Below, piece by piece: positions 1 through 64,000 of a stretch of 64,000 nt of DNA. Below the pieces are notes generated by a model. The model had not been told where the DNA came from, did no database searches, and worked only from the letters and a program-made list of their open reading frames with translations. Source of the DNA: Scyliorhinus canicula (lineage: Eukaryota); contig NC_052152.1 of assembly GCF_902713615.1 (NCBI RefSeq), positions 28,557,810 to 28,621,809 of the forward strand. Reading direction: 5' to 3'. The position numbers and the translations under genes were made by a program. The stretch's first letter is position 1, and the number at the start of each line of letters is the position of its first letter.

Positions 1-189
1 CCCAGCCCCTTCCTGGGGGGGCTGCATACAATGGGAAACCCTGCCGGCAGGACAAGATGATCCTGCTGCCGGTCAATGGTGGGCTGCCTTTGTAGCCGAG
101 AAACAAGTCATGGGGGCATGCAGAAAATCCCACCCAACAATTCAAGTCCATATGAGTTGCACCATATGATTTGGTACCACAGGGATCTG

Positions 190-275
190 TGCTTGAACCC
201 CAACTATTCACATTATACATCAATGAGGGAACTAAACATAGTATTTCCACATTTGCAGATGATACAAAGCTGGGT

Positions 276-306
<31 letters not shown>

Positions 307-1192
307 GAGCTGTGAGAAGGATGCAGAGATTCGTCAGCGCAAATTAGCCAGGGTGGATGAGTGGGCGCATATGCATGGCAGATGCAGTATAACAAGCGCA
401 CACACAGGTACAGCAGGCAGTAAAGAAGGCAAATAGTATTTTGGCCTTCATAGTGACAGGATTTTAGAATAAGATTAGGGATGCTTTACTACAATTGTAT
501 AGGGCATTGGTAAGGCCACACCTGAAGTATGCAGTTTTGGTGTCCTTACTATGGAGGGAGTGCAGCAAAGGTTTCCCAGGCTGATTCCTGTGGGGTGGCA
601 GGACTATCATATGAGGAGATACTAAATCGGTTAGGATTATATTCACTGGTGTTTAGAGTGAGGGGGAATCTCAAAGAAAATTATAAAATTCTGACAGGGT
701 AGATTCAGAAAGAATGTTCCCGAGGTTGTGGGGGGGGGGGGGGGTGCAGAAACTAGGGGTCATAGTTTGAGGATAAGGGGTAACCATTTTAGGACTGAGG
801 CAAAGAGAAATTTCTTCACCCAGAGAGTGGTGAATCTGTGGAATTCACTACCACAAAAAAGTAGTTCAGGCCAAAATGTTGTGTAATTTCAAGAAGGAAT
901 TTGATATAGCTCTTGGGGCTAAAGGGATCAAGGGATATGGAGGGGTGTTTGGGGGGGGGGGGGGGGGGGGCAGGATCAGGGTATCGAACTCGGTGATCAG
1001 TCATGATCATAATGAATGGCCAAGGGTTGAAGTAGGCTTGAAGGGCCAAATGGCCTCCTCCCACTTCTATTTTCTATGTATGTATGATATGGGGAGGAAG
1101 CAGGATTAGGCTATTGAGTTGGATAATCGGCCATGATCATAGTGAATGGCGGAGCAGGCTCAAAAGGCCGAATGGCCTCCTCCTGCTCCTAT
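190..1192 (+). mobile_element. CR1 LINE (HER1-like) 3' fragments
   Basis: Degenerate RT C-terminus (FADDTKL-like, LYRALVRPHL) and 3' tail ggccgaatggcctcctcctgctcctatg. Confidence 0.8.
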
Positions 1193-1194
1193 GT

Positions 1195-1282
1195 GGAAGG
1201 GTCATGTGGACTCGAAACATTAACTCATCCTCTCCACAGATGTTGCCACTCCTGCTGATTTAATCCAGCATTTTCAGTTTGG
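1195..1282 (+). mobile_element. Penelope-like element terminal remnant
   Basis: gaagggtcat..gactcgaaacattaactc..tccacagatg..ctgctga..tccagcattttc; same family as the relics at 33125 and 38580. Confidence 0.6.
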
Positions 1283-1844
1283 CTAGATGGCTAGTGTGCG
1301 CTTCAGAATAAGCCAAAGGCATGGGTCCGATTCCCATTCCAGTTTGGGATTTACAACCTCACCCTGTGCCTGAGTGTGGAAGGCAATGGCTGACAAAACT
1401 GCCAAGAAAACAGGATGCAGCGTTAGCATATGGTGAGCAAAGGCACAACACACATGAATGAATGACTCTTAAAAACCCAATCACATTTCATTCAACGTGA
1501 CTTAACATTGTCAAATATTTTTATAGTAGAGGATACGGTGTAAAATGTTGAAGTTCACATCAAATCACATCCTGCATTAATTGAATCTGTAAAGACTGCA
1601 TCAGCGCACTGTACAGAGGAGTGGGATATTCCAGACAGCAACTTCCACTGTCATATGGACAGTTCCCCAAAATATTTAGCATCATTATTGCTGAAAATGC
1701 CAAAAGAATAAAACCATTATTGACCTTAAAATCCTTAAAATATTTCCCTTTGTTGGTCACGGTTGACCATAGCAGTCTTATTATGAATTAGTTTTGCATC
1801 ATCCATCTTTGGTCTCCTAGCTATGATGCAGACTATTATTATTT

Positions 1845-2341
<497 letters not shown>

Positions 2342-2567
2342 TCAGCTCAGCTCAAGTTCACAATCAGGCCAACTACACACTACACTGATCCGCTGCACAG
2401 CTTGTGGAAAGGGCCACTTTCATAATTACACTCGAAGATGCTTGCTCTGGCACATCAAGCATCAGTCCTTCATATGCAATGGCAGAGTTACCAAGATAAA
2501 TATCAGTCTTCACGTCCCGTAGCCCATTTAATTTTCTCGCAACAATATCAACAAATAGCACCCTTAC

Positions 2568-2578
2568 CTGATTTACGT
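2568..2578 (-). other. Candidate 11-nt 5'UTR microexon of GART
   Basis: Minus strand reads gtcctttcag|ACGTAAATCAG|gtaagg: consensus acceptor and donor 11 nt apart, ~260 nt upstream of the first coding exon. Confidence 0.4.
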
Positions 2579-2593
2579 CTGAAAGGACTAACA

Positions 2594-3079
2594 CAGGGGT
2601 GGGCAAACTTTTCCGTGCAAGGGCCACATTCAGAAATTCACAATTTTAAAGGGCCGCATAGTATATTAAGTAAAATAATTAATATTTAAAATAGCCAAAA
2701 TAAAAGGTTTTTAAAGGGAAAAAAAGCAATTAATTTTTATTAATTAATATTTTAAAGTAGAAACTTTACATGAAACACATTTATTTGAAAAACAAAGTAA
2801 CTCAGTTTAAAGAAAAAAAAGCAATTAATTTTTATTAATTAATATTTTAAAGTAGAAACTTCACATGAAACACATGTTGTGCCGAGCAATGATCACCCTA
2901 CTCAAGTCAACGTATCCACCCTATACCAGTAACCTAACAGCCCCCCCATTAACCTTAAAATTAAAAATTAAAAAATAAAATTTTTAAAAAATGTTTTTTT
3001 ATGACTTGATCTTGGTGGGCCGCATAAAGACTTTTGGCGGGCCGCATGCGGCCCGCGGGCCGTAGTTTGCCCACCCCTG
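2594..3079. mobile_element. Non-autonomous hAT (Charlie-type) MITE
   Basis: 16-bp TIR CAGGGGTGGGCAAACT / AGTTTGCCCACCCCTG; perfect 8-bp TSD GACTAACA (2586-2593, 3080-3087); internal ~60-bp duplication. Confidence 0.93.
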
Positions 3080-4529
3080 GACTAACACATGAAGACTCAT
3101 TCTAGCCCACGTTTGAAAAAAATAGGTTTGATAAAGTGTGCACAAGACTCAACATGACAGCACATAAAATCAAGAGACATTTGTTCAAAATGTAAACAGC
3201 AAGGAAAGGAACTTCAGACAAGTTAATTAAAAACAGACCTCAATGACATTAGCTCTCAAATCTGACCTTATAAAGCAGCCCAAGATAAAACATCGACAAA
3301 GTAAAAAAAATGGAATGGTGCACTTAAGACTTTTTTGAACAAACTCTTACAGTTTTTAATCAAACCTCAAAAGAAAGTCTGCAAATTTACAAATTATCCC
3401 AGACGATGGAATAGAGTAGCGTTCTCAAAACTAAACAAAAAAAGGGTGGCGCTGAAGGGAACGGACATCGAGGTTATTTGAAACATCATGCAGGCAGAAA
3501 GATCTCATGATCTACTCATGACTTCCATCACTCATAGATTAATAACAACAGAATTAGCTCTGCTTGACAATCTATATATGGCATGAGTTAATAAACTTAA
3601 ATATTTAGCCACAAGATAATTACGGATGAGGAAGGTCACTTTTCCATCTCAATTTATTAAACTCTACATGTCCTGTCGTTTCGTACAGGATTCCAGGGTT
3701 TTCACCTGCATCCTAGAGACGGGCAACCTATACCATGAAATGGTCGCTCAATGTCCCTCCATTCCGGATCGAAAAGCCTAAATCCTCCACTCTTTTTGTC
3801 ATCAATCATGCCTTTGAAGATGATCGTCCTGTGGCTCTCTCTATGCTTCCTCTAATGTTTCAATATCATTTTTTGCCAACCAGAATTGGATACAGTATTC
3901 TTGATTCACGGTCTCTCCTAGTTTGATACCACCTCTAAATTTGATTACTCTACATCTTTTTTTTTTGGTTTGGGTTAAAAAAATAGAGTTTTAAATCAAA
4001 GCTTTTACTGAACAGTTCCATAAATATCACCAAAATTGATTATTTGTGATGGTGAAGTTTCAAATTAAATTATTAAACTTGTCGGGTGCAGACGTCAAGC
4101 ATTGATTGGTGCTTGGTGCTGCATGTTGGAATTGCCATGCATGTTGGAATTGGCAACACCTGTTGCCATGGAATCTGACATGTTACCGCACAGAAACAGG
4201 TCATTTGGGCTCAATCAGCGCATTGGTGATTTCCCCACATATGAATCGTCAAAATCTGCCATATAATCACAGGACATCAGCAAAAAAAACTAGTAAGAGA
4301 CAACTGACTGCAAAGTCACTTTGGGCTCCATCTACATCTACAGTTACAGTACCTGATTTACATTACTGGTTATGCAATACCCAGCAGCTAATCTTCCAAC
4401 ACACAGATGGAGATCTCTGCTCCCAGGTGACTAACATTAACCATTTGAAAGGCCAGGTAGCAGAATCCACTTCCTCATAATATTCAAACCTCCGTTTGAA
4501 TGCCTGACTATTATTCCAATAGACTATAG

Positions 4530-6625
4530 ACAAACCATTACAAGGGGACATAAATTTAAGGTGAATGGTGGAAGATATAGAGGGGGATGTCAGAGGTAGG
4601 TTCTTTACCCAGAGTAGTGGGGGCATGGAATGCACTGCCTGTGGAAGTAGTTGAGTCGGAAACATTAGGGACCTTCAAGCGGCTATTGGATAGGTACATG
4701 GATTACGGTAGAATGATGGGGTGTAGATTAATTTGTTCTTAATCTAGGACAAAAGTTTGGCACAACATCGTGGCCCGAAGGGCCTGATCTGTGCTGTATT
4801 TTTCTATGTTCTATGTGTCAAGTGTTTCAGGGCTAAGAGGAAAGGACAGGGGAGTGGAACTAACAGAGTTGCTCTTGCAGAGAGTTTGAAGGCCTACCAA
4901 ATAGCCTCAGTACTGTAACCATTCTATAATTCTGTGAACATTATTAAAAGATGAGATTGCAAACAACACATTGCATTTAACACAATAACAACATCCCAAG
5001 ACACCTCACAGGAGTGTTGTCAGACAAAACCTGGCACCAAGTCACATAAGGAGCTATTGAGATGTTTGGTTAAAGGGGTTCATTCTAAAGTGTCACAGGA
5101 GAGGTTTAGAGAAAGAATTCCAACGTTTTGCACCTAGACTGTTGAAGGCACAACTACCAACATAGTATGGAAACTCATACAAGAATGAGAGATCAAAATT
5201 CAAGGGACATGGGCTGTATCGCTGGAGGAGTTTAATGAGATAAGGGCAGGGGCACAGAGGAAGTACGGTGCTCAAGTATCATATGGAGCTTATATTCACT
5301 GGGTTTTGGGAGCACATTTAAAGTGTGTTCTCAGGGCCTTCTGCATAATGTTCACAAATAAATTTTCTTTATCGTGCCTAATTAGAACAAGAGAAAGGAG
5401 GTCTTGTGGTGCAGGGGGTAACGACCCTGATCCTCAGCCAGAAGCTCTAAAGTTTCAGTCCCATTTCAGGACCTGTTGACCATGAAAGTTGCATTCACAA
5501 CACGACCAAAGAGTTTAATGCACACCCTGCAAATCCTTCCAACACACCCAAGGTGCGGGAAATGTGGAAGACACTCTGGTCAGCCACGCTTGATGTGCAA
5601 TGACGCTCTGCAAGATTTAGCCAGTGGCTTTAGACCAGCGACGTGTCCATTCTAGAGAGAAGCAATCCGGGAAAAACAAGCTATGAAAACAGATATAAGC
5701 AAGATATGTGCTTTGTCTGCTTCGTGCATTTACGAGATTGGTACCAAGAATTAGGAAATTTAAATACAAGGAAAGATTAGAGAAATTGGGCTTGTTCTCT
5801 TTAGAGCAGAGATTAAGGAGTACCTTACTGAACATAGAAAAATACAGCACAGAACAGGCCCTTCGGCCCACAATGTTGTGACAAATTTATGTCTTAGATT
5901 AAGAACAAATTAATGTACACCCCCTCATTCTATGTAATTCATGTACCTATCCAATAGCTGCTTGAAGGTCCCTAATGTTTCCTACGCAACTACTTCCACA
6001 GGCAGTGCATTCCATGCTCCCACTACTCTCTGGGTAAAGAACCTACCACTGACATCCCCCTATATCTTCCACCATTCACCTTCAATTTATGTCCCCTTGT
6101 AATGGTTCGTTCCACACGGGGAAAAAGTCTCTGACTGTCTACTCTATCTATTCCCCTGATCGTCTTATAAACCTCTATCAAGTTGCCTCTCATCCTTCTC
6201 CGTTCTAATGAGAAAAGGCCTAGCACCCTCAACCTTTCCTCGTAAGGCCTACTCTCCATTCCAGGCAACATCCTGGTAAATCTCCTTTGCACCTTTTCCA
6301 ATGAGGTGTTCAGAATTCTGAAAAAGGAGGATATTCTATTTCCACTAGTTGGAATCAGTGACTGGGGGTCACAATTTCAAAATGTTCAGTCAAAGAGCTA
6401 GGAATGAGATGAGGAGAAATTTATTTTACTTAGGAGGTGTTGGGATTCAGAATGCGCTGCCTAGGAGAGCGGTGGAAATGGATTCCATAGGAGGTTTCAA
6501 AAGAGAGCTAGATATATATTTCAAAGTGTCGAATTTAGAGGGCTACAGAGATAGGCTGGGGAATGGGACTACCTAGGTAGCTCTTTCAGGAGTACGGTGC
6601 AGGCACAATGGGCCGAGTGATTCTA
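4530..6625. mobile_element. Cluster of CR1 3' fragments in both orientations, plus a small tRNA-SINE
   Basis: ORF 6023-6301(-) MEKVQRRFTRMLPGM..GLFSLERRRMRGNLIEVYK is the CR1 ORF2 C-terminus; (TTCTATG)n tails at 4801 and 5830. Confidence 0.8.
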
Positions 6626-7129
6626 GCCTAAGAAGAATGAGAACAAGTAACATTCAAAGTTATGCTGCTTAACCAGTGTTTATGTTAGGCAAGGTTTGCA
6701 GTATCCATGTACATAAACCATGCTTACACATGTAAGGTAACATCAAATACAAATGATTGCCATAAGTTTGAGGAGGGGCACCCAGGTCAACTCCTAGGAA
6801 ACTGGTGTTTGGACATTTTGAAAGCAACATTGTATTTGTTCAGGAGGCAAAGTCGATTATATAGTCTTCTGAGAAAATGAGTGATAAAATAGAGATTTAG
6901 AGCTTGAGCAGGGGTACATTTGGAAGAGGTTTAGCTAATGGGCAAGGGGAAATATGTTTGCAAATGTCTCTTTTCGAATAACTTATGAAGAATGCTTCAA
7001 CAACCTGCAGCAAAACAATTCTACATCGTAGCCCCTCAATGCAATTTTGTGAACCTCTCCTTCAAACTCTTTTGCAATTTTCTTATTATTCTTGTCACTA
7101 GGTGGTGAAACAATAATACCGTGTACCTT

Positions 7130-7308
7130 GGGCTGGTTTAGCTCACCAGGCTAAATCGCTGGCTTTTAAAGCAGACCAAGCAGGCCAGCAGCACGGTTCG
7201 ATTCCTGTACCAGCCTCCCCGGACAGGCGCCGGAATGTGGCGACTAGGGACTTTTCACAGTAACTTCATTGAAGCCTACTCGTGACAATAAGCGATTTTC
7301 ATTTCATT
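7130..7308 (+). mobile_element. Short tRNA-SINE with (TTTCA)n tail; copies also at ~8765-8930(-), 19857-20046(-), 30829-31012(+), 32676-32865(+), 35406-35525(-)
   Basis: GGGCTGGTTTAGC..GGTTCGATTCC B-box, then shared tail ggcgccggaatgtggcgactaggggcttttcacagtaacttcatt..gacaataagcgattttcatttca. Confidence 0.85.
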
Positions 7309-7729
7309 GCAGACCTTCTAAAACAAACAGAAGTCAAATCAAATGACACAATCAGGTAACCTTTAACCTGTACAGCAAACCCAAATGCTAAGTTATCCCT
7401 TTAACCTTAGTAACACCCCAGAATCTATCCTGCGACTTGCCCATTGCTTTGTCAATTTCCCTGTTACAGCACTGTAACCAACTAGGACTCATGCACGAGT
7501 AATTCTAACACTGCAGCAAGGGTATAGGCTCCAAGATTGCAATATTAAGTCATGCAAAACAGCAAGCATCCAGACTCTGCGAAGTTGGCTGGTCCCCGCC
7601 TCCAGTCAATGCAATTTTTTTTTTAAAACACCGGCTACATCAATTCTCACTATTGTATTCACAAGGGTCAATTCAGAGCGTTAGGAAATGAATACACTAA
7701 AATCAAAAGTGTTGGCCGGATGTTTGCAA

Positions 7730-8170
7730 GCTCACCGACTGGTCTTTGAGACTTAGAAACAAACACGTGCCGCAGCAAGAAAATGAACGCAAGTAACAAA
7801 ATGCCCACGTTTGCACAGACGGTACTCACACACCAATGGTTGCTGGAGAGGGCGGTGGAAATGCTCAAGCTGCAGGCTGTGCTCGCTGAATCATCACAGC
7901 TCCTAGTTGAAAAGGGGGAGGGTTTCGCTCCTCCCGCTTCCGAGGTTGCTGTGGTCACATTGCGACCTGGGCTAACTGAAGTGTGCAGAATAAAAATTAA
8001 AAGTCACGTTTGCAGAGCCCGGTTCTGTTAATGTTACACGGGGGGGAAAAAAAAGTGGCCGACAAAACTTAATAACGAGCAAAAGGAATTGTGGGTTTTG
8101 TAGTTTCCAGCTGTCTGCCCAGAGTGCAGAGCTGGAGACCCAGCTACAATCATTTCACCAGCATGTTGCA
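7730..8170 (-). promoter_or_regulatory. Probable GART promoter and non-coding first exon
   Basis: Non-repetitive, relatively CpG-containing stretch. Minus-strand donors GTGAGT (7829) and GTGAGC (7735). ZNF143/THAP11-like motif ACTACAAAACCCACAATTCC at 8104-8085 (-). Confidence 0.55.
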
Positions 8171-8375
8171 GGCAGGATGTTGCTCTGTAAGGCGGCATTG
8201 TGCTTAGCACGTTTTAGTCTGTGCTGGGGGCCTGAAATGTTGAATTGCTCATTGTTGTTTTGGCAGACAAGGATGTATGCTTGAAAAGGAGACGTGCAAA
8301 CGGAGATGAAGAGAACAGGGACAATGGGCCGAATGGCCTCCCTCAACGCTGTGTGGTTATTCTATGGTTAATAAT

Positions 8376-8764
8376 TGTCATGAGATGCAAACATGGAACC
8401 AATGAACACTCAGAATAGGACACAACCAATGGGCAGTCAGGACACTCAGATGTGGCATCACCACAAGGGGTCATTACATAAACTCTATAAAAGGGATGAG
8501 GCACTCACACCCTGCCTCTTTCCACAGTCAGACATCCAGAGAGTTAGACAGGGTTGATCAGCAGCATCTCACCCCAGCACGTGGCTTAGAGCAAGCTGGT
8601 ACAGTTAGACTGAGTTAATACAGTTAGATTAGCAGAGAGTCAAACTCATTTGAGAACTCTTAATAGTTCAAGAAACACGTTGAACTCATTTCAGTCTGGA
8701 GCATCCTTTAGTTAAGACTGCATCAAGTAGCAGCCTGTGTTATCCGAAGCAGCGTAACACAATA
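8376..8764 (+). mobile_element. Solo LTR
   Basis: TGTCAT start; CCAAT boxes; TATAAA ~8486; 5-bp TSD ATAAT (8371-8375, 8765-8769); terminal CA reads TA. Architecture like the LTR at 21509. Confidence 0.7.
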
Positions 8765-11700
8765 ATAATCGCTTATTGTCACGAGTAGGCTTCAATGAAG
8801 TTACTGTGAAAAGCCCCTTGTCGCCACATTCCGGCGCCTGTCCAGGGAGACCAGTATGGGAATTGAACCCGTGCTGCAGGTTTTGTTCTGCATTACAAGG
8901 CAGCTGTTTAGACCACTGTGCTAAACCAACCCTACTACTGCCTCTGGCAGCCTGTTCCAGACACTCACCTCCCTGTGTATAGTACAAAATGCCCCTCTGG
9001 ACCCTTTTGTATCTCTCCCCTCTCACCCTAAACCTATGCCCTCTAATTTTAGACTCCCCTATCTTTGGGAAAAGATGTTAACTATCGACCTTATCTATGC
9101 CCCTCATTATTTTATAGACCTTTATAAGATCACTCCTAAGCCTCCAGGGAAAAATGTCCCTGTTGATCATTATTTTACTATCATTTGAATTGATTATTAA
9201 TATGGCGGTACCTCTTTTGTATTTGTTTTTCATGTGCGTCCTCAACTGCTCTGCACTTCTGCTGCTAAATCTGGCTTGACTCCTTAGATATGCCTGCAGC
9301 CTCCCATTGTGCCACTCTTGTAACCTTTTATCCCAGTACATCAACTGGGGGCTAGTCTTACCAATCCTCCCACTTTTAAAAAAAAAATTTTTAATAAACA
9401 TTTTATTGAGGTTTTTTTTGATTTTACAACAACAACAACGGTGCCACCCTTGTTTTTAGCACCGTGGACATGACGTCTGCAAACCCCTGCCAGAATCCCC
9501 TGAGCTTTGGGCATGTCCAAAACATGTGGACATGGTTTGCTGGCCCCCCTGCACACCTTGCATACCTATCTTCTACACCAAAGAACCTGCTCATCCGGGC
9601 CACTGTCATGTGAGCCCGGTGAACGACCTTGAACTGTATCAGGCTGAGCCTGAAGCATGTTGTGGAGGGGTTGACTCTACTCAACGCCTCCGCCCAGAGA
9701 CCATCCTCTATCTCTCCTCCTAACTCCTCCTCCAACCTGTGCTTCAGCTCCTCAGTCTGCCTGTCCTCTGATCCCATGAGCTTCTTATAGATGTCAGAGA
9801 CCTTCCCTTCTCCCACCCACACTCTGGAAACTACCCTATCCTGAATCTCCCTTGGTGGTAGGAGCGGGAAGGTTGAGACCTGCCTGCGTAGGAGGTCCTG
9901 CACCTGAAGGGACCTAAATTTGAAGGTACCTCGCCAATCCAAATTTCTCCTCCAGCTCCCTCAAGCTAGGAAAGCTCCCTTCTATAAACATATTCCCCAT
10001 CCTCTCAATTCCTGCCTTCTGCATCTCCGAACCCCCCCTCCCCCATCCCGCCCATCCTTCCCAGGGAAAACCAGTGGTTATTGCAGATTGGAGACCAGAC
10101 CGATGCTCCCTCTGCTCCCACATGCCTCCTCCATTGCCCCCAGACTCTCAGGGCTGCCACCACCATGGGGCTGGTAGAGTACCGGGCTGGCGGGAACGGC
10201 AGAGGCGCCGTTATCAACACACCCAAACTGGTGCCCTTACATGAGGCCGCCTCCATACGCGCCCATGCCGATCTTCCCCCCACCACCCACTTCCTGATCA
10301 TGGCTATATTCGCCGCCCAATAATAGTTACTGAAGTTTGATAGCGCCAGCCCGCCCTCTCCCCGGCTCCGCTCAATCATCCTCCTCTTTACTCGTGGGGT
10401 CTTGCCAGTCCATACAAAGCCCATGATAACTCTGTTAGCCCGTTTAAAAAAGTTCCGCGGAATAAAGATGGAGAGACACTGGAACACAAACAGGAATCTC
10501 GGAAGGACCGTCATCTTCACCGTCTGGACCCTCCGAGCTAGTGACAACGGGAGAGCATCCCACCTCCGAAAATCGTCCTTCATTTGGTCCACCAGACGGG
10601 CCAGATTAAGTTTGTGCAACCGTTCCCATTCCCGCGCCACTTGGATGCCTAGATAATGAAAACTTACCCCTACCACTCGAAATGGCAGTTCCCCCAGCCG
10701 TCTCTCCTGTCCCCTTGCTTGGATCGCAAACATCTCACTTTTCCCCGTATTTAGTTTGTAACACGAAAACCAGCCAAATTCCCCCAGAATCCTCATGATT
10801 TCTTCCATCCCCTCCACTTGGTCCGATACATACAGGAGCAGGTCACCTGCGTAAAGTGAGACTCTGTGTTCCACTCCCCCCCCAGACTAACCCCTTCCAG
10901 CCGCTTGAGGTTCTCAGCGCAATTGCCAGCGGCTCTATAGCTAGCGCAAACAACAGTGGGGAGAAGCAGCACCCCTGTCTCATCCCTCGTTGTAGCCCAA
11001 AATAGACCAATGTTGTCCTATTCATCCATACACTAGCCACAGGAGCCTGATACAGCAACCTGACCCCGTCAATAAAGCCCCGCCCAAATCTGAACTGTCC
11101 CAGTACCTCCCACAGATATTCCCATTCTACTCGATCAAAAGCCTTCTCTGCGTCCATTGCGATCATTACCTCCACCTCTCTACCTTCTAGGGGCATCATG
11201 ATCGCATTTAGCAACCTTCTTACATTGGACACCAACTGCCTTTCCTTAACGAACCCCGTCTGGTCCTCCCCAATCATGTCTGGAACACAGTCTTCAATCC
11301 TAGAGGACAAAATTGTGGCCAACAGTTTGGCGTCCACATTCAGTCGGGATATCGGCCTGTAGGACGCACACAGCTCCGGGTCCTTATCCTGATTCAGAAT
11401 GTGGCGGTATCCATCTATATTAAAGGCTGATCAGAACTGATTTTACATTAAATCATATATTCACTTTATATTAAAAACTGATCAGAGCTGATGCTATATT
11501 AAATCATGTATTTAGCCCTATATTAAAAACTGATGACTGATGAAGTCAATGTAAACCATTCCTTATCGCAATAATGTTTTTAATATGTATTACAGACATT
11601 ATCTTGTAAGAGTCCAGATGCAGTGAACTCATTAAGTCTTGTGGCCTTGTCTGGAAATAAGCTCTGCCAACTAAGGGAGGATATCACTTGTACAGTGGCC

Positions 11701-11804
11701 TTGTCACTATGGCTTGGCAAAAGACCCTGGCAAGAAGAGAGGCTGGTGATATTCTGGAGATAGCTACCAGAGGTATCAACCTCATATCTAGTGTCTTGTT
11801 AGAC

Positions 11805-12060
11805 TGTGTTGTTCCTCGTGTCTTAATAAAGCTCGTAGTCTCAAAGGTGGAGAAGATGCTTTATTGTGAATTTGTTCTGTCTTCAGAGCTCAACCTATAG
11901 CTACCTCAAATGCTGCCTGTCTGTGTCTGTGTCCTGCTACCAGTTCTCCCTTCCGTGAAGCGTGCCCTCACTTCCTGTCCCTGTGTATTTATAGCTCTCC
12001 CGTGCGCCCTCTAGTGCTTGCTCAGTTGTATTGCATCTACTCAGATCTACAATCACCACA
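11805..12060 (-). mobile_element. Short solo LTR nested in the long LTR
   Basis: Minus strand reads TGTGGTGATT...TATAAA...AATAAA...GAACAACACA; flanked by a 71-bp direct repeat (11734-11804, 12061-12131). Confidence 0.75.
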
Positions 12061-12692
12061 GAAGAGAGGCTGTTGATTTTCTGGAGATAGCTACCGGAGC
12101 TATCAACCTCGTATCTAGTGTCTTGTTAGACCTCCTTAGAAACCAAGGTCTTGTCGACCAAAAGAGAGACTGTTCTTTGTCTCGAAATAACTGGGGAGTC
12201 AAACTCCCTAAGTAAGAAAAGGGTATAAATGTTTAAGCAAAAGCTGCGAAAGTTAGAGTTTCGCTTGAAGAGATGTTTAGGAGATTACTGGGTGTTTAAA
12301 CTGCTATCTGGACTCGTAGAGTTCTGTTCTTGTTTGAGTGTCGAACTCCGAGACTACTAGTCGTTGTAAGTATGAAATGTTTATAGCTTAAGCAATTATG
12401 TAGTTAAGGAGTTCACAGGCTAACTCATCACATATCCTGTAATTGTCAAACTGTATCATTTATCAAAACACTTGTATTGCCCTTTTTTCTTTAAATAAAT
12501 TGCATATATATTTTACCATACAGATCCGTGTCTATTTCAATAAATAAGAGTGACATTTAACTAAGACTCATCATATTCTCACCCTTTGAGGCTATCTGAA
12601 GGGTCACTTGCCCATGCCTGGCTCTCAAGAATTAGAAATATTTAGTCGACGTTAAGGAAAAGATAGCATCTTTCTAAGTCATAGTCTAACCT

Positions 12693-12899
12693 TGATGTGG
12701 AGATGCCGGCGTTGGACTGGGGTGAGCACAGTAAGAAGTCTTACAACACCAGGTTAAAGTCCAACAGGTTTGATTCAAACACGAGCTTTCGGAGCGCAGC
12801 TCCTTCCTCAGGTGAATCTGAGGAAGGAGCAGTGCTCCGAAAGCTCGTGTTTGAATCAAACCTGTTGGACTTTAACCTGGTGTTGTAAGACTTCTTACT
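12693..12899. mobile_element. Penelope-like inverted pseudo-LTR insertion (82-bp-arm palindrome)
   Basis: Arms 12730-12811 and 12818-12899, 2 mismatches, 6-nt loop; 12-bp TSD ATAGTCTAACCT (12681-12692, 12900-12911); carries hammerhead cores. Confidence 0.85.
12780..12814 (-). ncRNA. Minimal type I hammerhead ribozyme motif (Penelope-associated)
   Basis: CAC-CUGAGGA-A-GGAGC(UGC)GCUCC-GAAA-GC-UC^GUG: catalytic core, 5-bp stem II, palindromic mini stem III, CAC/GUG stem I. Confidence 0.65.
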
Positions 12900-15800
12900 A
12901 TAGTCTAACCTGTACACTGAAGGTAGTGAACGCAAGGCACATTGTGTATGCTATAATTAGAACTCCCATATAGTGAGTCTTACTTTAAATATTCACAAGA
13001 CCTTGTCTGGTAGCTTACAACCTCGACTAATCGGGAAGATCTTAGATAGAATCCTCCTCAACTATCACAAGAATCAGCAAGATCGGGGCCTGTGACATTG
13101 TCGGGGGAAGCACCCCTCTCTCCCTTGCCTCATTGAATGTCCTCATCAACATCAGCCCCAATCTCCCAGCGAACTTTTTATAGAACTCCACTGGGTACCC
13201 ATCCGGCCCCGGGGCTTTACCCGACTGCATGGCCTTCAGCCCCTCCGCTGTCTCTTCGATCCCGATCGGGACCCTCAGCCCACTACCAGCCCCCCGTCCA
13301 ACTTCGGGAAATTCAGCCCCCCGAGAAAGTGCCTCATCCCCTCCGGCACCGTAGGGGGTTCCAACCCATACAGCCGACTATAAAACTCTTTAAACGCCTT
13401 ATTCACCCCCTGCTGAGTCTCCAACCAGGTTCTCATCTCCATCCTTTACTTTCCCTGTCTCCTTGGCTGCCTCCCTCTTTCTAAGCTGCTGTGCAAGCAT
13501 TCTGCTGGCCTTCTCTCCATGCTCATAAATTGCCCCCCTCGCCTTTCTCAGCTATTCCACCGCCCTCCCTGTGGTTAACAAGACAAACGCCGCCTGTAGC
13601 CTCCGCCGTTCCCTTAAAAGCCCTGCCTCTGGGGTCTCCGCATAGTATCTCCTTTACCAGTCGGTCCCTCTCTGCCCTGTCTACCTTCTCCCTCTGGGCC
13701 CGTATCGAGATCAGCTACCCTCTGACCACTGCCTTCAATGCCTCCCAGATGACCGCTGCCGAAATTTCCCCCTGTGTCATTGACCTCCAGGTAATTCTGA
13801 ATACATTTCCTCAACTGCCCGCACACCTCCTCGTCCGCTAAAAGCCCCACGTCTAACCTTCAGTGCGTGTGCTGATTACTGTCTTTACTAACCTGCAGGT
13901 CAATCCAGTGTGGGACATGGTCTGAGATTGTGATCGCCGAGTACCCCGTGTCCACAACCCCCGTCAGTAGAGCCCTGCTCAGAATAAAGAAATCAATCCA
14001 GGAGTACACTTTATGCATGTGTGAGTAGAAGGAGAACTCCTTTACTCATGGCTGCCCAAATCTTCATGGGTCCACCCCCCTATCTGCTCCATGAACCCTT
14101 TTAGCTCCTTAGCCATTGCTCGCACCCTGCCCGTTTTTGAGCTTGACTCAACAACAGGGTCAATAACTGTATTGAAGTCCCCTCCCATGACCAGTGTATG
14201 CGAATTCAGGTCCAGTATCTTCCCCAGCATCCTCTTTATTAACTCCACATCATCCCAGTTTGGCGCATATACATTTACTGGTAATACCTGCACCCCCTCC
14301 AATTTCCCACTGACCATAATGTACCTGCCTCCCCCATCCAAAACTATTCTTCCCGCCTCAAACACGACTCGCTTGTTGATCAGGATCGCGACTCCTCTGG
14401 TCTTCAAGTCCAGTCCCGAGTGAAAAACCTGTCGGATCCAACTTTTCCTTAACCTAATCTGGTCAGCTACTCTAAGGTGTGCCTCCGCAGCATTACCATG
14501 TCCGCCTTCAGTTCTCTCAGAAGCACGAACACGCGTGCCTTCTTGACCGGCCCAATGAGCCCTCTTACATTCCAGTGATCAGTCTAGCTGGGGGGCTCAT
14601 CGCCCCCCACCCCCCTTTCGCCAATCAGCCATCTCCTCTCTTGGGCCAATCGCTAGCCCGCACCCCATGCCTCCACCGGCCCACCCCCAGGCAGCCTCCG
14701 CCCCCAACCTCCTCACTGTCCCTCAGCAAAAGTCCCTCCCTCATCAGCAGAACATTCCCCCCCCCCCCCCCCCCCAGTAACAGCACAAAATAAATCAACC
14801 CCTTTGATAAGCCTAACATCTGCTCACCCCCTACTATGCTTCCGTAAGATAGCCCGCCCAGCTATCTTGGTGGCCCTCGTCCCTGGTGCCAGACAATCTC
14901 CCACCTATTGTTCCCTACCCACCCTCCCCCCGCTCATACAAACATATTCAAATGAAAAACAATCCTAACACAATTGTCCGACAGAGATTTAAAAAAAAAC
15001 AAGTTGAACACAAAGAAAAAGATCAACTAAATGATCCAGCATCTGAACAAACATACCTCCATTCCCCAACAGTGCAAATGCAAACTATACCTCACTCAGC
15101 TCTGCAGCTGGCCCCAGATCCATACAGCAGGCATAACAAATAACGTCCGATAGAGCAAGAAACAAGAAACTTTTTGTGAAAAACATAAACACTACAGCAA
15201 AATTCAAAGTTCTCAGTCCGACACTAGTCCTTTCCTTTTCGCAAAGTCCAGCGCTTCCTCAGGCGACTCGAAATAGAAATGTTGTTCCTCGTGTGTTACC
15301 CAGAGGCGGGCCAAATACAACAGCCCGGACTTCACATTTTCCTTGAAAAGGGTCAACCAGATCTGGTTAAACCCCGCTCTTCTCCTGGCCACCTCCGCAC
15401 TCAGGCCTTGATAGATCCGCAGGATATTGTTGTCCCATTTGTGCCTCCATGTCTGCTTGGCCCACAATAAAACGTGCTCCTTATCCAGATATCTGTGGAA
15501 TCTCACCACCATTGCCCTCAGGGAGTCTCCCATTCGGGCTTCCTCGCAAGCGCTCTGTGAGCCCTGTCCACCTCCAAGGGTCGGGGGAATGCCCCATCCC
15601 CCAGCAACTTCCGAACATGGCCGCGATGTATGCCCCAGCGTCCACTCCTTCGGACCCTCCGGGAGCCCAACGATCCTCAAGCTCTGCAGGTGGGACCTGT
15701 TCTCTAGGTCCTTCAAGTTCTCCAGGAGCCTTTTCTGCTGGTCACTCAGCATCCCCACCTCCAACTCCACCGCTGTTTGATGTTAGTCCTGGTCAGCCAG

Positions 15801-16271
15801 TGCCTTCTCTACTTTCTGGATCGCCCGATTTTGAGCATCCAATCTAAGTTCCAGCCACAAAATTGCCTTTTTAATCGGGTCCAAGCAGTTCTGCTTCTGC
15901 TTGGCGAAGCCCTTCTGGATAACTTGCATCAACTACTCCATTGACCACTGGGTCGACAAGCCAGAGGTCCGGTCCTCCGCCATGCTTCCTCCCACTGCAG
16001 CTTCAGCCCAAGCCTTCTCTGTCTTTCTGTTTGTGCCTGTACAAGCACTCCTAGTCCTCCTCTCCATCCACTGATTGGGGAATTCAGTTCACAATTGCTT
16101 CTGTCATCAATTTTCAACTCAAGTCCGGTAAAAAAATCATGGGAAAAGGTCCAAAAGCCCGACTCGAGCGGAAACCACCAAATGTGCGACTTACTCCTTC
16201 ATAGCAGCCACCGGAAGTCTCCCAATCTTCCCACTGTTGACCCTGTGCACTCTGCCAGTGCATCATCTCTG

Positions 16272-16554
16272 TAATAATAATAATCTTTATTATTGTCACA
16301 AGTTGGCTTACATTATCACTGCAATGAAGTTACTGTGAAAATCTCCTCGCTGCCAAACTATGGCGTCTGTTCGGGTACACTGAGGGAGAATTCCGAATGT
16401 CCAAATGACCTAACAGCGTGTCTTTCGGGACTTGTGGGATGAAACTGGAGCACCCACAGGAAACCCACGCAGATGTAGGGTGAACATGCAAACTCCACAC
16501 AGACAGTGACCCAAGTTGGGCATCGAACCTGAGATCTGGCGCAGTGAAGCAACA
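16272..16554 (-). mobile_element. V-SINE with a longer tail ending (ATT)n; similar copies at ~37550-38035
   Basis: V-core GTGGAGTTTGCATGTTC..GGGTTTCC; tail cagtaacttcattgcagtg..aagccaacttgtgacaataa. Confidence 0.8.
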
Positions 16555-16930
16555 GTGCTCTCCGGTGCTATGTCTTTTCGTCCGACGTCACTTCGTCCAA
16601 TGACACTTCGTCCACGTCTTTTGGTCCTACGTCTTTTTGTCCGATGATTTTCTTCGTCAAAGACTTTTTGTAACTTGTTATGTCTTTTTGTCCGATGATT
16701 GTTTTTGTCAAAGACTTTTTGTAACTTGACTTTTTGTAAATAGAAATCAAGGTATAATATCTTCTCTAATGCACATAGCAAGGTATAATATGTAATAAAG
16801 GATTTTTATTACCGGTCTCTTTCCTTTAACGAGCCTCGTTTAAGGATAGTTATTATCGTTCTCTTTCCATTAACGAGCCTCGTTAAAGGATAGTTATTAT
16901 CGTTCTCTTTCTTAGTTCGCCCATCCCGAA

Positions 16931-18346
16931 ATGGCAAAGTTCATAGTGTCGACGAAGAGCAAAAGGAAGGTAGCTGATGAAAGTAACTATATCTACGATT
17001 TTCATTCAAGCAGTACAAACCTAGGAAAAGAATACTGGAGATGTGAGAAAAGAAGGCTGTGTTCAGTGCGGATTCACACGGTAACGGAAAACAATGAGCC
17101 AAAAATTATTTATTTTTCTAATGAGCACCTTCATCCAGCTGATGTTGATTCGTTAAATGCTAGAAAAGCAGTTGCAGAAATAAAGCATGAAGCAGTGGAA
17201 AACATAGCAGCAAGTTCGCGTAGCATTCTAGCGGCCAAGTTTACGCAGCTATCAGAAAATACCTGCTCTCAACTACCTAGGTTGCCCGTCGTCTCAAGGA
17301 CTATTCAAAGGTGCCGACAAAAAAATTCTGGATTTCCCGCTAATCCAGCGGCTAGACACGGTTTTGAAATACCTGACGAATATTGTAAACTTGACAATGG
17401 CGAACAGTTTCTGAGATACAATTCGGGTGCCGAGGATCAACAGCGCTTACTAGTATTCGCATCAGAAAGTGCTCTTCAGGATTTAGCATCATATCGTCAT
17501 TGGGCATGTGATGGAACATTCAAGATTGTGCCACAACAGTGGTTTCAACTGTTCTGCATTCATGTACAAGTTAAAGGTAGCAGTTTTCCATGGGTCTTTG
17601 CATTACTGCCGAATAAAAGAAAGCAGACATACAAATTATTTTTTGACCAATTGAAAATTATGCAACCTAATGCAGATCCGATTAATATCATGGCAGATTT
17701 CGAAGTTGCAGTTCAGAAGGCAATTAATTCATCATTCCTTAATTCATCTGTCGTGGCATGTTTGTTTCATTTGAGCCAATCAGTGTTTCGAAAAATTACA
17801 GATTTAGGCCTCAAAGAAAAATACAATACAGACTCTGAATTCTGTCTTAAAATTCGATGTTTTTCAGCATTAGCTTTCCTCCCCGTTGAAGATGTCGAAG
17901 AGGCTTATGAAGATTTAATAGACGGTGAAGAAATACCTGCTGAATTCATCGTTTACTTCAACTTGACTTACATAGGCATTGTGAGAGGACGTGGTGCTAG
18001 ACGAAGGAGAGAAACACCTACATTCCCGACAGCTGTATGGAATGTTAATCAGCGTGTTCTACAAGATCTACCGAGAACAAATAATGCTGCTGAGGGGTTT
18101 CATTCTGTGATAAAGCGTTCGGCGGGTGGAGCTCATTTGAATATTTGGAGGTTAATCAAAACTCTGAAGGAAGAGGAAGGGTTCATAATAGGCAAAAAGG
18201 CTCAAATTCTTCGGGGAGATCAGTCGACTTCATGTACGCGATATAAGAAAATAACTGAACGCCTCAAAAGATTGGTCGCTGAATATGATTCTACAACAAA
18301 AATTGATTTTTTGAGGAATGTTGCATATAATTTGCATCAATTTTAA
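16931..18346 (+). CDS. FLYWCH-MULE DDE transposase, 471 aa, uninterrupted
   Basis: N-terminal FLYWCH-like YWRC..C..H.H; catalytic motifs CDGTF (D), ADFE (D), CLFH (CxxH) and RTNNAAEGFH (E). Confidence 0.92.
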   Translation: MAKFIVSTKSKRKVADESNYIYDFHSSSTNLGKEYWRCEKRRLCSVRIHTVTENNEPKIIYFSNEHLHPADVDSLNARKAVAEIKHEAVENIAASSRSILAAKFTQLSENTCSQLPRLPVVSRTIQRCRQKNSGFPANPAARHGFEIPDEYCKLDNGEQFLRYNSGAEDQQRLLVFASESALQDLASYRHWACDGTFKIVPQQWFQLFCIHVQVKGSSFPWVFALLPNKRKQTYKLFFDQLKIMQPNADPINIMADFEVAVQKAINSSFLNSSVVACLFHLSQSVFRKITDLGLKEKYNTDSEFCLKIRCFSALAFLPVEDVEEAYEDLIDGEEIPAEFIVYFNLTYIGIVRGRGARRRRETPTFPTAVWNVNQRVLQDLPRTNNAAEGFHSVIKRSAGGAHLNIWRLIKTLKEEEGFIIGKKAQILRGDQSTSCTRYKKITERLKRLVAEYDSTTKIDFLRNVAYNLHQF

Positions 18347-18705
18347 GTAATTAGTAAACTTTTAGATTTTTTAACGACATTTTCCAACTGTATTTTCTAA
18401 GTGATATGATATCTTCCGGGAATTTTAAGTAATTAGTAAACTTTTAGATTTTTTAACTACATTTTTCAACTGTATTTTCTAAGTGATATGATATCTTCCG
18501 GGAATTTTAAGTAATTAGTAAACTTTTAGATTTTTAAACTACATTTTGCAACTGTATTTTCTAAGTGATATGATATCTTTCGGGAATTTTAACTTTTAAA
18601 TTTACTTGCTGTATTTTACTTGCATTTTATCAATTAAATTCTCATAGTAAACTTTTAGATTTACTTGCTGTATTTTACTTGCATTTTATCAATTAAATTC
18701 TCATT
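18340..18705 (+). repeat. Subterminal tandem repeats inside the MULE
   Basis: Three 82-bp units (starts 18340, 18422, 18504), then two ~46-bp units; a ~40-bp duplication also at 16826-16911. Confidence 0.9.
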
Positions 18706-18866
18706 GAAGATATTATACCTGGTTTTCTACGGAGTTTATTTGTAATTGGACAAAAAGACGTTGGACCAAAAGACGTGCGGACAAAAAGACGTTGGACCAA
18801 AAGACGTGGACGAAGTGTCGGTGGACGAAGTGACGTTGGATGAAAAGACGCGACACGGTGCTCTCC

Positions 18867-19445
18867 ACCCTTCCATCCATCTCCCTCCAGAATGTCCGTT
18901 CACTTAAACAAAGCCCTTGCCAATTATGGACTTATCGTGGACATTGCATCAATGTCATGGCCTTAATAGAAACTTGGTTGACGGGTAACAACAGTTTCCC
19001 CTTAACTGAAACTTCTATATCTGGCCATACCGCCCACCACTTGCACCAACCAGCTGTGGTTGGCTGGTTATTATCAACAGATCACACCTTGTCTGTCTCC
19101 TTACTCCTCTAGCACTTTCTCCTCCCTCGATCATCTCACCTTGTTCAACCACCCCCACCCACCCCCCCCCCCCCCCCCACCCCCCACCCCACCCCACCAC
19201 CAATACCACTCATTTAATATCATTGTTTTCTACCAACCATTCATGTATCATGCCAAGGTTTTCAGTGAGAAACCATCACTGCTTTCCTCCCTCAGCCTTT
19301 GTACCAAGTATCTTCTTATTTTTGGTAACTTCAAACTCCCAACTAAATTAATAACGTTTTCTCTCCTGCCTTCACTGCCATCCTATCCTCCCTCATCTCT
19401 CCTTCCATATACTATAAAAACTCATCAACAAATGTCCAAGGCCAA
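18867..19445 (+). mobile_element. L2-type LINE relic, 5' part; resumes ~27765-29330 after the Gypsy insertion
   Basis: SLQNVRSL..ALIETWL endonuclease motif, later IFGNFK; C/T-rich coding strand typical of L2. Confidence 0.6.
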
Positions 19446-19697
19446 CCTGCGGTTATGATGATGGGGGAAAACCTGGAATTATACAAGAACATATTGGACT
19501 TTAAAAAAGACATGAGTTGTATATTTTTTTAATGGACATAGACACCGAAGATGGCCGAGAATGCACAACTAGCTACTGACAGGGATGACTGTAGAGGGTA
19601 TCCCAGCCGGATGGGGTCAAATCAGGGGGTCTAACCCGGATCAGTAACTTTTGGTGAACCCCACCTGGGGCTGGATGGAACAAATTGGGAAGCTCGT

Positions 19698-20778
19698 TGT
19701 AGCCACCGAAGTTGGCCACTTACCGACCCAAAATGGCGTCTTACAAAGGTTGCAGGGAAAACTGGACAATTATAAAGAGACAAGCAGTTTGCAGAAGTTC
19801 ATGTGTATTCTGGCTGCAAAGAAAGCAGACAGCACCGAAACCAGCAGTTTGCATATTAATGAAATGAAATGAATGAAAATCGCTTATTGTCACGAGTAGG
19901 CTTCAAATGAAGTTACTGTGAAAAGCCCCTAGTCGCCACATTCCGGCGCCTGTTTGGGGAGGCTGTTACGGGAATCAAACCGTGCTGCTGGCTTGCCTTG
20001 GTCTGCTTTCAAAGCCAGCGATTTAGCCCTGTGAGCTAAACAGCCCTGGGAACAATGGATACAACGATTAGCTACAATTGGGACATTCTATGGCAGGTCA
20101 GACTTCCTGGTGCCAACGGGGTCTGAAACAAAAGGAAACAAACCAGTTAGGAAGAACCGCCCCGCGATCGAGGGATAGCCTCAGTATTGGGGGATTCGTA
20201 CCAATCGATTGGGATGAGACCCAATCAATTGACAAGAGGATCGGGGTCCGCCCAAAAGGGCGCGAAGTCCCTGGGACCTATAAAAGTCAGGTCCCAAGTC
20301 CAGTTCGCTCTCTTAGCCGGCCCTCCCAGCAGAACACCTTTGCAGCAGCTCTCTAAGAACTTGACCGTGAGAAGGAGAGGCCTGGCCAACAGCTACACCA
20401 ACAAGTAAGTGTCCAACCACCGCACGCTACGAGAATAGACATTCCTGACCCCTTAGCCCGTACGAACTGGGAAGTCTGCAGTCTCAGGACAGAACGAGAG
20501 GCCATTGTTCCCTGATCTAGTGGGTTCCCTTATCGAAGATAAGTATTGGCTTATAGTGGTAGGAATAGTTTAGTCCGTTAGTATTAGTTGCATGAGTATC
20601 AATTTACTGTGTAAATAATAAACGTGTTTGATTGAACCTTACTAACTGGTGTATTGAGTCATTGATCTGAACTTGAACTTGAACCTCGTGGCGGTATCAT
20701 AAGGATACCTGGCGACTCTAGAGCTAAGGAATAAAACAGCCAATTGAGTGTTAAGCACACTCACCAGAACGAGCAACA
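19698..20778 (+). mobile_element. Solo LTR (same family as 40898-41831) with a nested SINE
   Basis: TGTAGCCACCGAAGTTGGCCA...GAACGAGCAACA; TATAAA ~20279, AATAAA ~20616; flanked by a 58-bp direct repeat. Confidence 0.85.
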
Positions 20779-21508
20779 TTTATCAGTAACTTTTGGGGAA
20801 CCCCACCTGGGGCTGGATGGAACAAGTTGGGAAGCTTGTCCAGGAAATTGGAACCAAATTGGGGGCTTATCTTGCTGATATTGAGGGTTAGCAAATTGGG
20901 GACTCATGGACAGGTGAAAAGAATTAGAGTGGGAAAGTAAATTATTCCTTAAAACTGATTTTTAAGCAACTTCAAAAAAGGCTTTCTTCAGTCTACACTG
21001 TTAAACTTTTTTAAAAAAATGTCTACGTTTGATACCAATACTTTTCTTGAAGATCCGAGAGTGCTACGTTTGAGGATTTAAAAGGTCTGTCCCTTGAACA
21101 GTTAGAAGTGTTAGTGATGCACTTAGAATTAGAATTTAAGCCAGAAACCTGAAATATTAAAAGAGGTGGCCAATCGTCTCCAGGTGGAAATTGAGGACAA
21201 TGAAATAGATAGCACAGCAGGAAATGGGTTCAAATTGGAGTCACGGAAATTAGAATTTCAGGAGAGATAAAAGGAAAGAGAATTTCAGGACGGAGAGAAG
21301 TTCAGGGATTTTTAACTAAAATTGCTCATGCTGAGGGGCAAGAATCCTGCTGCGTCCCTCGAAGACACCACCAGCTTGGACTTGAGGTTTGAGGCAACCT
21401 GGTTTGCTCATTTAATCCCTAGGTTTGATGAAGCAGAGGTACAAACCTTCTTTATCTCTTTCGGACGGTTAGCACAGCAGTTAAAGTGGCCGGTCCAACA
21501 ATGGTCCC

Positions 21509-21911
21509 TGTCATAATATACACCAGTATATCATGGTGCAGACACACACACTGATTGACACACAGTAAGACCAATCAACACACACAACACCGCGGCCAAT
21601 CACCAGTTAGAGCACACTCACTATAAAGACAGAGGGCATCAGTTTTCCCGCTCATTTGGGATGCAGCCTCTCAGAAGGACAGAGCTCACAGCTTGCAGCA
21701 CAGATCTTCACCATGTGCTGAGGTAATAGAGTGGTTAGGATAGGCATAGGTCTTTAGTTTAATCTAACATAGTGTCGACCCACAGTGAAAGTATGTTCAA
21801 CAGTTTCTAGCTTAATAAAATAGTGTTGTACTATTTCAAGCGTTGTTAGCCTGTATGTGTTACTGCTGAGGTAAACGCAGTCTCCACAGATCCAGAGGAC
21901 CCAACACATCA
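21509..21911 (+). mobile_element. Solo LTR
   Basis: TGTCAT...CATCA; 5-bp TSD GTCCC (21504-21508, 21912-21916); CCAAT, TATAAA, AATAAA. Confidence 0.9.
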
Positions 21912-22297
21912 GTCCCTATTACTACGGAGTAAACTTTCAGGGAAAGCTCAGAAGATTTATTCCCTTTTGCCTGAGGAAAGTGCCACTAACTATGAGGCAG
22001 TGAAACGAGCTGTATTAAATGTGTAACAAGTGTGTAAGTGTGTAACAGTTAGTGCCGGAGGCGTACCATCAGAAATTCCGTGCCCTCAGGAAACAGCCTG
22101 ACCAGACTTGCCTGGAATTTGGGGCTGAAGCAACTTACTTTTGGCCAGTGGGTGCAGGCATTCCAATAAGAGCCCACCCAGGGCGGGCTCAAGGCACCGG
22201 CAACTCGGGCAGTCGTCCGGGGCGCCATGTGCTAGGGGGCGCCAGACTCGGGTCCCGCGCATGCGCAGTTGGGCCGGTGCCAACCAGCGCATGCGCG

Positions 22298-22410
22298 GTG
22301 GCCGCCCTCCCCCGCTGTGGCCGCCCTCCCCCGCTGTGGCCGCCCTCCCCCGCTGTGGCCGCCCTCCCCCGCTGTGGCCGCCCTCCCCCGCTGTGGCCGC
22401 CCTCCCCCAG
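22298..22410 (+). repeat. 19-bp minisatellite, ~6 copies
   Basis: (GTGGCCGCCCTCCCCCGCT)n. Confidence 0.9.
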
Positions 22411-23341
22411 GGGAATGGGACAGTTCAGCGCCGACGTTTCAGCGCTGCCGTTTCAGCGCCTGGACGTTTCAGCGTCAAAAATTTCAGCGCCAAAAATTTC
22501 AGCTGGCCAGCGCTCATTCATTCACAGGTCACTTTACAAGCGCAACGAGATTAACAGGGGAGCCAAAAAGCTGCAGTGCAAAGGTGGTGACACAGGTATA
22601 CTTAGTTATAACACTTAGTTACTTGGCCTTTTTTTGGAGTTTTATTACTGTGTGCTAAGTGGTGTGCAGAACCCAGATACAGAAGCCTCACCCCCAAGGT
22701 CTGCTTAAATGTCATGTCTGATGCTTTTAAAATTTGCTTCTCTTTAAACATGGGGATAAAAATCCCATGCTCTTTAAACATAGGGGAGAAAAAGCTGAAA
22801 CTGTCAGTGAGAGTTTTGAAAAACCCTCCGTTGAACTACATGTCATCTGGTGTAGGTTAGAAAACAATTTACCATCTGCTCATGCGGTTTCAATAATCAA
22901 TAATCAATTATCACTCCCCCCAAGGACTATTATTATGACTGTATCCCGCTCCTTTCATTCTTTTCGTCTCTCTTGAGGGTGTTATTTCTAATCATGGTGC
23001 ACTCTGTTGGTCGGGTTAGTTTCCCGGGGTCCCCCTGGCTGGGGCTGGAGTGATTATTCTTTTCCTCTTAATATGAATGGGGACAGTACATTTTCCCTGC
23101 TGGGACGGGAGAGGTTTGGATTTGGATGGGGTGCAGGTCCAATGATATGGCCAGTATCCTGTTGTCCCTGGGTACTTGGGATGTTCCTTCTGGAGGATGC
23201 TTATGAGGGGCAGTTCCCCAAGGTCTTGTTTTTTCTGCTGTATGATTTTTTTTTTCTGGTGCTGAAATGTCCTGTCGCTGAAAAGTCCTGTCGCTGAAAA
23301 GTCCTGGCGCTGAAACGGCAGCGCTGAAACGTACCGCACCC
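22411..23341. mobile_element. Non-autonomous MULE-type element nested in the hAT MITE
   Basis: TIRs made of TTTCAGCG/CGCTGAAA tandem motifs; 9-bp TSD CTCCCCCAG (22402-22410, 23342-23350). Confidence 0.8.
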
Positions 23342-23805
23342 CTCCCCCAGGGCGGCACCCCTCCCCCAGGGCGGCACCCCTCCCCCAGGGCGGCACCCCC
23401 CCCCCCGGTCCGCCCCCCCCCCCCCGGCGCGGGTCCGCCCCCCCGCCCTCCCATCGGGTCCGCCCCCCCCCCCGGGTCCGCCCCCCCCCCCCCCCCCCCC
23501 CCTCGGGTCCGCCCCCCCCCCCCGCCCTCCCCTCGGGTCCGCCCCCCCCCCCCCCGCCCTCCCCTCGGGTCCGCCCCCCCCGCCCTCCCCTCGGGTCCGC
23601 CCCCCCCGCCCTCCCCTCGGGTCCGCCCCCCCCTCGGGTCTGCCCCCCCCGCCCTCCCCTCGGGTCCGCCCCCCCCTCGGGTCCGCCCCCCCCGCCCTCC
23701 CCTCGGGTCCGCCCCCGGCCCCCCCCCCCCAGGCCCCGCCCCCGGCCCCCCAGGCCCCGCCCCCCTCCCAGGCCATGCCCCCCCCAGGCCCCGCCCCCCC
23801 TCCCC
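23342..23805 (+). repeat. C-rich minisatellite (G-quadruplex-prone on the minus strand)
   Basis: (CCCTCCCCCAGGGCGGCAC)n followed by (CCCTCCCCTCGGGTCCGCCCCCCCCG)n. Confidence 0.9.
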
Positions 23806-26800
23806 AAGGGCGCCGAAGTTCAGCTTGCCCGGGGCGCCAGCAACTCTAGGGCCGGCGCTGAGCCCACCTACAGGAGCCAAGGGTTGCTGGTGCCGGACAG
23901 GCAGCCACACAGGCCGACAATTATGAGTTGATCCACAGACCCTTGTTCCAGAGGAAACCCTCCTCGAGTCAACCCCAATCAACTGGAAGGGATAGAGGCA
24001 GGAGAACGATAGCAAACCAAGCACCCATGGGTAAGAGGGAAATTCTGGGGGCCCTCCTCAGGACAGGAAGGGTAGTGCAGAAACAAAAAGTGAGGCCTAG
24101 AAACCTGTGCGTTATAATTACCAGACGTTAGGACACATCCGAGCCAATTGCTGGCGGCTACGGGAAAAACCCGTGGGATTTTTTGGGGCCCATACACCCA
24201 AGTCAGTCAGAGAGCATAGCAGACCAGGCGATAGCTCTGACTGCAACTGTGATTCTCTGGATGGGATCTCTCGGGAGAGTGCAGATGAGGTTCAATTAAT
24301 CCCTGAGAGTTACCAGGATTTTGTATCCAAAGGAAAGGTGGCCACATTTCCCCAGGGGGAGGTGAGTAATACTGATGGACACATGTGCCAGCCAGACTCT
24401 ACTGCTGGGAAAAGGCATGGCCTTCCCACCAGAGAATGCTGTACGTGCCAGTGTTGGTAAAGGGGATTGAAGGAGGGTACATGCCCATTCCCCTATATCG
24501 GGTACATCTGGAGTGCAACCTTGAATCATGGCCTGTGACCATGGGAATCATCCCCAGTTTGCCCGTAGATGGAGTGGTCGACCTGCTCCTCAACAACGAC
24601 CTGGCAGGATCAATGGTAATAATATCTACACTTGTCTCAGAAAACCCAATGAAGTCAAGGAAACCGAACAGCTGCAGAGAAAGTGCCAGGTATTTTCCCT
24701 GACTGTGTCGTAACTCAATCAATGGCCAAAAAAGCTCTGTAAGGGGAAGCTAAGGTGACACTGAGACAGAAGACCCTCCGGTCTGGTTACCTGAAACCTT
24801 TTTCAGGAGTTTAGAAAACTCTGAGGAGAAAATAGATAAATAAATCTTCCTTAGTAGCAGCCCAACAAGCTGACCCACAGTTACAAAACATTAGCTTAGA
24901 CTGCTGACAATGAAGCTGAGGCAGAGGCAGTTCCTGAATGCTACTACATAAAAAATGAGGTCCTGGTGTGGAAATGGAGCCCCCCCCCCACCTCACAGAC
25001 CGGCAAATGAGGAATGGACAGTGATCCACTAGGTAATAGTGCCTCCGCGGTAATCCTGGGACGAGTCCACAAAATTCCGATGGCTGGGCATGTCGGTATA
25101 CACAAAATCCAAGCCCACATTAGTCAACACTTCTACTGGCCACATCCCCATAGGGACATAGTAAAGTTTTACAGAACGTGCCAGTTGTCCCAGGCTGTGG
25201 GAAAACCCCAACCTGCAATGCCACCTACACCTACGATTCCCTGCTGGTTTTGAGGGGCCATTTGGCAAGGTGTTTGTGGGGCCTCTGTCCAAACCAAAGT
25301 GGGGGGCCACAGGTCCATCCTGATCATATGGACGTGGCTACCAATTTCCCAGAGACTGTTCCCCTGAGAACCACATCTGCCTAAGCAGTGGTGAGGGAAC
25401 TGACCCAATTCTTTACCAGGTTTGCCCACCGAGATCTAGTCGGATCATGGCTCAGAATTTCATGTACAAGATATTTCCGGAGGATAACCTGGGCGTGACC
25501 CTGCTGAAGTCATCACTATATCACCCACAATTGCAGGGGGTGCTAGAATGATACCACCAAACCTTGAAAACAATGATCAGGGCATAGTGCCATAGGTATC
25601 CTCGTGACTGGGCTAAGGGACAAGGTTTGCTTCTATTTGCAACCAGGACTCACCCACTGAGTCCACTGGTCTTACTCCATTTGAATTAGTTTAAAGGCAC
25701 CAAGTGCAAGAGCCTCTTAAAATAATCAAGGAGAGGTTTCCAGAGCAGAAGGAGGAACTCTCCATGTTAAACTACGTAACTGTGTTCCGGGAGCTGCTCA
25801 TGGGAGCCTGTGAGGTGGCCCAAGAACACTTGAAAATCTCCAGACAGCTATGAAATAGCAGGCAGACAAACATGTCAAGGCCCGAACCATTTAGCCAGGA
25901 GACTATGAGTTAACGCTCCTACCAATACCAGATAAACCCTTTCAAGCCCAGTTCAGTGGCCTGTACAGAGTTGCAAAGAAGTTTGTGGAAATGAACTACC
26001 TAATTGAGACCCCAGATTGGAGGAAAAAACAAAGGCTGTGTCACGTCAGCTTGATAAAGCAACATCACAGCCAAGAAAGAGACAAGCAAGTCATGGTCTG
26101 TCCAATTGCCACTGACCAGGAAAGATGGTGTAGCAGTGGGGACTAATTGGATGCAGACAAGGGTGAGGCCCACATTGGACCCTGGAGAACGACTGCAATA
26201 ACATTCCTTGACCTCCCACCTAGAAACAGAACAGTAGGCAGACTTGCTGAGGCTGCCCACCATGTTTAAAGGCTTGTGCAGAGTCAAGTCACGTTGTACC
26301 ACCCTAGCTGTACATAACGTAGATGTGGGAGAGACTACTTCCATAAGGCAACTTCCCTAATGCCTATAGACAGCAAAGCTGATCCAGGGGGAAATTAACT
26401 ACATGCCGGAGCACCAAACAAATGGAACCTAGTAACATAGCTGGAGATTCCCAGTTTTGCTCATGCCCAAGCTGAACAGCTCAACAAGTTTCTGCATTGA
26501 CTACCGAAAAGTTAATGCAGTGACTCGATCCTGATTCCTAACTGATTCCTAACCAGTTGGAAGACTGCATAGATACGGTCGGTAAAGTAGCCTATATTAC
26601 GAAGGTAGATTTGCTGAAGGGGTACTGGCAGGTTCCTTGACGGCCCATGTGAAGGAAATCTCTGTCTTTGTGACTCCAGACAGGTTATACAAATGTCAAG
26701 TTATGTCTTTTGGACTTTGAAATGCCCTGGCTACCTACGGCTGATGAACCAGGTAGTGCCGGGCTTATCCAATTGTTTAGTGTACCTGGATGACTTCCTA

Positions 26801-29759
26801 GTGTACAGCAAAACCTGGGAAACCCACTTAGACCAACTGGAAGCCATCTTTCAGAGAGTACAGTCAGCTGACTGAGTAATCAATTTTGTGCAAAGAGAGT
26901 TTGCTAAAGTTGAAGGGACAGATACTGCCCAGGGCTGCCAAGGTACAAGACGTAGCCCAGTTCCTCATTCCCACCACAAAACGGGAAATCATTAGGTTCT
27001 TGGACATGTGTGGGTTCTAGCCAAACGTTGGTACAGTAGCTGCCCCCGACTGACAGACCTACTACAGAAAAGTGCAAAGGTGATGTGGCCTGTGAAATGC
27101 CAGACAGCTTTTTAAAAGCTAAAGACCATTTTACTGAGTGAACCTGTGCTTGCAGCCCTGGTTTTAAGCAAGCATTTAAAGTAGCCATTGTTGTGAGTGA
27201 CGTTGGGCTGGGTGCCGTCCTTCCGTATCCGGAATAGAGAGACCAGTCAGGTACTTCTCTGGAAAGCTCAAAAAGCACCATAAATGGTATTCCACAATAA
27301 AGAAGGTTGTTTTGGGTTGTTTCTGGTTCTCAAATACACTACGAACAGTCCTAATGGCCACAGCACGTCATCATCTACTCCTCGCAACTCCAGGATAATT
27401 CCATCTAAGTTTTTGAAATATTTACTGACTACTGGACTCAATCCTTATCTCTAATCCTTATGAATGTAAAATCACGTGTTTTAACATTTCTCCTTGCCTG
27501 TTAGTATTTAATAAACTTACTCTAACTTAACCCAAAAGAAAGCCTGGTTAAATTGGCTCCTTTTTAAACATAACTATTGGGTCTGGAAAAGGTACCCAAG
27601 GGGAAGTGAACCTTGTTAGATTAACCCTTTGTTGCTGCCAGCAGAGGGTGGATTGAATAAAGACACGGAACCTGTCATCCCACCTCACCCAGCCAGACAA
27701 TGACAAATCGAGGGGGTCTTGCCTGGGTCAATGACGTTTGGGAACCCCACTTGGGGCTGGTGGTAAGATCACTAGTCTTGCCATCTCGTGTGGCTTCACT
27801 GCTGGCATCATATCAACCGCTGCTAAGGCCATCTCTGATCGCTTCATTACATCACTCCATCTACATCCCTCTCCCAACCCTGGAAGGAACACTGTCCCAA
27901 TTTGCTTACAACTGCATTTTCTAAATCCCAACTCTCTAGCCTTTGGCCCTCTGTTCCTCTGACATTTCCACAGCTTCTGATCTGCTCAACCCCCACCTTC
28001 TTCCTAGTGCCCATTCAAACTATCACTCACTCTCACCCTGGTCATTCCCCAGGTACAGCCTTCATCTCCACTCTCTTAGGTCCAGGGGATGAAAAAGGTT
28101 ATGGCAGACAACTGGTTTAGTCAGTCACTGTTAGAGTTGGAACATAAAGCATCATCAGATCCTGCTCTCACGTGCTATGGTGTATTATTGATCACTCCGG
28201 GTGTCAAGGTGCTGTGGCAACATTCACGTTTTACTTGCATGTTGTAGTTTGAAACTATGGATAGTGATGGTAGAGGTTCCAACTTTCTTTCCATGACATG
28301 ACTGACCAGGAATCTCTCTGTTCTTACTGCCTGTCATTGGCGTGAGTGGGAAGGATTTTGCCGGTTAGTACTCATCCTGTTTGGTCACATTATTAACACA
28401 CCTTCCTTGGCCATCAAGTCCTGCGGTGAACTCAAACCCAGAGATTGTGGTTCAGAGGCAAGGGCACTACCCACTGGGTCACAAGACCTCCTTCTTCATC
28501 TGCTATAGCTGCTTACTATTCCAGGGTCATCCTGGAGTACAAAGATCACCCATGGCTTCTTTTCTCTACTTCAAATTGTCTTCTTAGGGGAGGCACAGTG
28601 GCACAATGGTTAGCACTGCTGCCTACAGCGCTGAGGACCTGGGCTTGATCGTGTCCCGGGTCACTGTCTGTGTGGAGTTTGCACATTCTCCCCGTGTCTG
28701 CGCGGGTTTCACCCCCACAACCCAAAGATATGCAGATTAGGTGGATTGACCACGCTAAATTGCCCCTTAATTGGAAAAAAAATAATTGGCTACTCTAAAT
28801 TTATTTTTGAAAATAAATAAAATTGTCTTCTTAAACCCCTCTCCCGTCTCTTCCACCCTCACCTCCTACAATAAGTGAAAGGAGCTCATGGATTTCTTTG
28901 TTGCTAAGACTGAGATCATCCAATCAGCTGCCTCTACCATCTCCCACCCTTCACCAGTCCTTTAAAGGTTCTCCCTGCCTTAGCTCTGAACTTGTGTCTT
29001 CCTCTAGTTTCTGCCATCTCTTCTCTCATGCCCTCCCCAAGTTTATCTAGTCCATGAGACCCACTAAACTGCTGACCACCCAATTTCCTCTCCTTAGCTG
29101 CTGTTAACACTTCTCTTTCCTGAGGTACAGTGTAGATTTCCTTCAAATCTGCCATCATCACCCCTCTCAAAAAAGGTCTCTTGCCTTCCATCTTCCCTGC
29201 AAACCAATCACTCCATCTCCAACCTTTCTCCTCTCCAAAGTCTCTGAACATGTTGTCACTTATCAAATCTGTGTCCATCGTTTGTAGAGCTCCGTGTTTG
29301 AATCCCTCCCATCAGGTTTCTCCCATTGTCACTGTGGTAAACATGGCAGGGCCTGGATTTTGGGCCTGATAAAATTGCATGTTTTAAATTAAACTGCAGT
29401 CAGTTTCAGGCAGGCTGATGGGAATTCAGACTTGACCAAAGTCAAATACACAAGCAGAAACTGCCAGGGCAAGTCTGGGTCTGCCTTGTCAATCACCCAT
29501 CAGGAGATAATTGGCTCCATTCATATGCATTGATTTGTTTTGGGTTTCCCAGATCTAGCCACAATTTACTGGCACCCAGAGTTCCTGCCATTACCCTATA
29601 TGGCAACGATTGCGAGCAAGCAGCACCATCAGAGGTGGGCAACTGGGGGTGGGCCCCAGTGTCCTGTCAAGTGGTCATCATCTAATTCATTGAAAGTTGG
29701 GACCCCCATCCCGAGACCTCACTGACCGAAAGTCAGAGAAGTTTCTGGAAAGGTGTGAA

Positions 29760-30660
29760 TGGAGAGGGATAAAGGTAGATACCCAAGATACATGTCAGAG
29801 AACACTCAATATGGAGGTGACCTTAACCATCTAGAAGACTGAGGCAGGGGGCCTCATATACACCAAACCTGACATCAGTCATGTGTGCTTGCAACTCGAA
29901 CTGGATGAAGATTCCCAAAAGTTTGCGACGATTAACGTGCAGGAAGGCCTGTTTGAATACACTACATTATCTTTTCACGTCTCCTCGACCTGTGGGATAT
30001 TCCAGTGGACAATGGAGAAGAGATCCCAACGGTTGTGATCTACCTGGATGACGCCTTAACAGGAACATCACAGGGAGGAGCGCCTAGCAAGTTTGAAAGA
30101 GGTGTTCAGAAGATTCAGCGTTGTGGAAATCTGACTCAAACCCGAGCAGTGCACATTTCAAGCTAGTGAGGTTCAAAGTAGACTCAAAGGTCCTATACCC
30201 ACTTGAAGGCAAGGTGAGAGCCATAAGAAAAGTCCCAGCATCTAATTAAGAATTAAAGTCCTTCTTAGGGGTGGGAGGCTATTATGGTCATTTTACTCCA
30301 AATCTCACAATGACATTGGCACCATTACATGTGCTCTTGAGAAAACACCAGTGTTCGCATTGGAAAAACCACAGGAGCAAGCCTTCCAACTCATAAAGCA
30401 GGTCTTGCAACTTTTGAGCCCACTGATTTATTTTGATCTGAGAAACCCCATAATTCTGACCTGTGATGCTTCGCCGTCTGAGATAGGGGCAGATCTATCC
30501 CATACAATGGAGGGTGGCTCAGAGAGGCCAATTGCCTCACCTCAAGAAGGCTTTCTGATGCTGAGTATAAATACGGGCAAATTGAGAAGGAAGGTCTTGA
30601 CGTGGTCTACGGCATCAAGACATTTCACCAGTGTGTTGGGAAGACTGAAGCCATTGTCTT
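29760..30660 (+). mobile_element. Degenerate Gypsy RT/RNase H fragment
   Basis: IYLDD-like motif at ~30037-30052; LTCDASP..IGA.LSH...GSERPIA in ORF 30351-30737. Confidence 0.75.
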
Positions 30661-30741
30661 CGGTCCTGCAACAAACTCATTCCCTAACCATTGATTTCAC
30701 ACACCACTGTGGCAACTTTGAAACAGACCGTTCATAACCTT

Positions 30742-32500
30742 TATTTTTTGTAAAATATTTTTATTCTCTATTTTCACATTTTCTTCAAAATTTACACCCC
30801 ACCAACATGCAGTAAACAGTAACAAACCGGGACTGGTTTAGCACAGGGCTAAATAGCTGGCTTTGAAAGCAGACCAAGGCAGGCCAGCAGCACGGTTCAA
30901 TTCCCGTACCAGCCTCCCTGAACAGGCGGTGGAATATGGCGACTAGGGGCTTTTCACAGTAACTTCATTTGAAGCCTACTTGTGACAATAAGCGATTTTC
31001 ATTTTTCATTTCATTACACCCACGCACTGCAAGCCCTCCCCCCCTCCCGGATTCCTCCCCTCCACTTCCTTTTACAAAACTCCTACCCCCAACCTCTGTT
31101 CCTTCCCCCCCAACTTTCCACCCTGGCTAGACTCATTGGAACCTGTTCTGCCGGGCTCCGGTGGCCTCAGCCCCTCTCCCCCACCTCACTCCCATTTCCT
31201 GGCCGGCTTAAACCGGCCAGCGTGGAGGCCCCCGCCCGGGTCTCCTTCCCCCTTGCCCGGCCCCAGGAAAACCAAGAAATCCCCTTTAGCACACAAATCC
31301 CGCACACACACCCACACCCCAAAGAACCATCATTGCAAATGAAAGTCCCATCTCTTCCATTGCCCAAGTATATACAACGTTAGCTCATTTAGCACATACA
31401 CCAACCGCAGTGAAAAAATACAGTCACATGAGGCTACATCGGTACATGACACATGATGACACCTTCTCAATTCAGCCACAGTCCTTCTGCCTTCACAAAC
31501 TCCTCCGCTGCTTTCGCCGTCCCGAAATAAAAGTCCTTGGATTTGTAGGTCACCCTCAACTTAGCTAGGTATACTATGCTGCACCGCACCTTAGTGATGT
31601 ACAGTGCCTTCTTCACCCGGCTGAAGGCAGCCCACCTCCGTGCCAGCTCCACCGTAAAGTCCTGGTATGTACGTATACCAGCTCCAGCCCACTGCACCAC
31701 CCGCTTCTGCTTTGCCCAGCACAGGACCTTCTCCTTCACGCTGTACCTACAAAAACACAAAGTTACTACTCTTGGCGGCTCACTCTCCTTTGGTACAGGC
31801 CTCCACGCCCGGAGAGCCCGATCCAGTTCATATCGGGAGGGATCATCCCCCTCCCCCAATAGCTTCACCAACATTGTGGCAAAATACTCAGTCGGCCTCG
31901 GGCCTTCCACTCCTTCGGGAACACCCACAATCCTCAGATTCTGTCGCCTGGATCTGTTTTCCAAGTCGTCCGTTTTGGCTCGCAGATGATCTCTACCACC
32001 TTCTGCATTTCCTTCCCCATCGAGGTAATTTAATCACTGTGCTGCAATAATGTCTCTTCTACTTCCTTCAGCGCATCGCCTTGCTCCCGCAGCTCTGCCA
32101 CTGTGCTCAATACCGCCACCCTCACCAGGGAAATCGCCTCCTCCACCAGAACTTTCAATACCGCCCCCATCTCCTTCCTCATCGCCTCCATGTGCTTTGT
32201 GAACTGCCTTTCGAGTTCTGTGGCCATCACCGTAGTCATTTCTTCACCCGTGGGCAATGCGGCCTCCCCTGGTACCCCAGCCTCCACTTTCCTTGCCGTC
32301 CCCACGGTGACCTTTCCACTCCCCGACGGACTTTCAGCTGCTATTTTCATGGCCTTTTGTTTACTTGTTTTTGACATTTCCCTTCACTGTGCCTTCTCTC
32401 TGCTTTTGCCACCTCTGTAGCCCCTGGGACCGGGCGTTAATCCCCGAAAATGCCGTTCCCGAACGGGAGCCCTCCAATGTGCGGCCCCGCTCCGGAAATC
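30742..32500 (-). mobile_element. ORF1-only L1 derivative (HAL1-like)
   Basis: 5'UTR from 32500; ORF1 32377-31467 (ENRSRRQNLRIVGVPEG, frameshifted); AATAAA and A-rich tail at ~30742-30765; TSD GACCGTTCATAA(C/T)CTT at 30726 and 32501; no ORF2. Confidence 0.75.
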
Positions 32501-32520
32501 GACCGTTCATAATCTTAAAG

Positions 32521-33045
32521 GGCGGCACGATGGTTAGCACTGCTGCCTCACAGCGCCAGGGACCAGGGCTCAATTCCGGCCTCGGGTGACTGTGTGAAGT
32601 TTGCACTTTCTCCCCGTGTCTGCGTGGGTTTCCTCCAGGTGCTCCGGTTTCCTCCCACACTCCAAAGATGGACTGGGGCTGGTTTAGCACACAGCTAAAT
32701 CACTGGCTTTGAAAGCAGACCAGGGCAGGCCAGCAGCACGGTTCAATTCCCGCACCAGCCTCCCTGAACAGGTGCTGGAATATGGCGACTAGGGGCTTTT
32801 CAAAGTAACTTCATTTGAAGCCTACTTGTGACAATAAGCGATTTTCATTTTTCATTTCATTTCAAGATGTGCAGGTTAGGTTAATTGGCCTTGCTAAATT
32901 GCCCCTTTAGTGTCCAAAAGCATAGGTGGGGTTACAGGGATAAGGTGGAGGCGTGAGTTTAAGTAGGCTGCTCTTTCTAAGAGCTGGTGCAGACTTGATG
33001 GGCCAAATGGCCTCCTTCTGCACTGTAAATTCTATGATTCTATGA
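32521..33045 (+). mobile_element. HE1-type V-SINE with CR1-derived tail, with a second SINE nested in it
   Basis: GGGCGGCACG head, V core, tail gggccaaatggcctccttctgcactgtaaattctatgattctatg. Confidence 0.88.
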
Positions 33046-33359
33046 TAAGACCTCCTATTTTGACCTTGGTAATATTGCCCAACTCCAGCCCTGGCTATCT
33101 GTTCTGGTGAGAGATTACCCCCCACTGAAACGATAACTCTGTTTAATGTTGTCTAACTTGCTGAGTAGTTTTTTTGCGTTTTATTTCAGATTTCCAATGC
33201 ATGCAGTGTTTTGCTTAATACTTTGCACCGACTCTTCTCGCCCCAGACAAAACAGTAAACGTTCAATCCGGCGTTTGTCCATTGGGATTTTTTTTGGACG
33301 TTTTCTTTTAAACTTGTCCTGCCGTTCTGGAACAGTTAAAATTCTAAATCTGAGTCGCA

Positions 33360-33515
33360 GCTTAATTTGACTACATCACTTCGCTGTTTCAGCCAGTTGA
33401 GAGCGCTCTGTCCTGGAGTTTTATCTGAGTGTTTTGAAGAACCAAACTACAGTTCCCAGGATCCAGTGTAGACAACATCATGGCTCCTACCTGGAGCGGA
33501 AAGGATTCAAGGTGA
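33360..33515 (+). promoter_or_regulatory. DNAJC28 promoter and probable short first exon
   Basis: ZNF143/THAP11 motif ACTACAGTTCCCAGGATCC at 33446-33464; possible donor CAAG|GTGATT at 33511/33512. Confidence 0.55.
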
Positions 33516-33784
33516 TTTCTGGGTTCCACTTTTACAGGCACCGAGTTTCCAGACACATTTGTTTCAATATCTGCTGAATATTTGTAGGGGTTTGCTGTCT
33601 AAGCAACAGGTTTTCTTTGTTTAATCGGGATAGACAAATTTGCATTTATTGCTGGTCTAACATGTAACTCCACTCAATTCTGCTACGTAAATCCTAAGAA
33701 GGATGTTAGCATTTATTTTAATATCAATTTAATGCAAGGTCGCGCGTACAGTTTAGCGGTCCCCTGTGTGGCTATGGTTCCTGT

Positions 33785-34891
33785 ATGAGATGTCAGTGCG
33801 GCGAGAACATGCTAATAGCTAAAAGGAGTTGCGCTGCCACCTGCAGTCGAAGTGCGAGGATGTTCTCGGACTACAAAGCCATGAGCAAAAGCCTCCGAGA
33901 CTGCTACCGCTTGCTAAATGTACAGGAGAGCTGCCGTCCCGACGAGGTGAAGGAAGCCTACCTCAAACTGGTAAAGTTGCACCATCCAGATAGTGGTTCT
34001 GGAGCAGATCCTGTGAAGTTCATGCAGGTGAAAGAAGCTTACAAGGCCGTGGTCAAACACTTAGCTGAGAAAAGGAAGGCAGAGTCTGCGAGAGAGGAGG
34101 ACGAGGAGGAGGACGAACAATTCAAGCACATGGCACCTCAACATAGGCAGTACCTTAGCTTCGAGGGCATTGGCATTGGGACGCCAAGTCAGCGAGAAAA
34201 ACAGTACAGAAAATTCAGGATGAACCGTGCGACTGAACAAGTTCTGGACTACAGAAAACAGAAACTGCAACACGAGGAGCTAGAGAACAATATGATGGTG
34301 AAAGATGTCCAGCAGAGCAAGAAAATAAAGATAACTCAAGCAGTGGAACGGTTGGTGGAAGATCTCATCCAAGAATCGATGGCCAAAGGTGAATTTGATA
34401 ACCTAAGTGGCAAAGGGAAGCCCCTGCAAAAGCTCTCACAGTATCCATACATTGATCCCATGACTCATAATCTGAACAGGATACTCATAGAAAATGGATA
34501 TCAACCAGAATGGATTGTCCGGCAGAAAGAAATAAAACAAACCATAGAGAAGGTCCAAAACGATATGGTGGCCTTTCGGAGGAAGCTCGGCGAGTCTCTG
34601 ACTCTTTATAACCAGAAACAGTGGAATCTGAAGTGTGAGCAATTCAGGGATGATATTAAGCAGCTCAATAAAATGGTAGATATTTTCAATTTAATTGTCC
34701 CTCTGCTGAACAGGCAGATGCTGCACTACAATCCCGATAAGGAGCTTGCGATCATACTGAAGAAGTATGATGTGTATTTGGAAGCAAGCAAGGCCACTTC
34801 GGAGGTTATAGAAACATCAGCTGAGGGAAGTGACACATCTGTGCGTGCAAAAAACACCCTGTTTTCTTGGATCAAACTTTTCCTGAAATAA
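33785..34891 (+). CDS. DNAJC28: DnaJ homolog subfamily C member 28, single coding exon, 368 aa
   Basis: J domain (CYRLLNV..EAYLKLVKLHHPDSG), PQHRQYLSFEGIG, and DUF1992 region LVEDLIQESMAKGEFDNLSGKGKPL..DPMTHNLNRILIENGYQPEWI. Neighbour of GART as in other vertebrates. Exact start codon uncertain. Confidence 0.95.
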   Translation: MRCQCGENMLIAKRSCAATCSRSARMFSDYKAMSKSLRDCYRLLNVQESCRPDEVKEAYLKLVKLHHPDSGSGADPVKFMQVKEAYKAVVKHLAEKRKAESAREEDEEEDEQFKHMAPQHRQYLSFEGIGIGTPSQREKQYRKFRMNRATEQVLDYRKQKLQHEELENNMMVKDVQQSKKIKITQAVERLVEDLIQESMAKGEFDNLSGKGKPLQKLSQYPYIDPMTHNLNRILIENGYQPEWIVRQKEIKQTIEKVQNDMVAFRRKLGESLTLYNQKQWNLKCEQFRDDIKQLNKMVDIFNLIVPLLNRQMLHYNPDKELAIILKKYDVYLEASKATSEVIETSAEGSDTSVRAKNTLFSWIKLFLK

Positions 34892-36282
34892 GCACTGAAT
34901 AAGAAGTGAAAGATTGTGGCCTGGAGGTTAATTTACCGCTTCAATCATAACTGCATTGTGTACAGGAAAGCGCATTAGTTGCAACAAGAGATTGTTGAGC
35001 CTCCTGAGCCCTGGCTTCCTCATTCCTGTCATTAAATCTGTCATTGGATCATGACTTGCCTGCAGTTGATTCCATTTACTTTCATTAGCTCTATATCACT
35101 TGATACTTTACCTAACAAAAGATCTGTCAATCTCAGTCTTAAAAGCTGTAATTGTCCCAGCATCCACAAAGGGGGACAAAAAGATTTCAGATCTTTACGA
35201 GCCTTTGTGTGTGGAAAATGTGCTCTGGAATTCCCTCCTTAAAAGCCAGCTTCAAATTTTATGCACACTCATTCTTGATTCCCCTACCCGAGTAAATAGT
35301 TTATCTGTAGCTCCTTTCTTGGACAAACAGGTTATCGTTTATTCGTGACTTTCACAGCACTGTTTAACTTGCCAGTAAAATATACTGTAACCAAAGAAAA
35401 GCAACTAATGAAATGAAAAAATGAAATGAAAATCGCTTATTGTCACAAGTTGGCTTCAATGAAGTTACTGTGAAAAGCCCCTAGTCGCCACATTCCGGCG
35501 CCTGTTCGGGGAGGCTGATACGGGAGGTTGTTACTAGTTATTGTTGCACTTACCTACTGTAGGTTGTTACTAATTATTGTTGCACTTTTTTCGGCTGGTG
35601 GGTGGAAATGTTCATGCTGCCGCTAAGTGGGAAACTATTTCAGTCAGGATTGTTGCTTTTTTAAAGTAATGGTTTTAAAAAGCCTTAATCGAGTGGTATA
35701 ACATGCACTGTGAACTCACAAAATGGAATAATAGGAATGCCATTGTTAACAATACACTATCTTTGCATAAATAGTACTTTATATAAATACCCAAGTTCAG
35801 ATTGTTTCCTGGAAACACGTTTATTCTGTCTCTTTACATAATCCCTTGTTGTCAGGTTATTTAAATTGTCATCCAATAAAGTTGAATGCATCGCTGGTTA
35901 TCTAAGGCTCACTCCATATTTTTTACAGAAACACATTAATGTTGACTTCCTGGCAGGACTGTGCTGTTGTAGGGCAGCACAGTGGCGCAGTGGGTTAGCA
36001 CTGCAGTCTCACGGCACCGAGGTCCCAGGTTCGATCCTGGCTCTGGGTCACTGTCCGTGTGGAGTTTGCACATTCTCCCCGTGTTTGCGTGGGTTTCGCC
36101 CCTACAACCCAAAGAAGTGCAGGGTAGGTGGATTGGCCACACTAAATTGCCCCTTAATTGGAAAAAATGAATTGGGTACTCTAAATTTATTTTAAAAATT
36201 AAAAAAAAAGTACTGTGCTGTTGCTGTCCTCCAACTAATTCTAAGGAAAGTATTGAAATACTAACACAGACCAGTAAAACAT

Positions 36283-37390
36283 TTGTTTTTAAAAAAATGT
36301 ATTTTATTACAAACATGTATCAAAACAGGTTACAGCGAACAAACACCCCGGGAAACATGCTTCCCAACCAGCAACTATATAGTCTACGGATTTTTCCTCT
36401 TTTTCACCCCCCTCCCCCGGGACGAACATCTCCTCAAACACAAACATCTCCCATTTTTCCTCAAACCCCCGAAGAGCCCTTTAACTCATACTTTATCTTC
36501 TCTAATCGCAGGAAGTAGTACAGGTCACCCAACCAAACCGCCACCCCCAGTGGCGATGCCGACCGCCACTCCAGCAAAATTCACTGCCATGCAATCAGAG
36601 AGGCGAAGGCCAAGACATCGGCCGTCCTCCTCTCCATGAGCTTGGCTTCTCTGAGACCCCAAATATCGCCACCAAAGGGTTCGGGTCCACCTCCTCCTCC
36701 ACTATCCTGGCTAAGACTGCGAACACTCCTGCGCAGAACCGTCCCAATTTTTCACAACCCCAAAACATGTGCGCGTGATTTGCTGGCCCCCGCCCACACC
36801 TATCACACTCATCTTCTACCCCCGAAAGAACTCACTCATTCTCGCCCGAGTCATATGCACCACCTTAAACTGTATAACGCTCATCCTTGCACAAGAGGAG
36901 GTCCCGTTTAGCCTACGAAGTGCCTCACTCCAAGCTCCCCAATTGATTCCCCCCTCCCAACTCTGCTTCCCATTTCTCCTTGATCTTCACCACCCGCTCA
37001 TTTCCCTGCTCCCCCAGTCACTTGTATATATCCCCAATTTTTCCCTCCCATTCCACATCCGGGAGCAGCAGTCTCTCCAGCAAGGGAACCCTCTCCAGAC
37101 CTTTCGTGCAAAGTCCCTAACCTGCAGATACCTGAACTCACTCCCCCTCGGCAGCTCTACTCTCTCCCTTAGCTCCTCCAGGTTGGCGAACCCTTCCTCC
37201 AAATACAGGTTTGTCACCTTGACCAGCCCCACTTGCCTCCACCTGTATACAGTATCCATCACCCCCCCCCCCCCCCCCCCCCCACTCCACCCCCCGGCTC
37301 AAACTCATGATCCTCGCACAGCGGCTTTAGCATCGACATCCCTTCCACCCTAAAATGCCTCCTCAACTGATTCCAAATCTTCAGTAAAAC
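36283..37390 (-). mobile_element. 5'-truncated L1 3' fragment
   Basis: FRYLQVRDFARK-like ORF2 C-terminus; A-rich tail at ~36283-36305. Confidence 0.8.
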
Positions 37391-38579
37391 ATTTGTGGTG
37401 CAATTAGCATCTTTATAAACATAGAATACTGACAGTGCAGAAGGAGACCATTCAGCCCATCGAATCAACACCAACCTTCCAAACTAGCATCCAACCAAGG
37501 CCACCCCTCTACTCTATCCCTGTAACCCCATAACCCCACCTAACCTTTTAGAATAATCTTTATTGTCACAAGTAGGCTTACATTAACACTGCAATGAAGT
37601 TACTGTGAAAAGCCCCTAGTCGCCACATTCCGGTGCCTGTTTGGGTACACAGAGGGAGATTTCAGAATATCTAATTCACCTAACAGCAATTCTTTTGAGA
37701 TTTGTGGGAGGAAACCGGAGGACCCGGAGGAAATCCATACAGACACAGGAGAACATGCAGACGCCGCACAGTGACCCAAGCTGGGAATCAAACCTGGGAC
37801 CCTGGTGCTGTGAAGCAACAGTACTACCCACTGTGCTACCGTGGACACTACGGACAATTTAGCATGCCTAATCTACCTAACCTGCACATCTTTGGACTGT
37901 GGGAGGACCCGGAGGAAACCCACGCAGATCTGGGGAGAACGTACACCGCACAGACAGTCACCCAAGCCTGGAATTGAACCCGGGTCCTTGGTGCTATAAG
38001 CAACAGTGCTAACCACTGTGCTACCGCGCCGCCCAAACGGCAGCACAACAATACTTATTAAATCTCCCTCCCATGCCATTCCTCTCATGGTCATTCCCAT
38101 CACATTCCTTTCATCCATCTCTATATCAATCCATTCCATTTCACATTCTTCTCTTTCTATATCATCCCCATCCCAAATGCCAACTCTCCCATGCCTTCCC
38201 AAATCCCACTCCATCTCCTGTGCATTCCCATTCAATGCCATCCCTATCACCCACTCCGTCATGCCATCGCCAACTCCCACTCCTGTGTTATTACCCCTCC
38301 CTACTCCCTCTAGCTGAGTGCTTTATATTTGACGAGGGACCCTCATATTAGGCTATCTCTAAGACCACCTACTTCCCCCTCTACAGTGTCGCCCCACTCT
38401 GCCTCTATCTCAGTTCATCTGCCGAAACACTAAATTATGCATTTGCTACTTGGTGACTTGACTATTGCACTCCTAGTGGGTCTCCCACATTCTACCCTCC
38501 ATAAACTTGAGGTCATCCAAAATTCTGCTGCCTGTGGACTTAACTTGTAGCAAGCCCAGTTCCCCATCATCCACAATGA

Positions 38580-38707
38580 TAAAATACTGTGGCCGTTGGA
38601 AATCTGAAATAAGAACAAAAATGCTGGAAAATAAACTCGGCACGTCGGGCAGCAGCTGCGGAGAAAAACAGAGTTAACGTTTCAGGTGGACGAGCTTTCA
38701 TCAGAAC
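38580..38707 (-). mobile_element. Penelope relic with degenerate hammerhead core, inside an L2 fragment (38330-39150)
   Basis: Minus strand GUU-CUGAUGA-AAGCUCGUCCACCU-GAAA-CG-UU-AAC, followed by the family tail. Confidence 0.65.
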
Positions 38708-39657
38708 CTATCAGACCTGTGCTCATTGAACTGCATTGGCTCCCAGTCAAGCAACATCTTGATCTTAAAATCGTCGTCCTTTTTTTCAGATTGCCTTGCA
38801 CCTCCTATCTCTGTGATCCCCTGCAAACCTACAATCCCCCCGAGATATCTGTTCTCCACTAATTCTGGCCTCTTGTGCATTTTCAATCAGAACTGTTGCA
38901 CTATCGGTGGCTGTGTCTTCAACGACTAGGCCTCAAGGTTTGGAATTCTCTCTCTGAACCTTTTGACTTCTCTACTTCACGTTCCTCCTTAAAGATATTC
39001 CTCAAAACCTACCTCTTTGACCAAACTTTTGGTCATCTGACCTAATATCTCCTTAAGCGGCTCAGTGTCATATTTAGTTCTATGATGTTCTTGTGAAGTG
39101 CCTTGGGACATTTTATTCTGTTAAAGGCATTGTATACATATAAATTATTTTATTGTTGCAATTCTAGAACATTAAAATTTTGAATGGGCAATTTATTGAA
39201 ATGATGGAACCAAGCTGGCTGTCTATCACCTTTTTATTGGTGTGGTGCTGGTTTAAACCAGAGCGGTTTAGCTCAGTTGGCAGGAGTGCTGGTTCGTGAT
39301 GCAGGGCGAGGCCAACAGTGAAGGTTCACCTTTTATATTGCACCACCTGTGGGAAAGTTAATGCATAATTCAAATCCAAGACATCCTTAAGAATGGCAAC
39401 TTAAAATTTAGGACACCCTGCATTAATGTCGGATCATTAGTGCTTAGTTGCCTATAGCTAATGAGAAAATGCACTAAGTTTACATCTCGATGCTGCCATA
39501 ATTGCTTCGTGCCAAGTTGTGCTATCTTAACCATTCCAGATATTATGAATTAAAGATTCTACCAATAGTGCATTGGTTGAAGCATTAAACCATATGTCTT
39601 TGAAGAGAAGAGTGAAAGAAAGGCTTGCATTTATATAGCACCTTTCACAAACACCAG

Positions 39658-40363
39658 GGGCGGAATCCCCCCCCCCCCCCCCCCCAGGCCGGGTGGGGGG
39701 GAATCGCCGGGGTGCCGTGCGAATCACGCCACGCCGCCCCGACCCCGGCACGCGATTCTCCCACCAACCCCCGAAACCAGCGCCGCGTGAATCTCGCCGG
39801 GCTGCTCGATTCGGAGAATCGCCGCAAATGGAGAGTGGCGATTCTCCAGCCCGAACGGGTAATGCGTAAACGGCCTAGTCCTGCTGACGCCGTCCACACC
39901 TGGTCGCTGCAGGCAGGTACTCATCGCGAAGGCTTGGAGGGCGGCCTGTGAGGGGGGGGGGGGGGGGGGAGGGCACTCCGTTCCCGGGGTGGGCCTCTGA
40001 TGGGCCGGACTCTTTCCCCCCCCCCAAGCGGGCCTACTTCCTTGCACGACCGGCCCCAGAACCCTGGCGCCATGTTGGTGAGGGGCCGGAGCGCTCCGCG
40101 AGGTTACTGCGCATGTGTCGGTTGCCACTGGAGCCACTCCGCATGTCATTGTTGGCGCCGGCGCAGCCGCACATGTGCAGATCCCGCGGCACCCAGTTCG
40201 TGCTGGGATATATGGCTGGAGTGTCGCAAACCACTCCAGCGCCACGCTGGGCCCCTGTAGAGGCCAGAATGCGACGTGGGAGCAGCCTGCTCATGCCCTC
40301 GTAAAACGCGACGGCGTTTGCGACGGCATGGACACTCTGCTTCCATTTCGGAGAATCCCGCCC
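39658..40363. mobile_element. GC-rich PIF/Harbinger-like MITE inserted in a Deu-domain SINE
   Basis: GGGCGGAATC...GAATCCCGCCC termini; same family at 46927-47506, 57601-58267 and a remnant at 1-135. Confidence 0.7.
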
Positions 40364-40366
40364 CCG

Positions 40367-40780
40367 ATGTCTCAAGGTGCTTTACAGCCAATTAAGTTTC
40401 AAAGTGTAGTCACTGTTGCAGTGTCGGAAATGTGGCAACCAATCTCCACACAACAAACTCCCACAAGCAGTAATGTGATAATGACCAGATACTATGTTTT
40501 TGTGATGTTGATTGAGGGATAAATATTGGCCAGGACACCAGGGATAACTCCCTAACCCTTCAAAATAGTGCCACTGGGCCACGGAATCTTTCACAATCAC
40601 CTGAGAAGGCAAATGGGGGCCATACTTTCTTATCCAAAAGGTGGCACCTCTGACGGTGCAGTTCTCCCTCAGTACTACACTTGAGTGTCAGTGTTAGGTT
40701 CTGGACTCAAACCTTACAGTGGGGCTTGATCCCAGAACCTTGAGACTATGAGGCGAGAGTGCTATAATTTGAACTGACAC
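40367..40780 (-). mobile_element. Deu-domain SINE (SacSINE1/AmnSINE1-like); another copy at ~55140-55640
   Basis: atgtgataatgaccagat..gttgattgagggataaatattggccaggacacc..cttcaaaatagtgcc core, recognised by eye. Confidence 0.7.
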
Positions 40781-40897
40781 ATTTTCCTTACTATAAACCA
40801 CACAGGCAATCTTCATCTGCAACTTCTTAATTATGCTCCCTGCATTTAAGCCTAAATCACTGATAAATACCATGAACAGAAAGAACCCATTACTGAG

Positions 40898-41831
40898 TGT
40901 TGCTCGTTCTGGGTGAGTGTGCTTAACACTCAATTTAGCTCTGTTTCGTTACTTAGCTCTGGAGTCGCCAGGTATCGTTAAGATACCGCCACAGGTTTCA
41001 AGGTCAATTTCAAAGCAATAAAACCATACACCAATTAGTAAGTTCAAACAAATGAGTTTATTATAATACAATTATAATACTACCCATGCACACGCTAAGA
41101 TGATTAAACTATTCCTACCACTAAATAAACCAATACTTATCTTAAAGAGAACTGCCGGATCAGGGGACAAGGCCTCTTTCTCTGCACTGGTCCGCAGACT
41201 TCAGGTTGGTACGGGTTAAAAAGGTGTCAAGAGAGTCTATCTCTGGTAGCGACCGTTGTGAGACTTCCTTGCTGGCAGCTGCTGTCCCAAACCTCTCCTC
41301 TCTCTCGGTCAAGGTCTTCTTTGGTAAAAGCTGGTCAAGAGGGCTGGTCCAGAGAGGAGGGCTGGTCAAGAAGAATGAACTAAGTTTAGGACCTGTCTTT
41401 TATAGGTCGCAGGGCTTCGCGCCCTTTTGGGCAGGTTCTCTACCTGCTGGGAATCGATTGGGTCTCTTCCCAGTCGATTGGTTTGAATCCCCCCAATACT
41501 GAGGCTGTCTCTCGGCTACTGGGCGGGCCTTCAGGTGCTTTGTTTTCAAACCCTGCTGGTGCCGGGGTGTCTGGTTTCCCATACACTGTTGCAATCACTT
41601 TCCTATTTGTGTCCATTGTCCCTGGGATCGTTCCATTACTATGTTAACTATCCCGGAGATTGCCTCATGAGTATGCGGAATGTTCGTTTCGGTGCTGTCT
41701 GCTCTCTTAGCAGACAGAATACACATTGACTTGATGCAGCCTGCTTGTGCTGCAAACTTTGTCCATTTTAACCTGCAAGCTTTGCGTTCCTCCATTTTGT
41801 GTTGAGGGAATGGCCAACTTCGGTGGCTACA
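40898..41831 (-). mobile_element. Solo LTR
   Basis: TGTTGCTCGTTCTG...GGTGGCTACA; 4-bp TSD TGAG; reverse-complement homolog of 19698-20778. Confidence 0.9.
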
Positions 41832-42374
41832 TGAGTGCTCAACATTTAAATTTGAAAGAGAAGTAATTGAGGGAGATTAATTGCAGTAAGACTAAGAGGA
41901 AGAGCAGGCAGGGAGAAGTTGCTGAACACAGCAGGACTGGTGGTCTGAAGTTCATTTGTTTCAACGCGGGAAATATAAGTCAAAAAGAAAAAGGAGGCAT
42001 TCGTAAGGTTGAGAAGGCCGAGAACAAATAAAGACATTGAAGAATATAAAGACCATAGGAAGGAACTACCCATGTTTGCATGGGTCTCACCATCACAACG
42101 CAAAGATGTTCAGGTCAGGTGGATTGGCCACACTAAATTGTCCCTCAATTCCAAAAAAAATAATTGGGTACTTCAAATTTTTTAAAAAGGAAGGAACTTA
42201 AGCAAAGAGTTAGTAGGGCGAAAAGAGGTCATGAAAAGTCCTTGGCAAACAGGATTAAAGAGAATCCCAAGGCATTTTATATGTATATAAAGAGCAAAAG
42301 GATAGCCAGGGAAAGAGTTGGCTCAATCAAGGACAGAAGAGGGAATCAATGCATGGAGCCAGAGGAAATGGGCG

Positions 42375-45300
42375 AATATCAATAGATTTGAAGGGACACT
42401 CCAGGGTGCATTCCGTTAATTGATCATAATGTTGGGCGGCACGGTGGCACAGTGGTTAGCATTGCTGCCTACGGCACTGAGGACCCGGGTTCGAATCCCG
42501 GCCCTGGGTCACTGTCCGTGAGGAGTTTGCACGTTCTCCCCGTGTCTGCGTGGGTTTCACCCCCACAACCCAAAGATGTGCAGGATAGGTGGATTGGCTA
42601 CGCTAAATTGCCCCTTAATTGGAAAAAATAATTGAGCACTCTAAATTTAAAAAAAAAAAATTGATCATAATGTAGATATTGGAAACTCCGAACTGATAAA
42701 GCATCACTCATACCACCTGAATCCACGCAAAATGGCTCAGTTATAGGCAGAGATCTAATATATGGGCATAATCTAATATAATTTGTGGGCAGCATGGTAG
42801 CATGGTGGTTAGCATAAATGCTTCACAGCTCCAGGGTCCCAGGTTCGATTCCCGGCTGGGTCACTGTCTGTGCGGAGTCTGCACGTCCTCCCCGTGTGTG
42901 CGTGGGTTTCCTCCGGGTGCTCCGGTTTCCTCCCACAGTCCAAAGATGTGTGGGTTAGGTGGATTGGCCATGCTAAATTGCCCATAGTGTCCTAAAAAGT
43001 AAGGTTAAGGGGGTTGTTGGGTTACGGGTATAGGGTGGATACGTGGGTTTGAGTAGGGTGATCATGGCTCGGCACAACATCGAGGGCCGAAGGGCCTGTT
43101 CTGTGCTGTACTGTTCTATGTTCTATGTTCTATATGTTGGAAAATAACTTAATTGAGCCCAGTAGGAAGAATTGGAGCTCGTCGGTAGTATTAATGCCTA
43201 CGCCGTGTGGAACCGCGCGGTTCTGCATCAATTACCAGCAAATAAATGACATCACCAAAACCGATTCATATCCAATTCCAAGATTGCAGGACTGCATTGA
43301 TAGAACAGGTAGTGCCTTCTTCCTGTCAAAGATTGATCTGTTGAAAGGTTATTGGCAGGTCCCGTTAACTCCCAGGCAAAGGAGAAAGCCACCTTTGTAA
43401 CGCCCCAAGGACTGTTTCAATGCGGGGTAATGCTGTTTGGACTCAAAAATACACCAGCAACATTCCTTTGGCTTATGTCCCAAGTAGTGGCTGAAGTGCC
43501 TAACTGTGTGGTCTACTTGGACGATGTGGTAGTGCACAGTGAGACGTGGAACAAACATGCGGAGCAATTGGAGGAGCTATTCAGACAACTGGAGTTGGCC
43601 AGGCTAGTAATTAATTTGCCCAAAACCAGGTTTGCCAGGCAAAAGTCACCTATGTAGGCCATATGGTGGGACAGGGGCAAGTGGAGCCCAGATCAGCCAA
43701 AGTAAGGGACTTTCCCTCTCCCAAAACTAAATGGGAAATTATGAGGTTCCAGGGTATGTGTGGATTCATTAGGAAATTCTACTGAACTTCAGTACTATAG
43801 TGGTACCTTTTAGCCAATGTGCTAGTGAAGGAAGTGAAAATAGTTTGCCCGCAGACTGTCAAGAGGCGTTTAAGAAGTTGAGGGCCATCTTAATTAGCGA
43901 ATCGGTGCTGGAGGCCCCAGAATTTTCCAGAACATTTAAAATGGCCACAGGTGCTAGTGCCCTGAGAGTAGGAGCAGTGCTACTACAAGATGACGATGCA
44001 GGAATAGAGAGGCCAGTGGGATATTTTTCAAAAACACCAAGTCCGTGCTAAAGAAAGTATTCCACCATTGAAAAGCCTTGCTATTAGCCCTTCAGCACTT
44101 TGAAGTATATGTCTGACATGACAATCAACAAAGCTTCATTTATTTGTGCAGACCATAATCCACTAGCATTTAGAGAGATTTAAAGCCCAGAATGCAAGGT
44201 TATTCTGTTAATGTCTACATTATGATCAATTAACGGAGTGCACCCTGGAGTGTCCCTTCAAATTTATTGATATTTTCTCAAGTGTCTTGATTAGATCTTT
44301 TCTCTTATTATTTCAACAGTTCAACATTAAAATTGTACACATTCCCAGAAAGGATAATGTGATTGTAAATGCTTTGTCATGTGTTTAAAGGCTGACTAGT
44401 TCCCAATTTAGAGACTGGAAAGGGAACTTATATAATGGGGATGGATTAGATGGATATGTTTTTGTGATTTATGTCTTGCATACTTCATAATGAAATATCC
44501 GTGCACTGGCATTTCATTCTTTTAGGGATTGAAGTATGTAAGAGTCCTTCCTGGTTATTCCCTTATTTCCTCTTTCTTTTCTTTTGCCATTATAATTTTT
44601 GATCCATGGGTGATTAATGGACATGTATCTTTAAGTCAAGCAGAAAGAGAATGATGAATTCAGAAGTTACAGGAGGGAAGACTCGGTTAGTCTCTGCTAG
44701 TTTGAACAGGATTTTTGTCACTACAGCGAGAGATGGAGTGGGACTTAGTTTGATTGATTGGCTGGGGGTCAATGAATTGGCCCAAAAGGTTGTTCTCAGC
44801 CTGATAGCAGGTGGTGCTTTGATCCAGCGGAATGACTTTCAGAGTCTCAAGGAGCTCAGTTTGACTCCCAAATGCACAGGGACAAGGACTCTCTCTTTCT
44901 CTCCTCCGTGTTTTCTCCAGAAAGGCTGCGAGTGCTGTATTTCTGGTCCTGCAGGGACCCTGAATGAACGAATCTCCAGGAAATCTATTACAGACTTCAA
45001 ACAAAGACCAGGACCCTCTTTCTCTCTCCAGAAAGGCTGTGAGTGCTATATTTCTGAAACTACAAAGGCCTGACTGAATCTACAGTAACGCCTCGGACTG
45101 AAAGTAGAGTTTAAAGAGGAATAAGGGCTGGAAACAAAGCCTCTTTTTCCCTTTACCTATGATTTTTAAAAACTCCTTTCTTCCCCACTTAGTTTGTCTG
45201 TCTTGTGTGTGTGTGTATAGAGAGAGTGGGGTAAAGTGGGGAATTAAGTATTAGTTGAAAGTTAACCAGTTGTATTTGCTGCATATTTCATTATAGTTCT

Positions 45301-45475
45301 TGTGATTAAAAAACAGTAATTGTGTTCACATTTACAAATCTGGTGACTGTAATTATTGGGCAGCCATGGGCCAAAGACTTTGGGCATTTTGCGAAGAATT
45401 ATTGGTTAATTCACTTGTGTTGTGACTCTGGGTCAAGTGGGGCTGAAATTGACCACGCACTAGGGTGTCGTAACA
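42375..45475 (+). mobile_element. 5'-truncated degenerate Gypsy (RT/RNase H plus 3' LTR 44537-45475) with two nested SINEs
   Basis: DSYPIPR..IDLLKGYWQVPL, VYLDDVV, GAVLLQ..ERPVGYFSK; LTR TGTAAG...GTAACA. Confidence 0.8.
42787..43131 (+). mobile_element. Full-length HE1 V-SINE
   Basis: tRNA-like head, V core, CR1-type tail gggccgaagggcctgttctgtgctgtactg(TTCTATG)n. Confidence 0.9.
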
Positions 45476-47891
45476 TTTGCTGCAAGCAGTTGTTGAAGCA
45501 GAGTCCATAAATTTAAATGGGAGGCTGGACAGTTGTTTGAAAGAGAAGTGTGAGAAAGTATATAGGAGTAAATAGGAGAGTAAGACTAGACAGACAATCT
45601 AGCATGTGGGAAACAAAACAGTAACACAATGGTTGGCTTTAGTGTCTAATATTGTATCAATTTAGCTCTGATAATATTGTATCAGTTTAGCTCTGGGCTT
45701 CTGTTTCATGCCAACAATTGAATGTCTGTTGACTTTAAGGACTTTTAGCTTCTATTGTGTCAAGTGTCGTGCGCCAGCCCCCGCACCGTGGAATTCAACC
45801 CCACTACTCCAAGCTTGCAATGTGCAATTGAAATCTACTTGTGTTTACTGAGCCGACTTGTTTCTATGCTTGCAATATTTTGTCCTCCATTATTAAATTG
45901 AGGACCTACATCTATAAAATTCCGTAGAAACTCCTACTCATTTTTCAGATAGATAATATTAAAATCTAATTACATTTTCTAGTTAAATAGTCAAACTCAT
46001 AATGCTATTTCCAACTGGGTCATGATAAAATACTGGATACAGTGTTCATCAACAGCCTTTCTAATGTGAGTTCACCGTTTGTCCCTCTGTTCAGATTCCT
46101 CCATGGCTTTGTACCTCCAAATCTATGTAACCTTCCAAGCCTGACCTTTAGTATATGCACCACTTATCTTGCCCTACCACTAGTGACCATGCTGTCCGCT
46201 ATCTAGGTCCTTAGGCACTGGGCGTTTATCCCTAAATCTCTCGACTTCTCTTTTTTAAAATCCTTAAAATCTACTTTAAACAATGCTTTTGGTCACTTGG
46301 CCTAATTCGTTGGCTTGGTGTCAACTTATTTCTAATGATACTCCTGTGAAGCAATTTGAGCATTTACTACATTAAATTGGTGGGAAAAAACTGCATATGG
46401 AATCCTTTCATTTATTAGCCCAGATATAGAATACAAGAGTGGAAGGGTTATACAGTAATAATCTAAAACATTAGCTTGGCCACAACCTGATTACTGTGTG
46501 CAGTTCTGGTCACTTAATCTCAGAAAGAATGGCTGGGATTTTACAGCCCTGCCGTGGCAGAACCCACCATGAGGAATGTGGCGTCCTAGCCAATACTCGA
46601 CTATCTGCGAAACCGGATTATCCCAGTGGTGGATGGGGCTGGAAAGTCCAACCCAAGCAATTGCACTAGGCAGGGTGCAGAGGAGATTTACGAGGATGTT
46701 ACCAGAACTGTAAAACTTCAGATATGACGAAAGATTGGATCGGTTGTGGTTGTTCTCCTTGGAACAGAAGAGGCTGAGGGGAGATTTGATTGAGATGAAC
46801 AAAATTGTGAGGTGCATGGATAGAGTGGATTGGCAGGGCCTAATAAACTGGGCAGAGAGGTCAGTGATTAGGGGACATAGAATTAAAGTGATTGGTAGAA
46901 GGGTTAAAACGGAGATGAGGAAATGTGTGCGAGATTCTCTGATCCCGAGGCTAAGGGTTGACTCAGTCGTAAACGCCGTCACATTTCTCAACGGCATCAA
47001 CGTGCCCTCAGGATCAGCGATTCTGACCCCGACAGAGCACCAGCACCTCACTAGAGTGACTCACGCCGCTCCAGCTGCCGATTCCCTGCATCAGATGGGC
47101 ACCGAGGGTCTGCGTATGAGCAGTGGGACCAGCACCAACGCGCACATGCGCAGTGGGACCAGAACGATTGCCGCACACGCGCAGTGGCTCCGTTCTCTGT
47201 GCCGGCCCCGACGCAACATGGCGTAGGGCTACAGGGGCCGGCACTGAACAAAAGAGACCCCCAGCCTGAGAGGCCGGCCCGCCGATCGGTGGGCCGGATC
47301 GCGGGCCAGGCCACAGCGGAGGCCCCCACCAGGGTCGGACGCTCCTCCCCCCACCACCAGGCCACACCCGGATGCATCCACACAGAGGTCCCACCAGGTA
47401 AGAGCAGGTGTGAACGGCGCCGGCGGGCCTTGGCTTTTTTTTGTGTGGCCGCTCGGCCCATTCCGGCGATTCTCCGGCCCGGCCCTGGGGTGAGAGAATC
47501 CCGCCCTATATTTTCACACTGAGGGTTGTGGGGATCTGGAACTCAGTCTGAAAGAGTAGTAGGTGCACAAACACTCAATTCGATATGCACCTCAGGTTCT
47601 GTAACCTGCAGAGCTACGGACCAAATGCTGGAAAGTGGGATTAGGCTGGGTGGCTAGTTTTTCAACAGCACAGAAATGATGGGCCAAGTGACCTCTTTCT
47701 GTGCCACATTTCATTTCATTTCAAACCTTACACTATTGTGTTGTTATTGAAATGTGTGGAAGAAATCCGATGATGAGTGGTTAAATTCCCCCCCAGAATC
47801 TGCCAGAAATTGATCTGCCTATTGACACCTGTTTAACTGCATCGAATGGCATTTTGAAATTTGCTACAAAAAGGTTAACTCTCATACACGT

Positions 47892-50800
47892 TGTAGTAAT
47901 CCACGGGAGGCAGGAGTTCCGTCACCACACCAATATTTATTTACAATAACGATATTACAGGAGCAGCTACAAACAGTGCTGCTGGCAGTCCAGTCAACTT
48001 AAGACTGCTCACAAAGCCTACACAGGTGATTATATGGGCCCTCTCAATGAGCTATCATTGAGGGAGCTCATACTCCAATTGGCCAACCAATAAAGCCAAT
48101 TGGAGGTCATTACACCCCTCCCCCCCAAGGTCCGAGGAATTCCTGTTAGCTGGCATTCCTCGGAGCTTCTTCCTGCTCCTCATGTCTGGGTGTGTCACCT
48201 CTGTGTCGTCCGCTGGGTCGTTCTCCGAAGTGGACGGGGTGTACCTTATAGGTGCCTGTCTTTTCCTTGACGACCTCCTTGGAAGTTGTTCTTCCTCCTC
48301 CTCGGGGAGAGGCGTCACGGCGGTCTCATCGAGTGTGTCCATCTCCGACTCTGATGACTGGATGACGGGGTCTGGAGAAATTGCTCGGGGCTGGGGTGTG
48401 GGTATCCTCTCTGTCTGGGCTATCCCAGCTTGAGGCGGTCCTGCTTCGCCTGCCTCCAGGTGTGATTCCGCTGCCCTTATTTGGTCTAGGTGTTTCTTCA
48501 GCACCTTACCTCCTATTGAAACCTCATAGGATATGGGCCCTGTTTGGGACTCTACCGTGCCTTTGACCCACGTTGGTCCATTCCCATAATTCTTGACCCA
48601 AACCGGTGCCCCCACCTGGAAATGTCTCTGCTGCCGACTATTATCATGCCCCCTGCATTGGGCCTCCTGTTGTTTCTCCACTTTCCCCGTTAAATTTGGG
48701 AAAAGGAGACTCAGCCTCGTTCGCAGCCGCCTTCCCATTAAGAGTTCAGCTGGCGGTATGCCCGTTGTGGAATGCGGTGTGGTCCTGTCAAAACAGCCAG
48801 CGGGAGAGCTTTGTGTCTATTGACGCTGCCGGCTGCTTCTTGAGTCCCGCTTTAAGTGTCTGGACCGCTCTCTCTGCCAGGCCGTTGGTCGCTGGATGGT
48901 AAGGGGCCGTTTTGATGTGACGGACTCCGTTTTCCTTCAGGAATTTTCCAAATTCCCCACTGGTGAATGCCGTTCCGTTGTCCGACACCAATACCTCCGG
49001 AAGTCAATGTGTTGCAAACGAGGCCCTGAGCTTTTCAATTGTCGATGCTGTGCTTGCCGTGTTTACCCGGTGGGCGTCCAACCATTTGGAGTGGGCATCC
49101 ACTATCACCAAAAACATTGAGCCCATGAAAGGGCCGGCGTGGTCAATATGCAGGCGGGTCCACGGTCTGCCTGGCCATTCCCACGGGTGCAATGGCGCCG
49201 CTGGTGGCACTCTTTGCCCCTGTTGGCACTCCTGGCACCGACGTACCAAGGCTGCTATGTCTGTGTCCAAACCTGGCCACCAAACGTAGCTTCGAGCTAG
49301 CATCTTCATTTTAGACACCCCTGAGTGTCCGTGATGTAACTCAGTTAAGATTGCCTGACGGCCCCGAGCTGGGACGATTACCCGGGCTCCCCATAATAGG
49401 ATACCATCTTCTACGGTTATTTGGTCCCTTCTGCTCAAGTATGGGTGCATCTGGGGCTCCACTGGTCTTTCCAGTTCCCCTGTTAGCAGTAAATGCTTCA
49501 TCTTGGCTAAAACTGGGTCTTTTTGCGTCCACAACCGAATATGTTGTGCGTCTACTGGTAGGGTGTCCACAAAATTGAGAGTCATCACTGTCTCCTCTAC
49601 TTTTAGTATTTGCGGCGGAGTGTCCGCGAGGGGAAGTCTGCTCAAAGCATCTGCATGTGCTACTCGCGTTCCCGGTCTGTGCTCCAGAACGTATCTATAT
49701 GCCGCCAGTAGCAACGCCCAGCGTTGGATTCTAGCTGATGCAATCGGGGGTATTGACTTGTCTTCTTTTAATAACCCTAATAACGGCTTATGGTCCGTCA
49801 CTATGGTGAATTTCCGCCCTTACAGATACTGGTGAAATTTTTTTACTGCGAATATCACCGCCAGTCCTTCCTTCTCGATTTGGGGGTACTTCCTCTCAGC
49901 CATCGCCAAGGGCCTCGAAGCATAGGCTATTGGCCGTTCTTCCCCATTCCTTCCTCTATAGGCTAAGACGGCTCCTACCCCATAGGGGGATGCATCACAA
50001 GTGACCACCAACTCCTTCCTTGGGTCATAATGCTCTAGGACATTTTCGGATGACAGCTGTTCCTTAATGTCCCTAAATGTTCGGTTTTGGCGGGTGGACC
50101 ATTTCCATTTTTGCCCCTTTTTTAGTAGCTGGTGGAGGGGTTCTAGGATGAATGCCCTATTTTCAATAAATTTTCCATAATAGGTTACCAACCCTAGAAA
50201 TGATCGTAACGGGGCAGCACGGTGGCCTAGTGGTTAGCACAACCGCCTCACGGCGCTGAGGTCCCAGGTTCGATCCTGGCTCTGGGTCACTGTCTGTGTG
50301 GAGTTTGTACATTCTCCCCGTGTCTGCGTGGGTTTCGCCCCCACAACCCAAAAATGTGCAGAGTAGGTGGATTGGCCACGCTAAATTGCCCCTTAATTGG
50401 AAAAAATAATTGGGTAATCTAAATTTTAAAAAAATTCAATGATCATAACTCCTGGACCGTGGTGGGAGCTGGGGCTTCTTTTATTGCCCTTACTCTGTCT
50501 TCTAATGGATGTAAGCCTGACTCGTCTACTTTATATCCCAGGTACGTCACTTGTGGGGCCAGAAAAACACATTTTTCCCTTTTTAACCGTACACCTGCCT
50601 TTGCGAAACGCCTGAGCACTTCCTCCAGGTTCCTTAAGTGTTCCCTGTTTGTCCTACCCGTGATTAAGACATCGTCCAAATAAATCGCCACCTGGGGTAG
50701 TCCCTGCAGAATATTTTCCATCGTACGCTGGAATATAGCGCAGGCTGATGACACTCCGAAAGGTAGCCTAGTATAATGAAAAAGGCCCTTCAGGGTGTTG

Positions 50801-52746
50801 ATCGTAGCGAACTTCTGGGAGCCCTTGTCCAGTTTTAACTGCAGGTAGGCGTGGCTCATGTCTAGTTTCGTGAACAAAAGCCCACCTGTCAATTTGGCAT
50901 ATAGGTCGTCTATTTTCGGGATTGGGTATTTGTCCAGCAGTGCGTATTTGTTTACTGTCTGTTTGAAATCTCCACAGAGACGTATCAAGCCGTCTGGCTT
51001 CAAAATTGGTACCACCGGCGCTGCCCATTCCGAAAACTGTACTGGTCTGATAATGCCGTCGCGCCGTAACCTTTCTATTTCATCATCTACTTTCTTCCTT
51101 AATGCAAAAGGTACAGGCCTGGCCTTACAAAATTTCGGAAGGGTTTCTGGGTCCACGTGCAAAGTTGCTTTGGCGCCTATGATTTCCCCCAAACCTTCCT
51201 GGAAGACCTCCGGGTATTTTTGGAGTACTCCACTCAACTGCCCGCTTCCACTCTGGAAAATTTTCATCCAATCTAATTTTAGGTCTTTCAGCCAGTTCTG
51301 TCCAATTAAGCTCGGTCCGAAGCCCTCTACTATCGTCAACGGTAATCTGAGCAATTGTTTCTCATATTCCACAGGTACATGAGTTGTGCCGAGAACTTCC
51401 AGGGGTTCCCCCGTGTAGGTTTTAAGTTTCGTCGATGTTTTTGTTAGGGTTAGTGGCTGGAGTCCATCTTTGATTTTTCTAAATGCTGCCACTCCCATTA
51501 CTGATACGGCCGCACCCGTGTCTATTTCCATTATTGTCGGCCGCCCGTTCACCCGTGAGGTAATCCTAATGGGTTCTGCTTTCTTCGTTGTAATATTATA
51601 TAATTGTTCCCCTTCAGAGGAGGATGGGGCGTCTAGGTTGTGTACTTCCCTGCGTCCCTACCTGCTATTCCTCTTTTGCCACCTCCTTCTAGGGTTTCTG
51701 TCGTTGTTACCCCACTCTGTCTGGTGCCAGAAACGGTCCTTCTCTGTTGGGGGAGCCTCAGCCGGTACTTCCCTCTGTCTCCAGTTAGTCCTGGCAGACT
51801 TGGGGGAAGTTCTGGGGTTATCCTTTTCCCCTCTATCCCTCAGGTTTTTCCTGAGAGCGGCTATCTGGTAGCAGGACCCATTGTGGTAATCCCTCCCACA
51901 GGTATCTACCTCCATTGGCGTGCCCTGTAGTTCCTGCGCCCCACTTTTGCTGCCTTTTCTAGGGACAGTGTGAGCTGTAACGCCTGCCTGCAGTCTAGCT
52001 CCGTTTTCGCCAACAGACATTTCTGTATTGTGAGGTCGTTTATACCACACACTAACTGGTCCCGAAGCATTTCATTTAGCGTCGGGCCGAACTCACATTT
52101 TTCCGCCAGCCTTCTCAGGCGGGTCAAGAAATTCGTGACTGACTCCCTGTCTTCCCGCTTCGCTGTGTAGAATCTGTACCTATGCAAAATGAGGGGTGGT
52201 TTTGGGTCGTAGTGCTCTTTCACCAATTCCGTTACTTCTTGGAAAGTTTTCATATCCGGCGCATCGGGATAAATCAGACTACGTATAATGGCGAAAGCGG
52301 AGGGCCCGCACGCCGACAGCAGGATAAGCCGTCTCCTTTCGTCCGTCAGTATATCATTTGCCCAGAAGAAGTAACACATTCTCTCCACATACTGGGACCA
52401 GTCCTCAATAGCCGGGTCGAATGCCTCTAACCTCCCAAAAAACGGCACTTTTAAAATGGCAAGGCTTACCCTCCGAGTGCGGCAGCTGGTCTCCGCAAAA
52501 TTCGTAGTTTACCTCGTCGCTACTGTAGTAATCCACGGGAGGCAGGAGTTCCATCACCACACCAATATTTATTTACAATAACGATATTACAGGAGCAGCT
52601 ACAAACAGTGCTGCTGGCAGTCCAGTCAACTTAAGACTGCTCACAAAGCCTACACAGGTGATTATATGGGCCCCCTCAATGAGCTATCATTGACGGAGCT
52701 CATACTCCAATTGGCCAACCAATAAAGCCAATTGGAGTTCATTACA
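47892..52746 (-). mobile_element. Young full-length Gypsy (Mag/K02A2.6-like) provirus, frameshifted and SINE-interrupted
   Basis: 223-bp LTRs 47892-48114 and 52524-52746 with 4 mismatches; 5-bp TSD CACGT; PBS-like TAGCGACGAG; PPT next to 48115. gag 51906-52448, protease EIDTGA and RT YLDD in 50443-51552, RNase H 49820-50191, integrase 48055-49801. Confidence 0.96.
50211..50437 (+). mobile_element. V-SINE with A-rich tail inserted in Gypsy pol; similar copies at ~28587, 35972, 42434, 54603, 54893, 55357, 60093
   Basis: TSD AATGATC(G/A)TAAC; HE1-like head and core. Confidence 0.9.
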
Positions 52747-53309
52747 CACGTCCTAGTTTAAAAACCATATTTTGGTAATGCAGCAAGAGTACAGAAATAA
52801 AGCCAGGAACACCCAGTGCATCTCAAAAAATGATATGAAACATCACAGACGGGCTCCCATTTAAAAAAACTGCATTGTGGCAGTTTATTGAAAATAGGTC
52901 ATTTCCCTCGAAATAAAAACACCTCAATGTCCTTCAGAAACTGACAGCATTTGAACATGTTCTACTGCCAGTTTGTGAATAGCCAAGAATGGGAGAAAGT
53001 GATATCTAATTGGTTCTGACAGTCTCCAATTGAGAGGAAGGAGGAGGAAAATAGTTTATTTTTATTCTTGCCGCAAGCTGATAGAGACACGGGTTAAAAT
53101 GCTGATAGATGTTTGCAAAACACACAGGACAACCAACTTGCTATTTCGTATTCAATCCAACGGATTTGCCAGTCTGTCGCCCTCTTTTGCCTCCTGTATC
53201 TGTCCTCGTAGTGTTAAAAAAAATTGGCAGTGAGCTATCTATAAGTTGCAGACAATTGTGCGAAAGGGAAAATAAAACTCAGCCTGGTCCTGCTCAATGC
53301 CTTCTTAAT

Positions 53310-53600
53310 AACTTGACCCGGGGAGGGCTTGGCGGGTGGCAGCCAATGGCAGCTCTCGTCTCATTCGGCTCTGCTTGCTTAAAGTGGGCGGGACCCTGGC
53401 GACTGTGACGGGCGATGGGATTGGCGGGCTGAGGGCTGACATCGCTCTTTCCATTAGGCGAGCGAGGTGTCAATCAGCGCTGGGAGGGGCGGGGTCGCTA
53501 GGCGAAGGCTGGGACGGTGGCGGTCGATCGGGCAGACGGGTCAAGGCTGGGCTGGACGGGGAGGAGGTGAATTGAAGAAGACGAACCCAGGTTGGAACAC
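53310..53600 (+). promoter_or_regulatory. CpG-rich promoter and probable non-coding first exon of the next gene (TMEM50B suspected from synteny only)
   Basis: CCAAT (53343), ATTGG (53420), GC box GGGGCGGGG (~53486), CpG-dense leader and donor-like GAG|GTGAAT (~53567). No coding exon recognised downstream in the window. Confidence 0.55.
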
Positions 53601-56600
53601 TTTAGATTATTTTTATTTTAAAGAGACGGGGATCAAATAACAGTGGCGCGTTTCTCATTTGAGTGGGGCCCTCCCTGCTGTGGCCGGCAGTTTGTCCTCC
53701 CTCCTGTGACTGGGGAGATGGGCGGCGAGGGAAGCTGCAGCGACGCCTGAAATAACCTTGTACCTGCATCTGGATCCAGCCCATTCCTTCAGTGCGAGAT
53801 CACTGGTTGCAAACGTGCCTTTACTCAGTGTCTATAAAGTCTGAGCATGTCCCATACCTGTCACCCTTAACCAAACTGAAAATGCTGACTGCTTTGGGCA
53901 GCACTTTTTTTTTTAACCATTCCTAATCCTTATCTGCTGGCAATACATGTCTCGTTACACACTAGTGTTCGAAAAGGTAGTTAGTGGTGGGGGTGTGCCA
54001 GTCGACAAGCTTTACTTGCCTGGTAGTAGATAACTTGCCCAAATTTGTATAAGGAAATTAAAACAGAAAGCAGGAAGTGTCTTTTTGTTCTTTTTTTAAA
54101 AACTCTGGTGCTAGATGTAGACAAAAGAGCTGAATTCCACCAGTGAAGTGAGATTGATGTCGGGGCAACATTTGACGATGGCATCGAAGAACCCTGGCAA
54201 AAGTGGGAGTCGGGGGAAACTCTCCCCGCTGGTTGTGGTGGCTCCTCGCACAAAGGAAGGTGAGAGGTTGTTGGAGGCCCAGTCATTTCAGCCCCAGGAT
54301 GTTGCTGCTTCATTGCCTTGGGGGTAGCGTCCTAGGCCCAACCATCTTCAACTGCTTCATCAATGATCTTCCCTCCGTTGAAGTATTCTGAGCTTCCATG
54401 CTGCAAGACCGCGCAACATTCCAACTTGGACAAAAACGTGGCAGGTGACAGTTGTGTGACACAACTGCCAGACAGTGACCATCTCCAACAAGAGAGAATC
54501 TAGCTATGCCCACTTGATATTCAAAAGAATAAAACTCTTACATTTATATCGTGTTTTTCACAACCTTGGATGTCACAAAGCACTTTGCAGGCAATTAAAT
54601 ACTTAAAAAAAATTTAGAGTACCCAATTAATTTTTTCCAATTAAGGGCAATTTAGCGTGGCCAATCCACCTAGCTTGCACATTTTTGGGTTGTGGAGGTG
54701 AAACACGGGGAGGATGTGCAAATTCCACACGGACAGTGACCCAGAGCAGGGATCGAACCTGGGACCATGGCGCTGTGAGGCCACAGCGCTAACCCACTGC
54801 GCCACCGTGCTGCCCCAATTAAATACTTTTTGAAGTGCAGTCCCTGTTGTAATGAAAAAGTGGCAGCTAAATTGTGCATTCAAACACATTCCTTTTTTTT
54901 TCTTTATTAATTTAGATTACCCAATTATTTTTCTATTAAGGGGCAATTTAGCGTGGCCAATCCACCTACTCTGCACATTTTTGGGTTGTGGGGGCGAAAC
55001 CCACGCAGACAGGGGGAGAATGTGCAAACTCCACACGGACAGTGACCCAGAGCCGGGATCGAACCTGGGACCTCAGCACCGTGAGGCGGTTGTGCTAACC
55101 ACTAGGCCACCGTGCTGCCCTCAAACACATTCCTGACTTCTACATCAATGATGAACAAGCTCTCAAAACAGAAATATGATGATGACCAGATGAATATTTT
55201 TTTTTTCTGGGGCCATGTTGATTGAGGATTATATATTGTCCAGGACATCGGGGATAACTACCCTGCTCTTCAAAATATTATATGGGTCTTTTGCATCCAC
55301 CTGAACAAGCAGGTGAGGCCTAGATTTAATGTTGCATCCTAAAGATTGCACTTTTAGGGCAGCACGGTGGCGCAGTGGTTAGCACTCCTGCCTCACGGTG
55401 CCAAGGTCCCAGGTTCGATCCCGGCTCTAGGTCAGTCTGTGTGGAGTTTGCAAATTCTCCCAGTGTTTGTGTGGATTTCGCCCCCACAACCCAAAAACGA
55501 TATGCAGGGTAGGTGGATTGGCCATGCTAAAATTGCCCCTTAATTGGAAAAAATGAATTGGGTACTCTAAATTTCTTTTTTTTAAAAAGACTGCACATCT
55601 GACAGTACTGCCTCAGCATCAGTCTTGATTTATGTGCTCAAGCACTAGAATGTGACTTGAATCTGAAATCTGGTGACTTGGGGGTGAGGACTGCAAGAAC
55701 CATCGACATCCTGGGGGTTACCATTGACCAGAAACGTAACTGAACCAGCCATATAAGTACTGCAGTTACAAGAGCAAGTCTGAGGCTGGGAATTTTGCGA
55801 TATGAAATTCACCTCCTGATTCTGAAAAGCTTGTTCATCATTGATGTACAAGTCAGGAATGTGTTTGAATGCACTCCATTTGCCTGGATAACTGCATCTC
55901 AAACAACACTCAGTGAACTTTACACCATCCAGGGCAAAATACCCTGCTTGATCAGTACCTCGTACACCAATGTAGACATTAATTTTCTCTAATCACTGGC
56001 ACAGCACAATGTGACTGTAGTGTATACAATCTACAAATGGAGAAAAGCTGCAGCACAGATGGATTTGGGTGTCCTCATGCATAAATCACAAAAAGCTAGC
56101 ATGCAAGTTCAGCAGGTAATAGGGAAGGTAAATGGAATGTTGGCTTTCATTTCAAAGAGAATGGTGTGTATAAATGGGGACGTTTTGCTAAAACCATAAC
56201 AAGGAACTAGTTGGACCTGTGGAAGGTTTTGCTCTCCTTGTGTAAGGAATGATATACTGGTATTGGTGGCAGTCCAGAGAAAGTTCATCCCTGGTATGGA
56301 GGGATTTTCTTATGAAGTGAGGTTAAGTAGATAGATTGGGCCTGGACTCATTGGAGTTTAGAAAAATGAGACGTGACCCTATTGAGGCACATAGGATTCT
56401 CAGGGGTCTGACAGGGTGGATTCTGAAAGGTTGTTTCCCCTTGTGGGAGAGTCTGGTTCTAGAGGGCATAATCTCAGAATAAATCTCATTCAAGACAGAG
56501 ATGAGGAGGAATTTCTTCTCTGAGGGTAGTGAATCTGTGGAATTCTTTACCACAGAGAACCACAGAGGCTGGGTTGGTTGTTCAGAGTTTAGATAGTCAG

Positions 56601-57600
56601 ATTTTTAATCAGGAAGGGAATTGAAGGTTATGGGCGTAAGGTAAGAAAGTGGAGTTGAGGATTATCATATCGGATCAGTCATGATCTCGTTGAATGGTGT
56701 AGCAGACCTGATGGGCTGAATGGTCTACTGCTCCTACGTCTTCTGATCTAACTCACCAAGATCTCTCAACGTACTTTCCAAACTTGCAACCTGCACCACC
56801 TAGAAGAAGGGCAGCGTGGGGATGCCACCACCTGTAACTTCTTCCCCCAAGTCATAAGCCATCCTTAATGGATCTATATCGTTGCTTCTTCACTGTCGCT
56901 GAATCAAGTTCTTAGAACCCAGTCCCTAACTTCACTATGGAAGTATACTACTGTAATTGCAGTGGTTTAAGAAGGTGGTTCATCACCAACTTCTTGAGGA
57001 CAATTTGGATGGACAAGAAGTGGTGACCTTGCCAGCAATGCTTAGATCCAGTGGACAAATTTGAAAAGAAAATTGACTTAAGTGCTTTTTTGATGGAGGT
57101 TTTTTAATCTCCCAGTTTTGGTTTGAAATGAAGACCTTGTGGTGGGGTGGTGTTGTATAGGTACCTTCAACTTCTCCATCAATAAGGATGACCCTTGTAA
57201 AACGTTTGGAAATGTAAGAATCAAAGAGGAGCTGATTTGTCAGAACTAACATACCAATACCTTATTTGCTACATAAAAGATCCCATTACATTATTTAAAG
57301 AAAACTGGGGCATTCCGTCAGGGTTTTGTCCTCTTAACACCACCAAAACATAGAAAATATAGAAGCAGGATTAGGCCCCTCAAAAAAAAAAGTTAAAAAT
57401 CTTGTTAATTTGTGAGACTTTCCTGTTTGCAAATTGATTTCTTCATTTACAGCCATTGTCGCAGTATCTGCACTTCCAACAAATTAATGTGAAATGCTTT
57501 GGATTTGGAAAACTGCAAAGAAAATGTTACTTTGTTCTTTCATAAAGCGTCCAGCTCTACCTTTTTCTTCCCCACCCATAGTTCTGATTCTATGATCCAT

Positions 57601-58267
57601 GGGCGGGATTCTGTGATCCTGAGGCTAAGAGTTGACGCCGTCGGAAACGCCATCGCATTTCTCGATGGTGTCAACATGGCTTCAGGATCAGCAATTCTGG
57701 CCCCTACAGGGGGCCAGCACGGCACTGGAGCGGTTCACGCCGCCCCAGTTGCTGATCCCGGCGTCAACTGGGCGGCGCGGGATCCGTGCATGTGCAGTGG
57801 CACCGGCGCCAATGCGCACACGCGCAGTGGTTTCCTTCAACACGCCGGCCCCAACGCAACATGGCGCAGGATTAGAGTGGCCGGCATGGAAGGAAGGAGG
57901 CCCCCAGCCAGAGAGGCCGGCCTGCCGATTGGTGGGCCCCGATCACGGGCCAGACCACATCGGAGGCCCCCTCCCCGGGGTTGGACCCCCCCCTACCACC
58001 CCACAGGCCGCCCCCCTGACTCTTCCAAGGCGAGTTCCGCCGGCCGGGAACAGGTGTGGACAGCGCTGGTGGGACTCAGCTTTTTTATGACGGCCACTCG
58101 GCCCATCCCAGGCCGAGAATCGGCGGGCCGGCTGCATCAAGCGGCTCCTGACCGGCGCTGCGCCAACCACGCTGGCGCCAATTCTCCACTCTGCGGGGAG
58201 GCATAGCGTGATTCGTGCCGGTCGCGGGGATTCTCCGGCCCGGCCCCGGGCTGAGAGAATCCCACCC
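57601..58267. mobile_element. PIF/Harbinger-like MITE
   Basis: TIR GGGCGGGATTCT / AGAATCCCACCC; 3-bp TSD CAT; homologous to 46927-47506. Confidence 0.8.
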
Positions 58268-58979
58268 CATAGCTTTCCCAGTGGGCACATAAACTTCTGT
58301 GAAGGCATAACTGAAAACGGGAAGTTCGCGATATAGTAGATTCTGCATGCTTTGTGGAAGGGCCAGGCTTAATGATTTGGTGATCTTTCTTCATAATGTG
58401 CATTATTTTCTTGCATCATCGTCTTATCCTAATCAGTGTTCTTATTGGCAATAACCCTGCTCCTGAGTCATGACGCACATCGCATGTGTCTGTCCATTGT
58501 TGTTACTGTCAATATCTGTCTTCAAATCTGCACCACTGCAACTGCTTGTGAGAGGAGCAGAGGGAATGCAGGTCTGTTTAGCAATGATTTCAGCAAACAA
58601 AGTGGTTTTTCATCATTAAATGAAGTTTGGTTGTTAACATTTTCCACCATGCTGTCCAGACAAACTGTGAAGCTTTGCATGTACAGTAAACATTTAGGAG
58701 GGAGGAGATAGAAGCAAATAAATATAATTAAATAGATGGATATGTACATGTGTCCAAGCCAGGGATAAAGTGTGAACTATGTAACCTCATTCCATCATTA
58801 AAACCCCCATTTACATGCATTCTGAGATGAAGTAAATACTTGCATTGATATTAACTTATTGAAATTTTTCGATACAATTTTCATTTTTTTAAAATTATGT
58901 TCACATATAGATCTAACATAGCAAATTAACTAACCAAGTGGATGTTTCTTTTTGTGTTTTAAATGGAGAATGTGTTCAG

Positions 58980-59335
58980 GGGAGGTGGTGGTGTCGTAGT
59001 ATTGTCACTGGACCAGTAATCCAGAGACCCTGGGTAATGCTTTGGGTATCTCAGTTCAAATCCCACCACAGCAAATGGCGAAGTTTGAATTCAGTAAAAA
59101 TCTGGAGTTAATGATGACCATGAAACCATTGTCGGTAAAAACCCATCTGGTTCCTTGAGAGATGGAAATCTGCTGTCCTTGCCCGTTCTGACCTACATGT
59201 GACTCCAGACCCACAGCAATGTGGTTGACTCTCAACTGCCCTCTGAAATGGCCTAGCAAGCCATTCAGTTCAAGGGCAGTTAGGGATGGGCACTAAATGC
59301 TGGTCCAGCCAGTGACGCCTTTGAATTAATAAAAA
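58980..59335 (+). mobile_element. tRNA-derived SINE with CR1-like tail
   Basis: A/B-box-like head (GGTGGTGTCGTAG..GTTCAAATCCC); tail taaatgctggtccagccagtgacgcc. Confidence 0.65.
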
Positions 59336-59589
59336 AAGTATATTTCATAGAATGGTAGAATAGCACTGAAGGAGAGTATTTGACTTATTGAGCACTTCTC
59401 GCATAGCAAACCCTGCATTCCCATCATGTTTGTTCTTCTTCAAATATTTAACCAATTTCCTTTTTGTGCAGGTAGTGCATTCTAAATTCTAATCACTCAT
59501 TGTTTTTAAGAAAAGGTTTCTCTCTGGTTCTTTTGCCAATCACCTTCAATCTGTACTCCCCTTCAATCTAGTTACCAACACTCCATCCA

Positions 59590-59940
59590 CTCCAAGTCCT
59601 GTCATTCACGGGGGCTACATTCCCACGAAATCTCACGAATGGCGAAATCGCAAACGACAAACATACTTTTCAGTGGGAGTTAGTCAGGTAGGTTCCAGCA
59701 ATGCAAGGGCAGCATTGTTTTGTGCAGTTACTCTACAGTAAATTGTGGTACCTGTATAGAACAGGCAGGGAGCTACTGAGCAATGCAAGACATGTACTAA
59801 AAATTTTCAAAAGGGACAATCATTTAAGAAAAAATGAAACACCTCAAAACTGCACGACAAAATCAGTCCTCTCTTCAAGATTGAATAGAGCCATTATTGC
59901 AGCTTTGGACCGAGTGATTCGGACATTTCCATGTTAATTT
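59590..59940 (+). mobile_element. Possible pogo/Tigger transposase relic
   Basis: LLSNARH and PQNCTT..ALDRVIRTF weakly resemble pogo DDE motifs LLLDN..H and PPNTTS..QPLDQG.I..FK. Confidence 0.35.
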
Positions 59941-61879
59941 CTCCATTCCGGCTGCACTTCAGCGGCAACCATTCCAGACAGAAAGTGCTTAGCAAAAGAC
60001 AATTAAATGTGCTCGGCCAAGACTAATGCAAGGATTCTGCCTCCAGAGACCTCAACATCATCTCCCCATTAAATGCGTCAAGATCTCTGTTCCGGGCAGC
60101 ATGGTGGCGCAGTGGTAGCACTGCAGTCTCACGGCACCGAGGTCCCAGGTTCGATCCCGCCTCTGGGTCACTGTCCGTGTGGAGTTTGCACATTCACCCC
60201 GTGTTTGCGTGGGTCTCACCCCATTGGGTACTCTAAATTTAAAAAAAATAAATCTCTGTTCCATCATGGTTTCCGTCTCCTCGGAAAAAGAGGAGAGGAG
60301 GAAGAAAATGCAGATAAGCAGACTTTGCTGACGGAGTGGATGATTGAGGTATACAAAGCGTGGGTAAGCAAATACATGAACAAGGAAGTCACAAAAGATG
60401 GAACTTCACCACTATATTCTAAACCCGTGGTAATTTTTAACTTATTTAACCTCCTCTGCACTATGGTGAACAACACCAGCTTCCGTTGTTTATCCACATA
60501 ACTGTAAATCCCTCATCTCGGAAACCATTCAGCAAATCTCCCCAAAGCATGCACATCCTTTTCTTCCTATGTCTCTTTACAAGTTCATCAATGCCATGTG
60601 ATTTTTAAGAGCTCAGTTTTCTAATTACAGAGTACGTAGTGAAGGTATTTGCTAATGTATGTTATTTGTAAGGATTTCATGCAGAGGTCTGAGAGGAAAT
60701 GTTTTCATTTGTGTCTCTTTTGTACCTGAAAAGAGTTTCACCAATTGCTTTCTGGTAAGATCAACTGGACTTCAGCAGGCTAAGGATTAAACCTGGATCT
60801 TCTCTGTGGGAACTCCCTTGTAGCTCATTGTAGAGCAGCTTTGCTAGATATGTAGGGAATAGATAGTATATCCATCTTCAGTTGTGAGTAGGGAGAAATG
60901 GGAAGCAGGAATTTTGAAAATTACATTCTTGCTTTGTTAAAATGTAATGTTTTATCTTCCTCAAATTTTTAAGATAAAAATAGAAAGACTTTTTAAGAGG
61001 GCAATTGATCCCATTTCATTTGACAGAACAACTTCACCACCTTCTTTCTCTCTCAGCATGGCATCTTAGAATAGTTCAGCACTGGAGGAGGAGATTTGGA
61101 ACATGGAGTCTACACTGGCTCTTTCAAAGGGCAATCCAACTAGTCCCACTTTGCTGTTCTTTGCTAATATCCCTGCCTTTTCTTTTTGCTCCTTTATGGA
61201 ATTATTCCATTCTATTTTGAAGGCTACTATTGAATCTGTATTCACCGCCCTATCAGTGCATTCCAAATCCTAACCACTTGTCATTTTCTCTTGCAAGCTC
61301 TGGTTCTTTTTAAAAATTCATTCATGGGATGTGGGCATCGCTTGCTTAGCCAGCATTTATTACCCACTTCTGATTGTCCTTTTGCAATCACCATGAAGCT
61401 GTGCCCTCTGGTTACCGCCCCTTCAGTCAATGAAAACTCTTTCTCTATTGACTCTATATAAACCCTTAATTTTTGAACACACCCTATCAATTCTCATCTA
61501 AATATTTTCTGCTCTTTCTGGAGGACAACTCTAGCTTCTCTGGTCTATCCAGTAACTTTAATCCCATATCCCTGGAACCATTCTAATAAATCTCTTCTGT
61601 ACCATCTCTCTGATACATTAAACTGTGGTGTGCAGAATTGGACACCATTCTCTAGCTGGGACTGAACTAGTGTTTAGTTCAGGTCACTCAATCGCTTCTC
61701 TTTGGGAACACATTCAATTATTTCTTAACTTCAGAAATGTTATTTACTAGCATGGCCTTCCCAGTAACTTATTTCATGACTTTGGTATCCTGTGGTTAAA
61801 ATATTTCACCTGACTCCATTTCTCACCCCTAACCTAATGTCCTGACACCAGTGCCCACTGATATTTGATCCATGAAGAA

Positions 61880-62820
61880 GTCATGCACAGGCTATGGGCC
61901 CTGATAATATTCCATCAATAGCCCTAAAGACTTGTACTCCAGAATTTGCTGCACCCCTAGCCAAGCTGTTCCAGTACAGCTACAACACTGATACCTACTT
62001 GGGATGATTGCCCAGATATGTCTTGTACACCAAAAGCAGAACAAATCTAACCCAGCCAATTACTGCCCTATCAGTCTACTCTCAATCATCAGTAAAGTTT
62101 TGGAAGAGGTCATCAACAGTGCTATCAAGCACCACTTACTTAGCAATGACTTGCTCACTGATGTTCAGCTTGGGTTCAGCCAGGGTCCCTCAGCTCCTGA
62201 CCTGATTGCAGCCTTTGTTCAAACATGGACAAAGGAACTGAACTCCATAGGTGAATGTGACTGCCCTTCAAGGCGGCATTTGATCACATTTGGCATCAAG
62301 GAGCGCTAGCTAAACTGGAGTCAATGGAATTGGGGGGGGGGGGGGGGGGGGGGGGGGCGGTTAAACTCTCCATTGATTGGAGTCATACCGAGCACAAAGG
62401 AAGATGGTTGTGGTTGTTGGAGGTCAGTCATCTCAGTCCTTGGGACATCACTGCAGAAGTTCCTCAGTATAGTGGCCTAGGCCCAATCATCTTTTGCTCC
62501 TTCATCAATGACTTTCCTTCCATCATAAGGTCAGAAGTGGGGATGTTTGCGACTCCTCAGACACTGAAACAGTCCATGTTCAAATGCAGCAAGACCTGGA
62601 CAATATCCAGGCTTGGGCTGACAAGTGGCATTTGTGCTAGAACATCCTGGGGGTTTCCATTGACAAGAAACTAAACTGGACTAGCCATATAAATACTGTG
62701 GCTCCAACAAAACTAAAGAAACCTGACACCAACCAGGACAAAACAACCTGCTTGATTGGCACCTCTGCCAAAAGTATTTGCTCTTACCACCACCGCACAG
62801 AGCAGCAGTGTGTACCATCT
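61880..62820 (+). mobile_element. CR1/L2-type RT fragment; related fragments at 54130-54520 and 55690-57050
   Basis: SNPANYCPISLLSIISKVLE..QLGF; VPQ.S.LGP..F..FIND. Confidence 0.8.
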
Positions 62821-62821
62821 A

Positions 62822-63545
62822 CAAAAGTTTTCAAACTTTTTTCCCTGCGATCCACGCTCACTGATCTTTGTGACACACTCCACATTCGCTTACCTTTATG
62901 CCAAGGGAAGCCTGTTTGGTCTCACTATCTCACTTGAATCAGGTTCAAAAGAGGAGAGGACAATGTGCATTTCAGGTGCCGACTTCAGCCAGTTCCTTTG
63001 TGCCGTCTTCATCTTTATGACAGTGAAAAATCCAATCTCGCACATGTATGTCATCGTGAAGGGCAATGGCAACAAAATGTTTGCTTTATTAGCACTGGGT
63101 ACTCCTGGGAGATGGTACTCCAGAATGCTAACAGCCTCATGGGGTTTTGGTGTATTTTTAATGTGGTATCACAGGTCAGGTACAACAGCATAGGCTTTTA
63201 ATTTGGAGTTGGTTGGAAGTTCATAATTCTCGCTGGAGTCTCAACCTCAAAAGGAATTTCTCATTTGCGAGTACTTCCCTGTATTTAACACACATGGGCT
63301 TTGCATCTTTACTTGTATTGACACTATTGACAAAGCCATACCTCAACAAATCATCTTTTATATTGCTTTGTTCCCGAGTCAAGTGTCTTTGTAGGCTGTT
63401 AACCAGAGGTCCTGGAGATCTGTACAATCAGTGCTCTGTCCTGCCCTCAACTCTTCTGAACAGCCCTCTCCAGCAGATTCTGTTGCGATATCTTGTCTAG
63501 TGGGTACACGCCTATTGAGTATCTGGCCACCTCTTATTTTTCAGA
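62822..63545 (-). mobile_element. hAT (Charlie/Buster) transposase relic
   Basis: DDLLRYGF....KPMCVKYREVLANE resembles the BED-finger region of Buster/ZBED5 transposases; TIR-like gttttcaaacttttt at ~62825. Confidence 0.6.
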
Positions 63546-64000
63546 AAACAATCAATTTTCATAGTACTTTTGGCAGAGGCTAGAAAATGGAAGTACCTCT
63601 GCTTCGTATTTTGGTGTCAACAGCAAGTACATGGAGGGCCCGTGACGTAAAATGTACACGCAGGGCATGTGACCTGCTCTCTGCTGTCGCTCCTGGCTGG
63701 AAGACTGCACACAGCCTAATTTCTTTTCATTTAAAAAGCGAAAGCGGGCCCCATTCTCAATTTTAAAAGCCAGGGGTGGTTGTTGGGTGCTTCTCCTGTG
63801 ATGGGTCCACCACGGGAACGGCACGGCCGATCGCGTCCTGACCCACCCACAGTTCACGACCCAGACTTTGAAAACTCTGATCCACAAAATGCACTGCCGG
63901 AACTTACCAAGACTCCTTTACAGCATCTTCAAAATCCACAAGCACGACCAGTAGTCTACTAGGAGAAGAGCAGTAGATACATAAGAACACCACTGCTTGG

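Follow-up and report, generated by a model that had tools for sequence, protein, structure and literature searches.

A solo LTR with tandem repeats interrupts a LINE

The window, a stretch of 64,000 nucleotides from the genome of Scyliorhinus canicula, holds a solo LTR of a foamy-like endogenous retrovirus (ERV) on its plus strand at 11400-13069. The element opens with TGT at 11400, closes with ACA at 13069 and is framed by identical 4-bp target-site duplications, AGAA, at 11396-11399 and 13070-13073. It breaks a minus-strand LINE, of which the reverse-transcriptase part lies at 10005-11399 and the portion upstream of the break, comprising an ORF1 piece and the start of ORF2 with its endonuclease-like part, lies at 13070-15782, as read from ORF translations. 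We take this LINE to be of L1 type from its motifs. On the plus strand of the LTR, a TATA-like box at 12224-12229 may provide the promoter, and AATAAA at 12494-12499 is the likely poly(A) signal, with a second AATAAA at 12539.

A genome search with the segment 11400-11900 returned at least 47 matches, with 40 of 1681 candidates scored. Most LTR copies examined are solo LTRs of 1.1-1.2 kb, each with its own 4-bp duplication. The combination of TG...CA ends and a short target duplication, which marks a retroviral solo LTR, was found in the window copy and in many others, in keeping with the retroviral LTR proposed in an initial annotation made from the letters of the window. At 1670 bp, against about 1.1-1.2 kb for most copies, the window LTR owes its length to two inserts. 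One is a copy-private insert of 255 bp (11805-12059), flanked by 72-bp duplicates at 11733-11804 and 12060-12131 that are 93% alike; the other is a palindromic repeat in U5 (12693-12899), which is not in the other copies compared and has a flank of about 12 bp duplicated. Five copies at G000:C4, 125.8-126.1 Mb (L020, L023, L024, L027 and L029) share a common upstream flank as segmental duplicates, and in all five a ~36-bp LTR segment that corresponds to 11670-11712 of the window is repeated in a long array.

The window also contains other mobile-element remains. By its SINE types, the host would be a cartilaginous fish. At 16577-18850 lies an AT-rich element that carries tandem repeats at each end, and inside it an open 476-aa ORF on the plus strand (16916-18346) encodes what we take, from its motifs, to resemble a Mutator-type transposase. 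Remnants of a Gypsy-type RT/RNase H and integrase lie on the minus strand at 48836-50233.

The tandem repeat that forms the subject of this study begins 16 bases into the LTR. Tandem Repeats Finder places it at 11415-11534, with a period of 51, 2.3 copies and 82% matches. The motif ATATTAAA starts at 11417, 11468, 11496 and 11520, and its placement at 11417, 11468 and 11520 sets the unit starts at 11416, 11467 and 11519, exactly where the ~51-bp repeats had first been annotated. On the plus strand, unit 1 spans 11416-11466, with 11417-11454 complementary to nt 25-60 of U2 snRNA; unit 2 spans 11467-11518, with 11468-11505 complementary to the same nucleotides; and the partial unit 3, at 11519-11534, retains the portion complementary to U2 stem-loop IIa. 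The repeat has a GC content of 24%, each unit contains two TATATTAAA-type motifs and one CTGATCAG palindrome, and the number of units varies among LTR copies.

U3 enhancers are often amplified in tandem. The location of the repeats at the start of U3, their variable number and their AT-rich, palindromic make-up would accordingly suit DNA enhancer modules, that is, protein-binding sites amplified in tandem, with a likeness to U2 that arose by chance and was sharpened by private mutations. We regard such an origin as a serious possibility, while leaning somewhat against it.

Family assignment and orientation

A full-length locus, through its PBS and purine tract, gave the strand of the solo LTR. 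Behind copy L017 comes a PBS-like sequence, which we take from its motif to be of the lysine type, and a purine tract precedes copy L022, 18 kb away; the two are separated by broken ORFs for protease, RT, integrase, an env-like protein and further ones. A full-length but broken provirus, L071/L072 (G000:C7:145.41-145.43 Mb), into which host repeats have inserted, has an LTR pair that is 93.7% alike, with a PBS behind the 5′ LTR and a purine tract ahead of the 3′ LTR. Among solved structures, the RT piece best matches Peptidase A9/Pr125Pol chains (E 2e-27 to 8e-24; next class 1e-8), and the integrase piece has 8 matches with PFV integrase on top. In Pfam, the match to Foamy_virus_ENV falls below the cut-off (E 0.086), and three ORF pieces behind env have no match. 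Because of the PBS and purine tract together with the foamy-type RT and integrase, we read the plus strand as sense and 11400 as the start of U3; judged by its pol matches, the LTR family is a foamy-like ERV. The original placement of the repeats at the U3 start, in sense orientation, is upheld by the same features.

At least one second foamy-like lineage is present in the genome (L077-L079, L091-L093, also L074, L083, L086 and L088). Its RT pieces are 44-57% identical, and it has a different LTR that lacks the 51-bp repeat.

Contigs from a related organism, assembled in two runs that are presumed to be RNA, span U3 and R of copy L002, with a depth that drops just past the place corresponding to the poly(A) signal and lies at 0-6 in U5. 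A DNA run, unlike these presumed-RNA contigs, covers all bins of the same copy. Five presumed-RNA contigs run into the LTR from the purine-tract side. This coverage fits, but does not prove, transcripts that end in the 3′ LTR. A single raw RNA run contributed 37 reads, spread over both strands, and is uninformative.

Likeness of the repeat to antisense U2

As reference we used the genome's own U2 (L031), which scores 191.8 bits against RF00004. Compared with the reverse complement of its nt 25-60, unit 1 is identical at 29 of 36 positions with one 2-nt insertion, and unit 2 at 28 of 36, with 4 of the differences G-U compatible; alignment to a U2 from the same genome thereby reproduces the antisense match of about 29/36 and 28/36 given in the initial annotation. 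This interval includes what we take to be the branch-point recognition sequence, nt 33-38, and stem-loop IIa.

How far this match exceeds chance depends on the space that is searched. Under three scoring schemes, the observed score is reached by 0-4 of 3000 shuffles of the region or of U2, whereas across the whole window 11, 1 and 5 of 60 trials with a shuffled U2 have a best score that reaches it, and a G-U-aware score is reached in 3 of 25. The match is significant locally and borderline window-wide, so the annotated likeness withstands local shuffling and is left uncertain by the wider control, a borderline result that counts in favour of enhancer modules with a fortuitous U2 resemblance. 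Nor does the likeness register in an Rfam covariance scan, which found no U2 match to RF00004 at E up to 10 in 11000-12200.

Other copies of the LTR are on the whole less U2-like than the window copy. Against its score of 19, 27 of 29 other loci (a sample that includes five segmental duplicates) score lower, one equals it and one reaches 20, with a median of 15; in 11 copies that are more divergent or partial, the scores are 12-16. A family less U2-like than the window copy is one of the outcomes that the initial annotation had named as counting against its own reading, so that this check has in part gone against it. Two features are private to the window copy and occur in none of the 29 other loci: the C of TACA in unit 1, and TTAGCC after unit 2. 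The TTAGCC extension of the match, reported at first for unit 2, is therefore real in this copy and absent from those loci.

These comparisons bear on where the complementarity came from. A retrovirus had been suggested to have captured and multimerised a U2 fragment, a claim that is not borne out: the likeness is antisense and covers only about U2 22-64, and capture followed by decay is unsupported because 27 of 29 other copies score below the window copy and the divergent copies are no closer to U2. We consider it improbable that a piece of a U2 gene or pseudogene entered the LTR in reverse, was duplicated, and then decayed or was reused without U2 pairing. Sources would have been plentiful, with 48 scored matches to U2 genes or copies in this genome, and the likeness may extend to U2 67 in copy L004; yet no U2 sequence lies outside about nt 22-67, and a co-packaged RNA would be expected to yield the sense orientation. 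A precedent for capture exists in the LTRs of Cassandra, Helenus and Ajax, which hold small-RNA-derived sequence (PMC10886601). In the repeats studied here, selection is a likelier source of the complementarity than a captured U2 copy.

Tandem clusters of U2 genes are located at G000:C26, 12.68-13.13 Mb, with a spacing of about 970 bp, and at C20, 74.9-75.1 Mb, with a spacing of 3-4 kb.

Predicted pairing and conservation

The predicted duplex with U2 has an energy of -27.0 kcal/mol for unit 1 and -36.8 kcal/mol for unit 2. Unit 2 of the window forms the strongest predicted duplex among 44 copies; over 33-44 copies the medians are -24.8 (unit 1) and -25.3 kcal/mol (unit 2), and the top U2 likeness of the window copy for this unit is a selection effect. 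When G-U pairs are counted, the number of register positions that pair in most of the 33-44 copies is 31 of 36 for unit 1 and 32 of 36 for unit 2. The predicted pairing is confined to the sense strand (-27 and -37 kcal/mol, versus -12 and -16 kcal/mol for the opposite strand), a bias that argues against enhancer modules.

Competition with the folding of U2 itself gives a mixed picture. If U2 nt 1-70 is allowed to fold, the units gain -14 to -18 kcal/mol versus about -5 kcal/mol for shuffles (0-2 of 300) in a sample made up of the window and three other copies; when the whole U2 is co-folded, the units do no better than shuffles (22-114 of 150). With G-U-aware scoring against U2 18-70, the value for one LTR is equalled by 4-11 of 1500 shuffles and that for 9.6 kb of provirus by 11 of 400, small values that are partly circular because the interval was chosen from this same finding. 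Against full-length U2 the corresponding LTR score is ordinary (207-243 of 500 shuffles). Among the polymorphic positions of unit 2, 4 of 8 keep pairing in both alleles, which is no enrichment.

Folding of the repeats on their own is weak, with -2.8 to -4.7 kcal/mol for 37-nt pieces and -3.4 to -6.6 kcal/mol for whole units, and no long hairpin is formed. These folds make it very improbable that the repeats belong to a polymerase III microRNA cassette such as those described for the LTRs of bovine, simian and feline foamy viruses.

Leaving aside its first 16 bases, the LTR has diverged least in the repeat block. In 16 copies recovered solely through a U5-end query, the repeats show a non-CpG divergence of 5.6%, versus 7.7-11.4% in five other LTR regions. 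The values show constraint on the block, of whichever kind; an enhancer role, from which conservation would equally be expected, fits just as well.

A stronger complement in an unrelated family

In an out-of-sample comparison of full-length U2 with 31 ten-kb pieces, the top score, 20 on U2 24-61 and again antisense, fell in an unrelated family, denoted family B (example L123:9753-9796 on G000:C3; also L101, L103-L122, L081, L237 and L238). Family B is abundant, young and retrovirus-like. It encodes gag, a pol that includes two RNase H-type domains and integrase, and a small ORF whose product has a likely signal peptide and membrane helix; its LTRs are ~950 bp long, and we take it to be possibly lokiretrovirus-like. 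The U2 site is found on the sense strand, past the pol stop and ahead of the small ORF. In the window, too, 40917-41546 and 19697-19797 are diverged remnants (72-76%) of the LTR of family B.

For the family B site the duplex is predicted at -51 kcal/mol, where a perfect antisense would give -58.7 kcal/mol, and 0 of 1000 shuffles attain the -51; the departures from U2 in its paired arms are mostly G-U compatible. Over 310 kb, none of 164 shuffles of U2 22-60 (mean 40.2, sd 2.4) attains its score of 59, and 1 of 64 shuffles of full U2 attains its identity score of 20. Under G-U scoring with full-length U2, the best null scores of 67-98 equal or exceed its 67. Within its own genome, the site pattern has 679 matches versus 0 for a reversed control. 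Between two subfamilies, 3 of 29 arm positions and 5 of 8 positions of the unpaired middle are different, a comparison in which the pattern itself constrains the arms; locus L081 was recovered without the pattern. About 25 bases ahead of an AG, the unpaired middle contains a motif that we take, by the usual consensus, to be branch-point-like, and we infer that this AG, which lies 7 bases beyond the paired stretch, is used as an acceptor.

Relative to family B, the foamy-like LTR addresses the same U2 interval with a weaker match, two to three units and no clear acceptor. Enhancer modules in the LTR would leave unexplained why family B matches this very interval on its sense strand far beyond chance. 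A U2-pairing function, read here from sequence, gains weight from the conservation of the repeat block and from the far stronger complement in family B, and most of this weight lies with family B and not with the stretch first flagged.

Comparable sites were sought in several further sets. LTRs of the second foamy-like lineage (L077/L079, L091) have a best identity score of 11 on either strand, and a 12-kb foamy-type viral record has a best G-U-aware score of 39 and no comparable U2 site. Within 1.5 kb of the integrase end, 30 of 30 gamma/epsilon-type loci, which collapse into 2 clusters, give sense scores of 30-35 and contain no site. A viral collection yielded 44 pattern matches, with best G-U-aware scores of 33-52, which is the null level, and no relative of family B. 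A pattern scan of metagenome sequence gave 2 loci, one containing a real U2 gene of another eukaryote and one having no U2 alignment with a score of at least 15. With longer spacers, the pattern found 3 matches in the shark's own genome, namely one decayed U2 copy and two members of family B, and no third family. In this comparison, the U2 complement is not a general trait of retroviral lineages.

Possible roles in viral RNA processing

Retroviruses need some of their RNA to remain unspliced and polyadenylation to occur only at the 3′ LTR; the known solutions involve U1 or U11 decoys, SR proteins and export factors. As a tentative reading, which we consider nearly an even call, we propose that selection has shaped the 51-bp units into RNA elements that pair with U2, keep U2 snRNP out of register and thereby adjust splicing or 3′-end processing. 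Each unit would be kept by selection to pair with U2 nt 25-60. Because U3 would enter viral RNA only via the 3′ LTR, a transcript would carry two to three units, with U2 snRNP near its 3′ end.

Certain bases of U2 must pair with U6. Pairing with an LTR unit would span the branch-point recognition sequence without a bulged adenosine and would continue into the bases needed for U6, and no clear pyrimidine tract lies behind it; for these reasons a unit may be a non-productive docking site. Such units would likely mark the long unspliced last exon for 3′-end processing or export, or alternatively act as a sink that diverts U2 from viral splice acceptors. The solo copy in the window is probably inert.

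In family B, U2 would sit on two arms about 11 bases out of register, with the likely branch point looped out, and this clamp would weaken the acceptor so that genomic RNA stays unspliced. Taken further, unrelated retroviruses of one host may have independently evolved antisense clamps of 30-40 nt against the 5′ domain of U2, with family B throttling an acceptor and the LTR docking at the 3′ end, a generalization that we hold to be doubtful. If true, it would amount to a base-pairing route of retroviral splicing control, and a long, selected complement to the branch-point recognition region and stem-loop IIa would add to the known solutions of the retroviral problem and offer a natural probe of U2 snRNP held out of register. 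If the LTR repeat is only an enhancer, the family B site remains statistically strong and unexplained, in hundreds of copies.

Comparison with known systems

Foamy-like fish ERVs, small-RNA-derived LTRs, U2-headed SINEs and U2-targeting LINEs are already known. The long retroviral U2 complement appears new within our literature search, which drew mostly on papers outside subscription and, among the titles and abstract openings listed, found no description of such a complement in retroviral RNA, nor of splicing control by this route.

Foamy-like ERVs have been described in fish (PMC5210030), among them ERV-Spuma.0-Sca of a catshark (PMC10699275). The present family resembles them in its best solved-structure matches to foamy-type RT and integrase, its long LTR, its 4-bp target duplication, its presumably lysine-type PBS and its extra ORFs between env and the 3′ LTR. 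As regards U2, the word snRNA is absent from the text of both papers, supplements aside (PMC5210030, PMC10699275).

Among elements with small-RNA-like sequence, the TRIMs Cassandra, Helenus and Ajax carry it in their LTRs (PMC10886601), SINEU elements have U1 or U2 heads, and LINEs that target U2 are also known (PMC4494074). The window element is like the TRIMs and SINEU in being a mobile element with small-RNA-like sequence. Those elements derive from the RNA gene itself, as promoter or 5′ head (PMC10886601, PMC4494074), whereas the window match is short, antisense and situated in an autonomous retrovirus. The window LTR does not fit the small-RNA-derived type of Cassandra, Helenus and Ajax, given that the family has pol and env-region genes, that the match is short and antisense, and that divergent copies are no closer to U2. 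A U2-targeting LINE as the source is rejected because the match sits within the LTR in all copies, never at the insertion site.

Closer functional parallels come from retroviral elements that engage other snRNPs. The RSV NRS binds U1 and U11 through a short 5′-splice-site-like sequence inside the genome (PMC8329584). It shares with the LTR repeat the principle of a retroviral RNA element that controls RNA processing by binding an snRNP non-productively, the binding being predicted in our case; the window element differs as a 36-nt complement to U2 that is tandem and located in U3. In foamy viruses, U1 governs the choice of poly(A) site (PMC3694450), and branch-point masking in the purine-rich C element limits splicing (PMC5294762). 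The likeness lies in snRNP binding or branch-point masking that chooses poly(A) sites and limits splicing, and the difference in the means, since these precedents use U1 pairing or SR proteins whereas the window element would use extended pairing with U2 (PMC3694450, PMC5294762).

U2 snRNP itself acts on intronless histone pre-mRNA, and coupling between U2 snRNP and CPSF operates in 3′-end formation (PMC7452928). The histone element is bound via SF3b and, according to the review, has no branch-point likeness, with base pairing to U2 left open there (PMC7452928). It nonetheless offers a counterpart to the role proposed here for the LTR units, namely one for U2 snRNP outside splicing, in the formation of 3′ ends.
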